A stretch of 64,000 nucleotides of DNA. Origin: a virus. How positions within the stretch are numbered: position 1 is the stretch's first letter; every line of letters begins with the position of its first letter. Both the position numbers and the translations under genes were made by a program. This document shows, one piece after another, positions 1 through 64,000 of the stretch. The notes beneath the pieces were generated by a model. That model was not told where the DNA came from, ran no database searches, and saw only the letters and a program-made list of their open reading frames with translations. The DNA lies in the IMG/VR virus record IMGVR_UViG_3300009430_000001, positions 32,598 to 96,597 of that record. One strand, 5' to 3'.

Positions 1-595
1 TTGAGATCCGGGATGGCACCTCGACTCCAAGCAGCCCGCGGTCCGTCAGCTCGCTGCGGATCTCACGGCTGAAGTCCTCGAGTCGGCGTGGATTCAGCCT
101 GATGCGTGGGTCGCATAGTAGCACACTCCTGATATATTCGCCGTTTTCGTGGTTGTAGTAGTGGAAGATCGCGCAGGTTTTCTCGATCGAGAACCAACCC
201 CAGCCGAATTGGCAGGCGTGCAGAGGTGAGATTAAAAAGAATGGGATCGCGCGCGTGACGCTGAGTTCTTCAGTGGGTGGCGTGTTCCAGGGATTGGCTT
301 TGCTATTGGCGATGAACGGTGGCGGGCGCCAGCCTGGGTCGCTGGGGGCGAGGAAGTTGATGCCGCCATCGCCGCGATATGGGGCGTAAGACTCGAAATC
401 GCCGAGCTCGCCGCACCAATGGACTTCAGCGATCGTGCGCGGAACCTCGATCAGGTGATGGAGGTGCTCGCCAGGCAGCGTGAGCTTGGCGGTGGCCTGG
501 TTGATCGTTTCGATGAAACCGCCGGGCAATGGCCGTGCTGCGGTGGTCGGCGACGTCATGGCTTGATCGCGTTGACGTTGCAGAGTGTACGCCAT
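1..595 (-). CDS. hypothetical protein, 3'-truncated by window edge
   Basis: Read by hand: open frame from ATG 595 (or ATG 559, MTSPTTAARPLPGG...) to the window edge; absent from the ORF track because no stop is reached. Confidence 0.6.
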   Translation of the reverse strand, partial: MAYTLQRQRDQAMTSPTTAARPLPGGFIETINQATAKLTLPGEHLHHLIEVPRTIAEVHWCGELGDFESYAPYRGDGGINFLAPSDPGWRPPPFIANSKANPWNTPPTEELSVTRAIPFFLISPLHACQFGWGWFSIEKTCAIFHYYNHENGEYIRSVLLCDPRIRLNPRRLEDFSREIRSELTDRGLLGVEVPSRIS

Positions 596-609
596 GGCGA
601 GCAGGCTGA

Positions 610-1029
610 TCAAGAGCCGGAGGATGAACAAGGTTCGATCGTGATCGGTTGAAACGAAGTGACTGGTCCTTTGTAACCAGGGAGCTGCTCGGCGAGCGAG
701 AACACCAGCATGTCAATCAAGTGCTTTGCTGGAGACCGTGGCCAGTCGATTTCATTGGCGCAAAGCGCGTCGTAAGCTTCGACGGCGCCGATGAGGCGGC
801 CGGGCGCAACCTTGCGAAGTGTTTCAATCTGCAGTCGTGGAAGCAACACGAACTGCTCCAGACGCAGCGGCTCGAGCGATCGATGGCCGGAGATGAGTGC
901 ATCGTAAATGCGGAGAAACACAGGCGAGTCGCTGACGCGGATCAGATCGTCGAGGTATTTGGGGGTGATTTCTGGCGTGAAAGCAAGGGCTGATGTCAGT
1001 ACCTGAAGAACCGTTCGATCGATTGTCAT
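610..1029 (-). CDS. hypothetical phage protein
   Basis: ORF track 610..1050; likely ATG start MTIDRTVLQ; co-oriented with neighbours. Confidence 0.6.
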   Translation of the reverse strand: MTIDRTVLQVLTSALAFTPEITPKYLDDLIRVSDSPVFLRIYDALISGHRSLEPLRLEQFVLLPRLQIETLRKVAPGRLIGAVEAYDALCANEIDWPRSPAKHLIDMLVFSLAEQLPGYKGPVTSFQPITIEPCSSSGS

Positions 1030-1083
1030 CACGAAAAAGCCCAGCTTCAAAGCTGGGCATGAAGGTTGAAGAATGAATGAAGC

Positions 1084-1794
1084 TCACCAATCGTCGTCGC
1101 CGCCAGCAGCAGGAGCAGCGGCTGTTGGCGGTGCGGCGCCGTTGGTACTCATCGGCACGCCGGCTTGAGCCGGTGGAGTGACCGGAGCAGTGAATGGGTC
1201 GTTGCCGCCATTGCTGTACTGGTCCGGAAACCAGGACTCTTGCGCACTGGCGATGACTTTCGGGCTATCCGCGGGCTTGATGTGAAATCGCACCGAATAC
1301 ATGATTTGCGGAGGAGCGTCTTTGTCATAAGTCACCTCGGCAATCGCATTCAGAACATTGTCGTCAGTGAGGAAGATGTTTGGATTACTGGTGAAGGTCT
1401 TGGCGATTGCCTTCTGAACCGAGGATTTGTCGATGATCCAGGCGACAGGGCGCTTCAGTTCACGACAATATGCGCGAACGAACCATACGCATTGCGGCTT
1501 ATCTTTCTCGGTACTCTGGTACGCGTTGCCGATCTCGTTGATGTACTGCTCGAGCGGGGGTTCCGTTGGCGTGATCACGCAGCTCTTGTCTTTTCGGTAA
1601 TACCGATAGCACTTGCTGATCTGCGATGTGATGTACAGATTGTAACTCTGCCCGGGAGGGATCGTGGACATAATGAACATCCACGGGGGAATTCCCGAAA
1701 GATCGTGCGTGAATTCAGCGGGGAGCAAATCGATCGCCGGGATCGGAGCCATAGGTTGTGGGGAGCGATTGGCGGGCCCAGGTCCGAGGCTCAA
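1084..1794 (-). CDS. putative single-stranded DNA-binding protein
   Basis: Aromatic beta-rich core, GGNDPF motif, then Pro/Ala linker and acidic-aromatic tail GGDDDW, the typical layout of phage SSBs. Confidence 0.55.
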   Translation of the reverse strand: MSLGPGPANRSPQPMAPIPAIDLLPAEFTHDLSGIPPWMFIMSTIPPGQSYNLYITSQISKCYRYYRKDKSCVITPTEPPLEQYINEIGNAYQSTEKDKPQCVWFVRAYCRELKRPVAWIIDKSSVQKAIAKTFTSNPNIFLTDDNVLNAIAEVTYDKDAPPQIMYSVRFHIKPADSPKVIASAQESWFPDQYSNGGNDPFTAPVTPPAQAGVPMSTNGAAPPTAAAPAAGGDDDW

Positions 1795-2000
1795 CTCCGG
1801 GCGTCGTCTCCGGCCGGAACCAAGCTGCTCGAGGACCGAGCCGGCTCCAGTATAGCATCAACTGGAGTATATCGAAACCCCGAGCCGCTCGAGGCGAGGC
1901 GGGCATTTGCTGCAGCGATCTCTTCCTCGGTTGCGCTCTTCACGATATAGCCGGCGAGCGTTACTCCGCTGGGGATGCATGTCATCTGCCAACTGGCCAT
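1791..2000 (-). CDS. small hypothetical protein
   Basis: 69 aa ORF with a 4-nt overlap with the next gene. Confidence 0.5.
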   Translation of the reverse strand: MASWQMTCIPSGVTLAGYIVKSATEEEIAAANARLASSGSGFRYTPVDAILEPARSSSSLVPAGDDARS

Positions 2001-2136
2001 GGGGTCTGAGGGTCGTGCGTTTTCCAGGGTAGAAGCGCTGGCCTGGACTGGACCTTAGGAGACACAGCCTGTAAAATGGGGAGGACCCGCGGCGCGTCAA
2101 CGCTCGGGTCCCTGATCAACCTGGGGAAACAGGCCG

Positions 2137-2817
2137 ATGAGTCGAGAGTATCACATCCGCGGCGGCGTGAAGGTGCTGAAGCTGCCGCCGCTGGAGCGCG
2201 TGCAGGAGCTGCTCTACGAGGACCCGGAGCAGCCTGGGGTGCTGCGGTGGCGGGTGAGCAGAGGCTGCCAGCCCGCCGGCTCCGTGGCGGGCGGCCTTAA
2301 TGGTGGTGGCCGTCGGCGGATCATGATTGATGGCGTTCTTTGTTACGCCTCGCGGTTGTTGTGGCTATTGCGCACGGGCGAGGATCCAGGGGCTGGGGTC
2401 ATTGATCATGAGGATCGTGCGAGAGATAATGATCGCTTTGAAAATCTGAGGCTTGCGCCGAATGGCCAGAGCTCTAATACCGCGCACAGTGGCAGGCAGA
2501 GCAATAATACAAGTGGCTATACGGGTGTGAGCTGGGACGATCGTTGTGGCAAGTGGCGCGTGAAACTTCAATACGAAAACAGGCGCATTCACTTGGGCTT
2601 TTTTCGCAACGTCAAAGATGCTTACGCTGTTTATCTTTGCGCAAAGTCAAAGTTTCACGGTGAAGAGTGGCTCGGCGAGCTTGCGCCTGGCTGGACACTC
2701 GAGCAAGCAAAGCAGCGCGTTATTGAAATGAAAAATGCTCGGTCCTGGGAGCTCCGGGATGAGATCTACAAGGCCGAGCGGCAGTTTGTCAAATGGTATA
2801 ACCGGCTAAAACTCTAG
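2137..2817 (+). CDS. HNH homing endonuclease with C-terminal AP2 DNA-binding domain
   Basis: IDHEDRARDNDRFENLRL (HNH_3-type) followed by NNTSGYTGVSW..KWRV..IHLGFF (AP2); inverted relative to neighbours. Confidence 0.85.
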   Translation: MSREYHIRGGVKVLKLPPLERVQELLYEDPEQPGVLRWRVSRGCQPAGSVAGGLNGGGRRRIMIDGVLCYASRLLWLLRTGEDPGAGVIDHEDRARDNDRFENLRLAPNGQSSNTAHSGRQSNNTSGYTGVSWDDRCGKWRVKLQYENRRIHLGFFRNVKDAYAVYLCAKSKFHGEEWLGELAPGWTLEQAKQRVIEMKNARSWELRDEIYKAERQFVKWYNRLKL

Positions 2818-2834
2818 ACTTAGACACAATGCGG
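2814..2834 (+). repeat. asymmetric motif (G)ACTTAGACACAAYGCGG, copy 1 of 7
   Basis: Other copies at 4302, 8583, 15903, 23253 (inverted), 25330 and 44102 (variant). Confidence 0.85.
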
Positions 2835-2838
2835 GGCT

Positions 2839-3213
2839 CTACTTCCCTCTTTCCATTCTGTCCAGCAGTCCTTTGATTCCCGCTTGGTGTTCCCGAAAAC
2901 CTTCAGCTGCATTGTCATCTGCGAGTTCAGTCGTGAAGTCTGCAATCGCTGCCAACATGCAATGCATGCATGCGCATGTCAGGCGCGAAGCTCTGGCGAT
3001 TTCGTCATTGAACACCGGGCCGTCGAGGTATGCAGCAATGTTGGCAAACAGATTGCGCGCAGCTGGTGTGGTGAACGGCGGCATCTTGTCGTCACAATCT
3101 TGCTGGGTTGCAATTTGTGTGCCAAGAAGTATAAGGAAAGACCGCACGAAGTCCATATCATGCGCCAGGCTTGAGTGCCGCAGGTGCTCAGCAATCTGCT
3201 TTTGGTATGTCAT
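2839..3213 (-). CDS. hypothetical protein
   Basis: ATG 3213 (MTYQKQIAEHLRH), 28 nt from the hairpin at 3241. Confidence 0.6.
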   Translation of the reverse strand: MTYQKQIAEHLRHSSLAHDMDFVRSFLILLGTQIATQQDCDDKMPPFTTPAARNLFANIAAYLDGPVFNDEIARASRLTCACMHCMLAAIADFTTELADDNAAEGFREHQAGIKGLLDRMERGK

Positions 3214-3283
3214 GGGGGTGAGTTGGGTGAAGAAAGAAAAGCGCCCCGAAGGGCGCTGGTATTGGGGAGCTTCTATTATCGCG

Positions 3284-4204
3284 TCAGAAGCCGGCGTCGT
3301 CAAGCACGGTGTCCGCGGTGGCATCCACGGTGGACAGCTGTTGTCCGGTGGTGTCGTAGTAAGCTTGCTCGCCTGCCACGGCAGCGGAACCAGCCGGCAT
3401 CAGGCCATAGCCCTGGAACGCACGCTTGATGCGCTTGACTGTTTCCAGCAGCTCTTCGATCGTGCTGGGTCCGTTGTACCAGCTGTTGTCGGAGAGCTTC
3501 ATCCAGCTTTTGCGATCAGGAGTGGGCACGGAGATCTCGAGGAATCGGGCGCGCTTGCCATTCCGCAGATCGATCCTGCACACGTCAAACAGCTGGCGGC
3601 TGTCGTCTTCCGACTGGCAGATCTCCGCCAGCGCGCCAAGGAAGCTGCGCACCGGGCCGGTGACGCCTGTGCTGCCATCGGGGCGATAGCTGACGGCATT
3701 GAAGTTCAGTTCGATGGCACGACCCTCGGTGTCGCTCATCAGGAAGCGCAGCCGATAGTTGAGCGCATAGGATGCATTCTCATCGGCGGGAGTCACCAGA
3801 AGAAGCATGTCCCGGGCAAATCCGATGATCTTGGATGTTCCGCTGTCTTCGTTGGTGGTTCCACCATCATCGGATACCGTGAAATTCACGGGCTTGTTTG
3901 CAGTCGCAGGTGTGACGGGCTGGAAAGGATTCTTGTACGCGCGGATCGGGGTGTGACCGACGACAGCTGCATCGTCCGGCGGCAGCTGGATCACCGCGGC
4001 TTCGGTCGGGGCCAGGGCGGAGGTCTCCTCGACTTGCTCGGCGACTTGCTCGGTGGCTTGCTCGACAGCTTGCTCAGCGACTTCGGGGATGCTCACGATC
4101 TCAGTTTGAACAGTGGTTTCAGTGGACGGCTCGAGCACTTCAGGGCTGAGTTTGGCGGGCTCGCGGGTACGGGTGGCGCGGGTACGGGTGGAATTCGTAG
4201 CCAT
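3284..4204 (-). CDS. hypothetical protein with acidic low-complexity N-terminus
   Basis: ATG 4204 (MATNSTRTR); EQAVEQATEQVAEQ repeats; 306 aa. Confidence 0.7.
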   Translation of the reverse strand: MATNSTRTRATRTREPAKLSPEVLEPSTETTVQTEIVSIPEVAEQAVEQATEQVAEQVEETSALAPTEAAVIQLPPDDAAVVGHTPIRAYKNPFQPVTPATANKPVNFTVSDDGGTTNEDSGTSKIIGFARDMLLLVTPADENASYALNYRLRFLMSDTEGRAIELNFNAVSYRPDGSTGVTGPVRSFLGALAEICQSEDDSRQLFDVCRIDLRNGKRARFLEISVPTPDRKSWMKLSDNSWYNGPSTIEELLETVKRIKRAFQGYGLMPAGSAAVAGEQAYYDTTGQQLSTVDATADTVLDDAGF

Positions 4205-4256
4205 TGGAAACAGATGAAGCAGATGAACGCGCTGCCTGTCACGCAGCACAAAGAAA

Positions 4257-4281
4257 AAAGGCCCCCGTGGAGGGAGCCTTT
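4257..4281 (-). repeat. hairpin repeat (plus strand AAAGGCCCCCGTGGAGGG), terminator-like copy
   Basis: Stem-loop followed by a U-tract on the minus strand; member of the ~19-copy family. Confidence 0.8.
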
Positions 4282-4301
4282 GAGTGGGAGGGAAAATCAA
4301 A

Positions 4302-4318
4302 ACTTAGACACAACGCGG
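4302..4318 (+). repeat. asymmetric motif copy 2
   Basis: ACTTAGACACAACGCGG, intergenic. Confidence 0.85.
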
Positions 4319-4328
4319 AGCGCAGGTC

Positions 4329-4946
4329 TCAGTCTTTGAATCTGTAGTGGTATGGCTTGTAGTGACTGGGATACATCGCATTGATGGGCCCGAGACGTGC
4401 ATTCTGTGCCTCAAGCTGCTCGAGGTCACGGCATGCACGTTCCATGGCGCTGTCACTGTCGAGCTTGGCGAGTAGTGGCAAGCAGGGAATGTAGTGCGTT
4501 GCGCCTTGGAATTTCTTGTTGCCATGGCAAATGATCGTGATGCCGCTGGTCAGCGTGTGATAAGCGCCGGTGCGCATGATCAAGCCGCTAGGCATATGGA
4601 TCATGAACAGCGGTTTGCAGATGCGCGTATTGTGGCTGGCATCATCGGGAAAACCTTCAGGCTCAGGAAGCCGTGGGTCGTCATGTGCCACGAGCTCGAT
4701 GCGATAGTCGCGTTGAGCATTGAACTCATCGAGTGGATCGTAGAGATCGCCGCCCCAGCCGACAGCGATCTTGGTCATGTCGTTAGTGTCAAGCTGTTGC
4801 TTGAGGTCTTGCCGGCGATCTAGTTCGATCGCAATGCGACCGAGGAAGTCGCGGTGGTTGTTGGGGAGTCGGGGTTCGATGTAGCTGTTGAGCATGAACT
4901 GCTTGGTTTTCTTGTCGGTGATACGTGATCCACGGACGTTGTTCAC
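4329..4946 (-). CDS. hypothetical protein
   Basis: GTG 4946 overlaps the TGA of the upstream gene (GTGA coupling). Confidence 0.6.
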   Translation of the reverse strand: MNNVRGSRITDKKTKQFMLNSYIEPRLPNNHRDFLGRIAIELDRRQDLKQQLDTNDMTKIAVGWGGDLYDPLDEFNAQRDYRIELVAHDDPRLPEPEGFPDDASHNTRICKPLFMIHMPSGLIMRTGAYHTLTSGITIICHGNKKFQGATHYIPCLPLLAKLDSDSAMERACRDLEQLEAQNARLGPINAMYPSHYKPYHYRFKD

Positions 4947-5491
4947 GTTTCCTCCTGCTTCTTGCGGTCTTCGCTCTCTTGGTGCTTCCATGTGCCCCAC
5001 TTCTCGATGTACTCTGTGGCGGTTGGCACGCGCTTCAGCTTGTGCACTTTGCGCCACTGCTCTTCAGTGGTGTCATGGAACTTGGCAGGGCCGCTGATTT
5101 CGTAAAGCTCGAGATCGAGGGTATCTATGCCTGCTTGAATCATCTGCGTCCACGTATTTGTGGGAGTCCAGGCTTGATCGTCTTCGCTCAGGTTGCGTTG
5201 CTGTATCTTGAGCTCTTCGACGTAACCCGTGCGAAGCACGGCCAAGGCCGCTCGCATAATGACGTGAATAACTAGCGCTGGCTGATGTCTGCTGATGCAC
5301 TCACGATAGGTGAAGTTTGTATAATTAAGTTTGTTCTCACAGCGTCTGATTATCGTGATCAGCTCTTTCACTGTGATGATGTCGTGGCGCCAGGCCACGT
5401 GCAGCAGTGCGTTGGCAACGTCTTGGTGAAGCTCAAGCAAATTGTTGTGGGCTTTGCCGTTTTTTTCAATCAGTCGGTTGTAGATGCTCAT
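4943..5491 (-). CDS. hypothetical protein
   Basis: 182 aa ATG ORF in the minus-strand operon. Confidence 0.65.
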   Translation of the reverse strand: MSIYNRLIEKNGKAHNNLLELHQDVANALLHVAWRHDIITVKELITIIRRCENKLNYTNFTYRECISRHQPALVIHVIMRAALAVLRTGYVEELKIQQRNLSEDDQAWTPTNTWTQMIQAGIDTLDLELYEISGPAKFHDTTEEQWRKVHKLKRVPTATEYIEKWGTWKHQESEDRKKQEET

Positions 5492-5520
5492 GTTGCCTCT
5501 TGTGGTTGAAGTGAATCCAG

Positions 5521-5835
5521 TTATTGATTGGCAGGTTCTTGGAGGATGTCAAACAGGCTGGCCCAGCCTTCAACAGAACCGCCATGGTTATTAATTACCT
5601 CTTTGGCCCTGGAGTTGAGTGGATCTATTTGCTGAACCATGAGGAAGTTGATTCCAGTTTGAGCGATTGCTATTTGACGGGCGTATTCGCTTTTACTGCG
5701 TGACTTGCGCATGGCAAGACTTGTAACTGTTGCTAGTGTGCAATCGACAAGATAGACGAATGCATGCTCGGTCGTGGTAAATTTTTTGGTGCGAAAGATG
5801 TTTTGATCTTTCTCGGATTTGGTGGCTTTTTTCAT
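5521..5835 (-). CDS. hypothetical protein (AT-rich)
   Basis: ATG 5835 (MKKATKSEK), ATGA-coupled to the upstream gene. Confidence 0.65.
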   Translation of the reverse strand: MKKATKSEKDQNIFRTKKFTTTEHAFVYLVDCTLATVTSLAMRKSRSKSEYARQIAIAQTGINFLMVQQIDPLNSRAKEVINNHGGSVEGWASLFDILQEPANQ

Positions 5836-6545
5836 GCTGCCTCCTGTAGTTGAATGAGTTTCTGGTCGAGTTGTCGTTTCCTGCTGCCGTGGGCGGGGAA
5901 CGCGATAATCACATGGGGTGGACGCTTCCAGCACAGGCGACAGCCGACACATTGCGGCGCACGTGGATCAGGTGCCAGCCTGGAGTGGGGGCACAGCACA
6001 GCGCGGTTGCCGCCGGCTGTGGTCCACGCCGTGCGCTTCTCGCCGGAAGGCACGATCAGGACGGCGTGCAAGCCGATCGCCACCGCGGCATCAGCCTGGG
6101 CCTCGAGCTCGAAGCTGAGGTTGATCGTGATCCGATGGCCCAGCAGCGCATCGAGGTGCGCCGGCTCATGTCGCCACTCCCGCCTGTGGGAGTACATGAA
6201 GGCGGGGCGCTTGCCCACGGCTGCGGACAGGGCGCCGAGGAAGCTGCGCACCTGGCCTGGCGTCTCCCCGGGGACGTCCCCTGCGACACCATATCGCAAT
6301 GGTGTTGTGGGCGGAAGACGAAAACGGACCCAGTCGATCATTTGGTCGAACTGCATCACGTCTTTGCCGATGCCGGCGCTGTAGTTGTCCCAGTGCCATG
6401 CCATGTAGCCCTGGTCGTGATAGCAGGTGCCATCATTCAATGGACAATCGCTGGGGCATGTGTTGCGGCTGGCGGTGATGGCAGCGATTGGGCCCAGCTT
6501 GTCGTTGTTGGTGGGGTACTTGCAGTGGAAGAAGTATTTGGTCAT
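5832..6545 (-). CDS. Cys-rich DUF7227/gp88-like protein (possible Fe-S or radical-SAM-related)
   Basis: N.KLGPI...TCPSDCP....CY, LRYGVAGD, CPH...CVGCRLC, IIAFPAHG motifs. Confidence 0.7.
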   Translation of the reverse strand: MTKYFFHCKYPTNNDKLGPIAAITASRNTCPSDCPLNDGTCYHDQGYMAWHWDNYSAGIGKDVMQFDQMIDWVRFRLPPTTPLRYGVAGDVPGETPGQVRSFLGALSAAVGKRPAFMYSHRREWRHEPAHLDALLGHRITINLSFELEAQADAAVAIGLHAVLIVPSGEKRTAWTTAGGNRAVLCPHSRLAPDPRAPQCVGCRLCWKRPPHVIIAFPAHGSRKRQLDQKLIQLQEAA

Positions 6546-6552
6546 GGTTTGA

Positions 6553-6786
6553 TCAGTATTCACCAGGAAACAGCACAATCTCGACTGGATAGCGGATCTC
6601 GCCTTTGTCATTGATCTCCACATCGTAGGGATCGCCAACGACGAATTCGCTTGGCTTGAGTCCAGCTCGAAAGAGCTTCTGCTCAACATCACGCATGATG
6701 CTGTGCCAGTCGGGTTCGGGATTCCAGTATTCCGGCGGCTCACTTGGTCGTGGGTCGCGGAACTGGCGGGGGTCGGTGGTAGCCAT
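6553..6786 (-). CDS. small hypothetical protein
   Basis: 77 aa ATG ORF in operon. Confidence 0.6.
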   Translation of the reverse strand: MATTDPRQFRDPRPSEPPEYWNPEPDWHSIMRDVEQKLFRAGLKPSEFVVGDPYDVEINDKGEIRYPVEIVLFPGEY

Positions 6787-6865
6787 GGAAGTGATGGAAA
6801 GTGGGTGGGGACTTATATGCCGTCAGAGCGCTTACAGTTGGCCAGCGACGGCAATGCCCCGGGGA

Positions 6866-7846
6866 TCAGGCCTTGATGCCGGCGAGTTCGCGGCAGAAGT
6901 CGCGAGCGACTTCGATGCGGCCCTTGTTGACTCCGAATAGCACGCGGCTGAACTTCTTGATGGCGTTCTGGCCGCTGGGGCTGGTCAGCACCTCAGTGAC
7001 GGCATTGAAGCCGTGCCAGGCGGTGCCGCGGACTCCAGGGATGTCGGTGCCGAGGCCGGTGGTCAGCGCTTCGACCATCGGGTTCCAGTCCCTCAGGTCC
7101 TCGAGCGTCTTGGCACGCACCGGCTTGCCGTCAGCCATGATCGGCCGGGCCAGCTCGGGGGCGTAGACGCGCTTGAGCATTTCGCGGAAGGCCTCGGTGT
7201 TCATCCTTGTTTCCGCGAACAGGTGGTAGTCCTGGACTTCGTCGTTGAAGGACTCCGTGGCGACATTGATGCTCTTGATCAGTCGCGTGATGTCGCTGTT
7301 GACACCTTTGCGGTGGGCCAGGCTGCGCTGGTTCTCGCTGCACATTGCAACTTGTAAAGTATTGCAACAAACCACACGCGTATCGGTGTAGAGAGTGCCG
7401 ACGCCAGTCTTGCCATCGTGGCCGAGGTAGCCGACGATGTAGCGCTCGATCTTGTCGTTGGCGAGTACGTTGTCTTCCAGGCCTTTGATCAGGCCAGTGA
7501 AGGCGACCTTGCGGCCTTCGTCGAGCACGACGAAAGTGTCGAGGATGATGTGGTCTTGAATGGCTTCAGCCATCTCGACCAGGCGCTCATTCTGCGCGAC
7601 CTCGTACTCATGCCCGGCAACGCCGAGCAGTTCGCCGGTGGTGCCGTGGATCAGGGCGCAGCGGTTGGCTTCGTGGGTCTGGTCGTCCCAGTTGTAGAAC
7701 AGGGGCTTCTTGATGACTTCGTAGTTGGCTTTGGCCATCTCGTAAGCCTGGCGGGGTGTGATGGTGATGTCATTGATGCAGAGCTCTTCGCCGTGCCAGG
7801 AGCGAATGCCGCGATTGGTGATTCCGGATTGGAAGTAGCTACCCAT
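6866..7846 (-). CDS. DUF932/DUF945 family phage/plasmid protein
   Basis: WHG...LGVAGHEYEVAQN...LDEGRKV...HDGK...RVVCCNTL...GTAWHGFNAVTE. Confidence 0.85.
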   Translation of the reverse strand: MGSYFQSGITNRGIRSWHGEELCINDITITPRQAYEMAKANYEVIKKPLFYNWDDQTHEANRCALIHGTTGELLGVAGHEYEVAQNERLVEMAEAIQDHIILDTFVVLDEGRKVAFTGLIKGLEDNVLANDKIERYIVGYLGHDGKTGVGTLYTDTRVVCCNTLQVAMCSENQRSLAHRKGVNSDITRLIKSINVATESFNDEVQDYHLFAETRMNTEAFREMLKRVYAPELARPIMADGKPVRAKTLEDLRDWNPMVEALTTGLGTDIPGVRGTAWHGFNAVTEVLTSPSGQNAIKKFSRVLFGVNKGRIEVARDFCRELAGIKA

Positions 7847-7903
7847 TTTCAGGAAGAATGCAGGTTTGGAAGGGGGTGGTGAATGCCCGTGTGGGCAATG
7901 AAG

Positions 7904-7929
7904 AAAGGCCCCCGCATGATGCGAGGGCT
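7904..7929 (-). repeat. hairpin repeat, extended-stem variant
   Basis: GGCCC-C-CGCA-TGA-TGCG-A-GGGCT; forms a U.G pair on the minus strand. Confidence 0.75.
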
Positions 7930-7960
7930 AGGAATCAGCGCAGCATCAGCTGCATGACAT

Positions 7961-8188
7961 TCAGAGCGACAGCGACTGTAAAGCCAATTTCGAGTAGGTC
8001 CCGGTAGCGTGCAGCTCTCTGATGATGTTCGCGGCGCGATTCAAGTCCACGTACTGTGTTGCCTCCCTTGGGTCGTTGACGTGCTGAATGCCGTTGGGCG
8101 GCAACGTCGATGAAGAAGGAAGGTGATTTGCCTTGAGGAAGGACGCGGAGTCTTGATCCAGAATGACGAAGCGGCATGAGCGGTGCAT
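7961..8188 (-). CDS. small hypothetical protein
   Basis: 75 aa ATG ORF; the alternative frame 7935..8177 looks less protein-like. Confidence 0.5.
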   Translation of the reverse strand: MHRSCRFVILDQDSASFLKANHLPSSSTLPPNGIQHVNDPREATQYVDLNRAANIIRELHATGTYSKLALQSLSL

Positions 8189-8220
8189 GGGGTGGATGGG
8201 ATGTCGGGTCGATTGTACGA

Positions 8221-8514
8221 TCAGGCAGACGCTACGGCAAGTCCATTGTAGTGGACTGAAACACTGTGTCCTGCGTCTGTAGTCGCAAGCACAGTTGATA
8301 GGTTGTTCTCGTTGGCGAGGTAGGAAGCGTGCATTTCCATGGCATGGAGCAGCTCAGCTTCGCTGGCGGCTTCGAATACGTAGCTCTCGAGTAGCAGGTT
8401 GTTGATCGGATCTTCGAAGCACACGTGAACCGTGGCCGGTCGCTTGACTGAGCGCACGGTGCTGTTGATCTTGCTGGCAGACGGAATGCGAAGTTCGCGA
8501 GACATGGGTCTCAT
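8221..8514 (-). CDS. hypothetical protein
   Basis: ATG 8514, 18 nt from the hairpin at 8532. Confidence 0.6.
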   Translation of the reverse strand: MRPMSRELRIPSASKINSTVRSVKRPATVHVCFEDPINNLLLESYVFEAASEAELLHAMEMHASYLANENNLSTVLATTDAGHSVSVHYNGLAVASA

Positions 8515-8531
8515 GGCGAAGGACGCAGAAC

Positions 8532-8600
8532 AAAGGCCCCCGTGGAGGGACCACGGGAGCCGGAGGGTTCTGTGTTTAGTCGGACTTAGACACAATGCGG
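8532..8600. repeat. hairpin repeat (8532-8552) plus asymmetric motif copy 3 (8583-8600)
   Basis: AAAGGCCCCCGTGGAGGGACC and GACTTAGACACAATGCGG. Confidence 0.85.
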
Positions 8601-8668
8601 AGCATCGGCCGGGGGATCAATCGTCGGGCGGCTCCAGGACCAAGTGGAAACGAAGCCGTGACGATCAA

Positions 8669-8965
8669 TCAGCGGGAGTGTAAACGTCGTCGTCGTTGTG
8701 CGCGGTCGAGTGCTTCGCTCGTTTCCAGGATTGGAGCTTCGCCGCGCTGGATCTTTTTTCCAGCTAGCACACGCTCGAGTTGATGGCGCGGGATGCGCTT
8801 CCAGTCGTTCTCGTGTTTGACATAGAAGTCAACGCGATCGATTCGCTTTGTTCCGCGGCTGTAACGAAAGATTGACGTCTTGATCTCAATGTTGTCGATG
8901 ATGGTCTTTTGAGATTCACGCTTATCAAGCGTAATGGCCTTGAGATCGTCGAGGGTGAGTGTCAT
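8669..8965 (-). CDS. basic hypothetical protein
   Basis: ATG 8965 (MTLTLDDLK), ATGA-coupled. Confidence 0.6.
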   Translation of the reverse strand: MTLTLDDLKAITLDKRESQKTIIDNIEIKTSIFRYSRGTKRIDRVDFYVKHENDWKRIPRHQLERVLAGKKIQRGEAPILETSEALDRAQRRRRLHSR

Positions 8966-9714
8966 GAGGCGGATTCGTCGTTGGTGTACTCCGATGTCCA
9001 ATACAGGAAGTCGTCACGCTTCTGCACGGGCATGATGATGAAGCGCAGAGACACGTCGCCCCAGGGCTTTTTGGTCTTGGACTTCATCTTTTCCCAGCTT
9101 TCTGAATTTATGCCGGAGCGGATCTCCATGGGCATGATGCTGGAGCTGAAGGCGAACTGTGGATGCTTGGCCTCCAGCTTGATGATGATCTCATTGATTA
9201 CCTTCATGTAGATCGGATCCCAGAGAATGGGCCGCAAAGCGTTCATCGAGTAGTGACAGGGGAAGATGTTATCGAATGCTTGTACGGTTGGGAATGCGTA
9301 AGTCGCTGGGATCGGCTCATGCGCCAGGCGCGCGTTCTCAAGGAAGATCGTACTGATCTTGCCTTCGTCGTTGAATGCGAGAACAGCGGCGTCATTGGAC
9401 ATCCACTTTTCGAAGACCTTGAAGTGGATCAGGAGCTCGGGGATCTCCTGGAAATCACCGGGAGTGTGATCACTGAGGCCTGCTCTCAGCGCAACATGGC
9501 CGTTGGTCGCTTCGATGTAGTAGCACTCGAGCGTGGCATCTGAGCGGATGCGCACGAATTCGAGTGCTTCTATGCCCAGGGGTTTGGCGAGCTTGGCGAT
9601 TTGTGAAGCGGCCCAAAGCAGGGCGGTGGGCAGGCGCAGCGTACCGCCGGCCGCGGAAGGAGTGTCAGGCACGGTGTGAATGACGGTGGAACCGTAGCTG
9701 ATGATGAGAATCAT
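8962..9714 (-). CDS. possible DNA polymerase III beta-clamp-like protein
   Basis: YIEATNGHVALR resembles the ATDGHRL motif of sliding-clamp domains. Confidence 0.4.
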   Translation of the reverse strand: MILIISYGSTVIHTVPDTPSAAGGTLRLPTALLWAASQIAKLAKPLGIEALEFVRIRSDATLECYYIEATNGHVALRAGLSDHTPGDFQEIPELLIHFKVFEKWMSNDAAVLAFNDEGKISTIFLENARLAHEPIPATYAFPTVQAFDNIFPCHYSMNALRPILWDPIYMKVINEIIIKLEAKHPQFAFSSSIMPMEIRSGINSESWEKMKSKTKKPWGDVSLRFIIMPVQKRDDFLYWTSEYTNDESAS

Positions 9715-9923
9715 GGGTTTTCAAAAGTAAATTGCTTGGCAATTCCCGATTCGCCACACTCTATGCACTCGATGTAGCTGTTTTCGTTGAAGTTTAGGTC
9801 TCCTCCACACACGTCAGAGCCATTGTCATACATCAGCACGAGTGTGCTGACTTCAATGCGAAATGGCTCTTCGTTGCCGCACTTGGGGCAGCGTATGCCG
9901 GCAAGACAGTTGGTGTTGGTCAT
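9711..9923 (-). CDS. small zinc-ribbon protein
   Basis: CPKC...CIEC. Confidence 0.65.
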   Translation of the reverse strand: MTNTNCLAGIRCPKCGNEEPFRIEVSTLVLMYDNGSDVCGGDLNFNENSYIECIECGESGIAKQFTFENP

Positions 9924-10126
9924 GAGTGGTCTTCAACGGATTTAAGGAATTCGATCGTTCGAATTTTGGGCCATGTGGCCAGTGCTGTGAGCCTGGCGGT
10001 TTCTTGGTTGTCTCCGGCTACCCATACGCGATCACGCATGGGGCAGCCGAAGACATCTTCGATCAGGACGTCGAAGACGTAGTAGGTGGTGGTTTCAGGT
10101 TTCACGGGCAAGACGCTGGTGGGCAT
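9920..10126 (-). CDS. small hypothetical protein
   Basis: 68 aa, coupled ORF. Confidence 0.55.
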   Translation of the reverse strand: MPTSVLPVKPETTTYYVFDVLIEDVFGCPMRDRVWVAGDNQETARLTALATWPKIRTIEFLKSVEDHS

Positions 10127-10526
10127 AAAGCCTGTAGAATGGTTGAACGGATCTCAGGCCTCCTGCTTCTGAAATACGTTTGATAAGGCCAGAACCTCCT
10201 TTGTGCTTTTGTACTTCATGGATAGATGGGATCTCAAGCGGATAGATGTTGCAGGACTTGAGAAAGTCGTAGATTTCTTCGTAGAATCCAGTGGGATCAA
10301 GGTCTTTGTTGGGGCCGTGTCTGCCGCTGAGGTATTCTGCGGTTGGCATGTAATGCTTGGGCAGTAAATCAGGATGATGGCAGATGAGATAGAGGATCAG
10401 GGCGCAGTCGAGCTCCATGGATGGGCTGCGACGGTCGCGCTGGGCGGCCTCTTCCAGAGCCGTAATGAGATCGGCTGGTGCGGTCCAGTTGACGCGCGGC
10501 CGATTCCCGCGGTCGCCGGTGCTCAT
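10095..10526 (-). CDS. ribbon-helix-helix (Arc/CopG-like) DNA-binding protein
   Basis: N-terminus RPRVNWTAPADLITALEEAAQRDRRSPSMELDCAL fits the RHH pattern. Confidence 0.6.
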   Translation of the reverse strand: MSTGDRGNRPRVNWTAPADLITALEEAAQRDRRSPSMELDCALILYLICHHPDLLPKHYMPTAEYLSGRHGPNKDLDPTGFYEEIYDFLKSCNIYPLEIPSIHEVQKHKGGSGLIKRISEAGGLRSVQPFYRLYAHQRLARET

Positions 10527-10723
10527 TGCTTCTCCTCCGGCATCCAGGGATCGGCATCGGCGCGGGCTTCAGCTTCGGAATCGAAGGGCCCGCTCATCTC
10601 GCCGTCAGGCAGGCAGCTGGGAAAGCAGGCTTGCCAGTACCAGTCAATGTCGGAAAAGAGCGTGAATGTTTCGTAGGAGCCGAAGCTTTCACCGCTTTCG
10701 TTATGGAATTGGTAGAAGGTCAT
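10523..10723 (-). CDS. small phage protein
   Basis: WYWQACFPSCLPDGEMSGPFDSEAEA; ATGA coupling. Confidence 0.65.
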   Translation of the reverse strand: MTFYQFHNESGESFGSYETFTLFSDIDWYWQACFPSCLPDGEMSGPFDSEAEARADADPWMPEEKQ

Positions 10724-10959
10724 CGTTGCGATTGCCTCCAGCGCTGGGTTTCGCCGGGATTCTCTTCGTAGAGATGCCGCCATTCGTCGGATCCACTGAC
10801 GAGGTGTTCGTCAAGCAGAATGCGAAGCGCGCAGTCGAACGCTTCACTGGCGCTCAGCTCACGGCCGTTGGGTCCCTTGATCGGGAATGTTCGGCAGTAC
10901 CGCAAGCGGCGTGCGGCGTTGTAGAGCGAAGCGGTGGGATTGGGGGTGGATAGGGTCAT
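10720..10959 (-). CDS. small hypothetical protein
   Basis: 79 aa, coupled at both ends. Confidence 0.6.
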   Translation of the reverse strand: MTLSTPNPTASLYNAARRLRYCRTFPIKGPNGRELSASEAFDCALRILLDEHLVSGSDEWRHLYEENPGETQRWRQSQR

Positions 10960-11363
10960 GGCAGATAGCTCTGATAGCGGTTGGCGTTCCCGACGGCGTG
11001 CTTGAGGGCTGAGGCGAATGCCTCGGCGATGGGCTGGGGTACGTTGAGCTCGAAGATGTCAACTTCGCCTTTGTCTTCGAATATGGGTTCGTGGTGCGGG
11101 CTCAGCGGTGCGCGCCAGAGTTTTTCGCCTTGCATCCAGTAAGCAAAGCCTGTTGGCTTGTGTACCAGATACGATTGCGGATCGCGGCCGGTGCAGTCTT
11201 CGTCAGGGCAGTGGTTTTGGAATTGATGAAGTTGCTTGAGGGTGAGCTCGGTGTAGACGCGGCTGCAGTGGGGGCAGTGAAAGTAGCTGCCCTTCTTGTC
11301 CATTAAGGCTATGAATCGGCTGCCAAGACGAATGTCGTTTGGCGTGATGGCGGGTTCGCTCAT
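10956..11363 (-). CDS. zinc-finger-containing hypothetical protein
   Basis: CPHC...HCPDEDC; ATG 11363 or 11369. Confidence 0.55.
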   Translation of the reverse strand: MSEPAITPNDIRLGSRFIALMDKKGSYFHCPHCSRVYTELTLKQLHQFQNHCPDEDCTGRDPQSYLVHKPTGFAYWMQGEKLWRAPLSPHHEPIFEDKGEVDIFELNVPQPIAEAFASALKHAVGNANRYQSYLP

Positions 11364-11415
11364 GACCATGCAGTGGAGATTTCGCCGTAAGGGGCGGGGT
11401 GGTAGGTGGGGATAC

Positions 11416-11610
11416 TCACGGATTTTCTTTGGCGAGGTGTGAGCGCAAGTCGACGACGGCCCAACCGGCTTCGATGAATTCATCTCGAATCCGGTCGGCC
11501 TCTATGGAGTGACAGAGACTGCTGATTCGCTCAGAGTCGCCTTTGAACTCCATGAGTAGCGTGCAGTAGCGGCCCGTCGCGGTGGGCGGAATGATGATGA
11601 CTGTGTTCAT
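11416..11610 (-). CDS. small hypothetical protein
   Basis: 64 aa ATG ORF. Confidence 0.5.
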   Translation of the reverse strand: MNTVIIIPPTATGRYCTLLMEFKGDSERISSLCHSIEADRIRDEFIEAGWAVVDLRSHLAKENP

Positions 11611-11613
11611 GGC

Positions 11614-12054
11614 TTAGGTAGCAATGGATTCAGATCGGTTCGTTGCAGAGGCCCGAGTGGTCTTCGTAGATCGGCTCTTCGTTGTCTGCCGTCGGGTTGC
11701 CGGCCTCTTCGTCGCGCTCGGCGTCGATTTCGGCCCATTCGATCCAGATGTACGCCTGGATGTACGCGGTGCCTTCGGTGCGCTGGATTTCTGGGTTGTC
11801 CGGGACGCTGATGCAGCGTCCTTCGAGGGCTCGAGCTCGATTGATGAGCTCCTGGTCGCTGATGTCGCTGCGGATCTGGTTGGCCATTGGCGGGCGAGGC
11901 GGTCAGAGAGTCGATGAATGAAGCAGCCAAATGCGTATCTGGCTGCGATGGTGAAGGCGATGGCATGAGCCAGGCCGCGGGCCAGGGCCTCGAGCCGATG
12001 CTCGAGATCCCAGGTGCGGTAGGCTCGCCACGCCTCGAGGGGCGTGAGTTGCAT
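11614..12054 (-). CDS. hypothetical protein (C-terminal part overlaps 11630..11887)
   Basis: ATG 12054 (MQLTPLEAW) lies just after the upstream stop. Confidence 0.4.
   Translation of the reverse strand: MQLTPLEAWRAYRTWDLEHRLEALARGLAHAIAFTIAARYAFGCFIHRLSDRLARQWPTRSAATSATRSSSIELEPSKDAASASRTTQKSSAPKAPRTSRRTSGSNGPKSTPSATKRPATRRQTTKSRSTKTTRASATNRSESIAT
11630..11887 (-). CDS. small acidic phage protein
   Basis: GTAYIQAYIWIEW motif, acidic tail. Confidence 0.6.
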   Translation of the reverse strand: MANQIRSDISDQELINRARALEGRCISVPDNPEIQRTEGTAYIQAYIWIEWAEIDAERDEEAGNPTADNEEPIYEDHSGLCNEPI

Positions 12055-12059
12055 GGCGA

Positions 12060-12518
12060 TCAGATGAGGTTGAGCAGGGTGAACCAGGAGTCCGGGGCGT
12101 CCGGTTCTACGGAATCGCCGTCGGGATTTTCGATGACGGAATCGAGCGACCATTGGTCGAACTCAGCTGATGCTGGGATCGGCATCCATTGGCCTTTCCA
12201 GTACATGCCGAAGATGCGACCTGCTTCGGTTTTGAAGCAGGCCACATCGCCACTGGTGTGCAGTGGCCTGTTGGTTTCTGGATCACGAAGCCGGGGCTTG
12301 CCGGCTACGATGCGGCTGAGGCGAACAATCGGCTTCCCGGTGTTCGGGTTCCGTCGTCCGGTGGGGCGAATCGTGGGCTCGGGCTGGAATTGCTCGGCGT
12401 CGCCGTAAAGGTTGCGGTACTCGAGCATGAGTCTCTCGCCGATGGTGGGCGTGCGCTTGTCAAGAAGTTGCTGGATTTCTTTTGTCATTTCGTTGCTAGC
12501 TGTTTCTTTTGTGTTCAT
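12060..12518 (-). CDS. hypothetical protein
   Basis: 152 aa; C-terminal ENPDGDSVEPDAPDSW. Confidence 0.65.
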   Translation of the reverse strand: MNTKETASNEMTKEIQQLLDKRTPTIGERLMLEYRNLYGDAEQFQPEPTIRPTGRRNPNTGKPIVRLSRIVAGKPRLRDPETNRPLHTSGDVACFKTEAGRIFGMYWKGQWMPIPASAEFDQWSLDSVIENPDGDSVEPDAPDSWFTLLNLI

Positions 12519-12748
12519 TGGTCGTCTTTGAACAGCATATGAGCAGGAGGCTCTGGCTTTGTGCGCCAGAGCTTGCTGTGAGTGGCTTGATCGATCAAGC
12601 CAATCCTGTAGTGGCGGAGGATCCAGTTATCCCACAGCTCGCGAAGCTCGATTGTGGGCTTGAGACCGCGTTGCAAGAGAAACTCGAGATATTCCAGGAA
12701 GAATTTCTCGACTTCTTCAGCGGTCATCGGGGTGGAGTGAAGGTTCAA
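12515..12748 (-). CDS. small hypothetical protein
   Basis: Coupled ORF. Confidence 0.55.
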   Translation of the reverse strand: MNLHSTPMTAEEVEKFFLEYLEFLLQRGLKPTIELRELWDNWILRHYRIGLIDQATHSKLWRTKPEPPAHMLFKDDQ

Positions 12749-12999
12749 GGGTTTTGTCGCTCCAGTCGGATGGGTGATTCGGAGGAGAAGACGCAGCAGA
12801 TGACAGCGCCACAGCCGTTCTCGTCGTTCATGCGTTCCTCGATCTCTTTGGCGGTGTGGCCGTTCTCTTCGAGTAGGTGCCGAAGCATGCTTGTTGTTGC
12901 TTCGTCTTCGGTGCAGGAACCGAACACATGGCCGGTGTCTTCGTCGTCGAACAACACACGGCCCGTGACGGCCCAGTAGCGGATGGGCTTGTCAAACAT
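12745..12999 (-). CDS. small hypothetical protein
   Basis: ATG 12999 (MFDKPIRYWAVTGR), TAATG coupling. Confidence 0.6.
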   Translation of the reverse strand: MFDKPIRYWAVTGRVLFDDEDTGHVFGSCTEDEATTSMLRHLLEENGHTAKEIEERMNDENGCGAVICCVFSSESPIRLERQNP

Positions 13000-13208
13000 T
13001 AGGATTCGGGATAGAAGAAGCTGATGTCGCTGCCTTGCTGCACAAGCAGCTCTTTGCATTCATCATCGGAGATGGCGTTTGTTTCCGAGGTGTAGGCGCC
13101 GGAGTAATCTCCTTCGACTGCTTCTCGCCAGATTCCAGCTGGGGTCATGTCATCGGGGATGGGATCCTGGCTCAGGATTTCCATCGTGATCGTGGTGAGG
13201 TAGGGCAT
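12999..13208 (-). CDS. small acidic hypothetical protein
   Basis: ATG 13208 (MPYLTTITMEILS). Confidence 0.55.
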   Translation of the reverse strand: MPYLTTITMEILSQDPIPDDMTPAGIWREAVEGDYSGAYTSETNAISDDECKELLVQQGSDISFFYPES

Positions 13209-13563
13209 GGCTTTCTTGTGTAAGCTTGGAGTGGAGGAGCTTGGCTCGCTGGCTGGCCCAGCGCGGGCAGCGCAGGAGATCGACGTAGTCCTGGAGCGTG
13301 GGCACCATGCCCAGGTCCTCCAGGACGTGTTGCTCGGCGAGCAGGGAGGTCGGTACGCGCCGGCCTCGGGAGTTGGTGATCGTGTCACCAAACAGGGCAA
13401 CCGCATCGGCGATGCCCTGGGTGTGATGGGCCAACATGCGATGCATGAGGCGATCAGTGCCAGCGCGGCCGCGGTCCATCCAGCGATGCAGCGCCATGTA
13501 GTCATCGGGGTCACCCCCGAATGCATTGGCGCTGCTGATGGCGTGGTAGCTGTAATGGCTCAT
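13150..13563 (-). CDS. DUF6915 family protein
   Basis: HAISSANAFGG..DDY.ALHRWMD...HRMLAHH..GI...FG.TITNS.GR.VP...AEQHVLEDLG.VPT.QDY. Confidence 0.85.
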   Translation of the reverse strand: MSHYSYHAISSANAFGGDPDDYMALHRWMDRGRAGTDRLMHRMLAHHTQGIADAVALFGDTITNSRGRRVPTSLLAEQHVLEDLGMVPTLQDYVDLLRCPRWASQRAKLLHSKLTQESHALPHHDHDGNPEPGSHPR

Positions 13564-14120
13564 AGTGTTATGGTCGAGTAGTCTTGGGTGATGACGTTGT
13601 TGTTGTGGTTGATCTCGATGCTGACGCCATGTTCGATGCCGTCCTCGAGCTCTTCCTCGGTGGCTTGGCGAATGATGATTTCACCGAATCCACCTTCATT
13701 GATCTCGAAGCCCGGGTGGTAGCCGTAGGCCACATCCCAGGCGATGGCGTCAAGCGCCTCGCTGATGCTGCTGGGATCGGGAGCGACCACGGGTTTCCAG
13801 CACATGGCTTTGCTGTCGTATTGCTGTCCCACGGTTCGCTGATAATTAAATTCAGCGGGCATGTCTTCATCGAGGAGCTGGTTGAGTTCTTTTAAGATTT
13901 CGGTGTTGCACTCGGCGGGTTCGACGGTGATGTCGGAAATATCGCCGGAATCGCCTGAGCCCTCGTACGTGATCGTGATCTTGTGGACACGTTCGTCCTT
14001 GGAGCGCAGGTAGAGAAAGATGCCCTTGAGAAGGAGGCATCCCTTCTGCGCTTGATCCTTGAGTTGTTTTTGGTACTCGATGATTTCGGCGAGAACTTCG
14101 TTGATGTTGATGGGGTTCAT
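13560..14120 (-). CDS. DUF6878 family protein
   Basis: YEGSGDSGDI...GFEINEGGFGEI; usual neighbour of DUF6915. Confidence 0.8.
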   Translation of the reverse strand: MNPININEVLAEIIEYQKQLKDQAQKGCLLLKGIFLYLRSKDERVHKITITYEGSGDSGDISDITVEPAECNTEILKELNQLLDEDMPAEFNYQRTVGQQYDSKAMCWKPVVAPDPSSISEALDAIAWDVAYGYHPGFEINEGGFGEIIIRQATEEELEDGIEHGVSIEINHNNNVITQDYSTITL

Positions 14121-14137
14121 GGGATTGGTGCGGGTGG

Positions 14138-14836
14138 CTAGGGGTTGGTGAGCGATGGTGGAAGCGGGTAGATACCGCGCGGCTTGCCGGGCGGAGTGGT
14201 CACGGTTTCGGCTTCACTCCAGCCGCATTTGTCTATTCGACTTTTGACAAGCCAGTCGTTTCCCTCGAGTGAGCGTGACCAGTCTGTTAGGCATAGTGTT
14301 ATGCCTTGGTAGGTGACGAATCTAGTGTCAGTTCGGTTTCGTGCTTGTTGCGCATAGGTAGCCCAACGCACGTTGCCTGGTTCGTAGTTTCCGTGGCGGT
14401 TGGGAAATCTGTCTAGCTGATGCAGCGAAGATGGTCGTGGGCCTATTAAGCTTAAAATGTCGTTGTAGAATGTTTCAAAATCGTTAATCCATGGCGGGTG
14501 AATTTGAATGCTCTTTTGCAGGTAGTGCAAAGAAGATGTTGAATTCGGATTGAGGCATCTGGTTTTCATGCCACACCAAATGCTGTAGTATATGGTTCGC
14601 TTCTTTGTGCGCGCCTGTCCATGGGTTGAGTTTAGGAGACTAAGGCTTTTGATTCGCTTGCATCCGCAGCTTGTTGTGCGGCCGGAGGCTAACGCAGTTG
14701 CGATTACCAACACGCAAAGACGTTCGCAGGAGCAGGTGCACCACCACTGCGCGTTTTTGTGCTTGTTGTTCCAGCCGCGTTTAATAGCTGTCAGATTCCC
14801 GAATGTTTGATTTTTGAGATCGAGTGGGAGTCCCAT
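14138..14836 (-). CDS. HNH-type homing endonuclease
   Basis: DLKNQTFGNLT..WWCTCSC..TTSCGC..WCGMKTRCLNPN..LDRFPNRHGNYEPGNVRWAT..QARN; lower GC than flanks. Confidence 0.85.
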   Translation of the reverse strand: MGLPLDLKNQTFGNLTAIKRGWNNKHKNAQWWCTCSCERLCVLVIATALASGRTTSCGCKRIKSLSLLNSTHGQARTKKRTIYYSIWCGMKTRCLNPNSTSSLHYLQKSIQIHPPWINDFETFYNDILSLIGPRPSSLHQLDRFPNRHGNYEPGNVRWATYAQQARNRTDTRFVTYQGITLCLTDWSRSLEGNDWLVKSRIDKCGWSEAETVTTPPGKPRGIYPLPPSLTNP

Positions 14837-14839
14837 GGT

Positions 14840-15232
14840 TTATAGGTCAATGATTTTACCTTCAAGGGTAATGCGTTGCAGTTTGTTGCACTGCAGTCGA
14901 CCAACAAGGTTTTGTTCACTGTCAAACCTAAGGCGGCACAGTTGCTCGACGGCATTTTCGCCGGTTATGAGCTGTAGCCGCCAAAGCAAGCAGCGTTGTT
15001 GGCTGGTTATGAGCGTCCAGCGGGGATACTCTTGCCCTTTGGACAGCTCATTCCAGTATGCCATTGCGGATTCAAGCGAGTCTTGCTCGACTCGCCTGAC
15101 TTCGCGGAATAGCTCTTTGGCGGCAGGTTCCCATTTGTAGCGATCGAAGGTAGGCCGCTGTTGGCTTAGCGGCACTAGCTCAACAGTGGAGCCGGCCTCG
15201 GTGGGGGTGGAAGCGGTGGAGATGATGGTCAC
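14840..15232 (-). CDS. hypothetical protein
   Basis: GTG 15232, 29 nt from the hairpin at 15261. Confidence 0.5.
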   Translation of the reverse strand: MTIISTASTPTEAGSTVELVPLSQQRPTFDRYKWEPAAKELFREVRRVEQDSLESAMAYWNELSKGQEYPRWTLITSQQRCLLWRLQLITGENAVEQLCRLRFDSEQNLVGRLQCNKLQRITLEGKIIDL

Positions 15233-15303
15233 GGGTGTCCATGAGAGGGGACACAGAACGAAGGCCCCCGTGGAGGGGGCCATGGAGCGGAGGGGCTTGC
15301 TGG

Positions 15304-15831
15304 TTACCACCAGCCGTGGTATTTGAAGGAGATCCATTTCTTGGCCTCTTCCGGGAGCTCAAGCCAAGGCTTGAGCTGGTTGACGGTGTCTCGGAGATCA
15401 CTCCAGTACCAGTCGCCCATATCGGCAGGGCCGAAGAAGAAGCCGGAGCTTAGCGGGAGTTCCTGCATAGCCGTTTCTTCGTTGCGGCTTTTGAGCAGCT
15501 GTTCGCATAGCTTGACAAGTTCTGCGAGTTTGTCGAATGTGACTTCGATTTCCTCGCAGTTCTCGAGGCCGTCGGGGCCTTTCAGCCTGTCAAACCAGCG
15601 ATGGATCTGGTTTGCTTTGCGCCAGTAGGCGCAGTCGAGTTGGATGCTGAGAACGCCCGGGACATCGAACAGTCCGAAGACCTGATTGGTCGATGTTTTG
15701 AGTTTGAGTGTTCCCAGAACGTAGGTGCGGAGTTCGCTCCACGCCTTGGTGGTGGGGTTCTTCGCTTCTTCGCGAAGAGCATCGTGATCGGGAAGAGTGA
15801 TAGACGCCTTGAGGTACTGATCGAGTCCCAT
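15304..15831 (-). CDS. conserved phage protein (MGLD..YWRKAN family)
   Basis: MGLDQYL...YWRKANQIHRWF...SGFFFG...YHGWW. Confidence 0.8.
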   Translation of the reverse strand: MGLDQYLKASITLPDHDALREEAKNPTTKAWSELRTYVLGTLKLKTSTNQVFGLFDVPGVLSIQLDCAYWRKANQIHRWFDRLKGPDGLENCEEIEVTFDKLAELVKLCEQLLKSRNEETAMQELPLSSGFFFGPADMGDWYWSDLRDTVNQLKPWLELPEEAKKWISFKYHGWW

Positions 15832-15902
15832 TGGTTGGTGAGTGAAGGACATGAAAACGAGGACCCCGCCTGATGGCGAGGGCTCGTGGTGGGCATAAGC
15901 CC

Positions 15903-15920
15903 GACTTAGACACAATGCGG
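15903..15920 (+). repeat. asymmetric motif copy 4
   Basis: GACTTAGACACAATGCGG. Confidence 0.85.
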
Positions 15921-15948
15921 CACGCAGTGGACGCGCCGTCACATTGCG

Positions 15949-16116
15949 TCAGAACGACACGTTGCGCGCGCGGCGGAAGCCGACCGTGCCATCAGGGAAC
16001 TGGATGCGCACGAAGCCGTGCGGTGCAGGCGTCAGTTGACGCACAGGGCAGCTGGGGCCTTGCACGGGCACAGCGGCGGAAGCGGTGGCGCGAACGGTCG
16101 TGGAAGTGGGGGCCAT
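15949..16116 (-). CDS. small hypothetical protein
   Basis: ATG 16116 (MAPTSTTVRA), downstream of hairpin 16148. Confidence 0.5.
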   Translation of the reverse strand: MAPTSTTVRATASAAVPVQGPSCPVRQLTPAPHGFVRIQFPDGTVGFRRARNVSF

Positions 16117-16177
16117 GGAGTGTTCCATGAAGTGGGCAGCAAACCGAGGCCCCCGTGGAGGGGACCAGAGGCTGGGG

Positions 16178-16645
16178 TCAGGACCACTCGTCTGGCCATT
16201 CGTCTTTGGTGATGAGGATGTACCGGAGGTTGCACACCTCGGTGGGATTGTTGAAGCGATCTTCTGGTGCTTGATCGACAGGCCACCAGTCATCTTCGTG
16301 AGGCGACGATGCATAGTCGATGCAGGTGACGTCGATGGTCTTGAGCCAGGCGGCCGGCGCCTGGAAGTGGACCCAGAGGACAGCCGTCGGTGAATCCTTG
16401 GGCCAGTCGAGGCGGAGCTCGGCTTCGGACAGGTCGGCGCCCGGGAGCTGGCCCTGGGCCCAGTCGGCGAGCGATGGGTCGTAGCTGGCCCAAAGTTCGG
16501 GGTCGTGCGAGGCCACGAGAGCACTGACGGCTTCGAGAGAAAAGGCCTTGCATTGGTCATCGAGCACGGTGAGGGCGTACTCGATGGATTTGGTGCGATC
16601 GGGATCGCTGAAGGCGCGGACGGTGGTGGGAGTGAAGGGGGCCAT
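16178..16645 (-). CDS. hypothetical protein
   Basis: ATG 16645 (MAPFTPTTVRA), 25 nt from hairpin 16670. Confidence 0.65.
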   Translation of the reverse strand: MAPFTPTTVRAFSDPDRTKSIEYALTVLDDQCKAFSLEAVSALVASHDPELWASYDPSLADWAQGQLPGADLSEAELRLDWPKDSPTAVLWVHFQAPAAWLKTIDVTCIDYASSPHEDDWWPVDQAPEDRFNNPTEVCNLRYILITKDEWPDEWS

Positions 16646-16705
16646 GGTCAGATGGAAGGGCAATGAGCCAAGGCCCCCGGGGAGGGGCCAATGGGGGCAA
16701 TGATT

Positions 16706-17170
16706 TCATTGAACACCATTTGGGTATTCAATGATGCCAGGGATGTCGCGATCTGGCAGTTGATTGGAAAACCAGCGAAGCAGGTTTTCCTTGACTTTTG
16801 GGTTGTGGGTTCTGCCGGCCTGGTGGAGCAGGGCCATCAGAGCACCTAAAGGGAAGCCCTTGGATGGTTGTCGGAGTGTTTTCCAATCAGTGATTCCATG
16901 TTCACGAAGAATGTGTGTGGCCTCGTAGAAGATGCATTGGGCAATTGCCAGTTCCTGGGAGTAGGCATTATGGATTTCCCATTGTTCAGGGGACTGATCG
17001 GTGGTGGGCAGGTAATCGTCGATGATGTAAGGCCAGGGGAAGCCATTGTCGATTCCTTGCGGAAGGACGATTTCGCCGTTTTCATGGGCATGTCCCAGGA
17101 GGTCAGCCGCCTTGAGTGGGTCAAGTTTGGCCATCAGGAGCAGGTTTGTGCGATCGAAGGGGGCAGTCAT
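16706..17170 (-). CDS. hypothetical protein, paralog of 18431..18964
   Basis: Shares APF.RT..L..A..P..AA..L..AH, WP, GFPL.A and C-terminal YPNG. Confidence 0.7.
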   Translation of the reverse strand: MTAPFDRTNLLLMAKLDPLKAADLLGHAHENGEIVLPQGIDNGFPWPYIIDDYLPTTDQSPEQWEIHNAYSQELAIAQCIFYEATHILREHGITDWKTLRQPSKGFPLGALMALLHQAGRTHNPKVKENLLRWFSNQLPDRDIPGIIEYPNGVQ

Positions 17171-17255
17171 TGCGAAATCAGCAGAACACATGAAAAAGGC
17201 CCCCGCGGAGGGGGCCATGGAGTCGGAGGGTTACTCTGCATCCAGGAGTTGAACA

Positions 17256-18434
17256 TTGCCAGCGAGGCTTCCGAATTCTGAGGAGTGGCGCAGGGCCGTG
17301 ATCGATGCCGCCGGCTATGGCGCCGCGGCTTCGGGAGCTGGTGCCCTGGCGGCGCTGTTGATGCGCCCCGAGCAGGCAGAGCCTGGGATCGAGGGCCGGC
17401 CAGATCCGGATGCACCGCCGACGCAGGAGCGTGATCAGGCGGTGATCGATGGTGCATTGGCCGGCCTGGCCGGTGGTGCACTGGGGGCTGGTGCCGCTTC
17501 GCTGTGGATGAACCGCAAGGCGGGTAGCCCTGAAGTGGTGGCCCGGGTGCAGAGCACTCGAGGGGGTGGGGGTCAGCCGCCTGCTGCGGCGCCTCCCCCC
17601 GCTCCGAAAGGACCCCCGGGGGGTGGCGGTGAGATCGAGATCGATCTGGATGGCAGTGCCAGGATGGCATTGAAGGCCGTGAATGATCAGGTGATACGTG
17701 CAGTGCCGACACTTTCGAAGGCACTGGGGATTCCGGTTGAAGAGATGGCTGAGATTGTTGCAGGTGAAGCTGCTGATTTTATGGCAAAAGCTGATCCAGC
17801 TTTGTATGGTGAGATGATTCAGATGGCTCGCAAGTATGATTTTGATAAAGCTGAGAATCTTGATAATTTTGGCGCAGAGGCAAGGCGGAGACTGGGATGG
17901 ACAATGAGGGAAGCAGCTGATAACGCTGCGGCGGAAATACGCAAAAGTGAAGACAGCCTTAGTGGGGCTGTCCAGAATGCCTACAAAGAAATGTACGATG
18001 TGCATCCTTTGAATAAAGCATTGTACTTGTTGATGCATGGAGTTGGCTCTGATCCTGACAAAGAGTCAAGAGCTGCGCGGATGGCGGCAGCTGCCATGAT
18101 TGATGCATCAATGGCGAAAACGCCGTATGGCGGGGTGTTTGGGCATGGAATCAGGGCACCTATCATGAATGCAGAGAATACGCTAGATATGGCAGATCAG
18201 TTGATAGCGGAAACCGGCAGTGGTCCTTACCACCTTCTGCGTGAATTGGCTCATGGTGTTGGTGACAATTCACTGGATGACTGGGAGCTGCCAGAGCATT
18301 TGCGGCCTGGCGCTCCGGTGTCTCCTCATGAGAACTGGTGGTATGCGACGCCTGAGAATCGATGGCTGAATCGCCACGATCCCCAGCAGCCCATGAGACA
18401 CCCGGCCTGGCAGCCGCGGCCACGCAGGACCTAG
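17256..18434 (+). CDS. late-type protein with Gly/Ala-rich hydrophobic segments
   Basis: 392 aa; preceded by TACTCTG (17232) and AGGAG. Confidence 0.7.
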   Translation: MPARLPNSEEWRRAVIDAAGYGAAASGAGALAALLMRPEQAEPGIEGRPDPDAPPTQERDQAVIDGALAGLAGGALGAGAASLWMNRKAGSPEVVARVQSTRGGGGQPPAAAPPPAPKGPPGGGGEIEIDLDGSARMALKAVNDQVIRAVPTLSKALGIPVEEMAEIVAGEAADFMAKADPALYGEMIQMARKYDFDKAENLDNFGAEARRRLGWTMREAADNAAAEIRKSEDSLSGAVQNAYKEMYDVHPLNKALYLLMHGVGSDPDKESRAARMAAAAMIDASMAKTPYGGVFGHGIRAPIMNAENTLDMADQLIAETGSGPYHLLRELAHGVGDNSLDDWELPEHLRPGAPVSPHENWWYATPENRWLNRHDPQQPMRHPAWQPRPRRT

Positions 18435-18964
18435 ATGGTCCCGTTGGGGTAGAAGATGTTGCTCTCGCTTGCAGTGGGGAACACCCTTGCCAGGTGATCA
18501 GCACCGATCACCAGTGATTCTGGGTGTTGAAACCTGCTTGCGAAGTCAAGGTAGACGTAAACGGCTTGCAACGGGAAGCCGGGAATGGAAGGAGCTGACT
18601 CGAGGCCAAGCTCGGCCTCGATCTGGGCTTGACGCATGCCAGGCCGACTGACGTTGCCGGTGGCCTGAAGGACTTGGCTGACTCGTCGTTGCAGGTGGTA
18701 GGCGTAGACGAGGATCTCGTCTGCAATTGCTGCGATGGTGGCGTAGTCAGCCTTGATTGAGGCGAAGTATGCCTCTTCTGCGTCGCTCAGTTCGTCGTCT
18801 TCTGGCTGGGTGTGAGCAAGGAGCTCAGGCCAGCCGAAGGGGCCACCTTCTCCTTCAGGAAGAGTGAAGTGGCTCTCGGTATGCGCTGTGCGCAGAAATT
18901 CTGCTGCGCCTTGGGGGTTGATGTGAGCGAGGTCGAGGAAATGCGTACGGTTGAAGGGGGCCAT
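18431..18964 (-). CDS. hypothetical protein, paralog of 16706..17170
   Basis: ATG 18964, 25 nt from hairpin 18989. Confidence 0.7.
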   Translation of the reverse strand: MAPFNRTHFLDLAHINPQGAAEFLRTAHTESHFTLPEGEGGPFGWPELLAHTQPEDDELSDAEEAYFASIKADYATIAAIADEILVYAYHLQRRVSQVLQATGNVSRPGMRQAQIEAELGLESAPSIPGFPLQAVYVYLDFASRFQHPESLVIGADHLARVFPTASESNIFYPNGTI

Positions 18965-19051
18965 GGAGAAGATGCAACAGCATCGAACAAAGGCCCCCGA
19001 GGAGGGCAAGGGAGCGTGTGTACTCTGTGGGACAGCAGATGAGGGACCGCA

Positions 19052-19252
19052 ATGATTGGCAGGCTTGCTGTGGGAGCATTGCTTGGCGCTGCAGGCGGTG
19101 GCCTGCTGGGGACGATCCCGGGAGTGCTGGCGCAGAACAATGTCGGAATTGATTTGGGCCCAATGGGCGCCTGGGGCTATAGCTTGGATCCCGTTAGCGG
19201 AAATGTAGTGTACACCGGCAGAGGGCCGGGTGGATTCAGTGAGCTCACTTAA
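19052..19252 (+). CDS. small protein with signal/TM-like N-terminus
   Basis: TACTCTG at 19021; hydrophobic Gly-rich N-terminus. Confidence 0.5.
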   Translation: MIGRLAVGALLGAAGGGLLGTIPGVLAQNNVGIDLGPMGAWGYSLDPVSGNVVYTGRGPGGFSELT

Positions 19253-19258
19253 TCGACA

Positions 19259-19477
19259 GTGCCGGGATTTCATCCAACCGTAGGCGCCTTGTCTGGCGCT
19301 TTGGTTGGCGCGATGGCCTTGGCAGCGCTTGAGATAATTGATCAGGCTTATGACAAAGAGGGTTGGGATGCGGCGAAGCAGCGGGTTGATGAATTCATCA
19401 ATAATCTGCATCGCCAGAGGGCTGAGCGCCAAGGGGCTGAACGGCCTAGGCGGATGATCCGCATTCAGCAGGCTTGA
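19259..19477 (+). CDS. small membrane-anchored protein
   Basis: Hydrophobic N-terminal helix followed by a charged helix. Confidence 0.5.
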   Translation: MPGFHPTVGALSGALVGAMALAALEIIDQAYDKEGWDAAKQRVDEFINNLHRQRAERQGAERPRRMIRIQQA

Positions 19478-19507
19478 GTACCCTGGGGGCACAGGCTTCT
19501 TCTTTCC

Positions 19508-20119
19508 ATGGCAGTCAAGAGATACGCCGGTAGTAGCAATGTCGTGGATGACATCTTGGCGGCTGTTGGCGACAATGCATATACTAGGGCGTGGAGTGAC
19601 GCCATGGGAAATGCGATACGGCCTGTGGATAGAATGATTGCTTCTGACTCTGATCGGTTTGCGTCTTCCTTGAAAGAAATGGAAGGGCTGATTAACCGTG
19701 GAGTCGAGGAAGCGAAAGGGCAGGGGTTATCGCAGGCTGCAGGGGAGCAGCTGCTTGCAAGGTTGAATCGGCTTGATCCTAGCGGTGCTCTCGCTGAAAA
19801 CATGGGAGCTGGGCTGAGTCAGGCAGTGGAAAGAGCAAAGCGGAATGGGTCTTCGGTGGGGAGTGAATTTGCGGGTTTGGTATTTGATGCTCGAGAAGAT
19901 CTGAAACCGGAGTTGATCGATGCGTATCTGAAGCAGCATCCGCCCTCTGATGTTCACATGATGACCAAGGCGGGCGGATTGCTTCATGCAGCAGCAGGCA
20001 TGGCGCCTTCTGCGTATGGCATCCCGGCTGCGGGAGCAGGTCTTGCTGCGTGGGGCCTGCATGATTATCTGCAGGCCCAGCAGCAGGCGGAGAAGGAGTC
20101 TCAGCTTCCAATGAGCTGA
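19508..20119 (+). CDS. late-type protein with C-terminal glycine-zipper-like segment
   Basis: TACCCTG at 19479; N-terminus MAVKRYAG; C-terminus GIPAAGAGLAAWGL. Confidence 0.7.
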   Translation: MAVKRYAGSSNVVDDILAAVGDNAYTRAWSDAMGNAIRPVDRMIASDSDRFASSLKEMEGLINRGVEEAKGQGLSQAAGEQLLARLNRLDPSGALAENMGAGLSQAVERAKRNGSSVGSEFAGLVFDAREDLKPELIDAYLKQHPPSDVHMMTKAGGLLHAAAGMAPSAYGIPAAGAGLAAWGLHDYLQAQQQAEKESQLPMS

Positions 20120-20123
20120 GGGC

Positions 20124-20441
20124 TTAGCAGTGATTGAGCTCTTCTGCGAGGAGCTGGTTGTCCAGTAAGGCTGCCTGGATCTCGTCGGGAGACATGTTGT
20201 CAGCTCCTCTACTGCGGTTGAGATCAGCGGCTTCGGGAATGATGTTACTCCAGTCGTCGGTGAGCTCGGGGCAGTTGTGTTGGCTGATGACGTGAGAAAG
20301 ATCTCGCTGCTCCCAGAATTCTTTGATTTCATGGGGGTCATCGAGTTCTTCAGGCGTAACAGCCAGCATGTCGGAGAAGTCTCCTCCGTAGGGCTCGGCT
20401 CGACTGTCGAGGTATGAGGTGAGATTGAATGGTAGGTTCAT
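20124..20441 (-). CDS. small protein with possible HNH/His-Me finger
   Basis: DLSHVISQHNCPELTDDWSNIIPE...LNRSRG. Confidence 0.45.
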   Translation of the reverse strand: MNLPFNLTSYLDSRAEPYGGDFSDMLAVTPEELDDPHEIKEFWEQRDLSHVISQHNCPELTDDWSNIIPEAADLNRSRGADNMSPDEIQAALLDNQLLAEELNHC

Positions 20442-20446
20442 CGTGG

Positions 20447-21334
20447 TCAAGAGGAGAAGAAGGCTGTTATGTTGTAAGTCGTGGTGTTGGTGATTATTCT
20501 TGCCAAGGTGACGGCATTAGAGTTGGTGAATTTTGTTGATTGTTTTTGATGTGGTTTTAGCAACAGGGTGTTGACATCTAGGGCGTCTTCGAGCAAGAGC
20601 TGGGGAAAGAAGCCGTGGAGTGGGTTGTTGATGTATTTTCTGTGCCATTGAATGGACTTGCGGGGAGCAGCTAAAGATGATATAGCTAAAGAATTGTCTT
20701 TGAATTCGTTTAGGATGTTTTGGTAGTCTGCGACAAGATGTCTGTTGGTGATTTCCTTTGAAGAAATAAATGCTATTTCTTCGTCTTCCAGTTGGGTGAT
20801 AAGTCGCTTTCTGCCTTCGATCCTCTGGGTTAGAGGTGAGCTGATGATGCCAAGTGAGGCAAATGCCAAAATGCCCGTTGCAGCATCGCCCAAGAAGGCT
20901 GGAAAGTCGTATTGCTTTGCTCTTTTAAGTCGGCTTTCTTTGATTCGTAGTTCGTTGTAGTAGATTTCGTTGAAGCGGGTGATTTTGGTTAAAATGGAAT
21001 GAGCGTCTTTGGCAATGCGCTGATTCTTGAGGATTTTACGTTCAAGATTTGCATGTAGTGATCCCGGCTGTATGATGTCATATAGCCGGGTTTGTCCTGA
21101 TGGTTTTTGATAGACCTGGGCAAATAGGTGATCACCTGCCCTGTATTGACAGAACAGGTCAGCAGCCTCTGATCGATGTTGTGACCGTCTGTCGAAGCAG
21201 GTGATTTCAGTTGGTGGTCCGTTTTCAGGGATGAGGGTCAGGCGCCTGCCAAGTCGGAATGGGATGACTTCAGCGACGGCGCCACTGATGAGTCTGGTAG
21301 TAGCGAAAATGTTTGGATTTTGAAAAGTAGTCAT
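20447..21334 (-). CDS. AT-rich hypothetical protein (moron-like)
   Basis: 295 aa; markedly lower GC; coiled-coil plus one hydrophobic segment. Confidence 0.65.
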   Translation of the reverse strand: MTTFQNPNIFATTRLISGAVAEVIPFRLGRRLTLIPENGPPTEITCFDRRSQHRSEAADLFCQYRAGDHLFAQVYQKPSGQTRLYDIIQPGSLHANLERKILKNQRIAKDAHSILTKITRFNEIYYNELRIKESRLKRAKQYDFPAFLGDAATGILAFASLGIISSPLTQRIEGRKRLITQLEDEEIAFISSKEITNRHLVADYQNILNEFKDNSLAISSLAAPRKSIQWHRKYINNPLHGFFPQLLLEDALDVNTLLLKPHQKQSTKFTNSNAVTLARIITNTTTYNITAFFSS

Positions 21335-21436
21335 GTTGGCGATGGGGTGAAAGATTGAGCGAGCGTCAGCGAGCTGGCGCTAATGAAAAAAACCACCCCG
21401 TAGTGGGGTGGCTTTTGAGTCATGAAGGCTCTGGAC

Positions 21437-21847
21437 TCACTTGGCGCGACGCAGCGCGTTCCCTTCCGGGTAGCGTTTGTCAGCCAGATGGTCCGAGAAG
21501 GCGTAAACGCCAATGCCAGACCGCTGAACGGTCTTGTTCTCCTCGTCTCGGGTGACGACGCCGAGACTTAGTCCGCAGCCGTTTTCAACGGGAGACTCGA
21601 ACGAGATGAACAGAGGGCCTGCCTCGTGAAAGACGCCGTCGGCGTTCTCGAGGGTGATGCGGGCGTCCTTACGGGCAGCCGCAGCGGACTCCTTGCGGCA
21701 CTCGGGAGAACCAGCAACGGGAGCACTGGCGGACTCCTTCTTGGAGTCCTGGGGCGCCGAGCCATTGCCATTACTGGCGGGGCCTTCGACCTTCCTTTCG
21801 GTGGTCTCGGCACTGGTCTCGACGGTTTGGGTGGCGGCTTCAGCCAT
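21437..21847 (-). CDS. hypothetical protein
   Basis: 136 aa ATG ORF between two hairpin repeats. Confidence 0.65.
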   Translation of the reverse strand: MAEAATQTVETSAETTERKVEGPASNGNGSAPQDSKKESASAPVAGSPECRKESAAAARKDARITLENADGVFHEAGPLFISFESPVENGCGLSLGVVTRDEENKTVQRSGIGVYAFSDHLADKRYPEGNALRRAK

Positions 21848-21937
21848 GATGGATGAACTTGGGATTGTGTGGTGCCCATCTCCACTGAGGGCATAAAAAC
21901 AAGGCCCCCGTGGAGGGGCCTTTGGATGAGGAGGGGA

Positions 21938-22096
21938 TCAGCGCATGACGCGCTGAATGACTGGAGACGGCACTGGCCGGTCTAGTTGACCGAATGTGCC
22001 GTATGCGGAGCGGAGCTCGCGCCATTGCACGATGGTCATGCAGATGACCATACCTGCAATGGTGACGCAGGCATGAGGGGTGTAATCGCGATTCAT
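21938..22096 (-). CDS. 52 aa membrane microprotein (not in ORF track)
   Basis: MNRDYTPHACVTIAGMVICMTIVQWRE...; bounded by hairpins 22125 and 21901. Confidence 0.5.
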   Translation of the reverse strand: MNRDYTPHACVTIAGMVICMTIVQWRELRSAYGTFGQLDRPVPSPVIQRVMR

Positions 22097-22153
22097 GGTG
22101 AATCACGCGAAGGGCATAAAAGGAAGGCCCCCGATTACTCGAGGGCCTTGAGG

Positions 22154-22327
22154 TTAGATATTGGAATTGATGGCGATCAATTCTTCGCATTCTTGATGAA
22201 TGCGATCAAGGATTTCCATAAGATCTGGATCTTGATCCATCTCCCATGCAATCCAGAAATGATTGCGGGAATCCTGTTCAAAGGATTCAAGGGCGGCCTG
22301 AGCGGCCTCGGAGTATGGAGCATCCAT
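22154..22327 (-). CDS. 57 aa acidic microprotein (not in ORF track)
   Basis: MDAPYSEAAQAALESFEQD...; TGATG-coupled to the upstream gene. Confidence 0.55.
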   Translation of the reverse strand: MDAPYSEAAQAALESFEQDSRNHFWIAWEMDQDPDLMEILDRIHQECEELIAINSNI

Positions 22328-22530
22328 CAGAGGAGCTCCAGGACGATTTCATCTATGGCGTCCTGAAGGGAGGCGCCAGCCTTCATGCGGGAATCGACAT
22401 CCCGAGCCACGTGGCCCAGGTTGTCATAGCCCATCATGAAGACGGATGAAAGAGGCTGATACGCCTCAATGGCCAGCGCGATGCGCTGGAGATGGAGCGG
22501 CGCGGCGCTCCAGGAAGGATTGAGAGCCAT
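22327..22530 (-). CDS. small hypothetical protein
   Basis: ATG 22530, 24 nt from hairpin 22554. Confidence 0.6.
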   Translation of the reverse strand: MALNPSWSAAPLHLQRIALAIEAYQPLSSVFMMGYDNLGHVARDVDSRMKAGASLQDAIDEIVLELL

Positions 22531-22582
22531 GGCTCTATTGAAGGACACTGATGAAAGGCCCCCGTGGAGGGGCCTTGTGGGG

Positions 22583-22819
22583 CTAGCCGTAGTTGGCTGG
22601 GAGTTCAACGTCTTTGGCGAGGATCTCGTGGAAGAGATCGTCGGCCTGAGGTGTGAACTCAGTGCCTTCACGGCGTTGATCGAGCACTTGCTCGAAGGTG
22701 AGTGGGGAGTCGCACGGCATGAGTGGTGCCGTGCGGATGATGGGAACGTCCCACATGTCGTGGAGCGATCCCATGGAGTCCTCCATGGTGTAGGAGGACA
22801 TGAAGAATTGAGCTTGCAT
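22583..22819 (-). CDS. small hypothetical protein
   Basis: ATG 22819, 27 nt from hairpin 22846. Confidence 0.55.
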   Translation of the reverse strand: MQAQFFMSSYTMEDSMGSLHDMWDVPIIRTAPLMPCDSPLTFEQVLDQRREGTEFTPQADDLFHEILAKDVELPANYG

Positions 22820-22881
22820 GATGCTGCGCTCGAGGGACAGTAAACAAAGCCCCCCGTGGAGGGGGCCTTGTGGCGATGGAG

Positions 22882-23055
22882 CTACTCGAGCTCTGCAAGC
22901 CACATGGATTCCATGTGATGGCCAATGAGCATTGCCGCAGCATAGTCAGGGTCTGTGCTGGGCGGAATGTCAGTGTTGTGGCGAAGTCTTGCACGCTCGA
23001 TTGCTTGATTGAGTGAGTTGATCATCCATGAGTGATCAACGAGTGAGATTGTCAT
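22882..23055 (-). CDS. small hypothetical protein
   Basis: ATG 23055, 28 nt from hairpin 23083. Confidence 0.55.
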   Translation of the reverse strand: MTISLVDHSWMINSLNQAIERARLRHNTDIPPSTDPDYAAAMLIGHHMESMWLAELE

Positions 23056-23252
23056 TGCTGATGCAATTGAAGGACACTGATTAAAGGCCCCCGCGGAGGC
23101 CAATGCCGGCTCCAGAGAGGGTTTGCCGGCCAACTCCTGCGCCTGAAATTGCCTCCAGGGGGCAAAGTGTAATGACCGGGGGTAATTGTGAGACTGCTTG
23201 CTATACTAGCCGTCGCAGTTTGATATACCCCCGGGGTGTAAGTGTGGGACTT

Positions 23253-23273
23253 CCGCATTGTGTCTAAGTCTAG
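23253..23273 (-). repeat. asymmetric motif copy 5 (inverted)
   Basis: Reverse complement is CTAGACTTAGACACAATGCGG, identical to 2814..2834. Confidence 0.85.
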
Positions 23274-23735
23274 CCAAAGCGAAAGATCCCTGTGGTACCA
23301 ACGGGTCTGGGGCCTGTGGGTATAGCTGAATAGCTGGATGCATGGCTGTATGTCGACATGCGCCGCTGGTCGCGGCAGCAGTCGTATTGAATGTGGAGAT
23401 GGGCTGATGGATGGGTGAGATCCCTTGCAGCGACTGGGATCTCGAGGAATATGCGCCCGGTGCCGCACCGTCTGGGCGGTATGCGGCGGGGCTTATGAAG
23501 GCTTACGTGCGTTTGCTGTAGATGTGCACAGGGGGGCACTAGCAGCCGAGGTAGCACGTGACGCTTATGAGGACGCATGCACGTGAGCTGCAGATGCACA
23601 CGGGGGCATTGGCAGCTGATGATGCGCATGGAGCTGATGCAGCATTGGTATGCTGATGATTCATTTGCTTTCATGCGAGCGGAAGCGAGCATGGGGAGCA
23701 AATGAAAAAAGAGTCCCCGTAGGGACTCTGGTGCA

Positions 23736-23999
23736 CTACTTGGCGTAGATGCAGACGCGGGCATTGCCCGCCTTAGATTTGATGACCTTTCCGAAGGCGT
23801 CAGGCGCCTCCTCGTCTGGCCCGAAGCCAGACAGGACGTGCACGCCGATGAGGGAAGCCAAGAACTCTTCGGCCTTGACTTCAGACCCGAGGGCCTGAGC
23901 AAGCCTGGCCTTGAACTTCTTGGTGAAGCCCAAGTTACCAAGCCAAAGTACGTCCTTGGTGTCGGTGGAGGCGTTGGCCTGAGTGGTGGCGTTAGCCAT
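23736..23999 (-). CDS. hypothetical protein, first gene of the leftward arm
   Basis: 87 aa; ATG 28 nt from hairpin 24027. Confidence 0.7.
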   Translation of the reverse strand: MANATTQANASTDTKDVLWLGNLGFTKKFKARLAQALGSEVKAEEFLASLIGVHVLSGFGPDEEAPDAFGKVIKSKAGNARVCIYAK

Positions 24000-24194
24000 G
24001 TGTCGCTACTGCGAACTACAGCAATCAAAGGTCCCCGTGGAGGGACACATGATTCTGTAGTGGTATGTGTAGCTTTGGTATGTGTGTCCTGATTTAGGGG
24101 TAGGTGGGGTTTTTTATGCAGGGCCCCCGTTGGAGGGCTAGGGAGGGGCGTGTCTCGATTATGTTTTTAACGATTTTCCGCGCGCGTATAGCGG

Positions 24195-24224
24195 CTAGTT
24201 GGCTTGTACTAGCTGTGTACCCTG
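24195..24224 (+). promoter_or_regulatory. CTAGT-N5-TGTACTAGC inverted repeat plus TACCCTG late box
   Basis: Same inverted repeat at 35865..35883; TACCCTG lies 26 nt before ATG 24244. Confidence 0.6.
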
Positions 24225-24243
24225 AGGCGGTCGCATGCTGCTG

Positions 24244-24372
24244 ATGGCAAAGTCACCAACGATCGCCGGCAAGATCGTCATCGTCTCGAAGCCGAAGAAG
24301 ACCACGCAGGGCCAGGGCCAGCACAGCCGGCCGCGGAACGGGCGGAAGAAAATGCGGGGGCAGGGGCGGTGA
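24244..24372 (+). CDS. 42 aa highly basic phage peptide (not in ORF track)
   Basis: MAKSPTIAGKIVIVSKPKKTTQGQGQHSRPRNGRKKMRGQGR; PKKT.QG...RGQG pattern known from aquatic phages; GTGA-coupled to the next gene. Confidence 0.7.
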   Translation: MAKSPTIAGKIVIVSKPKKTTQGQGQHSRPRNGRKKMRGQGR

Positions 24373-25091
24373 AGCCGCGCTATCAAGCCATTCATTTGCC
24401 ACCTGGGCGCCCAAAAGAGCGCAATGAGGCCTGGCGGGTAATGGAGACCCTCGGCTCGATGGAAGCGTGGGGAAAAGACGATCCAAGAACTGATCGCATC
24501 TTCACGCTTCTTGGTCATGGCGGTGAGCTCAATGAAGATCGCCTCCTTGACCCAACTCATGCGCCGCGGCTTGAGGTGCAGGATCTCGAGCTTCTGGCTG
24601 ATGCGCATGATGAGATTGTTCGCGCAGACCCTGCATTACGCGAGGAGATGGAGTTCATCCCTCGGATTCTTGCCAGAGCCACAGAGCCTCGCGATCTACC
24701 CTCTTCATCAAGTGACGAGGCGCAGCCGGGCAACATGAGGCAGTGGAAGCGAAGCGGCAAGCAGCCTTCATGGGCGGCCGGTGTCGCGGATGACGTCCTC
24801 GGCGGGGAGGCGCCGCCAGCGCCAGACAAGGAGGTCACGCCGCCCGATCCTCAGGTGCGGCAGCCGGCCGAGCGGAGCAACCCCACCGGGCAGGAGACGC
24901 CGCAGACGAACCTGAAGACGAAGAAGGATGCCGAGGAGGCCTGGGACTGGGGTCGATTCGCCGGGGATGCCCTGCCCTGGCTTGCGGCCGCAGGTGGCGG
25001 CGCCGTGGGTGGCGCAGCGCTCATGCACTTGCTCTCGAGGCCGGCTGTCGCGGCTCCGGCCATTGCTCAACCTGGAGCGGAGAACTACTGA
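24369..25091 (+). CDS. late protein with C-terminal glycine-rich TM-like segment
   Basis: 240 aa; RFAGDALP followed by AAAGGGAVGGAAL. Confidence 0.7.
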   Translation: MKPRYQAIHLPPGRPKERNEAWRVMETLGSMEAWGKDDPRTDRIFTLLGHGGELNEDRLLDPTHAPRLEVQDLELLADAHDEIVRADPALREEMEFIPRILARATEPRDLPSSSSDEAQPGNMRQWKRSGKQPSWAAGVADDVLGGEAPPAPDKEVTPPDPQVRQPAERSNPTGQETPQTNLKTKKDAEEAWDWGRFAGDALPWLAAAGGGAVGGAALMHLLSRPAVAAPAIAQPGAENY

Positions 25092-25321
25092 TGCCGATCA
25101 CACGATTTGCTGGAGAGAAGCTTCGGAGCAAGGTCGAGAACGGCCCGTCTGACATCACGAATCCAATGGAGCCACTGCGGGAGAGGATTCTCAATGCGGC
25201 TGCTCTCTTGACTTCCTTGGGTGAGAGGAATCCCGTTGGAGCCGTTTGGGCTGGCATTAACGCTGGAAAAGCGGGTGCTGTCACGCTCGATGACGCTCGC
25301 AGAAACGGCTGGATGCAGTGA
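25091..25321 (+). CDS. small late protein
   Basis: TGATG coupling; N-terminal RFAGEKLR. Confidence 0.65.
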   Translation: MPITRFAGEKLRSKVENGPSDITNPMEPLRERILNAAALLTSLGERNPVGAVWAGINAGKAGAVTLDDARRNGWMQ

Positions 25322-25329
25322 TTTTCCAC

Positions 25330-25346
25330 ACTTAGACACAACGCGG
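25330..25346 (+). repeat. asymmetric motif copy 6
   Basis: ACTTAGACACAACGCGG, 4 nt before ATG 25351. Confidence 0.85.
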
Positions 25347-25350
25347 AACC

Positions 25351-25605
25351 ATGGCACTTCGAAAAGCGGGCGACAAGCTGCGAGAGCACGCTGAAAAGAG
25401 CAAAAAGCCGGTTGTGCCCAAAGATGCACCGATGACGCATGGCGGCAAAGGCGGGACGAAGGGCACGTTCACGGCTGCTGCATCACGTCACGACATGGGC
25501 GTGCAGGAGTTTGCGAGCCAAGTCAAAGCACATCCGGAAAATTACAGCCCGGCGATGCGCAAAAAGGCGAATTTCGCCGCAAATGCCGCAAAATGGAAGC
25601 ATTGA
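25351..25605 (+). CDS. small basic putative virion protein
   Basis: KGTFTAAA..H..GVQEFASQV.A..ENYS....KKANFA.NA.KWKH module; N-terminal RKAGDKLR. Confidence 0.75.
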   Translation: MALRKAGDKLREHAEKSKKPVVPKDAPMTHGGKGGTKGTFTAAASRHDMGVQEFASQVKAHPENYSPAMRKKANFAANAAKWKH

Positions 25606-25652
25606 TCGCCTGAATTCAGCGCCTACCCTGGTCGTAGGCATGGATTCCTAGC

Positions 25653-28600
25653 GTGGTTGTACTTGCTCCCACTGATTTCGTCGCATTTTCGCAGGCGATT
25701 GGCACTGATTACGCCGCCAGTGATGAGGAAAAGGCCCGCATCGCGCCGATCGTGGCGCAATGGAAGGCCGAAGTGGCGTCTCAGCAGCGCGAGGACCGCG
25801 GGCCCAACGCTCTCGGCGGCGTCCTGGCCGGCGCGGGGATCCTCGGGGCCGGTCTTGGTGGGGCCTGGCTGGCGCGCCAGCTCAAGAAGCAGGGCGTCAG
25901 GCCCGAGATCGCCGAGCAGACCGCGGCTGCGGTGGCCGCCAAGGGCTCGCCCCCCCCGGCATCGGGCGGTGCGCCACCGGCTTCGGTTGTGGCGTCACCT
26001 GCGACGCGGGGCCTGGATCGGGTTACCCGGCAAGGCGGCGGGATCTCCCGGGCGCGCGGCGAGTACGACCCCGCCAGCTTGATCCAAAATCCAAAGCTGG
26101 GTCCGCAGATCATGCAGGCCGACACGCCAGAGAAGCGATCGGCACTCGTTCAGGACCTGGCCGCCGCTGGTGACTCCCGGGCCGAGCGTGTTCAACGTTT
26201 GCTCGAGGTTGGCGAGCAGGATTGGCCGACTGAAACGGCTGGGGTGGGCCGGGAGTCGGGCCAGCCTTTCGAGGTCACCTACCAGTCGGCGGCTGGAGCG
26301 CTCGCCGGGATCGGCGGTCGGCAGCGTTACGGCAGCACCACCTATGGTGAGACCGAGGCCGATGCTATGGCTGCGGGCTTCAATGCGCCTACATTGGGTC
26401 AGACGCGGCGCACCGGTGCTGGCATGTATCAGCCTGGGTATTACGAGCCAGAGGAGCAGTACGGGGCGAACATCGAGCTTTCAAATGGCAAGCTCTTAAT
26501 GCGCAGTAACGGCAAGGGAGGCCAGACGCCGGTGCGCTTTGGAGAGCAAAATGCTGCTTTGAACTTTTACAAGGCCGAGAAGCGGCCAATTGCGAAAAGT
26601 GATCTTGTCGCGGCCGAAGATCCGGAGCGCGACGAAAAGGTTCGTGGTTATATTGATCGTGAAGATGCGACTACTGCAGGAATGATTGAGTCGCTGCCAG
26701 CGACATCGAAGCAGTGGCCTCGTACTGGCTATGTGGATACATCTGCGGCTCGCATTCCAATTACGCCGCCTGAGCGCGTTCTCAATGTTGATGCGCTGGG
26801 CTTGGCCGGTGAACTTCCTATTGATCAAATGTCAATGTATGATATTTACGAACATCAGGCAAATCCCTCGCTTGCAAATCCTTCGTTGACGCAGGGGCAA
26901 AAGTATTTGGTTTTGAAGCCGGAATGGCAAAGTAGGATCGACGCATTGGCAGATAATCTCGAGCCTGGTCGGCCGTATCCGTATAAGTTCAATCAGCCTG
27001 AGGAGCCATGGTCATATCAGGCAAATAAGGGCTACACGATTGGCAGTGAGGCTGTTCCAGGTGGCAAGGGCGCGCGTCGTCAGGTCTTTCGTAGAGAGAC
27101 TTACACGGAGTACGATCCCAATTTGGTTCGCGAGATTCCGATTTATGATAAAGAGGGTAATATCACTCGCATGGAGCGTGTTGTCGGCGGTTTTGGTCCA
27201 ACGAGGGAGACGGTTGCTGATCGCGATATTGAATTGCCAACTCTCGAAAGAGTTCCGATTGATGCAAGCGCCTATCGCGGCAAGACGTCGCTTGAGACGG
27301 CTGGAGCCGAGGGAGAGCCGGTGGATTACAGCATTAATCGGTGGCAGGATCGCATTGTTCCGCGCGATGACGATTTTACGTCTTCGTTGCTTGATTATGC
27401 CGCCAAAGCGCATCGGCATGTTCAGGCCCTTCGCGCACAGGCCCAGGTCCTTGAATTTTCCGACCCTAGAGGGGCAAAGCAGCTTTTAAGGGAAGCTGGC
27501 GTCGCGGAACAGGCGGTGATCACTGTTCAGCGCAAGATAGAGGATCTACGCTATCAGACAGCCGAACAGGAGGGTCGAATTAAATCGGTCAACGCGAGTT
27601 TCGCGCAGGGTCCTTACATTCTCAAGGAGTTTGGCGAATCTGGCATGCGTGCTGGCGCACGCTTGAGAGTTGCTGCCAAGGATCACTTGTCGCGCACGGG
27701 AAAGCCGTTGACGCAGCGGCAAGAGATGGATCTGGCCACTGATCTGGCGGTGCAGCACAACACGGATCTTTTCACGGTGTTGCGTGCTTCTCGTCTTGGC
27801 ACCGTGACGCAACCGGAACGCTTGGATGCTGGTGGCGGAAGACTGACAGATCCTCAGGAGCGTCAGCGCGGTGGCGATGTCGTGGGCCTTCGCCAGTTCA
27901 AAGAGTCTGGTGCTATTGTTGGAACCGCTAAGCCGATTGGCGGTAAAGAGCCAGATTTTCTTGAGCGCGTGTATGAAGTGCTCGAGCTGCAACCGCGGCT
28001 TGGCCGTTCCGCTGAGCGCAATGCGGCGTTGGAGGGCAAGGCAAGGGAGTTGGCTGACTCCTTTCAGAACCAGATTCCGGAGCTCGGTAAACTGCTCAAG
28101 CTTGGTGGTGTTTCTGAGCAGGAAAAGGTTAGCCTTGTCTTTGAGGCGATTTCGATGGCTGCCAAAGACTATCACAAGGCGATCAAGGTATTTCCGGAGC
28201 TTGGCGCAAAGGCCTATGCGGGCGGGCCTGGCACGCACTTCTTTGAGGCTTTCATGAAGACCTACGTGCGCAAGGCTGCAAATTTGATGGGTATTGAGTT
28301 ATCCGGTGGCCAGGGCACACAGGCATCATTGATGACGCTTGCCGCCGGCACCAGTGAACGCTTGATTAACAAGGCGCGTCGCGAGGGGGTTTCGCCTCGT
28401 GTTGTGTTAGATGAGGTGATTGCTGGCGCTGAATCGCCGGCCGAGGCTTTCGAGCGTCTCGATGCGCGTATCAGCAATGTGCAGAAGACGGAAGCGGCGG
28501 ATGACCCGAATACCAATGGATCGTTGCTGGCTGAAAAGCTTTGGCAGTTGCCAAGCAGTGAGATTGGTGATACTGCTGCGGGCCAGTTGAAGCAGCGCCT

Positions 28601-29795
28601 GGCGGCACGCTCTTCCGGCACCGGAGGTCGCTTGGGGCCCAGCCGTTTTCCCGTGGCGATCAAGCTGGCGACCACGTTGCCAGATGAAAGCATGTTCCCG
28701 GGCCGTCGGTCTTCTCAGGAGGTGGATGCGGTGCGTCGTCAGGGGATCACGGGAACTTATAGATCATCGCAGGATGATTCCGTGATCGCCGAGGGAACAT
28801 TCAAGCGGAATAAGCAGGAGACGTTGCTGGATCGCGCTCGTGACCCTGAAGCACGTCGCTTTGGCTCCAATGCAGAATTGAACTCAGAGTTCAAGGCGCT
28901 GGAGACTGAAAAACAGTTGCTGCTCAAAAAAGACAAGGAATCGCCTCGCTTGAAGGAGATTGGCGATTTGCAGCAGGGTTTGATTGATGAACAGCGTGAG
29001 ATTGACGAGCATCGCTTTGTGATTGAGCAAGCAATTGGCCGCTTCAATACGGAGTCGATGTCAAGCGGTCGTGTTGTGGGTCCTGGGCATGTCATCATCA
29101 ACTCTGGCGTTGGGGTTCGCATTGAGCCGGATCTGCGTGCAGCGCCACGCTCGATGGAGGCGCAACCGCAAAGGGGGGAGATCAGTGATTCGGCCGAGAC
29201 AGCTGAAGATGCGCTGGATATGCGTGACGTGGCCGCAGATCGCGATGTGGCTCGTGATTATTTGGCGGACGCTCTTTCGAGAGGCGTGGATGTTGACGTT
29301 GAGGTCCTTGGTGAGGGTGCCGAGCGGGATGCTGATGCGCTGAGCGCTCCGCGCCGCCCGGAGGTGACACTGACAGATGCAGAGGTGCGTGATATTCAGG
29401 CTCGTGGAGGGCAAGGCATTGCGCCTCGTCAGCGAGAAGGCGAGCCGATGCGAATCGACGAGCGACAGGTGGCTCATGTTCTTGACCTTGTCCGTAGGGC
29501 GAAACCTACCCTGATCAGAGCGAGGAAGTCGTCCGTGCCGGAGATCGCACCGCAAGAGCGAGAGCGCGCTGAGTTTGGCCGCAAGGTTGACTTTTTCATC
29601 AACAATCCGCAGAGCAAGCAGATCGGCTACAAGGACCTCGAGAGTGGCGCCTTCCGTCCGATGGCGCCGCTTTCGGATGCGGCAATCCGGGCCAGCATGG
29701 CGGCGGAGGGCTCCAGGCGCGCCAGGCGAGAGGAGCTCATTCAGCAGGTGCTCAGTGACGTGGCCCTGCGTCGTCGCATGGGGGTTCGGGGCTGA
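25653..29795 (+). CDS. large (1380 aa) putative internal virion/ejection protein
   Basis: Long ORF with a TM-like segment near the N-terminus; TACCCTG at 25624; late-region context. Confidence 0.75.
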   Translation: MVVLAPTDFVAFSQAIGTDYAASDEEKARIAPIVAQWKAEVASQQREDRGPNALGGVLAGAGILGAGLGGAWLARQLKKQGVRPEIAEQTAAAVAAKGSPPPASGGAPPASVVASPATRGLDRVTRQGGGISRARGEYDPASLIQNPKLGPQIMQADTPEKRSALVQDLAAAGDSRAERVQRLLEVGEQDWPTETAGVGRESGQPFEVTYQSAAGALAGIGGRQRYGSTTYGETEADAMAAGFNAPTLGQTRRTGAGMYQPGYYEPEEQYGANIELSNGKLLMRSNGKGGQTPVRFGEQNAALNFYKAEKRPIAKSDLVAAEDPERDEKVRGYIDREDATTAGMIESLPATSKQWPRTGYVDTSAARIPITPPERVLNVDALGLAGELPIDQMSMYDIYEHQANPSLANPSLTQGQKYLVLKPEWQSRIDALADNLEPGRPYPYKFNQPEEPWSYQANKGYTIGSEAVPGGKGARRQVFRRETYTEYDPNLVREIPIYDKEGNITRMERVVGGFGPTRETVADRDIELPTLERVPIDASAYRGKTSLETAGAEGEPVDYSINRWQDRIVPRDDDFTSSLLDYAAKAHRHVQALRAQAQVLEFSDPRGAKQLLREAGVAEQAVITVQRKIEDLRYQTAEQEGRIKSVNASFAQGPYILKEFGESGMRAGARLRVAAKDHLSRTGKPLTQRQEMDLATDLAVQHNTDLFTVLRASRLGTVTQPERLDAGGGRLTDPQERQRGGDVVGLRQFKESGAIVGTAKPIGGKEPDFLERVYEVLELQPRLGRSAERNAALEGKARELADSFQNQIPELGKLLKLGGVSEQEKVSLVFEAISMAAKDYHKAIKVFPELGAKAYAGGPGTHFFEAFMKTYVRKAANLMGIELSGGQGTQASLMTLAAGTSERLINKARREGVSPRVVLDEVIAGAESPAEAFERLDARISNVQKTEAADDPNTNGSLLAEKLWQLPSSEIGDTAAGQLKQRLAARSSGTGGRLGPSRFPVAIKLATTLPDESMFPGRRSSQEVDAVRRQGITGTYRSSQDDSVIAEGTFKRNKQETLLDRARDPEARRFGSNAELNSEFKALETEKQLLLKKDKESPRLKEIGDLQQGLIDEQREIDEHRFVIEQAIGRFNTESMSSGRVVGPGHVIINSGVGVRIEPDLRAAPRSMEAQPQRGEISDSAETAEDALDMRDVAADRDVARDYLADALSRGVDVDVEVLGEGAERDADALSAPRRPEVTLTDAEVRDIQARGGQGIAPRQREGEPMRIDERQVAHVLDLVRRAKPTLIRARKSSVPEIAPQERERAEFGRKVDFFINNPQSKQIGYKDLESGAFRPMAPLSDAAIRASMAAEGSRRARREELIQQVLSDVALRRRMGVRG

Positions 29796-30151
29796 TGGCA
29801 TTTCGCAACCAGGCTCTGCCAGCCCAGATCCGCTCCGGGAACGACAGCCGCCTCAGGCAGCTGGGCCAGCCGCCTGCCGGGTTCAGCCAGGGCGCCGCGG
29901 CCCGGGCGAAGGTGGCCGCCGGCAAGTTCAGCGAGGGGGATCCCGGGGCCGATGCCGCTGCGCCGTGGTTCGTCGGCATGCAGCCGTTCAGCCAGATCCG
30001 GGCGGCGAACCAGAACGTGTTCAATGACTGGGACGATCGATTCACCAACGCCACCGACATCGGCTTCCGGTTCCGGCCGCCACCGCCTGAACCCGAGCCG
30101 GCACCGGTCGAGGGCGGCTCGAGCTCTGGTGGCGAGGAGGTGAAGGGCTGA
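29795..30151 (+). CDS. hypothetical late protein
   Basis: TGATG-coupled at both ends. Confidence 0.65.
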   Translation: MAFRNQALPAQIRSGNDSRLRQLGQPPAGFSQGAAARAKVAAGKFSEGDPGADAAAPWFVGMQPFSQIRAANQNVFNDWDDRFTNATDIGFRFRPPPPEPEPAPVEGGSSSGGEEVKG

Positions 30152-30732
30152 TGGCGGTCACACGATTGGCTGGCAAGGCATTGCGCGGGGTCTGGCATCG
30201 CAAGCCCTTGAAGGATCTGGGCACCTGGGAGCACACGCGGCAGGCCGTGATGCCGCGGGGAGCCCTGGAGTGGGGGGTGGAACTGGCGCCGGACCTGATC
30301 GGGGCAGGCATGATGATGATGAACATGGAGGGCGCCACGCCACTGGAGCGGGCGATGGCCGGGGCCTTTGATCTCGGCGCCGGGCTGGGCCTGTCGTTCG
30401 GCGGTCGCCTGGCCGGCGGAGCCATCGGAGACGCTGGGGCCAGGCTGGGCGGCGCGACTCGCGCACGGGATTTGCGCCGCGCGGCGAGCACCGGCGCCGG
30501 CATCGGTGGCTACGTCGGTCCGATGTCGATGATAGTGATGCCCTACGAGAAGCTCAACCCGGCCTATGGCGGTTACGTGGAGCGCATGCAGGCGCAGGGC
30601 GCGCAGCAGCAGGAATTGTCACCGGAGGAATACGGCATGCTTCAGCAGCTGTATCTCAATGCTGCGCAGAGTCCGAAGGTGACGGGCCTGCAGGAGGCGT
30701 TGGGAATGTCGGGGATGCCGATGTATGGCTGA
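30151..30732 (+). CDS. Gly-rich putative virion protein
   Basis: N-terminal RLAGKALR; glycine-zipper-like segments. Confidence 0.7.
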   Translation: MAVTRLAGKALRGVWHRKPLKDLGTWEHTRQAVMPRGALEWGVELAPDLIGAGMMMMNMEGATPLERAMAGAFDLGAGLGLSFGGRLAGGAIGDAGARLGGATRARDLRRAASTGAGIGGYVGPMSMIVMPYEKLNPAYGGYVERMQAQGAQQQELSPEEYGMLQQLYLNAAQSPKVTGLQEALGMSGMPMYG

Positions 30733-31876
30733 AGTCGTTGTCAATGAACAGCAGGGCACCGCGCAGCACAAGCGCAATGTGTGGGAGCAGCTTGTCGAGG
30801 GCTTCTATCGTGGTGCAGAGGATCGGTCTTATGAGATAGGTGCCACGCCGGTTGAACACATCATTCACGATGCGGCGTGGAATCCGAAAAACTGGCAGCA
30901 GGCCTATCGCGGCACCGGCGATCGTCCACCGACATTTGCTGAGCGCATTGGTGCGACGATGGGTTTGGCGGTCAAGGATTTGATGCGAGATGGCTCTCGC
31001 ATTCCCTACTGGGCGCTCAATCACCCATTGGCGATCTATGGTGTTGCCAGTGATGCAGCGGCAGAAGCGGCGGGGCTGCGGCCTGATTATGCGGCGCTTG
31101 AAAAGCATGCTAAGAAAAACAAGACATCGATTGACAGGGATGTCCTGCAGGCGCAATGGGAAGAGCACATGGGCTTCGACAAGAAGCGCATTCCGCTTGT
31201 CATTGCCGGCCGCGCTGCTCCATTCATTGGTGCTGCGGCATTGGTGCAAGCGTCCGGCAACCATGATTTGCTGAATCCACTCGAAGGTGGGCGCTCTCCG
31301 GGCTTTGAGGCTGTCATTCCACAAGAGGGGGATCCGACAAAGTCGGCGAATGTGCCGGGTGAAGTAGTTGCTCGTTACCTCTTTGGCCGTACGGGGCGCC
31401 TGTTGCCGTGGGAGCAGTTCACCGAAGAGCGGCCTGATGTGTCGCCACAGGACTACGGCTCTTATCGCGCTCATCAATACGACAAGGGCCTTTTCAACAT
31501 TGGCTTGTTCAAGGGCACCTCGAGGAACATCGAAGGCGAGCCTGAGTTCACGATGATGGGGTTTCGCACGCCGCTCTCGGCGGTGGGGGCTGGCGCGGGC
31601 GCCCTCACCGGCAGCGTCCTGGGCGCCAGCGCTGCTGTGGCCGCCGCAGCGAAGACGGCACGGGAGCTCTCTGGCGATGGTCCTTTTCCCGCTGGCCGGC
31701 ACATGGGGCCGCGGCGCCTGGCGGGCTCTATCGCTGGTGCCATTGCTGGGGCCATCGCCGGCAAGTACGGCACGCAGGCGGTCAACGACCTTGCGCTGCA
31801 GCCGTTGATCAATCCTGAGGCGGTGGAAGCTGAGCGCGTGTGGCGCGAGCAGCAGCGTGCTGCTGGGGCCCTCTGA
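30725..31876 (+). CDS. putative virion protein with glycine zippers
   Basis: 383 aa; GAGAGALTG, GAIAGAIAG. Confidence 0.75.
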   Translation: MAEVVVNEQQGTAQHKRNVWEQLVEGFYRGAEDRSYEIGATPVEHIIHDAAWNPKNWQQAYRGTGDRPPTFAERIGATMGLAVKDLMRDGSRIPYWALNHPLAIYGVASDAAAEAAGLRPDYAALEKHAKKNKTSIDRDVLQAQWEEHMGFDKKRIPLVIAGRAAPFIGAAALVQASGNHDLLNPLEGGRSPGFEAVIPQEGDPTKSANVPGEVVARYLFGRTGRLLPWEQFTEERPDVSPQDYGSYRAHQYDKGLFNIGLFKGTSRNIEGEPEFTMMGFRTPLSAVGAGAGALTGSVLGASAAVAAAAKTARELSGDGPFPAGRHMGPRRLAGSIAGAIAGAIAGKYGTQAVNDLALQPLINPEAVEAERVWREQQRAAGAL

Positions 31877-31904
31877 CTACCCTGGCCTCAGGCTGATTCT
31901 TGAC

Positions 31905-33251
31905 GTGGATTTCGTCTCTCAATTCTTCTATGAGCGTCAGCGACGGCGCACCGAGCGAGAGCGCGAGTGGAATCGGACGCACATGGTTCTCGGTGGCAAT
32001 CCGAACTACCTCGTGCCTCCGACCGTTGGCATGGCGCCGAGCCCGCAATTTTCGGGTCGCCCAGCTCCTGTGCCGCTCTGGGGTGACAACTGGGACTATG
32101 GCAGTCCGGTGGGGCGCGTCGGCTATATGACGGCGCCCGATGGCCCGGAGCGGATGCAGGAGCTCAGGGGGTATCCGGGTGCCCCTTCGTTCGGTCCCGA
32201 TGTGACCTCGATGGCGGCATCGGTGGCTCTGGATGCCGGGCTTCAGATGGCGCCGCAGCTGCTGCAGGCCCCAACTCCGCGGGCCAATGGTCCGGTGATG
32301 GTGCAGATCCCCCGACCGCGAAATCCCACCATCCTGCCCACGCCTCCTGGCCCTCGAGGGGGTGGGCAGCCGGTGGCTGTGGTTGGTCCCGCGCCGGGGG
32401 TGGAGCCTTCCGCGACGGCCCCAGGGAATGGGGGCGGGGTGACCACGGTGCCAGGGGCGCCTGGTGGGTCGGAGCCGAACGTCACGCAGATGGGCATCAA
32501 CGAGGCCCAGGCCGTTCGCAAGGCCGCTGCTCGGGGTCGATCGATCGAATCAATCAACGGCGCTCAGCTCTGGAATGGCATCGAGGAGCCGTCCGCGATG
32601 CCCGACGCCACGGCCGAAAGGGTGAGGCGGGCCCGGACCGGCGGTAGCAAGCCGCGCAGCGGGCCCGCCACCGGCTACGGGAAGCTCTACCAGGGGGCCG
32701 AGAGCTTCGATCTGCCGGAATGGATCGAGGGAGCTTCCCGGCGCGGGGCCGCCTACGTGCGCAAGACCGGTGGCGCCGCCGAGACTCGGGCGCTGCAGAA
32801 GAGCATGATCCGGGCCGGCAAGTGGGGCGCCACTGCAGCCCGAGTCGCTCCCTATGCCACCGGCGCCCTGGTCGCGATTGGCGCCGGCATGCAGGGCTCC
32901 CAGGAGGCGGGCCTGGCCGGTGGGCTCACTTCCGCGGCGACAAGCACGGCTGGTCAGGTTGGAGGGGCGGTGCTTGGTGGCACCATTGGCACGATGCTCG
33001 CTCCGTTCACTGCTGGCGCTTCGATTCCGATCGGCGCCACGATCGGCGGCATCGTTGGCGGCATGGGCGGGCAGTGGGTTGGCAGTCAGGCCAACAAGTT
33101 CACAGTCAGCCAGGTCGATCAAGGCACCGGCTTCGGGGCCATGATGGATCCGTTCGTGACGACAGAGCGCGAACGCATGCAGGCTGAAGTGCTGAGAGCG
33201 CTCAACAGTCCTGCGTACATTGCGTCGCGGCCACTCGAACCTTACATCTGA
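31905..33251 (+). CDS. Pro/Gly-rich putative virion protein with C-terminal glycine zipper
   Basis: GTG 31905 lies 27 nt after TACCCTG (31878); GGAVLGGTIG...GATIGGIVGG. Confidence 0.7.
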   Translation: MDFVSQFFYERQRRRTEREREWNRTHMVLGGNPNYLVPPTVGMAPSPQFSGRPAPVPLWGDNWDYGSPVGRVGYMTAPDGPERMQELRGYPGAPSFGPDVTSMAASVALDAGLQMAPQLLQAPTPRANGPVMVQIPRPRNPTILPTPPGPRGGGQPVAVVGPAPGVEPSATAPGNGGGVTTVPGAPGGSEPNVTQMGINEAQAVRKAAARGRSIESINGAQLWNGIEEPSAMPDATAERVRRARTGGSKPRSGPATGYGKLYQGAESFDLPEWIEGASRRGAAYVRKTGGAAETRALQKSMIRAGKWGATAARVAPYATGALVAIGAGMQGSQEAGLAGGLTSAATSTAGQVGGAVLGGTIGTMLAPFTAGASIPIGATIGGIVGGMGGQWVGSQANKFTVSQVDQGTGFGAMMDPFVTTERERMQAEVLRALNSPAYIASRPLEPYI

Positions 33252-33253
33252 TC

Positions 33254-33682
33254 ATGGCAGCAGCACACCTCTCTCCAAGGCCGCTGATGTCCGCACAGGG
33301 TGGACGCGGCAGCTACATGATTCAACCCCAGCAGGACAACAGCTGGGCGCAGCTCGCTGCAACGTCAACTACGGCGCAGGCGAGCATGTTCAACAATGCG
33401 ATGAACGCTGCCTACGGCCTGGCGAACACGGGCCTGCAAGAGCTTGGACGGCTCCGCAATACTGGCCTGATTGGTGAATGGAACTTCCGCAATACGACGC
33501 AGCAGATTCCCGCGCAACTGGCTGCCACGAAGTACACGGCTGATCAACAGCTCAAGGCGGCGGAATTGCAGGCTGAGGCCCAGGTCAAGGCGGCTAAGGC
33601 GCAGCGAAGTGGTGGTGCGATGAGCGGGCTGGGCTCTCTGGCCATGGGTGGCGTCATGCTCGCAACTGGAGGATTCAAGTAA
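33254..33682 (+). CDS. putative ejection/pilot-like protein
   Basis: Q/A/N-rich helix with a Gly-rich hydrophobic tail. Confidence 0.65.
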   Translation: MAAAHLSPRPLMSAQGGRGSYMIQPQQDNSWAQLAATSTTAQASMFNNAMNAAYGLANTGLQELGRLRNTGLIGEWNFRNTTQQIPAQLAATKYTADQQLKAAELQAEAQVKAAKAQRSGGAMSGLGSLAMGGVMLATGGFK

Positions 33683-34578
33683 TGGCTCAGGATTGGACGA
33701 CGAATTGGGCTCAACTGGGCAGTGACCTCACGGGCCTCATCGACAAGGGCCGCTGGCTCGTGGACCTGCCCGGTGCCGCGGTAACTGCTGCAGGGAATGC
33801 AGTTGGTGATGCGATTAAGCCTGGAGTTAGCACAGCCGCTAGCAATGTGGCCGGTTTTTTTCAGAACAAGGGCGACGAAAAGACAGTGAAGGATACCGCG
33901 ATATTGACGCATGACAAGCGTGATGCAAAGACGCCGATCACTTATACGGTTACCGGCAAGGATAGAGAGACCGGAGAGGCAAGGACGTTTGAGGGGCTTT
34001 CACCTGAGGACATTCAGTCAAGGTTCCCGACACTTGGGAAGAACTACGCAGGTAGATTGACTAGAGCAACGGCTGAAAATGAAAGGCGATTGACGACTGG
34101 CGGCGCGATACAGGTAGAGACGGAGCGCGAGGGCAGGGCGGATCAGCGCCAGAAAGAGGCTGAGCTAAGAGCGGAGCAACGTGAAAAAGAACGCGCGGAA
34201 CAAGAGAGGAAGCGAAGAGAGGCGGAGATCACGTTGCAGCATAATCTCACAAAAGGGAGAGAGGAGGCTGGTCGAGAATTTGAAGGCACACAAAGAGGCC
34301 TGGATCGTCAGCACACGACTAACGAGAATAGGGATACTCGCACGCATCAAAAAGATCTGGCGGAAGGCGAGCAGGCATGGCGAAGCGGCGAATCCGCTTT
34401 GGATCGCAATCAGGCGTGGCTTATTCACAAAGATGCTCAGGGCATTCAAGAGGGCTATCTCACGCTTTCTCAGCAAAAGCTCGAGCTTGAGAAAGATCAG
34501 GATCGCAAAGACCGCCTCATGCTTATCTATACGATGATAGGCAAGGGCCTTGATCAAATGTTGGGGAATTTCGGCTGA
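33682..34578 (+). CDS. putative ejection/pilot-like coiled-coil protein
   Basis: E/R/Q-rich coiled coil; coupled ORF. Confidence 0.7.
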   Translation: MAQDWTTNWAQLGSDLTGLIDKGRWLVDLPGAAVTAAGNAVGDAIKPGVSTAASNVAGFFQNKGDEKTVKDTAILTHDKRDAKTPITYTVTGKDRETGEARTFEGLSPEDIQSRFPTLGKNYAGRLTRATAENERRLTTGGAIQVETEREGRADQRQKEAELRAEQREKERAEQERKRREAEITLQHNLTKGREEAGREFEGTQRGLDRQHTTNENRDTRTHQKDLAEGEQAWRSGESALDRNQAWLIHKDAQGIQEGYLTLSQQKLELEKDQDRKDRLMLIYTMIGKGLDQMLGNFG

Positions 34579-35168
34579 TGGCAACGCTCAACCAGTACAA
34601 CCAGGCGCTCGGTCAAGCCAGTGGCGGGGCGCAGCAACCGGGCAATCCGTACCAGTCGTGGTATCAGGATGCGTTTCGCGACATCATGAACTGGAGCGTC
34701 AGCCCCAGTCAGCAGAATCCCAATCGTGGCGCACAGCGTGATGCGTTCCAGATGGGTGCTGCAATGGCGGGTGTCAACACGCAGAACTCGAAAGAGTTGA
34801 TGAACACCGCTGCAGACTTGGATCTGCGCAATCAGCAGCAGATCATGGGTGCTGAGCACGGCTACAACCTTGCGGGCATGACGCATGCCAACGAACTGGC
34901 CAAGGATTACCTGCAGAACGAAACCGCCAGCGCAGTTCGTCAGCAGCAGGAGGGAGGCTTGCAGCAGCGACTGCTCACCCAGGAGACGGGCTTCCAGGAG
35001 CGCCAGAGCCAGGCCGAGGCCGGCTATCAGGCGCGCGCTACGACCCGGGTGCAGGGCCAGGAGAACCGGGCTCAGATCCGCACGCAGGGTGACGAGGCTC
35101 GCCGGCTGATGACGCACGATCGTGACACCGCGGCTCGCATGGCCGTCAGTCAGTCGAGGCGCGCATGA
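34578..35168 (+). CDS. Gln-rich putative pilot-like protein
   Basis: Repeating ~11-residue T.G.E.R pattern. Confidence 0.7.
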   Translation: MATLNQYNQALGQASGGAQQPGNPYQSWYQDAFRDIMNWSVSPSQQNPNRGAQRDAFQMGAAMAGVNTQNSKELMNTAADLDLRNQQQIMGAEHGYNLAGMTHANELAKDYLQNETASAVRQQQEGGLQQRLLTQETGFQERQSQAEAGYQARATTRVQGQENRAQIRTQGDEARRLMTHDRDTAARMAVSQSRRA

Positions 35169-35698
35169 GTGATTCTGCCCTGCAGGTCCGCGCGGATTTT
35201 CAGCCGATCGAGGCCTGGCTGGATCAGATTCCGGAGCGCAAGAAGAGCTCGATTTTGCAGTATGCAGCATCCGAGCGCAGCCCGGTGCTCAGCTACCTCT
35301 ACGCCTCCATGCTGGGACTCCCGGCTTCGGTCGATGACTGGGAGGCGTGGGTGGCCAAGCGGTGGAAAAAGCTCGATCATCGCGCTGTACTTGAAACAGA
35401 GATCATGTCGCTCTATGACGACATCGCGAAGATTCGTGATGCGGTGGAGCAGGGCTCAATCAATTTGCGCGATAGCCCGACCAAATTGGCGTACCTCTCT
35501 CGTGAGCTGCGCGGGCACATCGAGCATCTCTCGAAGGAGGTTTCCACCCATGATCGCCGGGCCCTGCTGCTCGCCGGCGTCGAGATCACCGCTAAGATGC
35601 TGAAGAAAGTGTTCGGTCGCAACGCTGCTGTCTGGCCGGCGATCGAGGAAGCGATGCAGTCCGTCTGGGCTGACATCGATGCCCGTCATTCGCTCTGA
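35165..35698 (+). CDS. putative terminase small subunit
   Basis: 177 aa helical protein directly upstream of TerL (positional inference). Confidence 0.45.
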   Translation: MSDSALQVRADFQPIEAWLDQIPERKKSSILQYAASERSPVLSYLYASMLGLPASVDDWEAWVAKRWKKLDHRAVLETEIMSLYDDIAKIRDAVEQGSINLRDSPTKLAYLSRELRGHIEHLSKEVSTHDRRALLLAGVEITAKMLKKVFGRNAAVWPAIEEAMQSVWADIDARHSL

Positions 35699-35864
35699 GC
35701 TCATGGTCTACGCCTGCCTCGAGTCGCTTCGCCGCCTGCTTCGCTCCTACGGCTGGGGCACCCGGCCCCGGACGATGCAGCTCCTGGCCGGCGGGGCGAT
35801 CGCGGCACACGAGGATCCCTGAGGGCCGAAAATTTCTGCTACGCGCGCGCCCGTCACATGAGCC

Positions 35865-35883
35865 CTAGTATCAATGTACTAGC
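35865..35883. promoter_or_regulatory. CTAGT-N5-TGTACTAGC inverted repeat upstream of terL
   Basis: Second copy of the element at 24195..24213. Confidence 0.55.
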
Positions 35884-35928
35884 CGGGGTCGCAATCTCGC
35901 ATCCTAGCACTGATTCCAGGGGTCGAGC

Positions 35929-37491
35929 ATGGACGCTTCAGTAGGTCTCCTGGCACGCGCGAAAGCCCTGGCCAACGCGGACACGCGCATTGACATCGAG
36001 GTTCCGCCGGACATTCGTCTTGCGCGCACGGATTTCTCGGTGTTCTGCAAGGTGATGGGCAAGCCGAATGCTCGCCATCACGAGGAATGGGTGCACGAGT
36101 TCGTCACGGAGGAGACGAGCTCACGGTTGCTGCGCATTGCTGGAGCGGACACGGCGATCCTCGCGCCGCGAGGTTCGGCGAAGAGCACAGTGCTGGCGCT
36201 GTTCACGGCGTGGGCGATTGGTATTCACAGTGAAGCGCGCAAGCTGTTGCGGATTCTCTACATTAGCTATGCACTGGACATTGCGCGATCGAAGAGTTTT
36301 CAGATCAAGCAGATCATCAACTCGAAGCCCTTTCGCGAGGTCTTTCCCACGGTGCGACTTGGCAAGGACCGCACGTCGGATGAGCTCTGGGCGATCGACA
36401 TGGACTTCGCGGATGTTCAGGTTGATGCTGATGATCCGTACACGCTCTGCGCTTCTGGCCTTGGTGGTGCCATCGTGTCGCGCCGCGCGGATCTGATCGT
36501 GATTGATGACGCGATCAAGAGCGTGGACTCGATCTCGAATCCTGACATTCGCGCCAAGTTGATCACGAACTGGCAGCAGGTGGTGCGGCCGTGCTTGCTG
36601 GACGGTGGTCGCTGCATTGCGTTGGGCACGCGATTCAGCGCTGTTGACATCTACGGCACAACATTTGTGCAGAAGAATGGTTGGCGCGTCATCGTCGAGA
36701 AGGCGATTCTCACTGATGGTGATGGACTCGAGTGGTCGTACTGGCCTGAGATGTGGTCGTTGCCGTATCTGCAGAAGCTTCGTCGTGAGTCGCCGACAGA
36801 CTTCAGCTTTCAGTTTCAGAACCTGCCCGTTGCGCAGAGTGAGCTCAATTTCCCTGAAACGTGGTTCGTGCAGGAGCCGCTGAAGCGCGATAGCGGTGGT
36901 GCTGTTCAGCCTTATGACATGCTTTGTGTTGGCGTGGATCTCAGCAGTGGACTGAAGGAGCGCAATGATTACACGGTCATGCTGCTGGGCGGCATTCGCG
37001 ATGGCAATGTCGAGATGATCAGCTACCAGCGCATGCGGGCCATGGGCAATCTCGAGAAGCTCGACGCTTTGCTTGACATGCTGGAGGAGCAGGAGCTGGT
37101 GCGCGTTGAGGAGATCAACGGTGAGGAGCGCTGGCATCCGACTGATTGCCCGGTGACGGTGCTGTTTGAAGAGATCAGCTACCAGCAAAGCATTCGCGGT
37201 GACGCCAAGGCGATTCTTCACGACAAGCGCGGGCTCTACAACATCGTGCTGCGCGGAGTCAAGGGCTACCGTGGTGACAAGCTCAGTCGTTTTCGCGGCA
37301 CCTTGGGCCTGTTCCAGACGGGCAAGGTGACGTGGAATCCGCTCTACAACTGGGATGCTTTCAAAGACGAGATGGTGAACTTCGGTTACACCGATCACGA
37401 TGACTGCGTGGATGCCACGGTGCTCACGATCCGCGGCCTGGTCGGCCAGGGGGCTCTTCAGGCGCAGTGGGGCGACTGGGATCTCGAGTAG
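35929..37491 (+). CDS. terL: terminase large subunit
   Basis: Walker A APRGSAKST, Walker B LIVIDD, coupling GTR, nuclease VGVD...DYTV...HDDCVDA. Confidence 0.95.
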   Translation: MDASVGLLARAKALANADTRIDIEVPPDIRLARTDFSVFCKVMGKPNARHHEEWVHEFVTEETSSRLLRIAGADTAILAPRGSAKSTVLALFTAWAIGIHSEARKLLRILYISYALDIARSKSFQIKQIINSKPFREVFPTVRLGKDRTSDELWAIDMDFADVQVDADDPYTLCASGLGGAIVSRRADLIVIDDAIKSVDSISNPDIRAKLITNWQQVVRPCLLDGGRCIALGTRFSAVDIYGTTFVQKNGWRVIVEKAILTDGDGLEWSYWPEMWSLPYLQKLRRESPTDFSFQFQNLPVAQSELNFPETWFVQEPLKRDSGGAVQPYDMLCVGVDLSSGLKERNDYTVMLLGGIRDGNVEMISYQRMRAMGNLEKLDALLDMLEEQELVRVEEINGEERWHPTDCPVTVLFEEISYQQSIRGDAKAILHDKRGLYNIVLRGVKGYRGDKLSRFRGTLGLFQTGKVTWNPLYNWDAFKDEMVNFGYTDHDDCVDATVLTIRGLVGQGALQAQWGDWDLE

Positions 37492-37520
37492 CGATACCCT
37501 GAACGCAAGATAGGAGCGCC

Positions 37521-39773
37521 ATGCAAGGTCCGGATCAGACGCGCTTTATGCAGATGCTGGAGGCAGCGCGCACGCGGCGCTCCTCTGATGATGCGGCATC
37601 GATGATCGTGCCGGCGCATCTGGCGCAGATGCGTCTGTTCATGACGCGGCAGGGCATCGAGTTTCACGCCAAGCAGGACAGCTACGGCCAACGGCGCGAT
37701 TTCATTGAGCGGGTCTCGGCATTCAACAAGCTACCTGGGCGCCTTGAGGGGATCATTGACTCGTTCCTGATTGATGGACGCGGGCTTTTCTATTTCAGGC
37801 CCAGCAAGGATTTGTACAGGGTTCACTATTTCCGCTACGATCAATATCGCGCCTACTACGATGATGATGGTGACCTGACGGAGCTGCAGATTATCTACAG
37901 CTTCAAGGTCAGGCCGCCGAAGGGCTTTGGTGCTTCCCTCGGTGCCGCGCAGGTTGGTCAGGATGTGCGTTTTGTCGGCGGACCCTCGAATGCGCAGCTG
38001 CGCTGGATCAAGCTCGAGGTGTACAAGGATCGCGTTGAGCAGACGATCTCTGAAGAGCGGCCGGAGTTCGATGGACTCGCCTCTGCGAAGAAGACGGTGA
38101 TGACCAACGCGCTCGGGTTCATCCCAGCGGTGGAGGTCTTCAACAACCGCAGCTTGGAGGAAGGCGAGGGCTATGGCGAGTTTGACTGGCTGGCATCGCA
38201 CATCCTTGAGCACGATCGCCTGGTGCGCTCGATCCGCAAGAACGTTCACTTCTTCGGCAATCCGACGCTGGTGAGCTCTCGCCCGCGTCATGACCTGATC
38301 GAGCCGGACGAAGATGGCGCACAGGCTCAACGGGCCACCGTGGCGAGCAACAGCGGCTTCAATGGCGTGCGAACGCGGAGCACGCGGGTCTCAGAACCCG
38401 GCTACGGAGGGGATGCACTGCGCGTGCCGCGCGTGATCGCCAACGTGGAAGCGGCGGATCGCGTCGGCTACATCAGCCCGGATGCGGTGAGCGGCGATCT
38501 GACGTCCTGGACGACGATGTGCCAGGAGATGATCCGCACGGCGCTCGGCGGGGTGGACGATCTGTCGATCAACAGTGGCGCCACGGCTTACGAGGTGAAG
38601 ACGCTGTACGGGCGTGTTTCCGCAACTGCAAAGCGCAAGTGCCGGGATCTGTTCGAGTACGGCTTGTGTCAGCTGTTTCAGCTGATGATCTTCCACGAGG
38701 AGACGTTGTTCCGCGAGTCGCTTGCCGTGGCGCTTGGCATCATCAAGCCGGAGCCGCCGCTGGAGGAAACCATTCCGCCTGAGCAGTTTCCGCAGATCAT
38801 GCAGATGTATCAGCAGTTGATGCAGCAGTGGAATGAAGCGGTTAACAGCGCGATCATGCAGATCAAGAAAACAGGCGAGGTGCCACCAGGCGTCATTGGC
38901 TTGATTCCCGACGGTGAGACGACGGTGTTGTATCGTTGGATGGGTGAAGTATTTCCGCAGTCTAACGAAGAAATTCTCCAAGCAAGCATAGTTGTCCGAA
39001 ATCTCCAAGAAATAGGCGTTGATTCATTGGAAGCACTCATGTGGCTTTTCCCCGAGAAGACGCCAGAGGAGCGGGCCGCGATGCTGGGTGGATACCCTTT
39101 CCGTGTGGCCGAGGCGACACAGCGTGCGATTGGGATCACGATCGACACCATCCGGGCGTTTTTCTCGACCCCCCATCCGCAGGAGCCGGACCTGCCTCTC
39201 GCCGCCGATCCTGCGCTGGATCTGACGCCCTACCTGTACCGAACACTTGCCCACCTTCGTACCGAGCTGACCTATGGAGGCCGCTATTCAGAGCGGGATG
39301 CAACCGTCGGCATCCCCGACACCCTCACAGATGCCGACCGCTTACGCGCCGCCCGCGGTCTCGCAACAGGCGCCGACCGGGCCGATGCCCAGCGGCGTGC
39401 CAGCTTCGCCGCAGCAGCTCGCTTCGTGGCAGGCTCCCGTCCAGGACAGCTGGGCTTCGATTCCGGCGCAATGGCAGCAGGCATTCCAGGGGACGCCGGC
39501 CGCCTTTCCTACTCCGAGTCCCCAGTTTTCGGCGCCGGCGGGACCCTCGCTTACGACCCAGCCGATTCCGCCCGCAACGGCGCTCAACTGGGCAGTGGCG
39601 CAGGCCCCGGCAGTGGCTTCGGCGAGCCCGACCTGGCAGCCCCAACCAACGCCGGCCTACTACCAGCAGCCCCAGGCCCAGCCCCAGTACCCGCAGGCCC
39701 AGCCGCAGGTGCAAATGGTGCCGGTGGCGGTGCCCCAAGCCGCAACGGCACCAAGCGGCGCCGGCGCGGTTGA
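37521..39773 (+). CDS. portal protein with long C-terminal extension
   Basis: Directly after terL; portal-like size and helical character; TACCCTG at 37495. Confidence 0.8.
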   Translation: MQGPDQTRFMQMLEAARTRRSSDDAASMIVPAHLAQMRLFMTRQGIEFHAKQDSYGQRRDFIERVSAFNKLPGRLEGIIDSFLIDGRGLFYFRPSKDLYRVHYFRYDQYRAYYDDDGDLTELQIIYSFKVRPPKGFGASLGAAQVGQDVRFVGGPSNAQLRWIKLEVYKDRVEQTISEERPEFDGLASAKKTVMTNALGFIPAVEVFNNRSLEEGEGYGEFDWLASHILEHDRLVRSIRKNVHFFGNPTLVSSRPRHDLIEPDEDGAQAQRATVASNSGFNGVRTRSTRVSEPGYGGDALRVPRVIANVEAADRVGYISPDAVSGDLTSWTTMCQEMIRTALGGVDDLSINSGATAYEVKTLYGRVSATAKRKCRDLFEYGLCQLFQLMIFHEETLFRESLAVALGIIKPEPPLEETIPPEQFPQIMQMYQQLMQQWNEAVNSAIMQIKKTGEVPPGVIGLIPDGETTVLYRWMGEVFPQSNEEILQASIVVRNLQEIGVDSLEALMWLFPEKTPEERAAMLGGYPFRVAEATQRAIGITIDTIRAFFSTPHPQEPDLPLAADPALDLTPYLYRTLAHLRTELTYGGRYSERDATVGIPDTLTDADRLRAARGLATGADRADAQRRASFAAAARFVAGSRPGQLGFDSGAMAAGIPGDAGRLSYSESPVFGAGGTLAYDPADSARNGAQLGSGAGPGSGFGEPDLAAPTNAGLLPAAPGPAPVPAGPAAGANGAGGGAPSRNGTKRRRRG

Positions 39774-40398
39774 TCGCTACCTCAGCCAGATCAGCGACGA
39801 ATCGCTCGAGCTGCTCGAGCATTTCGGGCCCGAAGCGCCGGTTCGCCTGAACACCTACGCCTGCCAGGTCGAAGACGCTCTGCTGGAGGCCCTGCAGCAC
39901 CAGCAGTACCAGGCCGACGTCGTCAGGGAGTACCAGGGCTACGTCGAGAAGGTGGTGCCACTGCTCGAAGCCGCCAAGGCCGAGCGTGAAGCGCTGACCC
40001 ACATCCTCACCGATCCCAAGCGACTGGGCGAGTACGTCGAGGGCTTCTTCGGTCCCGAGGGCCCGTTCCCGACGCAGACCCCAGGCGAGGAGGCTCGCGA
40101 TCGCCTGCAGCAGGGCATCGCCGAGACGCAGGGCCGGCTCGTGCCCATGCAGGACTTCCGCGCTCAGGACTGGGCCGATCAGCAGGCCGCCGCTCAACAG
40201 CAGGCCGCGGCGCAGCAGGGATTCCAGCGGCCGCAGATGCCCATGCCGGCCCCGGGCGGGGGTGGCGGGATCTCGGCTCAGGACGTCTGGGGTGCCTTCA
40301 CCCAGGCGATGGACGCGCGACCCGAGGACGCCTGGAAGGTGTTGGCTCAGGCTCCGCCTGATGCGATCCGCCAGAAGATCCTTTTCATGGGTGAGTGA
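39274..40398 (+). CDS. putative capsid scaffolding protein
   Basis: P/Q/A-rich disordered N-terminus plus coiled coil; lies between portal and capsid genes. Confidence 0.7.
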   Translation: MEAAIQSGMQPSASPTPSQMPTAYAPPAVSQQAPTGPMPSGVPASPQQLASWQAPVQDSWASIPAQWQQAFQGTPAAFPTPSPQFSAPAGPSLTTQPIPPATALNWAVAQAPAVASASPTWQPQPTPAYYQQPQAQPQYPQAQPQVQMVPVAVPQAATAPSGAGAVDRYLSQISDESLELLEHFGPEAPVRLNTYACQVEDALLEALQHQQYQADVVREYQGYVEKVVPLLEAAKAEREALTHILTDPKRLGEYVEGFFGPEGPFPTQTPGEEARDRLQQGIAETQGRLVPMQDFRAQDWADQQAAAQQQAAAQQGFQRPQMPMPAPGGGGGISAQDVWGAFTQAMDARPEDAWKVLAQAPPDAIRQKILFMGE

Positions 40399-41177
40399 CG
40401 ATGAGCAACAAGCTGTCAGGGGCGCAGGTTGAATATCTGCGCAAGAGAGTCAAGCAGAACATGACCGCGCAGAGGTCACTGCTGATGGGAATCCAGAACG
40501 CGACTGGCTTGCCCACCGCGATTGACCTGAAAACACCCGGCGGCAAAGATGATCTTCGTGTTACCGGCGCTGGCTGGGATGCATGGGATCGTAAAAATCA
40601 GCAGATCAGGGCGGATCTCGATCCAGTCGATGCCACTGCGGCGTTCATGGCCGAGACGAGCCGTGCTGGTGGCTCAAGAGGAAAAGCGGATCCCGCTGTT
40701 GTTTCTGATCTTGCCGCACAATTACGCGCACATGATGCGTTGAGGGATAAGTCCGTTGACGAGCAAAGGACTATTCTTTCGCGAATTCAGCGGATCGCCA
40801 ACCTTCAAGGCGGGCAGTCGAACGACGCCTACGAACGCACGCTTTTGGGGTTAAAGGATGATCCGATGAAAGTCGACGTCCTTCACCAGGCCGGCATCAT
40901 CGACGAGAAGCAGGCCAAGCTGCTCAAGGGCGAGGCGCTGCCGGCCGATGAACTCGAGGCCAAGGCGATCGGCCTTCCGTGGGCTGACGCCATCCCCTGG
41001 TTGAAGGACATGCCTGCTGAGCAACGCCTTCCGTGGGATGTCGGCGGCATCGCGCTCGCCGGCGCCGGCGCCACCGCTGGATCGATCGCTCTGGCCAACA
41101 TGCTCATGCAGCAGGGCCAGCAGCAGAGCGATTACAACGCCTACGCCGCTGCTGTGCAGTCGGCGCACGCCTACTGA
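40395..41177 (+). CDS. late protein with C-terminal Gly/Ala TM-like segment
   Basis: 260 aa; GGIALAGAGATAGSIAL. Confidence 0.7.
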   Translation: MTMSNKLSGAQVEYLRKRVKQNMTAQRSLLMGIQNATGLPTAIDLKTPGGKDDLRVTGAGWDAWDRKNQQIRADLDPVDATAAFMAETSRAGGSRGKADPAVVSDLAAQLRAHDALRDKSVDEQRTILSRIQRIANLQGGQSNDAYERTLLGLKDDPMKVDVLHQAGIIDEKQAKLLKGEALPADELEAKAIGLPWADAIPWLKDMPAEQRLPWDVGGIALAGAGATAGSIALANMLMQQGQQQSDYNAYAAAVQSAHAY

Positions 41178-41191
41178 TTTCCTGACTCGCC

Positions 41192-41728
41192 ATGCTTACC
41201 GCCGGTCCTCGTCCCACTCGCCAGGTCGCTGTTCCGGGCATTGAGCCCGGCCAGTTCGCACGCAAGCAGATGCTCGGCGTTGCTCAGGAGGTCGCCGATC
41301 TCGGCGCCTCCCAGCAGCCGAACCCCGCGGCCAAGGCGATGCCCACCGGGCGGCTCCAGGCGCCGCTGCACCCCGAGGGAGCCGCCACCTACGGCGATGC
41401 AGCGCCATCGGCCATGGGGCGCGTCCTCCCCGGCAACGAGATGGTGGCTGAAACGCCGGGCCAGCAGATGGAGCGCATGGAGACGCTTCATGCGAACAAC
41501 GAGCGGCGTCGGGTCGAATCCCGCGGCCTCGAGGGTGCTCGCGGGCAGATGCAGACCGTGCCGGCCAACCTGGCTCAGACGGCTGCCGACCTCCAGCGCC
41601 AGCGAGTCGGCATGGCTCTGCAGGGTGAGCGTGGTGATCGCACTCCTTTCGCGCCGGTGTCGCAGGAGGCGCTGAGCTACATGCTCAAGGAGGCCCACGC
41701 GCCTCGTCGTCAACCTTCCATCATGTGA
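41192..41728 (+). CDS. hypothetical late protein
   Basis: 178 aa ATG ORF in operon. Confidence 0.65.
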   Translation: MLTAGPRPTRQVAVPGIEPGQFARKQMLGVAQEVADLGASQQPNPAAKAMPTGRLQAPLHPEGAATYGDAAPSAMGRVLPGNEMVAETPGQQMERMETLHANNERRRVESRGLEGARGQMQTVPANLAQTAADLQRQRVGMALQGERGDRTPFAPVSQEALSYMLKEAHAPRRQPSIM

Positions 41729-41734
41729 TCGCCC

Positions 41735-42133
41735 ATGGCACGAAATCTTCCTTCTACGAGAGCCGGCACTCTCTACGCGCAGAAGCCGGTCATGCCGCAG
41801 GGCGAGTACGCCAGCACGGTCGGTCCGCGGCAGGGCCGGGTTGCGCCACGGGACGACCGCTACTCGCAGTATTACGCCGATCCGCGGGAAAACTACAACA
41901 TCTTCGATGAGGGCGTTCGCGATCGGCTCTGGACCTCCATGGTGCATGCGCCGATAGGCGGTTATGTGCGCCGCTTCGGTGAAGATCAGCTGGGCCTGAG
42001 TCGCGGCCATGCGCGCCTGCTTGAGATGGGTGCAGCGGCCAGCGCTGTCGGCGTCGGAGCTGGCACCTTCCTGGCCGCCGTGCAATCGCTGAACGAGAAC
42101 ACGCAGACGCCGGGGACGATCCCGATTCAGTAA
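41735..42133 (+). CDS. late protein with C-terminal TM-like segment
   Basis: 132 aa; GAAASAVGVGAGTFL. Confidence 0.65.
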   Translation: MARNLPSTRAGTLYAQKPVMPQGEYASTVGPRQGRVAPRDDRYSQYYADPRENYNIFDEGVRDRLWTSMVHAPIGGYVRRFGEDQLGLSRGHARLLEMGAAASAVGVGAGTFLAAVQSLNENTQTPGTIPIQ

Positions 42134-42161
42134 TACCCTGCGATCAGAGCCGGGTGTTGCT

Positions 42162-42443
42162 GTGGTCGAGCGCTTTGCCGCCAGTCCTGAGGTCTACAGC
42201 GCTGTGCGGCGTCACCTGCAAAGTGACGGTGTTCCGCGTGAGGCCGCCAACCATCTCACATCCGAGATGGTCACGCACGGTGAAGACGTCGATTCATCGA
42301 TCGATCGCTTCCAGGAGCTGCATGCGCGCCTGCGGTCACAGGGCTTCGATGACGAGGCGGCGCAGGCTCTGGCCGTTGAGTCGATGGAGGGCCGCCAGCC
42401 CGAGCCGCGCGCCACGCTTCGCTACCAGATGACGGAGGCCTGA
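42162..42443 (+). CDS. small helical late protein
   Basis: GTG 28 nt after TACCCTG (42134); coupled to the lysozyme gene. Confidence 0.65.
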   Translation: MVERFAASPEVYSAVRRHLQSDGVPREAANHLTSEMVTHGEDVDSSIDRFQELHARLRSQGFDDEAAQALAVESMEGRQPEPRATLRYQMTEA

Positions 42444-43246
42444 TGGCGGACTTACTCGCGCGTTACCGGCAGCTCCTGCAGAACCCGAACGTTCGCCGGA
42501 CGCTGGACACGATCAGCTACGCGGAGGGCACCTCGGGCCCCGAGGGCTACCGCACGATGTTCGGTGGCGGCAAGTTCGACACTTCCGGCGGCTGGCGGCA
42601 CCCGGATCGAGTGGTGCACGGCGGCGGTTACAGCAGCGCCGCAGCCGGCAAGTATCAGTTCATGCCCGACACCTGGACCGGTGTCTCGCAACGTCTGGGC
42701 CTGAAGGACTTCAGCCCCGAAAGCCAGGATCTCGGCGCGCTGGCCAAGATCGAGGAGCGCGGCGTCAACCTCGAGGAGATCGCCAAGGGCGGCCTGAAGG
42801 CGGGCCACATCCACAAGCTGGCGCCGGAGTGGGCGTCATTGCCGACCGCCCAGGGCAAGAGCTACTACGGCCAGCCAGTGAAGGGGCTCGGTGAGCTCCA
42901 GAAGGTCTACGGCGGCCAGATCGGCGCCGGTGGTGGAGGCGGCAGCACTGCGAGCTCCGGTGGCGGCACGAGCAGCGGCAGCAGCAGCGGCACGAGCAGC
43001 AGCAGTAGCGGCGCGAGCGGTGGTGACGGCATCATCCAGCCGGAGCCGATCACGCCGCCCAAGCCGATCACGCCGGCCGCCATCCAGACGCCTGGTGCGA
43101 CGCTGATCAAGCCCGCCGCTTCGTTCGGCGTCGGGCCCAATGCCTGGGAGGGCGCGGGCGGCCAGGACGCCACGCCGTCGGGCAATCGCCTTGCCGGCTC
43201 GCGCTCGATCGTGCGCCAGCTGATGCAGATGCTCATGGGCGCCTGA
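42443..43246 (+). CDS. lambda-R-type (GH104) lysozyme/lytic transglycosylase with Ser/Gly linker and tail
   Basis: ISYAEGT..GY..MFGG..SAAAGKYQF..TW..DFSPESQD..EWASLP..YGQP. Confidence 0.9.
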   Translation: MADLLARYRQLLQNPNVRRTLDTISYAEGTSGPEGYRTMFGGGKFDTSGGWRHPDRVVHGGGYSSAAAGKYQFMPDTWTGVSQRLGLKDFSPESQDLGALAKIEERGVNLEEIAKGGLKAGHIHKLAPEWASLPTAQGKSYYGQPVKGLGELQKVYGGQIGAGGGGGSTASSGGGTSSGSSSGTSSSSSGASGGDGIIQPEPITPPKPITPAAIQTPGATLIKPAASFGVGPNAWEGAGGQDATPSGNRLAGSRSIVRQLMQMLMGA

Positions 43247-44078
43247 GTGGGATCGCCGGCGGCTCGAGCACCCGGGCCGTCCGTTCGCTGGCGATCAGCG
43301 GCGGCTCCTCCAGCCAGGCATCCGGATCTAGCTGGGGCACCACATGGCTCCGGCGCATCCGGCGCTCCTCCACCGGCGGCGGACCGGGCGGCGCGGTCCA
43401 GCCCGGGTCTTCATCGGTGATCCTCACCATCTCTTCGGTGTGGAACTGATCCCGCAAGCAGCGGGCCTGCGCCATCCACGTGTGGCTGATGGCGCGGATC
43501 AGCTTCGCCACGTCCTTTGGGCTGTAGCGGATCATTGGCCGTTCCTGGGCGCTGGGGCTGTGGCCGATGCGGCCGGTTGCTCCAGTGAGCGTGTAGATCC
43601 AGTCATGCACCAGCTGCGCGGATTCCCACGAGTAGCGATGCAGGTGCAGATGGCCGATCAATCCTCGTGATCGCTTCGACGGGAAGATGCGGCCGCGATC
43701 GGCCCACAGCGCACCGATGCCTTCAGCGCCGATCAATTCCAGCGCGCTGCTCGTGATTTGAAAGTTGCCCTCGGGGTACAGCAGCTTGTAGGCCGTCTCG
43801 AACCACTTGCTGCCCACGCGGATCCGCCAGTTCCCGGCTCCGGGCCTGGATTCTGGGTTGTAGCTGCCGACGAAGCTGGGCTCTGGCGCCTTCGGCATGA
43901 ACTGCTTCAGGCGCTTCCACTGGTAGAGCGCGTACTCCTCGTGCTCGAACGGGTGGTGGATGATCAGGCTGTAGGAGTTCCCGGGCCGGCCGAGCAGCCC
44001 ACGACCCAGGCAGTAGCCGATCACCAGGCGCGTCAGGGCCGCGGATTCTTCCCAGCTGAGCCTGGCAGGTGCGGGCAT
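43233..44078 (-). CDS. degenerate two-motif LAGLIDADG endonuclease-fold protein
   Basis: IGYCLGRG and ALWADRG align with the LLGDG and W.MDDG motifs of LAGLIDADG_2; also H...EY..Y, LYP.G...IT..L. Confidence 0.75.
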   Translation of the reverse strand: MPAPARLSWEESAALTRLVIGYCLGRGLLGRPGNSYSLIIHHPFEHEEYALYQWKRLKQFMPKAPEPSFVGSYNPESRPGAGNWRIRVGSKWFETAYKLLYPEGNFQITSSALELIGAEGIGALWADRGRIFPSKRSRGLIGHLHLHRYSWESAQLVHDWIYTLTGATGRIGHSPSAQERPMIRYSPKDVAKLIRAISHTWMAQARCLRDQFHTEEMVRITDEDPGWTAPPGPPPVEERRMRRSHVVPQLDPDAWLEEPPLIASERTARVLEPPAIPLRRP

Positions 44079-44101
44079 GGCTTGATGATGCTTTTTCCAA
44101 T

Positions 44102-44129
44102 CTTAGACACAATGGGGGTTCATACTCTG
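44102..44129 (+). promoter_or_regulatory. asymmetric motif copy 7 (variant) plus TACTCTG late box for the capsid operon
   Basis: CTTAGACACAATGGGG 44102-44117; TACTCTG 44123-44129. Confidence 0.65.
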
Positions 44130-44135
44130 ACCTCA

Positions 44136-44253
44136 GTTCCGCATGGAAGACCTGCACTTCGGTGCAGGGCACCTCGACAAGGGAAGCCGGTTTCGGCAGC
44201 AGACCCTCCGCAGCAATGCGCTGTCGGAGCTCGCGCTCTTGCGCAAGCGGAAC
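44136..44253 (+). ncRNA. structured 5' leader RNA of the capsid gene
   Basis: Closing stem GTTCCGC/GCGGAAC enclosing a cUUCGg hairpin, a GCAA tetraloop hairpin and further stems. Confidence 0.6.
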
Positions 44254-44280
44254 GTGTCGTTTACTCATGGAGGTCCACAC

Positions 44281-45946
44281 GTGTGGATTGATTCCGATAA
44301 ATGGATTGTCGCCCGCATCGGTAACGGTGCGGTGAAAACCGGGTGAATTCGGGGAAACCCAAACGTTAAGTCGTGGGCAATCCCGAGCCAAGCCAGCAAA
44401 GCGTTGCTGGAAGGTGTAGAGACTACGCGGTGGAAGACGCTTCTTCCGTAATACGCGATCAGCGCCCGGCATCCCACTGGGATGAAGATATAGTCCGTGC
44501 TGCGCGAAAGCGTAGAATTTCACGTTTCCAAAGATCCTGGGTGCGGAACTCTATCGTCCGCATCCCAGTTACATCTCCGAGCTCGCAATCGAGCCAGTTG
44601 TTGTACACGATTATTCCAGAATGCCGGGTCAAACGGTACAACTGGACCGGTACAATTACTGGGGGAATCCTGGAACGAAAGAGTCCAGAGAGCGTACTCC
44701 GGATCAAACAATCGGCACGGCTTCCGGCCGCAACATCACCAAGCAAAAGGTCTTGGTGACGTTGAAGGAATACTCGGGGCCTGCAGATCCGAACGATCCG
44801 TCACAGCCGAGCACGTTCAAAGTTTCAAGGCAAAACCTCATGACCGCGCAGCGATTGCTGCTCGACACGGGTAACCTGGGCGTGTTTCATCAGTCGATCG
44901 GCAGCCTCACGCTGCTCGATGACTACCGACGCTGGCGCGATCGCGTCTTTCTCAACGAATTGTACAAGTGCTACGCACGCGGCAAGGCGGATGAGGAGCG
45001 CGGTGGCTACTACTTCCCCGGCAAGCTGAGCGAAGCTGAGCTCGCCGCTCCTGGATACAACGTGTCCACCGCCGGAACGGCTGATTCGGCGAAGTTCTCC
45101 GTCAAGGAGGACCTGCTGACGGTCGTCACCGACATGCGTACCCGGAACGTGCCCACGTTCCAGGATGGGTACTACCGGTGCATCTGCGATCCGAACGCAA
45201 TGAAGCACCTCCGCCAGGACAGCGACTTTCGCGAGATCGCTCGCTACCCCGGCAACGGCATGATCAATCCGATGATGCCGATGATGCAGCCCAATGCCAT
45301 CAACTACCTCGGCAATGGGCCTGCTTACGGTCAAGCCGGCTTTGTCGCCGGTGCGCCGACCATGCCTGAACAACCACGGGCCCTCGCGGCGTGAGTCGCG
45401 TTGCAAACGGGGTGAATTGCTGGAACGCCTCCACCAATTGGCGAATCAGCAGCCAAGCCGGATCACAGTCCGGAAGGTTCAACGACTAGGTCCCGAGTGG
45501 CAACACGGTAATGGACCCACGAGTGCCCCGCTACTTGCTATGCTTTTATTCGCGAGTAGGTGAGATAGTCTGACCACGCCGGATGGGAAACGGCGTGAAC
45601 TGGAGGATAAAGAGCCTCCAGGGTAACACAGGTGAGTGGCTTCCTCTTCGAGGGCGTTCGCTGGTTCGAGTCCACCAACATCGCCTCGCACACCTACAAC
45701 GTGGCGATCCAGGGTGCCAAGGGTTTCACTGGCAATACCGCCAAACAGAACCCTGCCGCACTGATGATGTTTTTTGGACCACAAAGTATCGGGATCGGCA
45801 TCGGTGGCAATAACGCTCAAGTGGCCCTGAATTCAAATGACGATTTCTCAAGATTCGTGATTTTGATATGGCTACTCTACGCAGGTTGGGAGGTTTTGAA
45901 TATGGATTTTGTGACAATCGCTCACAGTTTCCTATACTCCATCTGA
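44281..45946 (+). CDS. major capsid protein, join(44281..44298,44525..45367,45635..45946), 390 aa spliced
   Basis: GGAGG RBS plus GTG; spliced read MWIDSD|FPKILGAELYRPHP...APTMP|SGFLFEGVRWFESTN is in frame; HK97-like P-domain elements (YRCICDP, GFLFEGVRW, MFFGPQSIG). Confidence 0.88.
44299..44524 (+). ncRNA. group I intron 1 (226 nt, no ORF)
   Basis: Exon ends in U with P1 CGAU/GUCG; P3 CCGGGTG/CGCCCGG; P7 GACTA(44421)/TAGTC(44491); AAGATATAGTCC; GNRA-capped P2 and P9; terminal G. Confidence 0.92.
45368..45634 (+). ncRNA. group I intron 2 (267 nt, no ORF)
   Basis: P1 GCCU/GGGC; P3 CGGGGTG/TGCCCCG; AATTGCTGGAA..AATCAGCAG; P7 GACTA(45484)/TAGTC(45566); terminal G; P10 CCAC/GTGG. Confidence 0.92.
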
Positions 45947-45984
45947 GCCATTTGGCTGTTTCGTTCACATGATCCTCATCTCCC

Positions 45985-46779
45985 ATGGCTGAGACTTACT
46001 CCAAGATCCTGCCGGGGAACTTTACGGTTCCCCTCAGCGCCTACGCGCTTCCCAACGCCGCCTTCACCGGACCCAAGGGCGATCCCAAGAATCGCCACCA
46101 GCAGGCCGTTCTGGTCATGCCGGGCATCCTCGCGGTGCACAAGGTCGGCGTCGCCCACATCACCGATGGCGGTGGCACCGATTTCGATGTCATCGTCCCT
46201 TCGCCTGACACCGAGCAGTCGCCTCACAAGGCGCGCGCCGACATCCAGGGCCTGTTCGTGCCGACCGGCGCGGTGCTGACCCGGGTTGGCCTGCGCATCA
46301 CCGGTGCCTCCGAGCAGCCGGGCTACTACAGCTCCGGCCGACGCGGCGTCGATCCGGTCTTCGACAAGACGACCGGCCTCGCGCTGCCCGAGGACTCCGG
46401 CCTGGTCGGCACCGCCGGTGATGCACTGATCCTGGCCACCGCCGGCACCGCCACTGGCGCCGGGGCGATCACCGCCACCGCGGCGCACACCTCCGATACC
46501 ACCTGCAAGCTCGGCACCGATGGCCGCATCTTCTCTCACGAGGAATCGGTCAACGCCAATCCGCTGCTCGGTGGCACCGCCACCGTCACCACGGCCGATC
46601 TCACCTTCAAACTGTTCAACACCGACGCGGCTGGCGGCCCCGGGACCGGCATCAAGTCCGACATCCTCGGTGGCGTCTACGTCATCGCGGAGGTCGTCTA
46701 CCTGATCGCTGATCGCGTCGCCGGCATGGGCGATGGGATCAAGCTTTCGGGAGGAGAGTACAGTGGCTTCGGTGGCTGA
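45985..46779 (+). CDS. putative capsid decoration/minor capsid protein
   Basis: Beta-rich Gly/Thr/Ala protein directly after the capsid gene and before a terminator; strong codon bias. Confidence 0.65.
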   Translation: MAETYSKILPGNFTVPLSAYALPNAAFTGPKGDPKNRHQQAVLVMPGILAVHKVGVAHITDGGGTDFDVIVPSPDTEQSPHKARADIQGLFVPTGAVLTRVGLRITGASEQPGYYSSGRRGVDPVFDKTTGLALPEDSGLVGTAGDALILATAGTATGAGAITATAAHTSDTTCKLGTDGRIFSHEESVNANPLLGGTATVTTADLTFKLFNTDAAGGPGTGIKSDILGGVYVIAEVVYLIADRVAGMGDGIKLSGGEYSGFGG

Positions 46780-46854
46780 TCTGTCGTAGAGTTCACGGGT
46801 CTCCACTCGGCAACGGCGCTGAGTGCGGGAATCCGGGTGAACTATGGGTTACTG

Positions 46855-46875
46855 GGGGCCTCCGGGCCCCTTTTT
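46855..46875 (+). terminator. intrinsic terminator
   Basis: GGGGCC-TCCG-GGCCCC-TTTTT. Confidence 0.85.
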
Positions 46876-46923
46876 CATGGCGGCTTGCATCGCGTACACT
46901 GAGCGTGCTATCACGCGCGCGCG

Positions 46924-47364
46924 ATGACTCAGGTTTACCAGGATCGCCGCACCGGCAAGCGCGTTCGCATTGTCGGTGGCATGAGCGACAAGGAAGATTT
47001 TGTTCTCGTTACCACGGACGGCCAGGCTCCCTTCTACTGCCAGGTCGATCAATTGATGAAGATTGATGAAGCTGGGGTTCCCGATTTCGCCAGCGTCGCC
47101 AGGCCTCGCATTGAAGAGGTCGAGGAGAAGGCGCCGGACCCCGTGATTCCGATCCCCGAGACGCGGCTCAATCTCAACGTCGCCACGCCGGAGGAGATCA
47201 GCAAGCGCATCCCCGGCGTCGGGTATCGCATCGCCAAGCGCATCGTCGATGCACGCCTGGCATTGCCGGGTGAGCGGTTCACGACGCTGGATCAGGTGAC
47301 CGCGGTCTCGAGCCGCGTCAACTGGGAAGAGGTGCAGCGCGCCAACCTGATGTTCATCGGTTGA
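46924..47364 (+). CDS. helix-hairpin-helix (ComEA-like) DNA-binding protein
   Basis: RLNLNVATPEEI..IPGVG..IAKRIV.AR...F..LDQV; TACACTG at 46895. Confidence 0.8.
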   Translation: MTQVYQDRRTGKRVRIVGGMSDKEDFVLVTTDGQAPFYCQVDQLMKIDEAGVPDFASVARPRIEEVEEKAPDPVIPIPETRLNLNVATPEEISKRIPGVGYRIAKRIVDARLALPGERFTTLDQVTAVSSRVNWEEVQRANLMFIG

Positions 47365-47368
47365 AGCC

Positions 47369-47863
47369 ATGCGACTAAGTGATTACGACATTGATCGTGC
47401 CGCTTTCCATTTGGGCATGAATCCTGGCTCAATGGTGCCCGCTGGTGATATGGCTCGTTTTTATGAAGCGGTTAATCGAATTGCGAGTACGCATTGGTAT
47501 AATCGCGTGATTGGTCAGCTTGATCGTTGCGATCGAGCCTATGATGCGTCAGAAGTGTTGAGCGAGGTAGCCACCGAAGGGGCTATTGCACCAAGTCGTC
47601 AGCAACAAATCTGGGGAGACACGAATAGAACGATTAGCATTTCAGATCCATTAAGCGCCGATAATCAGTACTGGGAAATTTATTTGCGAGAGGGGGACAG
47701 GCTTGCTGAGACGCTGTATGTTGCCAATTATCGAAGGCCGGACGTACGCCGCTATGCGTTTGAACGTGCCGGCTCTGAATTTATTAATTGCATTCCGGGG
47801 CCCGCGGACACGAGTGTGGCCATGCGCGTGCTCTGTTCGATTGGTGGTCTAGGGATTCGCTGA
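47369..47863 (+). CDS. putative head completion/adaptor protein
   Basis: 164 aa helical protein downstream of the capsid genes (positional inference). Confidence 0.45.
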   Translation: MRLSDYDIDRAAFHLGMNPGSMVPAGDMARFYEAVNRIASTHWYNRVIGQLDRCDRAYDASEVLSEVATEGAIAPSRQQQIWGDTNRTISISDPLSADNQYWEIYLREGDRLAETLYVANYRRPDVRRYAFERAGSEFINCIPGPADTSVAMRVLCSIGGLGIR

Positions 47864-47894
47864 GTACCCTGAGCGCAGATTGCGTGCACGTTGA

Positions 47895-48977
47895 ATGGCT
47901 GGCTCTGCCATCGGGGATCCCTGGGTCAGTGAGATTTTGCGCAGGCAGGGCGCCACGCCCGGCAATCCAGCCAGCGCGCCACCGACCGAGCTCATGCAGG
48001 CCTTTGCCGGTGTTGGGAAAACACCGAAGCCCGACGCAGCGCCGCCGAGCAATCCCTACCCCCGGGGCCTGCTCGATGCCGTGCGCGGCGATGTCACTGC
48101 TGCTCTGGCCCAACCGGCGCCGACCGCTCCCGCCGCGCCACCGCCGGCCACCACCGCACCAGCCGAGGGGCTGACCGCTGCGATGCAGCCGACGGGCATC
48201 AGCCCCGTGGCGCCTGGCGTGAGCGCACCACCCGGGGTGGGCCAGCAGAGCTTCCCGGGCGCCTTCGAGCCGGCCGGCGCTTCGCCCGGGTCGGCCGAGC
48301 CGCCGAAGCCGGCGATGGCTCCTTCCGATGCGGCGCCGATCGATCGCCTCAAGAAGGCACTCGAGGGCCTGACGCGCGAGGAAGCCGGCGGCGGGTCGCT
48401 GTCCCGCGAGGACCAGATCAGCGCTGCCTGGAACAGCACCGATGATTCGATGGCCGCCACGCGCAAGGTGCGGGGCCTGCGCGATCAGTTCGCCAAGGAG
48501 GACGAGGCCAATGCCTCGGGCGGCCTGGCCGGCATCAACGCGCGCTTCGCCGAACCCACGTCGCCGAACGCTGATCCCCTGCCTTCGTTCACCGAGGCGG
48601 CACGCGAAGGCACGGGCCTCGATCCGACGAAGTTCAAGCTGACGCCGGAGATCGTCAATGGCTTCCTGCAGAGCGATACGTTCAAGAAGTCGCTGAACCG
48701 GGACTTCACCGGCGTCAACAGTGATGCCGTCAACCTGCAGCTGCGCGATGATCCGGATCTGAGCGAGCGGCTCAGCTCCTACGCGGCGCTGGGCCAGACG
48801 GCGCCACGCAAGCCCGAGGAGCAGCTGCTCAATCCGAACCTGTTCAGCTCGCAGGGCGCCTTCGGCAACACGCTCAACCTGGGCTTCTTCGAAGAGGGCA
48901 TGCTGCCGCCACTGGGTTCCGGGATCCGGGTGAGCACGCCGTCGGAGTTCAAGAGCGCATTCCTGCCAGGAGCCTGA
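47895..48977 (+). CDS. Pro/Ala-rich late protein
   Basis: 360 aa; TACCCTG at 47865. Confidence 0.7.
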   Translation: MAGSAIGDPWVSEILRRQGATPGNPASAPPTELMQAFAGVGKTPKPDAAPPSNPYPRGLLDAVRGDVTAALAQPAPTAPAAPPPATTAPAEGLTAAMQPTGISPVAPGVSAPPGVGQQSFPGAFEPAGASPGSAEPPKPAMAPSDAAPIDRLKKALEGLTREEAGGGSLSREDQISAAWNSTDDSMAATRKVRGLRDQFAKEDEANASGGLAGINARFAEPTSPNADPLPSFTEAAREGTGLDPTKFKLTPEIVNGFLQSDTFKKSLNRDFTGVNSDAVNLQLRDDPDLSERLSSYAALGQTAPRKPEEQLLNPNLFSSQGAFGNTLNLGFFEEGMLPPLGSGIRVSTPSEFKSAFLPGA

Positions 48978-48978
48978 G

Positions 48979-49536
48979 ATGAAACCAGAGCGCAAGGGAC
49001 CCTACCGCGAGAAGCAGTACCCCGGCCGCGGAACAGGCGCCTGGGTTGAAAACCCGCGCGAGATTCAACGGGCCAACACCGCTTACTTCGGCGGGCACAA
49101 CAATCCGCGCAACACCGACAGTCATCTGATCGAGATGACGCGCGACAATGGGCAGATCTACAGCAACAGCTACGGCGATGGTCGCGGACCGATGGCGCCG
49201 GTGCCGTTTGTCGAGACGCGGCCGATCCCGGAGAACATGCGCCTGGTGCAGCAGCCGCCGGATGCAATGAACGACGGGCTCGAGCGGCCGATGGGCTTCC
49301 CGGGCACGCTGCCGGCCAATGCTGGCCCGTCGCCGATCAGTGGTCCGCCCAATGAGGTGGCGATGGCGCCAGGCCTGCCGGGCGAGCAGACCGAGCGGGG
49401 GCAGATGCTGCGCACCGGCCGGCCGGGACAGATGCCGCTGGCGCCGGTGAGCCCGGTCGATCTCGAGGAGCTGGCGAAGTTCGGGCTGCCGCCGAATGCG
49501 ATGCCCGGCGCCGTACCCTCGCGGAAGAAGGGTTGA
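48979..49536 (+). CDS. Pro/Gly/Met-rich late protein
   Basis: 185 aa, adjacent in operon. Confidence 0.65.
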   Translation: MKPERKGPYREKQYPGRGTGAWVENPREIQRANTAYFGGHNNPRNTDSHLIEMTRDNGQIYSNSYGDGRGPMAPVPFVETRPIPENMRLVQQPPDAMNDGLERPMGFPGTLPANAGPSPISGPPNEVAMAPGLPGEQTERGQMLRTGRPGQMPLAPVSPVDLEELAKFGLPPNAMPGAVPSRKKG

Positions 49537-49539
49537 GCC

Positions 49540-50304
49540 ATGGCGTACCAGGACACCAAGCGGCGCATTGATCCGCAGAATTTCCTTCAAAGCAGCATTG
49601 CGCATTACGGCGAGTACAGTCGTTTGCACAACGCTGGCATCAAGGTCGGCAGACAGGCCGAAGAGGCGCTGCGGCTTCGCTACAATGATCCCAGCAAGAT
49701 GACGGCTCAGCAGATGGAGCTGTCAGATCCGCTGAACATTCGTGCCGCGGTTGACACACACAAACAGGGCGGCAACATCAATACCTACAACAGCACCAAT
49801 GACCTGGAGAAATCGTACGATCGCATTCTCAGCGGCGGCAAGCAGGAATCAGGCGGCAGTGACACGCTGGGATTGAGCCAAGAGGATTTCGATCACTATT
49901 CATCGTTGGCTCGCGACATGGGCCTCAACAAAGGCGGTGGAGCCCTGAGCGCGAATGATTTGCGCCAGGTGCGCGAACGCGAAGCCGCGAAAGCGCCACC
50001 GGCCAGTCCTGCGCCTGCGGAGGCTCCAGCTGCGCCGCCGCCCACGGAGTATGAGCGTGATCAGATCGCCAGACAGGAGACGGGCAATCCGTGGGCCAAC
50101 AGGTTCAGCGGCCATTCATCGCAAACTGCTGAGCCCGACTGGTATGACGTGATCACGGACAAGACCAATCAAGCAGCGATGGGCATGTATGGGCAGATTG
50201 GCGATGATCTGCGCTCTGATTATACGATGATGGCGGATCGCTCCAAGACGACTGAGAAAGACAGCCGCAGCTACCTCAAGCAGTACATCAACCAGCTGAT
50301 GTGA
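49540..50304 (+). CDS. hypothetical late protein
   Basis: 254 aa in operon. Confidence 0.7.
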   Translation: MAYQDTKRRIDPQNFLQSSIAHYGEYSRLHNAGIKVGRQAEEALRLRYNDPSKMTAQQMELSDPLNIRAAVDTHKQGGNINTYNSTNDLEKSYDRILSGGKQESGGSDTLGLSQEDFDHYSSLARDMGLNKGGGALSANDLRQVREREAAKAPPASPAPAEAPAAPPPTEYERDQIARQETGNPWANRFSGHSSQTAEPDWYDVITDKTNQAAMGMYGQIGDDLRSDYTMMADRSKTTEKDSRSYLKQYINQLM

Positions 50305-50307
50305 TTC

Positions 50308-50844
50308 ATGGCCACAACCTCTTCAAACAAGCAGCCCCTGCTGATCGATCGGCCGCTTCACGTCGTCGCTCGGCTGGATCAGACCAGCCAGCCCGCAGGA
50401 TCCGTTGATCCCGGCACCGGGACGAATGGCGTGCTACTGGTCGACTGCACGGGCACAAGTGATGGCGCGTTTCTCGACACGATCTTCCTGATTCAGCGTG
50501 TCAGCGATGATGAGTCGATCGTCAATCTGTTCTTCTCAGAGAGCAATGGCATGCTTGGCGTGGTGACAACCGGCGGGCAGGCGAATGCCTGGTTCATCAA
50601 CACCTGCAAGTTCCCGGCCACCACGCCGGTGGGGCAGCATGTCGAGTTCGAGCTGCCACACGTGCTCTCGCCGATCCCCCATGCCGGCGCCAACCTGGCA
50701 CTGCAGGGGCGCAGCGGCGTCTCTGAGCCGCCACGCTATCGAGGCCTTTATGTGCCAAGAGGCAAGGCGTTGTGGGCGGCGGTGTTTCACCCGGCGCCCG
50801 TGCCTCATGCACCCAACATCGCTTGCCAGGGAGGCTGGTACTGA
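50308..50844 (+). CDS. putative structural beta-rich protein
   Basis: TSSNKQPLLIDRP...RGLYVPRGKALWAA...QGGWY. Confidence 0.7.
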   Translation: MATTSSNKQPLLIDRPLHVVARLDQTSQPAGSVDPGTGTNGVLLVDCTGTSDGAFLDTIFLIQRVSDDESIVNLFFSESNGMLGVVTTGGQANAWFINTCKFPATTPVGQHVEFELPHVLSPIPHAGANLALQGRSGVSEPPRYRGLYVPRGKALWAAVFHPAPVPHAPNIACQGGWY

Positions 50845-51842
50845 TGGCCACGCTTGCTCAACAGCGCGCGCAGACATTTCAGCAGCGCAATCCCTACCAG
50901 AACGTCAACGATCCGTATCACGTTCCTGGTTACATTCCGCCGAATACGCAAGGCGGTTACAACGGTCCGGTCTATGGTTCGGCGGCTGGCACGTACCTGC
51001 CGTACAGCAACAAGGCCACCTACGACCCGTACCAGGAGCTCGGCGCTGCCGCGGAGAATCCCGACTACTACGCGGCCACCGGTGGCGCCATGCAGCCTGG
51101 CGGCTCGAGGGTCAGCGGTGGCTCCGATGGGTCGAGCTTCTCGAATGGCAGCCAGCCCTCGGGCTCCAGTGGCAACCAGTCGAAGTCCGGTGAAGACGGC
51201 TCGAAATCTGGCGGCTCGCAGGTGCCCGCCGGTTACGAGCCGAACATCCTGGGTGCGCAGTGGAACCCGGCGCCAGGCGGCGGGTATGTGCAGCGCAGCA
51301 ACGGGGCGGTGATCACCAGCGCTGGCGATGGCGGGACATTCGATGCGTACAACCCGGGGCGTTTCAAGGGCCAGGGAAATGTGGATCCACGTCAGGGCGC
51401 TTCTGCCGGAAGCGGCTATTCGGGCTTTGGCCAGGACAAGTACGTCGGCAGTGAACAGTTCTATTCGAGTGATGCGATCGCCTATCGCACCAGCAGCGGG
51501 ACGACTGCCGCGGATCGCACCTACAACATGGAGGGCACGGCGCCGCGCAAGCAGATCGACAGATCCCTGAGCTACGAGGGCACAAGCCCCGATGCTTACA
51601 ACGGCGGTGGCGGCGATCGTGCGGCCGGGCGTCAGGAGTGGGGCTTCATGGATGAGAACGACGCCAGCACGCATCAGCGTGGCTCGGCGCCGGGCTACCG
51701 GCAGGACTACGGCCGCTACGCGGCGCAGCCGGCACCTGGGAGTGGCGGCTCGGGCGCTCCGGGTCGCCCGGGTGGGCCCACCCATCGCCGGCCAACGGGT
51801 CAGCGCCTGGCTGGCGAGGCGCTCCGCAGCCTCGGGGTCTGA
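50844..51842 (+). CDS. Gly/Ser/Tyr-rich low-complexity late protein
   Basis: ATG 50844, TGATG-coupled; C-terminal RLAGEALR. Confidence 0.7.
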   Translation: MATLAQQRAQTFQQRNPYQNVNDPYHVPGYIPPNTQGGYNGPVYGSAAGTYLPYSNKATYDPYQELGAAAENPDYYAATGGAMQPGGSRVSGGSDGSSFSNGSQPSGSSGNQSKSGEDGSKSGGSQVPAGYEPNILGAQWNPAPGGGYVQRSNGAVITSAGDGGTFDAYNPGRFKGQGNVDPRQGASAGSGYSGFGQDKYVGSEQFYSSDAIAYRTSSGTTAADRTYNMEGTAPRKQIDRSLSYEGTSPDAYNGGGGDRAAGRQEWGFMDENDASTHQRGSAPGYRQDYGRYAAQPAPGSGGSGAPGRPGGPTHRRPTGQRLAGEALRSLGV

Positions 51843-53359
51843 TGCCTCGCTCGTTCGGTCCGGGCCTTTCGCCGCGCGCGAACTTCGGCGGCCAGGGGTT
51901 GAGCAGCGGCATCGGCCGGGGTGCCGCTTTCCACAGGGGCCGGCCGGATCCCGGCGGCGTTTTCCCCAGGAAGGGCAAGGGCTGGGGAATTCAGGGCGAG
52001 GCGGCATTCCCCGATCTGCTCACCTACTGGGACAAGGTGACGCAGTGGCAGTCGTGGCGGCGCGGCATGAACCTGGCGTTCGGGGCCAGCTATGGCCAGA
52101 CGGTGGCTGCCGATGGCGTCGAGGTGCTGATCCGCCCGGCCTTCAAGCCTGACCACGGCTTCGTGCAGCGTGAGGTGGTGATGCTGCGCTTCGCGAGTTC
52201 GAGCTCGCCGGTGGGCTCCTGGGCGGTGACGGTCAAGCCGCGGGGGTTCAACACGGCGCCGCTGCCGCTGCTGACGATGATGCAGCGCCACGAGACACGC
52301 ACGCACGCAACCACCGGTGGGCAGCTGCCGGTGCTCGTGGTCGATGGCGGCCTCGGCTGGCAGACGACGCTGGAGGCCACCAGCTCGCTGGTCGGCGAGC
52401 TCGTCACCGACAGCTGCGCAGGCCTGGGGAATCTGCTGCAGCCGGAGGATGGGATCGCCCTGCTCTGCCTGCAGGTGGATCCCGGCACCGGGCAGATGGT
52501 CTTCGATGCCAGCCGCTACTGGCGCTACGAGGTGAACGGGCGGGGGGCGCGCGTGCTGATCGAGCACAGCGTTGGCCCGGGCGATTCGGCGCCGCAGTTC
52601 CAGGTCGGCCGGCACCTGACGCAGGCGCTGACGCTCTCCTGCAACTGCCCGAGTCACCTGGGGGTCGAGCATGCCCGGCTGCGGGATGTGCGCATCGGCA
52701 CGCAGGACGTGTTTCCGCAGCAGGGCGGTCAGGAGATCTTCCCCAACAAGGCGAGCCATGACATGGCGGAAGGTGTCAAGCGACGCTTTGGACAGCTGGA
52801 ATGGGCGCGGATCCCGGGGCATGAATGCAAGCACTGCTACGCGGCGCGATTCTTGCTACGTGCGCCATTGCCCGAGCCAAGTGACATGCTCTCTCCTGCT
52901 TCGGATTACTGGCAGACGGGACGCGGATTCGATCGTCTCGAGGGCATGCCGGATGTGTTCGATGAACGGCGGATGATGTTGGAGGCGGAGCGCTCGATGC
53001 TGTTGCGCAATGAGTGGGAGGAGATTGATCAGACGTTGCTGGCTGCCAGTGTCGGCGATGCGCTGACGGTGCTGCCGGTGCGCATCAGCCATGATCCGCC
53101 GATCGCGGAAGAGCAGCTGCCGATGGCGGATGTGATGATGCGGCAGTGCTTCCGCATGGCCGGCAATCCACCGCGCTTCAACGAGATGCATTTCAGCCGG
53201 AGACCCGAGGAGGACGACGACGCGATTCGCGGGGACTGGTGGGTGGGCCGCGGCACCAACACCCAGGTGCGCACCTACGACGGCGTCCATCACGTTCTCG
53301 ATGAGCCAGCAATGCGGCCGCTGCGCCGCGCGGCCACCCTGAGCGAAGTGGTGGTCTGA
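51842..53359 (+). CDS. SWIM-type zinc-finger protein
   Basis: LSCNCPSH...ECKHCYA (CxC...CxH). Confidence 0.7.
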   Translation: MPRSFGPGLSPRANFGGQGLSSGIGRGAAFHRGRPDPGGVFPRKGKGWGIQGEAAFPDLLTYWDKVTQWQSWRRGMNLAFGASYGQTVAADGVEVLIRPAFKPDHGFVQREVVMLRFASSSSPVGSWAVTVKPRGFNTAPLPLLTMMQRHETRTHATTGGQLPVLVVDGGLGWQTTLEATSSLVGELVTDSCAGLGNLLQPEDGIALLCLQVDPGTGQMVFDASRYWRYEVNGRGARVLIEHSVGPGDSAPQFQVGRHLTQALTLSCNCPSHLGVEHARLRDVRIGTQDVFPQQGGQEIFPNKASHDMAEGVKRRFGQLEWARIPGHECKHCYAARFLLRAPLPEPSDMLSPASDYWQTGRGFDRLEGMPDVFDERRMMLEAERSMLLRNEWEEIDQTLLAASVGDALTVLPVRISHDPPIAEEQLPMADVMMRQCFRMAGNPPRFNEMHFSRRPEEDDDAIRGDWWVGRGTNTQVRTYDGVHHVLDEPAMRPLRRAATLSEVVV

Positions 53360-53361
53360 GC

Positions 53362-54477
53362 ATGGCCCTGTCGGTTCGCGAGCCGCCGCGCAAGACCGGT
53401 GATCACGGCACGCTCCTGAAGCCCAACCCGGTCGGCCTGGAAGTGGACGGGCTGACCCGGCTGCGGACGCGGCTGGGCTACGAGGCGATCCCCAGCAGCG
53501 ACTTCTGGTGCTTCACGGTGAATCGTGACACCGAGCTGCGGGTGGATCGGGTCAGTGACGACATCTACGCCGTGCATGTCGGCGTGGCTCTGATCGACCA
53601 GCACAACATGCGCGTGGCGCCGCTGGTGCAGACGCAGGACGGCCACGGCGATTGGGTGCGGATCAAGCCCGGGTACTACAAGATCGTCGCCAGTCTCGGC
53701 ATGCCCGAGGAGGTGGCGGTGGAGCTGCAGGTGCAGGCCCGCCATCCGCGCGTGCCGCTCTGGGGCATCGGGATCGAGATGGCGCCCGGGACGGCCCGGC
53801 TGTTCCTGCCGCGCGCCCGGGCGATCGCCTGGGTCGGCTTTGGGGCCAGCGCGTTCATGAATCACGAGCGGCCGGGCAGCCGCGGCACGGCATTTGCGCT
53901 CCTGCAGTGCTGCGGCTGGGCGACGATGCGATCGGCTGCAGCCAGATCGACGGCGATCGGCACCGAGGCGGCGCCGGGGATCGCCAGGCTTTCATCGCCC
54001 AGCAAGGCTCGGCTCGACATCTACGCGCTCGGCCTGGCCCGCCTGCGCACCGTGCACCCGAAGGCGGTCGGCACCGAGGCAGCGCCAGGCATCGCTCATC
54101 TGCGCGGCAGCCTGGTGGCACTCGGCGTCGAGGACGCCCCGGGCATTGCGCACATGGGCGTGCAGAGCGGCGGCAGGCTCCGAGGCATCGGCATCGAGAT
54201 GGCGCCAGGGCTGGCGAGGCTGGCGGTGCCGGCGCGGGCGATTGGGGTGGAGCCGGCCCAGGGCCTGGCGCATCTCAATGCTGACCTCGGCTCGAGCGCT
54301 CCGGCTCTCGCGGCGCTGCGCTACTCGCCGTTGTGGGATGGCCGCCTGCGCGGCATCAGCAGCACGGTGCTGCTGGCCGCCGCGACGATGCGTGATCCAT
54401 CGATCAGCCGGCCGCCACCACAGCGTCCGCCAGAGCAGGGGTGTGCTTACGATCCACCACCGCGGTTCGTACCCTGA
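53362..54477 (+). CDS. putative tail protein with six 11-aa repeats
   Basis: G[ITV]E.A[PQ]G.A[RH][LM] x6. Confidence 0.65.
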   Translation: MALSVREPPRKTGDHGTLLKPNPVGLEVDGLTRLRTRLGYEAIPSSDFWCFTVNRDTELRVDRVSDDIYAVHVGVALIDQHNMRVAPLVQTQDGHGDWVRIKPGYYKIVASLGMPEEVAVELQVQARHPRVPLWGIGIEMAPGTARLFLPRARAIAWVGFGASAFMNHERPGSRGTAFALLQCCGWATMRSAAARSTAIGTEAAPGIARLSSPSKARLDIYALGLARLRTVHPKAVGTEAAPGIAHLRGSLVALGVEDAPGIAHMGVQSGGRLRGIGIEMAPGLARLAVPARAIGVEPAQGLAHLNADLGSSAPALAALRYSPLWDGRLRGISSTVLLAAATMRDPSISRPPPQRPPEQGCAYDPPPRFVP

Positions 54478-54497
54478 AGCCACTCGGGTGATCATTC

Positions 54498-54953
54498 ATG
54501 GCGTTCGCGCAGGCTGTTGCTGATCCGCTGCTGAGCTGGATTCTCGGCACGCCGATGCCAGCACCGCCGACGATGCTCGCGATGTCACTGCACACGCAGA
54601 GCGGCGTCAGCGCGGCCAACGAGGTGAGCGGTCAGGTGGGCGGGCGTAAGCAGGTTGACCCCGCCTGGTTCTCGTCGCCGCGACCGGCGACCGGCGTCGA
54701 TGCGCGTGAGATCGCCAACGTGCAGGCGATCGTCTTCGGGAACGCGCAGACAGCGTTGTCGATCACGAGCTGGGGCCTGTGGAGCGGACTCACTGGTGGC
54801 ACTTTATTATTCGCCGGTGATGTAATTCCCGACATTCAGCTGCGTGCTGGTGATCCTGCGATTTTCTCGCCGGGAGATGTGATCATTCGCATCGGCCAGG
54901 CGATTCTGCCAGGCGCCATCACGCCAAGCCCGACGCCAATCCTGGTTCCTTGA
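54498..54953 (+). CDS. tail-associated protein
   Basis: N..AIVF......ITSWGLWSGLTGGTLLFAG...GD...F..G pattern common in tail/baseplate proteins; TACCCTG at 54470. Confidence 0.7.
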   Translation: MAFAQAVADPLLSWILGTPMPAPPTMLAMSLHTQSGVSAANEVSGQVGGRKQVDPAWFSSPRPATGVDAREIANVQAIVFGNAQTALSITSWGLWSGLTGGTLLFAGDVIPDIQLRAGDPAIFSPGDVIIRIGQAILPGAITPSPTPILVP

Positions 54954-54954
54954 G

Positions 54955-55506
54955 ATGGCGACGCTCCCCGGCACCACCACGCCGACCTGGGCGTACATCA
55001 CCGAGCACGGCTACAACTTCGGCAGCATCCTCCGCGCACTGAAGGTCATCCTGCTCACCATCAACCCCACAGGCACGTTGACAAAGGAGTACCCGCCCAA
55101 CTTCCAAGGCATCACCTAAGCGCTGGCCGATGTCGCCGAGATGCTGCAAGGGCATCTGGCGAGGAGTGCGATCTGGCCTCCGCCGAGCGGTGCCCCCGCG
55201 GCGCCAGGCAGTGGGCCCAATCAGCTGGCCGAGGGCAGCTTGTGGTGGAGTTCCGTGATGGGGCGGCTGTTCATCAAGGCTGATGGGCAGTGGTGGCAAA
55301 CCAACGGAGCTGAATCGCTCTGTCACGTCGGGCCGTTTCCACCGCAGGATGCCAGCGGGCAGTTCCTCGAGCAGCAGGGGCGGACATGGTTCAGGACCAC
55401 AGACGCCCGGAACTTCATCTATGTGGATGAGCCGGCTGCGCAGGGAGAGCCTGGCTGGTATCAGAACACAGTGGATACGGACTTCGAGTTGGCTCAGGGC
55501 CCCTGA
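54955..55506 (+). pseudogene. tail-associated gene interrupted by an in-frame TAA (55117-55119)
   Basis: ATG 54955 reads ...EYPPNFQGIT*ALADVAEMLQG..., in frame with ORF 55141..55506. Confidence 0.6.
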
Positions 55507-55587
55507 GCGTGAACTACAGTTGAGGCGCAGCTGAACGGAGCGGGAACTCCGCCCGTACCCTGACGGCAGCAGCTGCAGCCGTGCCCG

Positions 55588-56361
55588 TTGACCGCGATCG
55601 GCCAGGTTTCCATCAACGTGATCGGCCCTGTGATCGACGGGCAGCCGCTGGAGCTGCGCGCCTCGATCAGCGGGGATGCCGCGGCCCCTCGATTCGCCTG
55701 GTCGGCTCCAGTCGGTTCGCGCCTGACACCGCCTGCAGCCGGCGGCGGCACCTGGCAGATCCCGGTGTTCACCGCGGCGGCGGACGCGGGCGTCTTCTCG
55801 CTACAGGTCACGGACAGCGCGGCATCGGATTCGCCGAAGTCCGGATCGCTGAATGTGCAGCCGGGGCGCACGATCTCGAGATTCGGGCGTCTGTTCACCT
55901 GGTCCCCGCACCAGGGCGTGCCGGGTGGCGTGTGGTTGCTGACCGGCCCCGGGGTGGGCCCTGACGGCATCGGTGTTCCAGCTGCGCATGCTCCGCTGGA
56001 TCCTGCTTCGCCGATCTTCACGCAGGCGGGCCAGGTGATCTATCTCAAGCCCGATGGCCATGCTGCATTGGCGAAAGCTGATGACTTTGCCACTGCGGTG
56101 GCGATCGGCGTGGTTGTCAATGGCTCGCGGCCAGGGCAGATCACGAGCTACACCAGTGATGGCACCGTCTCCAGGGCTGACTGGACGCCGATCACCGGCA
56201 CGGCCAATCTGATCCCCGGACGGCGTTACTTCCTCAGCCCGAGCAACATCGGCCGGCTGGTGGATCAACCACCTGTCCGTCCGCATTACATCTGCTCGAT
56301 CGGTCGTGCGACGAGCTCGACGACGCTCGAGGTCGAAATTCAACCTGCGGTAAAAGCCTGA
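55588..56361 (+). CDS. Ig-like plus beta-rich structural protein
   Basis: Ig-like N-half; AGQVIYL..A.A....AIGVV..L.PG..YFLS..G.L...P..IGRA.S.T.L.V motif. Confidence 0.7.
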   Translation: MTAIGQVSINVIGPVIDGQPLELRASISGDAAAPRFAWSAPVGSRLTPPAAGGGTWQIPVFTAAADAGVFSLQVTDSAASDSPKSGSLNVQPGRTISRFGRLFTWSPHQGVPGGVWLLTGPGVGPDGIGVPAAHAPLDPASPIFTQAGQVIYLKPDGHAALAKADDFATAVAIGVVVNGSRPGQITSYTSDGTVSRADWTPITGTANLIPGRRYFLSPSNIGRLVDQPPVRPHYICSIGRATSSTTLEVEIQPAVKA

Positions 56362-58565
56362 TGACTGACTTTCGCCCGCTTGTTCTTGATCCCAGCAAGG
56401 GAGTTCCGCAGGTTCTCGGCGATGGTGCCGTTCTCGCCGTAGGCGGAAGCAATGGCACCGTTGGCGGATTCAGGCACACCGGCGGCTGGCTTGGATTCAA
56501 CAACAGACAGGGCCTCAATCAGATTCCGCAGCTGTTCGGCAGCGGGATTGACGTCTTCCGTCAGGTTGTCGACAGCCTGGTGGAATATGGCCTACTGGAG
56601 AGCCATTTGGGCGCAGGCTGGGCCGATCGGCTCGTCTACCTCCAGCAGCTGGCATCGATCAACTCGCATGTCACCGGGCGACTGATCGTCGGCAGCGCGG
56701 GAGGCTTCACAGCTCTCGATCTCCCAGCCGATCAGCCCGATGTGCTGCAGGTACCGGCCCGGACGGGATCCGTCCTTGGGTACGCACCGGTGGTCACCGT
56801 CGGCGATCAGCCGCCGCTTCGCCCGGCGCCGGGCTGCATCTGGGTGGACACCAGCAGGCCGGATGCCCCTCGCCTGCGCGTGTTCCGCGAAGGCGGCAGC
56901 TGGATGGATCTGCTTGCCGCACCGCTGCGGGACCTGGGCCTGGCCGGGCCCGCGGTGCACGGCGGCATGCTGATCGCTGATCGCGGCAGCTGGTCGGTCC
57001 TCGGACCAGGCGGCGCCGGGCAGGCGCTGACGATCGGGCCGAATGGCCGGCCGGTGTGGGCCGACTTCCTGCGCTTCGGGCCCAAGCCGCCCTGGAAGGA
57101 TCACGACACGGTCCCGCATCCGCCGACGATCTGGGTCGACCCGGCCGCCAACGCCGAGCGGCTCAGCTGGTGGTGCCCGGATTCCCGGCAGTGGCAGGGC
57201 GTCTACTCCAACTCGCCGATCCTCGATCGCCTGGCGGAGCTCCGGGCCCAATACCGCGAAGGCGATCTACTCGGCTTCGCCGCCGGCCAGATTCAGCGCC
57301 TCGGCGCCGGGCGCCAGGCCGATCGGCTGACGATGCGCGGCGGGGTGCCGGTGTGGGAGCCGGCGCTTCACATCTCCGATGCAGCGCCGGCGGGCCACGA
57401 CGGCGAACTTTGGTACCAGGCCGATCGCGGCGTGCTGCGCGTGCGGCATGCGGGCGAATGGCAGATCGCCAACGGCACGATCTGGAGCGACCTCAACGCC
57501 AGTGGCGCCCGGCTCGAGCCTGGCACCGCGGTGTTCCTGAACTCCGGTGGCTGGAAGCGCGTCGATGCGTCGCTGAGCGGCAGCAGCCAGTTCGGCGGCC
57601 TGGTCGTCACTGGCGGCGATGCTGGCGACATGGTGGCCGTCGCCTGGGGCGGCGTCGTCACCCTGGGCCCCTCGGACTGGGATGCGGTGATCGATCCGGC
57701 TGACGGCCAGGCGCCAGGCGGGCTGAACCCCGGCCGCACCTACTACGCCAGCGCGGGCCAGCCCGGGATGCTGAGCGTCAATCCGGCTTCGGGCCTGCCG
57801 ATCGGCCAGGCGCTGGATGGCACCTCGCTGTTCCTGTTCCCCCAGGCGGACCTGGGCGGCGGGTCCGCGGCGGCCAGGTGGTTCCTCGGCACGCTCGATC
57901 CATGCCTGCCGCATGCCTTCGATGACGGCGACGTGCTCGGCTGGAACGGCCACCAGTTCGGCAAGGCCGCCTGGATCAACGGGGCCCGCACGCCGATCGC
58001 CATCCGGCACTCGAGTCGTCTGGTGGACCCGGTAACTGGCAAGCCGACGCTGCCCGGCACGCCCGGGGCCCAGGCCGAAGCACCAACCGACACCGGCCTG
58101 CCCAATGGCGTGTCGTTCCTGCGCGACGGTGAGCTGTTCCTCGGGACCAACCCGGCCGATCCGGCGCTGTGGTGGAAGCTCTCCGATGGCTCCACCTACC
58201 GCTTCGCGGGCGGCGGCGGGCCCGGCGCACTCGATTTCCACGCCGAGGATTTCGCCACCGATCCGGATGCGGCGCAGATCGTCCTCGATGCCGGTGGGCG
58301 CCGGCGGGAGGTGGTGCTGCGCGGGGCGGACGGGATCGAGGTCACGGCCACGAACCAGGGCACCCTGGTGATCAGCGGCGCTGCGCTGCTCAACCGGCGT
58401 CAGCCCGGGATCGATGGGGGCAGGTTTTCGCCCAAAGCCGCCTTCCGCCCAGGTGTCACGGGCGCTTCGGCGCTCGATGCCGGGCGGTTCACCCTGCCGG
58501 AGGTGCAGCCGCCGAAAGCCAGGCGCGAGATCGACGCTGGCGATTTCCACATCGGGAAGCCCTGA
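56361..58565 (+). CDS. tail fibre-like protein
   Basis: Repeated G.(I/L)W.D...L.V...G.W modules; C-terminal [IL]D[GA]G.F x3. Confidence 0.7.
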   Translation: MTDFRPLVLDPSKGVPQVLGDGAVLAVGGSNGTVGGFRHTGGWLGFNNRQGLNQIPQLFGSGIDVFRQVVDSLVEYGLLESHLGAGWADRLVYLQQLASINSHVTGRLIVGSAGGFTALDLPADQPDVLQVPARTGSVLGYAPVVTVGDQPPLRPAPGCIWVDTSRPDAPRLRVFREGGSWMDLLAAPLRDLGLAGPAVHGGMLIADRGSWSVLGPGGAGQALTIGPNGRPVWADFLRFGPKPPWKDHDTVPHPPTIWVDPAANAERLSWWCPDSRQWQGVYSNSPILDRLAELRAQYREGDLLGFAAGQIQRLGAGRQADRLTMRGGVPVWEPALHISDAAPAGHDGELWYQADRGVLRVRHAGEWQIANGTIWSDLNASGARLEPGTAVFLNSGGWKRVDASLSGSSQFGGLVVTGGDAGDMVAVAWGGVVTLGPSDWDAVIDPADGQAPGGLNPGRTYYASAGQPGMLSVNPASGLPIGQALDGTSLFLFPQADLGGGSAAARWFLGTLDPCLPHAFDDGDVLGWNGHQFGKAAWINGARTPIAIRHSSRLVDPVTGKPTLPGTPGAQAEAPTDTGLPNGVSFLRDGELFLGTNPADPALWWKLSDGSTYRFAGGGGPGALDFHAEDFATDPDAAQIVLDAGGRRREVVLRGADGIEVTATNQGTLVISGAALLNRRQPGIDGGRFSPKAAFRPGVTGASALDAGRFTLPEVQPPKARREIDAGDFHIGKP

Positions 58566-58568
58566 ACC

Positions 58569-59045
58569 ATGGCCACCTGCTGCGACACGAGTTTCACCGG
58601 GCTGCCGACGCATCGCGAGCCGATCCGGCTGGCGCGCGGCACCTACTGCTCGCTCTACTCCAATCGCGACATGCTTTGCGATGGCGAGGTGGTCTACGCC
58701 GAGGACCTGCGGGCCCTGTTCATCGCCGAGTGCCGCAATGGCCGCATCGAGCTCAACCCGGTGCGCAGCACGATCCGGCCGGAAGCGCCACCGGTGCTGC
58801 GGCTTCAGGGGTTCATCGATCTGACGCAGCCTTCGACGCTCACGGGCCTGCAGCACGGTGATCTGCTCGTCAACACCCATGACGGCACGGCCGATGCGAG
58901 CTGGCGCCTGCCGCCGCCGGCCACTGTGACCAAGGGCGATGTGCTGGTCTGGGATGGGACGGCCGGCACCTGGATCCAGCAGAGCGGCCTCGTCGGGCTG
59001 CCGAACATCCCGCTCGATCTCTCCACGCTGCCGCTGCTGCCATGA
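58569..59045 (+). CDS. tail fibre-associated protein
   Basis: L.DGEVVYAED N-terminal module shared with the next gene; GDVLVWDG..W. Confidence 0.65.
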   Translation: MATCCDTSFTGLPTHREPIRLARGTYCSLYSNRDMLCDGEVVYAEDLRALFIAECRNGRIELNPVRSTIRPEAPPVLRLQGFIDLTQPSTLTGLQHGDLLVNTHDGTADASWRLPPPATVTKGDVLVWDGTAGTWIQQSGLVGLPNIPLDLSTLPLLP

Positions 59046-62000
59046 CCGCCACGCCGATCGCTGCTCCTCATCACGTCACGCCACTGGATCGGACACCGCT
59101 GCTCATCGCGCGCGGGCGCCGCGTCGATCTGGTCGCCTCGCTGTCCCTGTTCAACGAGGGTGAGCTCTGCTGGGCCGAAGACGAGGGGATCCTCTACATC
59201 GTCACGGCAGAGGCGGGCATCAAGGAGCTGCGCCAGGCCAGTGCCGGCGTGTTCATCGGCATTCAGCCGCCGGTCTACAAGGGGTTGAGCGCACCGAACA
59301 GCCCTGAAGTCGGCACGCTCTGGTTCGATTCTAACGGAGGGATCCTCAAGGTCTGGAACGGCCGTCAGTGGCTGACGATCGGCGACATGGCGCCAACGGT
59401 GGTGAGCCCGACGCGGCCCACCTCCCCGGCGCCGCACCAGTTCTGGGTGGACACCTCGAATGCCGCGCAGCCGCGGTTGTTCGTCTATGACGGCCATCAG
59501 TTCATCGAGATCAAGCCGCCGCTGGCCTCGGCGCACAACCACGGCCTGCTCGCCCAGGCCGACTGGGTGAAACTGCAGGGTCTGCAGAATGCCGCCACGC
59601 CGGACTGGAATGCAGGTCCGGGCGTGCCGGGCGAGATTCTCAACAAGCCGGTGATTCCGGCGCCCGTGCCGCTGGCGACCACCACCCGCCCCGGCATCGT
59701 GCAGCTGGCCACGGCGCAGGACCTGCAGGATCCGAACTGCGCGGATCGGGCCGTGGTGGCCAATCAGGTGCAGTGGCTGGCGGCAGCCCTGGCCTGGTGG
59801 AGATCGACCTGGCTGCCGAGCCGGATCGATTTCCTCGACAACCATCCCGGGATCTGGATGGGCCGCGATGATGCGCTGGAGACGCACGGGCCGATCGAGA
59901 TCTCTCTCGATGACGGGCCCTGGGGCACTGGGCCGAGCGCGGTCCACCTCAACACAAAGGTGGAGGGCCGCTGGGATCTCGATGCGGTGCTGGTCGCCAG
60001 CCACGGTGATCGACTGGCCGGCTGGATCCGCGGCCCGCTCGAGAACCTCCAGAAGGACTACGAGCTGACGCTCGATCGGCAGATCGATGTGCCGACGTTC
60101 CCGTCGGTGGTCGATGTGCCACTGGGCGGCTGGGCCGAAAGCGAGGCGGCCCCGCTCCTGGGCGGCAATGCGCCGTACTGGATCTGGGCACAGACGAATT
60201 CCGAGCGGGCCGAGGTGGCGGTCAACGGCGGCGAGTGGATCGTCCTGCCGAGCACCCCGGGCGGCCTGGTCGTGTTCCCCGGTGCACAGGTGCGCCTGCG
60301 GCAGCGGATGGGGGTTCACAGCGGCATGAGCGTGGCGACGGTGCTGTTCGCCGGCGACGGGGTCGTCAACGACGGCGGCACGTTCCAGGCCACCGCGGTG
60401 CGCGAGGCGCTGCCGGTGCTGGCGGATCTCGATGGCGTGCTGCTTGAGGAGGTCACCCCGGGCGGACCGCGGTTCACTGATCAGTCGTTCCGGGCGACGT
60501 TGAACTTCGAGGAGCGTGGCGTCCCCGAGCCAGTGGCCTGGCTGCGGGGCTGGGTGGAGGCCACGATCGATCGAACGCTGCGCACCGATGCGATCACGGC
60601 GATCACGCGTTCCACGGCAGGCCTGGGCCGGGAGTTCCGCTGCGCGATTCAGTGGAACGACGGCTCCAGGCCCGTGGGCAACCCGAATCAGAACTGGCCG
60701 TACATCGATTGCGACGATGATGACGGCGAGCTCGGCACACGCTGGGCGGATTACGATCCGAGTCGCTGCCAGCGCTGGTCGTCCTGGACGTTCCGTGGGT
60801 TCTCCTGCACGACGAACTGGCAGTATCCCTCCTCGCGGCTCGTCGTTCTGCTCGATGCGGAAGATGAGCAGGTGATCACGCTGGATGCAACGGGTTCGCC
60901 CTGGCGTGCAGGTGATGAGCATCATGAATACGATGTCAAGTTCTGGCGGTGGGACAGCGCTCAGCGCAAGTGGATCAAAGATGGCACCAGGCGCGGCAGG
61001 GACCTGCAGAACTACTTGCCCTACACCTTCAGCCAGCCGGCGCGGTATGTGGCGATCTCCGGCAAAGGCGGCTTCCCGCTGGCCTCGATCTGCACCTTAC
61101 GTCCGCGGCGCACTGTGCTGACCTTTGCCAGTGCGGAGGACCTGGCCTACTTCCGGGTTGGCGATCCGGTGCAGCAGGACGATGCGTCGCTGCAGCAGAC
61201 GGCGCATGTGATCGGCTGGAGCGGCGACAGGCTCAAGGACTGCGATCGGATTGGCGCTCTGCCGAGCAGCAGCCCCTATCCGAGCACGGGCCGGCTGCCG
61301 AGGGAGCTGGAGGATCTGCGCGGCCTGGCCTCGAAGCGCTCGATTCGTGTCGACTTCCGCGGCGCGCAGATCGGCGGCACGCTGGACATCGGCCTGGTCT
61401 GCTACGGGGAGGAGCGTCGCTACAGCTATGCGGTGATGACGCAGTACAAGGCGATCGTCCGGGATCGCACCGGCAAGCAGGTGGCCAGCCAGATCATCGA
61501 TCTGCGGCGCTTCCACGAGGACAGCGAGGATGCCGCCGCTGTGCAGTCAGCGCAGGTCCAGACGCCGGTGCGTGATGGCAGCCTGGAGCTCGTGCGGCTC
61601 TATGCCCGGCAGGTCTGCCCGGATGATCGCTGGGATCGCGATGACGAGGACGACGAGGTGACGCTCAAGCTGCTCTGGCTGGGCGGACGTTCCCTGCAGC
61701 CGACGGCGGTGGTCCAGGCGATCGATATGGCGGCTCGCACGATGACGATCGAGCAGGTCTGGGGGACGTTCGCGGTGGGCCGGCGGATCGTCGGCGATGC
61801 GCGGCGGATCGATGGCGTGCGGCGCTGGCTGCTGCTGGGCGAGGACGGCGAGGTGCTGGGGCTGCGGTCTGCGCCGAGCGACTTCCGCAAGCTGGCGTTC
61901 AGCAACGACAGCACGACGCTGCATTTCCCGGCGCTGCTCGATTCTGGCCATCCACCGGATGTTGATCTGCCGGCCGGTGCGCAGATCCAGGTGGAGGTGC

Positions 62001-62224
62001 GGGTCGAAAACCGCATCGGGGCGGACATCGCTGCTTCGAACTGGGTGCAGCCGGGCGGGCCGACGGCTGTCACCGAGGTGATGCTGCAGCAGTTCCGCTC
62101 GGCGCAGGCGGGCTATGCGGCCGGCGTGACGCAGCAACGACAGGCGGCTGTGGCGAAACTGCAGGGCCTGCAGCTCAGCGGCCTCGATCTCGAGGTGCTG
62201 CGCCTGATCCCGCACGACCACTGA
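59042..62224 (+). CDS. long tail fibre/receptor-binding protein
   Basis: 1060 aa; GTLWFD..LKVWNG.W, ATTTRPGIVQLAT fibre motif. Confidence 0.75.
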   Translation: MTATPIAAPHHVTPLDRTPLLIARGRRVDLVASLSLFNEGELCWAEDEGILYIVTAEAGIKELRQASAGVFIGIQPPVYKGLSAPNSPEVGTLWFDSNGGILKVWNGRQWLTIGDMAPTVVSPTRPTSPAPHQFWVDTSNAAQPRLFVYDGHQFIEIKPPLASAHNHGLLAQADWVKLQGLQNAATPDWNAGPGVPGEILNKPVIPAPVPLATTTRPGIVQLATAQDLQDPNCADRAVVANQVQWLAAALAWWRSTWLPSRIDFLDNHPGIWMGRDDALETHGPIEISLDDGPWGTGPSAVHLNTKVEGRWDLDAVLVASHGDRLAGWIRGPLENLQKDYELTLDRQIDVPTFPSVVDVPLGGWAESEAAPLLGGNAPYWIWAQTNSERAEVAVNGGEWIVLPSTPGGLVVFPGAQVRLRQRMGVHSGMSVATVLFAGDGVVNDGGTFQATAVREALPVLADLDGVLLEEVTPGGPRFTDQSFRATLNFEERGVPEPVAWLRGWVEATIDRTLRTDAITAITRSTAGLGREFRCAIQWNDGSRPVGNPNQNWPYIDCDDDDGELGTRWADYDPSRCQRWSSWTFRGFSCTTNWQYPSSRLVVLLDAEDEQVITLDATGSPWRAGDEHHEYDVKFWRWDSAQRKWIKDGTRRGRDLQNYLPYTFSQPARYVAISGKGGFPLASICTLRPRRTVLTFASAEDLAYFRVGDPVQQDDASLQQTAHVIGWSGDRLKDCDRIGALPSSSPYPSTGRLPRELEDLRGLASKRSIRVDFRGAQIGGTLDIGLVCYGEERRYSYAVMTQYKAIVRDRTGKQVASQIIDLRRFHEDSEDAAAVQSAQVQTPVRDGSLELVRLYARQVCPDDRWDRDDEDDEVTLKLLWLGGRSLQPTAVVQAIDMAARTMTIEQVWGTFAVGRRIVGDARRIDGVRRWLLLGEDGEVLGLRSAPSDFRKLAFSNDSTTLHFPALLDSGHPPDVDLPAGAQIQVEVRVENRIGADIAASNWVQPGGPTAVTEVMLQQFRSAQAGYAAGVTQQRQAAVAKLQGLQLSGLDLEVLRLIPHDH

Positions 62225-62256
62225 TTTTTACCCTGAACTTATCTGGAGCCTGAGCC

Positions 62257-64000
62257 GTGACCCTGCAGCCCACCGACATCTTCCTGTGCCAGCGCGGGAC
62301 GACGCTCTATCAGGTGCCGGCCTCGGACCTGGGCCAGGTGCGGGGCGTCACGGGCTCCGGGGCTCTCCAGGTGGTGATGGCCAACGGCATTGCCCACCTC
62401 TCCATCTTGTCGGCATCCGCCAATCGGATCGGCACGGTGCAGCTGGCGGATGCCAATGCGCTCAATGCCGGTACGCCGGGGCTGGTGCCGGATGCGCAGG
62501 TGATGAAGGCGGCGCTGGCGGCCGTGATGATTCCTTCGGCCACACCTGTGCTCGAAGGCAAGGTGAGGCTTGCCACCGAGGCGGAGGTGATCGCGGGGCA
62601 GTCGTCGGCAGTGGTGACAGCCTCAGGCCTGCATGCGTTCATCTATGGATCGATGAGCGGCAACTGGTTGCCGGATGCGGTGATGGCGCCGACGGAGACA
62701 CGGCGCAGTATCTGGGATGGACCGGATGATCGACTCACCGCCACGGGTGACATCGATTTCCGGCTCAATGGTGGTGGCTGGGGGCAGAACGATCGCGCCG
62801 TACGCGCTGGCGATGAGATCGAGGTGCGCTATGCGCCGGCCCGAGTCCAGGCCGCAGCCCACAACGGGGGCCTGACCGGCACGATGCAGAACATGAGCAA
62901 CAGTGTGCACCGGACCTGGAATGCGGTCGTGGACCGCGAGCCGAATCCGCTGTCCGTGCCGGAGCTGCAGACCGCGGCGCCGGGGCAGTGGATCACCAGC
63001 GACTACACCGCGCCGCTGTCGGGCGTCAACGTGCCGGTGCTCGCCTGGGGGCTGCCGGCCGTGCCGGCGGAGGTGCAGATCGAGGAGGGTCCCTGGACGC
63101 CGCTGGCGATGGGCGTCGACGCTGGCCTGCCGATCAACCCGGGCCAGCGGCTACGGATGCGGCATCGCGCTGCTGAGGGCTCTGCCGCGGTGACGGTCAG
63201 CTCGGTGAATGTGGGCAGCGGTGCGCATTTCATCACCGTTGAGTTCCGCACGCGCAACACCAGTCAGGTGGCGCCGGTGATCAGCGGCGTGCTCGTCAGC
63301 GAAGCCAACGCGGCGGATCCGAATCGATTCACGGGCAGCACGTTCTACGCCGATGTGCCGATGCTTCAGCCTGGTGTGCCGAAGGAAGAGGTGCGCATCG
63401 CCGGCCGCGTTGAGGGCATGGTTAGCGGGCCGATCGTGACCACGGCGATCACGGCTGTTGGCGGTGGTGGATCCAGCGCGGGTACGCCCTCCACGCAGTA
63501 CCGGATCACAGGGCGGATTGGCGATGGCAATGGGCTTGTCAGCTCGCAGCGACTGACGACATTGCAGGCTTCGCTGGGCACAGCCATCAATCCCGCGAAC
63601 TTCCGCACGTCGGATATGAGTTCGTTCGCGAACTTCGGCTCTCTGACAAGTGGCGGCAATGATCCGGGGCGCGAAGATGACCGTTATTACTTCTTCCTGC
63701 TCAATGGCCGTGCCGCAAAGGTGACACTGGCGCGTAGCGGTGGAGACTCCAGTGACGAAAACGAGCTCTACTACTGGGATGGCACGACCTGGAAGCATGA
63801 TCAGGACTTTGCCTTTTCCGGCAGTTTTGCGGTTGCCAGCAGGAATGCCGCAACAGCTTTTGCTGTTGTTGTGCGCGACAATGATTCGGCCGTAATGGGT
63901 GCTGGCGGCTTCCGCCTGCAGTCCCCGGTGGACGACAGCGCTTCGGGGCTGTTGGCGTTGACTTTCACGGATGCCACGGGACTGAATCTGCTGCGCGCCG
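62257..64000 (+). CDS. tail fibre-like protein, paralog of 59042..62224, truncated by window
   Basis: GTG 62257, 28 nt after TACCCTG; IGTVQLA, GKVRLAT, RFTG.TF and LTF.D..L segments match the previous gene; frame read open at both ends. Confidence 0.75.
   Translation, partial: MTLQPTDIFLCQRGTTLYQVPASDLGQVRGVTGSGALQVVMANGIAHLSILSASANRIGTVQLADANALNAGTPGLVPDAQVMKAALAAVMIPSATPVLEGKVRLATEAEVIAGQSSAVVTASGLHAFIYGSMSGNWLPDAVMAPTETRRSIWDGPDDRLTATGDIDFRLNGGGWGQNDRAVRAGDEIEVRYAPARVQAAAHNGGLTGTMQNMSNSVHRTWNAVVDREPNPLSVPELQTAAPGQWITSDYTAPLSGVNVPVLAWGLPAVPAEVQIEEGPWTPLAMGVDAGLPINPGQRLRMRHRAAEGSAAVTVSSVNVGSGAHFITVEFRTRNTSQVAPVISGVLVSEANAADPNRFTGSTFYADVPMLQPGVPKEEVRIAGRVEGMVSGPIVTTAITAVGGGGSSAGTPSTQYRITGRIGDGNGLVSSQRLTTLQASLGTAINPANFRTSDMSSFANFGSLTSGGNDPGREDDRYYFFLLNGRAAKVTLARSGGDSSDENELYYWDGTTWKHDQDFAFSGSFAVASRNAATAFAVVVRDNDSAVMGAGGFRLQSPVDDSASGLLALTFTDATGLNLLRA

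Follow-up and report, generated by a model that had tools for sequence, protein, structure and literature searches.

Gene arrangement at the capsid locus

In the 64,000 nucleotide stretch of viral DNA analysed here (the window), positions 43233..44078 hold an intact open reading frame for a 281 amino acid protein (P0001), as the preliminary description had stated. The gene is on the minus strand and divergent from the capsid gene, and its product is a predicted LAGLIDADG_2-fold protein with both catalytic acids replaced; gene and protein are referred to below as RR. Its 3' end overlaps by 14 nt the stop region of a convergent upstream gene of the virion module (42443..43246, plus strand), which gave no Pfam match and which, judged by synteny, is the conserved left neighbour of this slot in RR-type relatives.

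On the other side of the RR gene lies the major capsid gene, all of whose parts are on the plus strand. A ribosome-binding site, GGAGG (44269-44273), precedes exon 1 (44281..44298), which consists of a GTG start and five codons (M-W-I-D-S-D) and corresponds to the MWIDSDFPK with which intron-less capsid genes begin. It is followed by a 226 nt group I intron (44299..44524), exon 2 (44525..45367, residues 7-287), a second group I intron of 267 nt (45368..45634) and exon 3 (45635..45946, stop codon included). Neither intron contains an ORF. Both score above the Rfam RF00028 cut-off of 50 bits (72.8 and 50.5 bits, respectively) and match the full core model. Their boundaries were placed by comparison with an intron-less capsid homologue; at the edges of intron 1, U is the last exon base and G the last intron base. 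Removal of the introns restores the frame and gives a spliced capsid protein of 390 amino acids, 80% identical to the intron-less homologue with one gap, in keeping with the earlier view that the gene is split by two ORF-less introns.

A scan of positions 42900-44400 for consensus sigma-70 promoters and for terminators found nothing, and the predicted fold of the capsid leader (44130-44298) is only a little more stable than those of shuffled sequences (z = -2.0). The possibility that the RR reading frame is an antisense intron ORF was ruled out, as it is located ahead of both the ribosome-binding site and the start codon of the capsid gene, and relatives without introns have it too.

Fold, active site and conservation of the RR protein

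The RR protein was modelled with AF2 (pLDDT 84) and the model was compared with solved structures using Foldseek. The best match was I-SceI (E 4.6e-9, probability 1.0; TM ~0.65 on target), probabilities of 1.0 were also obtained for I-WcaI and I-DmoI, and further matches included WhiA chains, the bI3 maturase and I-AniI. Pfam LAGLIDADG_2 (PF03161) matched P0001 at 21.5 bits (E-value 2.5e-4), slightly short of its gathering cut-off of 25, and precomputed PF03161 matches exist for five close homologues. In addition, phmmer searches reach canonical LAGLIDADG_2 members such as P0074 (PF03161, E 1.8e-31). As proposed in the preliminary description, the fold is predicted to be LAGLIDADG, of the I-SceI-like LAGLIDADG_2 type. 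No match came from searching the PDB by sequence, whether with the protein alone or with a profile of the family; solved structures were reached only by the fold search. PHROGs and NCBIfam gave no useful match, and PADLOC only a weak, generic "homing endonuclease" match. Strong phmmer matches to very long proteins (P0052, P0060 and others) were rejected as spurious sums of weak matches to MBG-domain repeats.

The two LAGLIDADG motifs are IGYCLGRG (residues 20-27; 43998..44021, minus strand) and ALWADRG (residues 123-129; 43692..43712, minus strand). In an alignment with canonical LAGLIDADG_2 proteins, which carry LGDG and MDDG, R26 (codon 44001-44003) and R128 (codon 43695-43697) fall exactly on the two catalytic Asp columns, which upholds the initial reading of Arg at both sites. 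The adjacent D127 (codon 43698-43700) is retained and is the counterpart of the first, non-catalytic Asp of MDDG. Neither motif has an acidic residue (D/E) at its penultimate position, where metal binding requires one, and motif 1 (CLGRG) has none at all. Among 41 RR homologues the first motif reads CLG[RK]G and the second is an invariant LWADRG, so that the first site holds R or K, the second always R, and D127 does not vary.

The region of the gene ahead of the tail (43410..44054, minus strand), delimited by AF2 secondary structure, Foldseek matches, charge and conservation, encodes a core that is basic (pI 9.7) and bears conserved Arg residues on its beta-strands; R34, Q39, R85, R87, R130 and R148 are invariant or nearly so. 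Behind it lies a C-terminal tail of ~60 amino acids (residues 224-281; 43236..43409, minus strand), which is set off by pLDDT values below 50 and by the alignment. The tail is predicted to be disordered and in the family is Pro/Arg-rich, with a loose RRxP...PRP..PPLL pattern. With I-SceI and the PF03161 endonucleases the RR protein shares fold, detectable sequence similarity, a two-motif monomer, a basic, presumably DNA-binding core and a link with phage genes and group I introns. Unlike them, it has Arg or Lys for both catalytic Asp residues, is free-standing and apparently fixed in its phage clade, and carries the disordered tail. We are inclined to regard it as a monomeric, two-domain LAGLIDADG_2 protein that is catalytically dead.

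Homing-endonuclease genes classically begin to degenerate by losing their catalytic residues, and the gene might accordingly be left over from a selfish endonuclease, decaying and without a function today. Against this, over 40 homologues, 40-56% identical, retain an unbroken reading frame, and 33 positions do not vary among them; dN/dS is 0.04-0.3 among unsaturated pairs (dS 0.03-0.85); and the position of the gene and the added tail are conserved. We consider a remnant highly improbable. From the family-wide CLG[RK]G and LWADRG motifs and the low dN/dS values, the loss of catalysis in the RR family appears to be selected and not a product of decay. The preliminary description had argued for just such a selected loss and for a domesticated protein, and conserved loss of the acids together with purifying selection does fit a domesticated or non-catalytic protein. 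In the B-type relatives described below, the former catalytic positions are variable (K/V/T/N/R/A and Q/R/K/H/S/N), so Arg at these sites is not required across the wider lineage.

A scan of GTDB species genomes revealed no relatives. One homologue (P0035) lies on a 4.7-Mb NCBI contig.

The variable slot and the capsid introns

The RR gene occupies the same syntenic position, divergent from the capsid gene, in 29 of 29 IMG/VR loci (18 of them distinct). All RR-clade loci found carry it, these having been located by searching for that gene. S-EIV1-like cyanophages have a hotspot for homing endonucleases in this slot upstream of the capsid gene, and its contents vary. The slot is empty in S-EIV1; in three loci inspected (L044, L049 and L063; Pfam was run on L044) it holds a NUMOD4+HNH_3 gene; and elsewhere it contains a paired LAGLIDADG cassette, in which one protein has intact acids (A) and the other lacks them (B). 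A and B occur together in 27 of 28 loci, the exception being cut by a contig end, and each is under strong purifying selection (omega ~0.05). The B-type proteins (190-210 amino acids) are without the RR-type tail.

The RR gene stands alone, with no A partner. In a quick IQ-TREE run it was placed as sister to B (SH-aLRT 93), and then to A (84), inside LAGLIDADG_2. On balance, this topology and the shared slot point to descent of the RR gene from a free-standing homing-endonuclease cassette, as a stand-alone sister of B. Many free-standing endonuclease genes sit beside conserved essential phage genes (PMC10055350), and a variable slot beside an essential gene, here that for the capsid, is common to RR, T4 Seg/Mob and F-CphI of S-PM2. 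The slot context and the A+B cassette of the S-EIV1-like cyanophages are newly seen here; a cassette of one acid-bearing and one acid-less LAGLIDADG paralogue was not found described in the literature searched.

In 12 of the 18 distinct RR loci the capsid gene is intron-less, and in six it bears introns. Two pairs of loci (L013/L014 and L017/L018), with ~98% DNA identity within each pair, differ only by introns (three and two, respectively), and their RR alleles are near-identical (dN 0.002-0.004). The sister lineage B, too, is kept next to capsid genes that have no introns. Capsid introns are present in both of the complete RR-carrying genomes scanned; the loci without introns are known from partial genomes, of 18-33 kb or less, and four RR-carrying fragments of 18-33 kb contain no group I introns. 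A capsid search with one sequence as query returned near relatives only, so a second one was made with an alignment as query. This second search retains the best contiguous matches and is biased against intron-bearing loci; whether the presence of LAGLIDADG genes goes with more or fewer introns cannot be read from it. The capsid introns are of different kinds and occupy at least eight different sites. Two different introns lie only 6 nt apart, after capsid codons 4 and 6 and 100-200 bp from the slot, and exon identity falls beside the introns, as expected near an endonuclease target. Near-identical phages that differ only by introns make the capsid locus a clean setting in which to follow, in nature, how introns are gained and lost.

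The preliminary description had suggested that the RR protein might be a maturase acting in trans on the two ORF-less introns of the capsid gene, in which case capsid production would depend on it; the idea can be widened to group I introns generally. LAGLIDADG maturases exist, and some, such as that of bI3, are nuclease-dead (PMC3384342); the bI3 maturase and I-AniI share the fold and are among the Foldseek matches already mentioned. The capsid gene of the RR lineage is also unusually intron-rich, given introns in six of the 18 loci and in both complete genomes. This reading is unlikely, however, as the gene is kept where the capsid gene lacks introns, nearly identical RR alleles are found in both intron-bearing and intron-free loci, and group I introns are absent from the four fragments. 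Unlike the LAGLIDADG maturases, the RR protein is not intron-encoded and has no assignable cognate intron. Maturases are usually specific for their own intron, and the introns here are scattered in site and kind; moreover, both introns in the window fit the full Rfam core, like small self-splicing phage introns. The proposed check of co-occurrence with introns revealed no dependence, and the function of the RR protein is probably independent of the two capsid introns.

The proximity of the RR gene to an ORF-less intron (~220 bp) could also be taken to mean that the protein is a mobile nuclease or nickase with a non-canonical active site, made up for example of D127 and other residues, which could drive "collaborative homing" of that intron. 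Free-standing endonucleases paired with introns in T7-like phages and S-PM2 show a similar arrangement, D127 is invariant, and the wider slot is polymorphic for presence and absence. Yet cationic residues replace both metal ligands, motif 1 is devoid of acids, and D127 matches the Asp of MDDG that takes no part in catalysis; loss of the metal-ligand residues of LAGLIDADG proteins abolishes cleavage (PMC3384342). The gene also appears fixed in its own clade and not sporadic, judged by loci located through the gene itself, and persists beside intron-less alleles that an active enzyme would be expected to cut. We therefore view such an activity as very unlikely.

Possible function and candidate target

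Since both metal-binding Asp residues are lost, selection is strong and the gene is kept in intron-less relatives, the RR protein is most likely a non-cutting DNA binder and not a splicing factor. We somewhat favour the more precise proposal of a putative non-cleaving, sequence-specific DNA-binding protein. Nucleic-acid binding would be retained through the basic beta-sheet saddle, with two guanidinium groups at the central phosphates in place of the catalytic metals, and the protein would bind a specific site of ~20 bp without cutting it. The target would most likely be close to the RR gene itself. Binding could control transcription of the RR gene or of the capsid gene, much as I-TevI represses its own promoter, or it could keep the active endonucleases of co-infecting relatives from reaching the site.

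There are precedents for repressors derived from endonucleases. I-TevI is an autorepressor (PMC3384342), and CapR of PLE, which evolved from homing-endonuclease DNA-binding domains, is a capsid repressor (PMC10055350) and so acts on the capsid gene. In contrast to these and to the free-standing endonucleases, RR keeps the whole endonuclease fold with its active site turned to Arg, and would derive from a two-gene cassette of acid-bearing and acid-less paralogues. A WhiA-like transcription factor had been put forward as the other form of domestication. WhiA (DUF199) likewise has the LAGLIDADG fold, has lost the acids, with Arg and Gly at the acidic positions of the T. maritima protein, and has been put to use by its own genome, without cutting DNA (PMC3384342). 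The analogy of a fold reused for binding without cleavage stands. Family membership does not, as the HTH and N-terminal domains of WhiA are absent from the RR protein, whose only Pfam match up to an E-value of 10 is LAGLIDADG_2. Whereas the surface of WhiA became partly acidic and DNA binding moved to its HTH domain (PMC3384342), the RR core is strongly basic with a conserved beta-sheet surface, and RR is a phage and not a cellular protein, of independent origin within LAGLIDADG_2. By analogy, it would be WhiA-like in principle but not a member of the WhiA family. If it does bind DNA, it would represent an independent, phage-borne parallel to WhiA, and a natural case in which Asp-to-Arg changes made a meganuclease into a binding protein that needs no metal, which would be of interest to protein engineers.

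A specific form of the DNA-binding proposal, possible although we think it rather doubtful, is that B and RR are partners or antagonists of active homing endonucleases. They might occupy the A-type target and so protect their own genome, or control the expression of A; RR would then be an "orphan immunity" gene left after loss of A. The strict co-occurrence of A and B, with both under strong purifying selection, is consistent with this, as are the sister relationship of the solitary RR to B, a hotspot in which endonuclease genes replace one another, and the closely spaced introns near the slot with reduced exon identity beside them. On the other hand, a protective homing-endonuclease paralogue was not found in the literature searched, and RR phages still gain capsid introns, so any protection is not general. 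With similar reserve, we suggest that the acid-less proteins (B and RR) might form a new functional class of non-cutting paralogues that accompany active homing endonucleases and either protect sites ("immunity") or exert control; in this class RR would be an orphan that shields or regulates the capsid 5' region, with Arg in place of the metals clamping the DNA.

The usual picture of homing endonucleases is one of selfish invaders that degenerate and eventually disappear. The RR protein, a LAGLIDADG protein that is apparently dead, has instead stayed under strong selection while diverging deeply (40-56% identity), at a fixed place next to the capsid gene, the key structural gene, of a widespread cyanophage lineage, and its nearest relatives are obligate acid-less partners of acid-bearing endonucleases. 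Should the A+B pairing serve to protect or to control, the way in which endonuclease genes coexist with their host genomes would gain a new layer.

Two candidate targets for the proposed DNA-binding RR protein lie near the RR gene. One is the beginning of the capsid coding sequence, whose first codons are highly conserved. The other is the RR-specific CTTACACAGGC block, which is located 12-25 nt from the RR start codon and overlaps the capsid late-promoter region. A conserved intergenic block (44102..44129, assigned to neither strand; 24-51 nt from the RR start codon), at which relatives have CTTACACAGGCAnnAGGGTATnTACCTTC, is a candidate RR promoter or operator and is closed by the late-type TACTCTG box of the capsid gene (44123-44129). 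It may merely be the promoter or leader of the RR gene itself. Our guess for a binding site is the conserved, RR-specific 11-mer beside the RR start codon, which occurs once per RR locus, is always intergenic, and is absent from the other late TACCCTG boxes.

Fold, lost catalytic residues and selection

The viral record is complete (96.6 kb, with direct terminal repeats), the window being its right-hand 64 kb, and its G+C content is 61%. By capsid protein its sole named relative is the Synechococcus phage S-EIV1 (65% identity), and Cyanobium metagenome bins contain members of the cluster of P0001, the protein under study; the source phage is an S-EIV1-like cyanophage. The P0001 gene is an intact ORF of 281 amino acids (43233-44078) on the minus strand, and thus points away from the major capsid gene and toward an upstream virion gene (42443-43246), with which it is convergent, the two ends overlapping by 14 nt.

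The sole Pfam match of P0001 was LAGLIDADG_2 (E 2.5e-4; 21.5 bits, below the cut-off of 25). An AlphaFold2 model using 41 homologues as input (mean pLDDT 84) was matched by Foldseek to I-SceI (E 4.6e-9, probability 1.0), I-WcaI and I-DmoI, and further to WhiA, bI3 maturase and I-AniI. This upholds the LAGLIDADG fold proposed in the preliminary description, and P0001 is placed in the LAGLIDADG_2 superfamily by its fold together with a borderline sequence score. In an alignment with canonical members such as P0074 (PF03161, E 1.8e-31), LGDG shares a column with CLGRG and MDDG with ADRG, so that R26 and R128 fall exactly at the two metal-binding Asp positions, confirming the double Asp-to-Arg replacement first read from the motifs; the first Asp of MDDG is kept as D127. 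The replacement is conserved: the 41 homologues, at 36-56% identity, all share LWADRG and have CLG[RK]G as motif 1. P0001 lacks the defining catalytic feature of active LAGLIDADG enzymes, and we regard a residual nuclease or nickase as quite improbable.

Nei-Gojobori analysis of core codons 9-215 in the P0001 family (RR) gave omega values of 0.04-0.3 among pairs with unsaturated synonymous divergence, for example L018/L019 (dN 0.021, dS 0.40), L007/L011 (omega 0.15) and L003/L006 (omega 0.20). On these substitution rates the gene is under selection, as had been suggested from the intact ORF, and it is very hard to believe that it is a functionless remnant. The core of P0001 is basic (pI 9.7), and R34, Q39, R85, R87, R130 and R148, among others, are conserved on or beside its beta-strands, the pattern expected of a nucleic-acid-reading surface. 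The protein has also gained a C-terminal extension ending in a Pro/Arg-rich disordered tail. In WhiA, too, the acidic positions are taken by other residues, Arg and Gly, and the protein does not cleave, but its equivalent surface has turned partly acidic (PMC3384342), whereas that of P0001 is basic. The WhiA domains are absent from P0001, which is therefore not a member of that family; of the two roles suggested for it earlier, the WhiA-like one holds as an analogy only.

Our preferred reading, held with moderate confidence, is that P0001 is a putative non-cleaving, sequence-specific DNA-binding protein acting near its own gene. The two Arg would stand in for the catalytic metals at the saddle centre, and the protein would act close to its gene by regulating transcription or by shielding a site. 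Precedents are the non-cleaving WhiA, I-TevI in its role as an autorepressor (PMC3384342) and CapR, a capsid repressor derived from endonuclease DNA-binding domains (PMC10055350).

The split capsid gene and independence from introns

Two matches to the Rfam group I intron model (72.8 and 50.5 bits) lie in the window, and a scan of the whole genome revealed no further ones. Intron-less homologues begin M-W-I-D-S-D-F-P-K, and the capsid start was accordingly placed at GTG 44281, with a ribosome-binding site (GGAGG) at 44269-44273. Exon 1 (44281-44298) comprises six codons and is followed by intron 1 (44299-44524; 226 nt), exon 2 (44525-45367; residues 7-287), intron 2 (45368-45634; 267 nt) and exon 3 (45635-45946, stop codon included). 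The joined ORF of 390 amino acids shows 80% identity, with a single gap, to the intron-less capsid protein of locus L003; the gene beside P0001 is indeed intron-split, as first described.

The other suggested role was that of a maturase for these two introns. A pattern search of IMG/VR yielded 29 loci with P0001 relatives, in all of which the gene is flanked by the 42443-43246 homologue on one side and the capsid gene on the other and is encoded on the opposite strand; all RR loci were retrieved by searching with P0001, and fixation in the clade depends on that sampling. Among 18 distinct window-type loci, the capsid gene is uninterrupted in 12 and carries introns in six. Loci L013 and L014 are approximately 98% identical over the gene-containing 2 kb (dN 0.002) and have three capsid introns versus none, while L017 and L018 (98.3% identity; dN 0.004) have two versus none. 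Beside the insertions in these two comparisons exon identity falls to 88-90%, a pattern that resembles co-conversion accompanying recent homing of the introns. No group I intron was found in four more RR-carrying fragments of 18-33 kb. Taken together, these observations do not fit a maturase for the window introns; P0001 does not show the genomic distribution of such a protein, and we consider this role improbable.

This lineage has a group I intron hotspot in its major capsid gene, where introns are inserted at eight or more positions (after codons 4, 6, ~31, ~37, ~48, ~88, ~140 and 287) and number up to three per gene; besides the window, introns occur in L011-L013, L017, L019, L023, L025 and L028. 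The intron-encoded ORFs of L013 and L019 are LAGLIDADG_2 proteins on the sense strand which have canonical LGDG and MDDG and cluster with ordinary family members. Large introns (about 1.1-1.2 kb) at L017 and L023 contain LAGLIDADG_3-type ORFs (L017:3822-4889 (+); L023:3188-4027 (+)) that run counter to the capsid gene and are thus antisense.

The variable slot upstream of the capsid gene

A capsid-alignment search of IMG/VR gave at least 592 relatives, of which the best 80 were examined, a sample biased toward intron-less genes. The slot directly upstream of the capsid gene is empty in S-EIV1. L044, L049 and L063, the three inspected loci that lack LAGLIDADG genes, have two small ORFs on the minus strand in this slot, one of which (L044:3509-3892 (-)) has Pfam NUMOD4 and HNH_3 domains. 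Many other loci (L024-L029, L045-L096; e.g. L059:2731-3910) have tandem LAGLIDADG_2 genes, A and B, divergent from the capsid gene. Different endonuclease families replace one another at this site. A, the closest to the capsid gene, keeps both acids (LLxDGSL and WAEG), and B has lost both (CLG[K/V/T/N/R/A]G and LWxD[Q/R/K/H/S/N]G). They occur together in 27 of 28 loci, the remaining one being interrupted by a contig end, and both are under strong purifying selection, A at a median omega of 0.04 and B at 0.055. From its motifs we infer that the A-type enzyme is active. The longest A and B ORFs appear to overlap by ~100 nt.

In a quick maximum-likelihood tree RR is sister to B (SH-aLRT 93) and then to A (84), all within LAGLIDADG_2. 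This tree, the motifs and the slot content indicate that P0001 stands alone but is related to the acid-less member of a two-gene cassette. In a narrower form of the DNA-binding reading, conceivable though unlikely, P0001 would be a partner to active endonucleases with a protective or controlling role. Inactive, repurposed LAGLIDADG proteins are already known; in the literature searched we found no description of a symmetric Asp-to-Arg conversion under selection, of a fixed position beside the capsid gene in a phage lineage, or of descent from a strictly paired acid-bearing and acid-less cassette.

An RR-type homologue (P0035; CLGRG and LWADRG) resides on a 4,744,185-bp NCBI contig and may be either prophage-like or chromosomal. 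The S-EIV1 capsid homologue (KJ410740.1, 60784-62010; L114:4908-6134) is not annotated as a single gene: two CDSs, a hypothetical one on the minus strand and a short one on the plus strand, span the region, suggesting that the major capsid gene is mis-annotated in the deposited genome.

A candidate site near the gene

If P0001 binds DNA near its own gene, the intergenic region between the RR gene and the capsid start (115-200 nt) holds a candidate site. Within it, members of the RR clade share a conserved block, CTTACACAGGCAnnAGGGTATnTACCTTC, whose form in the window is CTTAGACACAATGGGGGTTCATACTCTG (44102-44129). The 11-mer CTTACACAGGC occurs exactly once per locus in 20 RR-type loci (duplicate records included), always in this region with the RR start codon 12-25 nt away, and has no copy in any A+B or HNH locus examined. 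The block terminates in a TACHCTG box, a motif with 19 copies versus 6.8 expected, which lies in front of many late genes on the window's plus strand (17232, 19021, 24218, 25624, 31878, 37495, 42134, 44123, 46895, 47865, 54470, 55556 and 62229) and is likely the late-promoter core of a phage-specific transcription system. At the other boxes in the window the part of the block upstream of the motif is missing, and no conserved element further upstream is common to them. Since CTTACACAGGC is confined to RR loci and the upstream part to this box, the block is tied to the RR gene; it could serve as an operator, as the promoter or leader of RR, or in both capacities. LAGLIDADG sites are usually about 20 bp in size.

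A sigma-70-like protein is encoded near the capsid module in some relatives (L044, L049 and L063). The capsid leader in the window (44130-44253) is ~85 nt longer than that of relatives, with a predicted multi-branch fold and GNRA-type loops (MFE -67.9 kcal/mol; z = -2.0 versus shuffles), and the extra sequence looks like an insertion specific to the source phage. The first capsid codons are conserved at the DNA level, and two different introns lie there 6 nt apart, after codon 4 (L017, L019) and after codon 6 (the window), as would be expected of an endonuclease target.

Follow-up and report, generated by a model that had tools for sequence, protein, structure and literature searches.

In this uncultured phage, the major capsid gene very probably gives a three-exon precursor RNA, from which two group I introns without open reading frames (ORFs) would be excised to leave the mRNA of a 390-aa protein. 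Both would come from a selfish pool of introns which has repeatedly invaded this family of capsid genes. The DNA studied here, a stretch of 64,000 nt which we call the window, corresponds to bases 32598-96597 of a 96,597-bp IMG/VR record, which has direct terminal repeats and is rated complete. In positions of the window, the parts of the gene are:

44281-44298, plus strand: exon 1, GTG TGG ATT GAT TCC GAT (M W I D S D), with the U of the 5' splice site as its last base
44299-44524, plus strand: intron 1, group I, 226 nt, no ORF
44525-45367, plus strand: exon 2, 281 codons of the major capsid protein
45368-45634, plus strand: intron 2, group I, 267 nt, no ORF
45635-45946, plus strand: exon 3, 103 codons and the TGA stop

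The interrupted capsid gene

By its profile and model matches the gene is a predicted major capsid gene of the HK97-fold type. Exons 2 and 3 match colinearly phrog_1357 (major head protein), a profile of 356 positions: exon 2 covers its positions 61-239 (E 4.4e-13) and exon 3 its positions 249-343. No family in Pfam gave a match. A Foldseek search with the AlphaFold model of an 80%-identical homologue gave top matches which are all phage capsid proteins, with a probability of 0.95-1.0; the model is weak (pLDDT 57.7, TM about 0.3), so it has been used for the fold class only. For exon 2 there are 851 homologues, among which those of full length have 74-83% identity. Within the window the capsid exons and their homologues, used as queries, matched a single locus and no second capsid gene was seen. 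The following features are found in the same region:

35929-37491: large terminase gene, near the capsid gene
37521-39773: gene of a 750-aa virion protein (phrog_20475, 'virion structural protein', head and packaging)
42443-43246: lysozyme-like gene
43233-44078, minus strand: LAGLIDADG_2-like gene, divergent and upstream of the capsid gene, with a weak Pfam match (E 2.5e-4)
44270-44274, plus strand: Shine-Dalgarno-like GGAGG, six nt 5' of the GTG start, as read from the sequence

The start codon of the capsid gene is also GTG or TTG in the relatives. The capsid leader (44060-44300) matched no known RNA family in Rfam at E up to 1, and a scan for promoters and terminators gave nothing informative. 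The spacer in the region of 44136-44253 has 214 nt in the window vs about 126 nt in intron-less relatives. The sole cultured relative of this phage is Synechococcus phage S-EIVl, which was reached by protein search only: a megablast comparison of positions 43000-47000 with GenBank phages gave 0 matches. Its capsid homologue has 65% identity over exon 2 and no intron. It lies in KJ410740.1 at 3983-5134, codes for 383 aa and also starts with GTG; in GenBank it is misannotated, since the record shows two other CDSs over it, one hypothetical on the minus strand and one truncated on the plus strand.

The two introns had been placed at 44299-44524 and 45368-45634 in an earlier note made from the sequence, the first of them after only six codons. 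These borders are upheld by alignments with homologues, both in protein and in DNA. When the introns are removed, 390 continuous codons and a stop are obtained, and the protein aligns without gaps across MWIDSD|FPKILGAELY and GAPTMP|SGFLFEGVR with 16 uninterrupted homologues (379-397 aa). In the DNA of six intron-less relatives the alignment begins at 44525, ends at 45366/7 and resumes at 45638: both inserts are thus precise insertions. Intron-less homologues therefore do align across the predicted junctions at both levels, a comparison which the earlier note had named as a check on its reading. Also as predicted there, the conceptual spliced product contains the junction peptides WIDSDFPK and TMPSGFLFEGVR; at the two junctions the joined exons read TCCGAT|TTTCCA and ATGCCT|AGTGGC. 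The unspliced frame stops at 44344-44346 when read from exon 1 and at 45392-45394 when read from exon 2; neither intron codes for an endonuclease, since 226 or 267 nt are too small for one. The expected fragmentation by ORF callers is found as well: the predicted protein P0001 (257 aa) corresponds to 44621-45394 and runs into intron 2. An alternative in-frame 5' splice site, after ATTGAT (44292), can be read in the sequence; it would have a weaker P1, and its product would be shorter by two residues and lack the conserved Ser-Asp.

The group I model of Rfam (RF00028, gathering score 50) recognizes both inserts. Intron 1 is matched at 44289-44516 with 72.8 bits (E 1.5e-16), intron 2 at 45313-45597 with 50.5 bits (E 7.3e-10), barely above the cut-off. 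The whole 96,597-bp genome has no further match to this model. For intron 2 the model misaligns P1 and P2 and begins too early, within exon 2 (45313); the borders of this intron are therefore those given by the alignments with homologues, not those of the model. Two independent assemblies (L084 and L085), which are 99.85% identical to the window, carry both introns: they show 8 and 13 differences from the window, 0 of them within the introns.

Ribozyme structure and predicted splicing

A U.G wobble in P1, the helices P3, P7 and P10 and a terminal G had been noticed in both introns, and all of them are confirmed base by base. The complete set of helices is:

Intron 1, P1: C44295-U44298 and A44299-A44300 with 44306-44311, wobble U44298.G44308
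Intron 1, P10: 44302-05 with 44527-30, UGGA/UCCA
Intron 1, P2: 44314-20/44325-31 (GUAA loop); P3: 44339-43/44465-69
Intron 1, P4: 44349-53/44382-86; P5: 44358-61/44374-77; P6 and P6a: 44387-44415
Intron 1, P7: 44421-25/44491-95; P7.1 and P7.1a: 44426-44457
Intron 1, P8: 44471-83; P9: 44500-15; terminal G: G44524
Intron 2, P1: 45364-68/45377-81, wobble U45367.G45378
Intron 2, P10: 45374-77 with 45636-39 of the 3' exon, CCAC/GUGG
Intron 2, P2: 45385-90/45395-400 (GUGA loop); P3: 45408-12/45526-30
Intron 2, P4: 45418-22/45447-51; P5: 45426-29/45440-43; P6a: 45458-62/45469-73
Intron 2, P7: 45484-88/45566-70; P7.1: 45489-93/45513-17; P8: 45531-38/45552-59
Intron 2, P9: 45575-81/45591-97; P9.1: 45600-06/45615-21; terminal G: G45634

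In both introns P2 is capped by a GNRA loop and P7 has the sequence GACUA/UAGUC; intron 2 also has a P9.1. P1 is short, with 6 pairs in intron 1 and 5 in intron 2, and P10 has 4 bp in each. The two introns have the core alone in common and are not copies of each other. An extra P7.1/P7.1a hairpin, backed by covariation, is found in both, after the 5' strand of P7 and before the 3' strand of P3, at 44426-44457 and 45489-45517. Such a hairpin is the mark of subgroup IA in the Michel-Westhof scheme, and IA is the usual type in phages. Both introns appear to be IA-like, an assignment made by reading this scheme.

Strong covariation in the two families points to selection on the fold of both introns. 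A thermodynamic fold of intron 1 recovers P2-P6a, P7.1, P8 and P9 with z = -4.3. That of intron 2 recovers most helices with z = -2.35, a modest gain in stability over shuffled sequence. For intron 1 we have compared 10 related introns, 80-86% identical over their alignable parts; P9 is misaligned and has not been counted. Both sides change in 27 of the 57 pairs and 93% of the cells are paired, a value which is reached by 0 of 500 shuffles, while slid controls have 26-41% of cells paired. P7 (GACUA/UAGUC) is invariant among the 10 relatives. The guide strand of P1 covaries with the exon: CGAU/GUCG is found in the window and in the related locus L096, UGAU/GUCA in L164. In the family of intron 2 (8 related introns) a de novo consensus fold gives P2-P9.1, with compensatory changes in 35 of its 53 pairs.

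We infer that both introns splice, that they do so independently of proteins, and that timing and yield may be affected, including a virion yield which would depend on double splicing. A guanosine would attack at the U.G pair of P1 in the first transesterification; the exons would then be ligated after the terminal G, guided by P10, to give the mRNA of the 390-aa protein. A ribosome which translates unspliced RNA would get through 21 codons and then meet a stop in intron 1, where the 5' strand of P3 ends; when reading exon 2 it would stop 8 codons into intron 2, in the loop of P2. The start codon is only 15 nt before the P1 strand, so an initiating ribosome should cover the 5' splice site; initiation and the formation of P1 would therefore compete.

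It is conceivable, though improbable, that these are true group I introns which require a protein helper in vivo. The candidate maturase would be the product of the LAGLIDADG-like gene at 43233-44078. It aligns with the LAGLIDADG ORFs encoded in the introns of related capsid genes; these retain LGDG and DDG, yet the product of 43233-44078 has Arg at the two positions of the catalytic Asp, its motifs being CLGRG and WADRG. Cleavage-dead LAGLIDADG proteins can act as maturases, as in the case of yeast bI3 and I-AniI, and the short P1 of both introns also speaks for some help. However, the gene is also kept beside intron-less capsid genes, in L005 (3014-3931, minus strand) and L007 (3084-4082, minus strand), with 40-46% identity, and no group I intron was found in these two records, which are 25-38% complete. 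A role as maturase or as driver of mobility is thus unlikely. The ribozyme cores are complete and have GNRA loops, so there is no sign of a structural defect. The protein looks like a domesticated, non-cutting relative of the capsid-intron endonucleases. We also considered collaborative homing, with this protein as a free-standing endonuclease acting on the site of intron 1, as F-CphI does for psbA; it was rejected, given the Arg at both catalytic positions and the presence of the gene beside intron-less capsid genes.

Still less probable is decay: the introns would be remnants unable to splice and the gene a capsid pseudogene, in a defective or misassembled genome. The marginal Rfam score of intron 2 could be read in this way. 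However, the three exons keep an intact frame, with 74-83% identity to homologues which look functional, and every core helix is intact in both introns. The three independent assemblies agree, and the genome is rated complete, with terminal repeats and no second capsid gene seen in the window. Finally, removal of the inserts by an intein, programmed frameshifting or translational bypass can practically be dismissed: only the interruption of the ORF favours it, while in-frame stops within 21 and 8 codons do not agree with the translated in-frame insert of an intein, and the inserts fit a ribozyme model, covary as RNA and have no protein-coding signal.

Introns in related capsid genes

The two self-splicing introns proposed for the window have many relatives. 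We scanned IMG/VR with the P3-P5 cores of both introns and then searched the matches with the capsid protein; many interrupted related capsid genes were found, which are 62-66% identical. Above the Rfam cut-off there are four introns in L094 (plus a fifth one with a partial match), two each in L096, L105 and L123 and one in L111; L105 and L123 have the same two introns. The junctions in L094, L096, L123, L113, L097, L126 and L103 were mapped by the best protein alignment. For each junction listed below from these loci, U at -1 and a final G in the intron occur together at exactly one of the top-scoring positions; the same mapping gave no resolved position for the junction of L111. Mapped in this way, putative group I introns are present at 10 or more positions in the relatives of the capsid gene in IMG/VR. 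The sites, numbered by codons of the capsid protein of the window, are:

Site 2.67: L094, L105 and L123, with an exon 1 of 8 nt
Site 4: L096, L142, L164, L134 and others, relatives of intron 1
Site 6: intron 1 of the window
Site 21.33: L123, 930 nt
Site about 36: about 290 nt in L094, L096 and L123; about 1 kb in some 15 loci
Site 47: L103
Site 48: about 250 nt in L094 and L096; about 900 nt in L134, L142 and L164
Site 107: L096, 976 nt
Site 144: L094
Site 287: intron 2 of the window; 1114 nt in L094

When the exons are joined by the U/G rule, intact ORFs of 371 aa are obtained after removal of five introns in L094, four in L096 and three in L123. The gene of L094 (IMGVR_UViG_3300025889_015705, capsid gene at 9393-12895, minus strand) has five introns and six exons; its first exon has 8 nt, TTGTTCGT, and a 35-nt exon is found between two introns.

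Part of the spread of introns in this family may have been driven by intron-encoded LAGLIDADG homing endonucleases. ORFs of the LAGLIDADG_2 or LAGLIDADG_3 type (E 1e-9 to 1e-14) are found in introns of the relatives at codons 21, 36, 47/48, 107 and 287. Examples of LAGLIDADG genes within introns are those at L113:1161-1916 and L094:9761-10693. The long versions of the introns have LAGLIDADG_2 ORFs in the sense strand. At codon 287, the exact site of intron 2, the related 1114-nt intron of L094 has a LAGLIDADG_3 ORF on the opposite strand, in the loop of P8.

The frequency of introns was estimated in a sample blind to them: 79 members of the family picked by a conserved exon motif. Large interruptions are found in 4 members, and at least ten have an element like intron 1 at their 5' end; from these counts roughly 15% carry at least one intron. 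Among the 80 best full-length capsid matches we found 0 with introns.

Relatives of intron 1 lie after codon 4 in L096 (2771-3114, minus strand), L142 (125-470), L164 (2931-3163, minus strand), L134 (2109-2343) and others. An intron of this type is thus found after codon 4 in the relatives vs codon 6 in the window, always after a GAU which matches the guide. Such a placement suggests that the intron has been retargeted by two codons, possibly through reverse splicing. An element like intron 1 is also present in L128, L138, L140, L199, L171 and L189; in these loci the first exon and start codon were not found and the upstream sequence does not read MF(I/V)D.

A broader picture, to which we give about equal weight for and against, is that group I introns from a diversifying pool would compete for the capsid gene (about 1.15 kb) of the S-EIVl-related lineage. 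They would move by reverse-splicing retargeting and endonuclease homing, and the introns without ORF could cheaply protect endonuclease target sites in co-infection.

These results have some practical consequences. Gene callers break the gene, and the database has only a 257-aa piece of the capsid protein of the window. Together with the misannotation in S-EIVl, this fragmentation means that capsid-based classification and proteomics of a widespread aquatic lineage will miss or mis-size their marker. Each subunit of the virion would depend on two ribozyme reactions, and the location of intron 1 within the footprint predicted for the initiating ribosome offers a natural system for interference between translation and splicing. 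The pattern of the family, with many sites, with and without LAGLIDADG genes, and with shifted related ribozymes, provides comparative material on the spread of group I introns; it also bears on whether introns matter in the competition of co-infecting phages. Of specialist interest are the hot-spot pattern, the placing of introns only 8-18 nt after the start of the coding region, and the two-codon shift of one type of intron.

Comparison with known systems

The sequences closest to intron 1 outside the capsid genes are introns of jumbo coliphages and the psbA intron of S-CBWM1, with 72-76% nucleotide identity over 120-190 nt; intron 1 belongs therefore to the same pool of phage introns. The S-CBWM1 intron is annotated; it is found in a different gene and carries a homing endonuclease. 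Cyanophage S-PM2 also has a group I intron in psbA. Those of the jumbo coliphages are in unannotated loci and not in the capsid gene. Three records of jumbo coliphage and Klebsiella phage, with genomes of about 350 kb (PQ471516.1 at 289104-289293, MT446416.1 and OU509535.1), contain stretches which have 72-74% identity with intron 1 over 170-190 nt and are probably unannotated group I introns. There is also a short match of the core of intron 1 to Staphylococcus phage Twort. The orf142 gene of Twort reportedly has three group I introns, for which self-splicing is said to have been shown: it resembles the window by having several introns of subgroup IA type in one phage gene, a gene which differs from the capsid gene. 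Dense intron loads have been reported in gut jumbo phages (PMC12880540).

The earlier note implied that introns in a capsid gene were a novelty, which was overstated: group I introns in capsid genes have been published for Tuc2009 and LittleE (PMC3706429, PMC2504315) and for crAss-like phages (PMC7886860). In the lactococcal phage Tuc2009 the major head protein gene has a group I intron (cited in PMC3706429, PMC2504315); as far as these citing papers describe it, there is a single intron, in a temperate siphovirus with a low-GC Gram-positive host. In the literature we found no paper which links S-EIV1-type phages to capsid introns.

The mycobacteriophage LittleE (Cluster J) has a group I intron in its major capsid gene (PMC3706429). 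As in the window, an intron of group I type interrupts the most highly expressed virion gene, exon 1 ends in U and the intron in G. A sister phage has a derivative with no ORF. The LittleE case also involves LAGLIDADG endonucleases, of which one is encoded on the opposite strand, a feature found in the relative L094 too. The two cases differ in that the single intron of LittleE measures about 820 nt and contains an endonuclease ORF, whereas the window has two without ORF, one of them six codons from the start. Furthermore, splicing in LittleE was shown by RT-PCR and N-terminal sequencing, while for the introns of the window it is predicted from the sequence.

In crAss-like phages of the Delta and Zeta groups the capsid gene has several group I introns and endonuclease ORFs; one such gene is in five fragments (PMC7886860). 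It is parallel to the five-intron gene of L094, and both derive from metagenomes. However, the phage order, the host and the capsid family differ from those of the window. The introns of crAss-like phages were recognized mainly through protein domains, whereas those described here are mostly small, have no ORF and have been mapped to the nucleotide by ribozyme models and covariation. Introns in capsid genes were thus known before; what is new is the picture of a whole family in which the capsid gene is a hot spot for introns.
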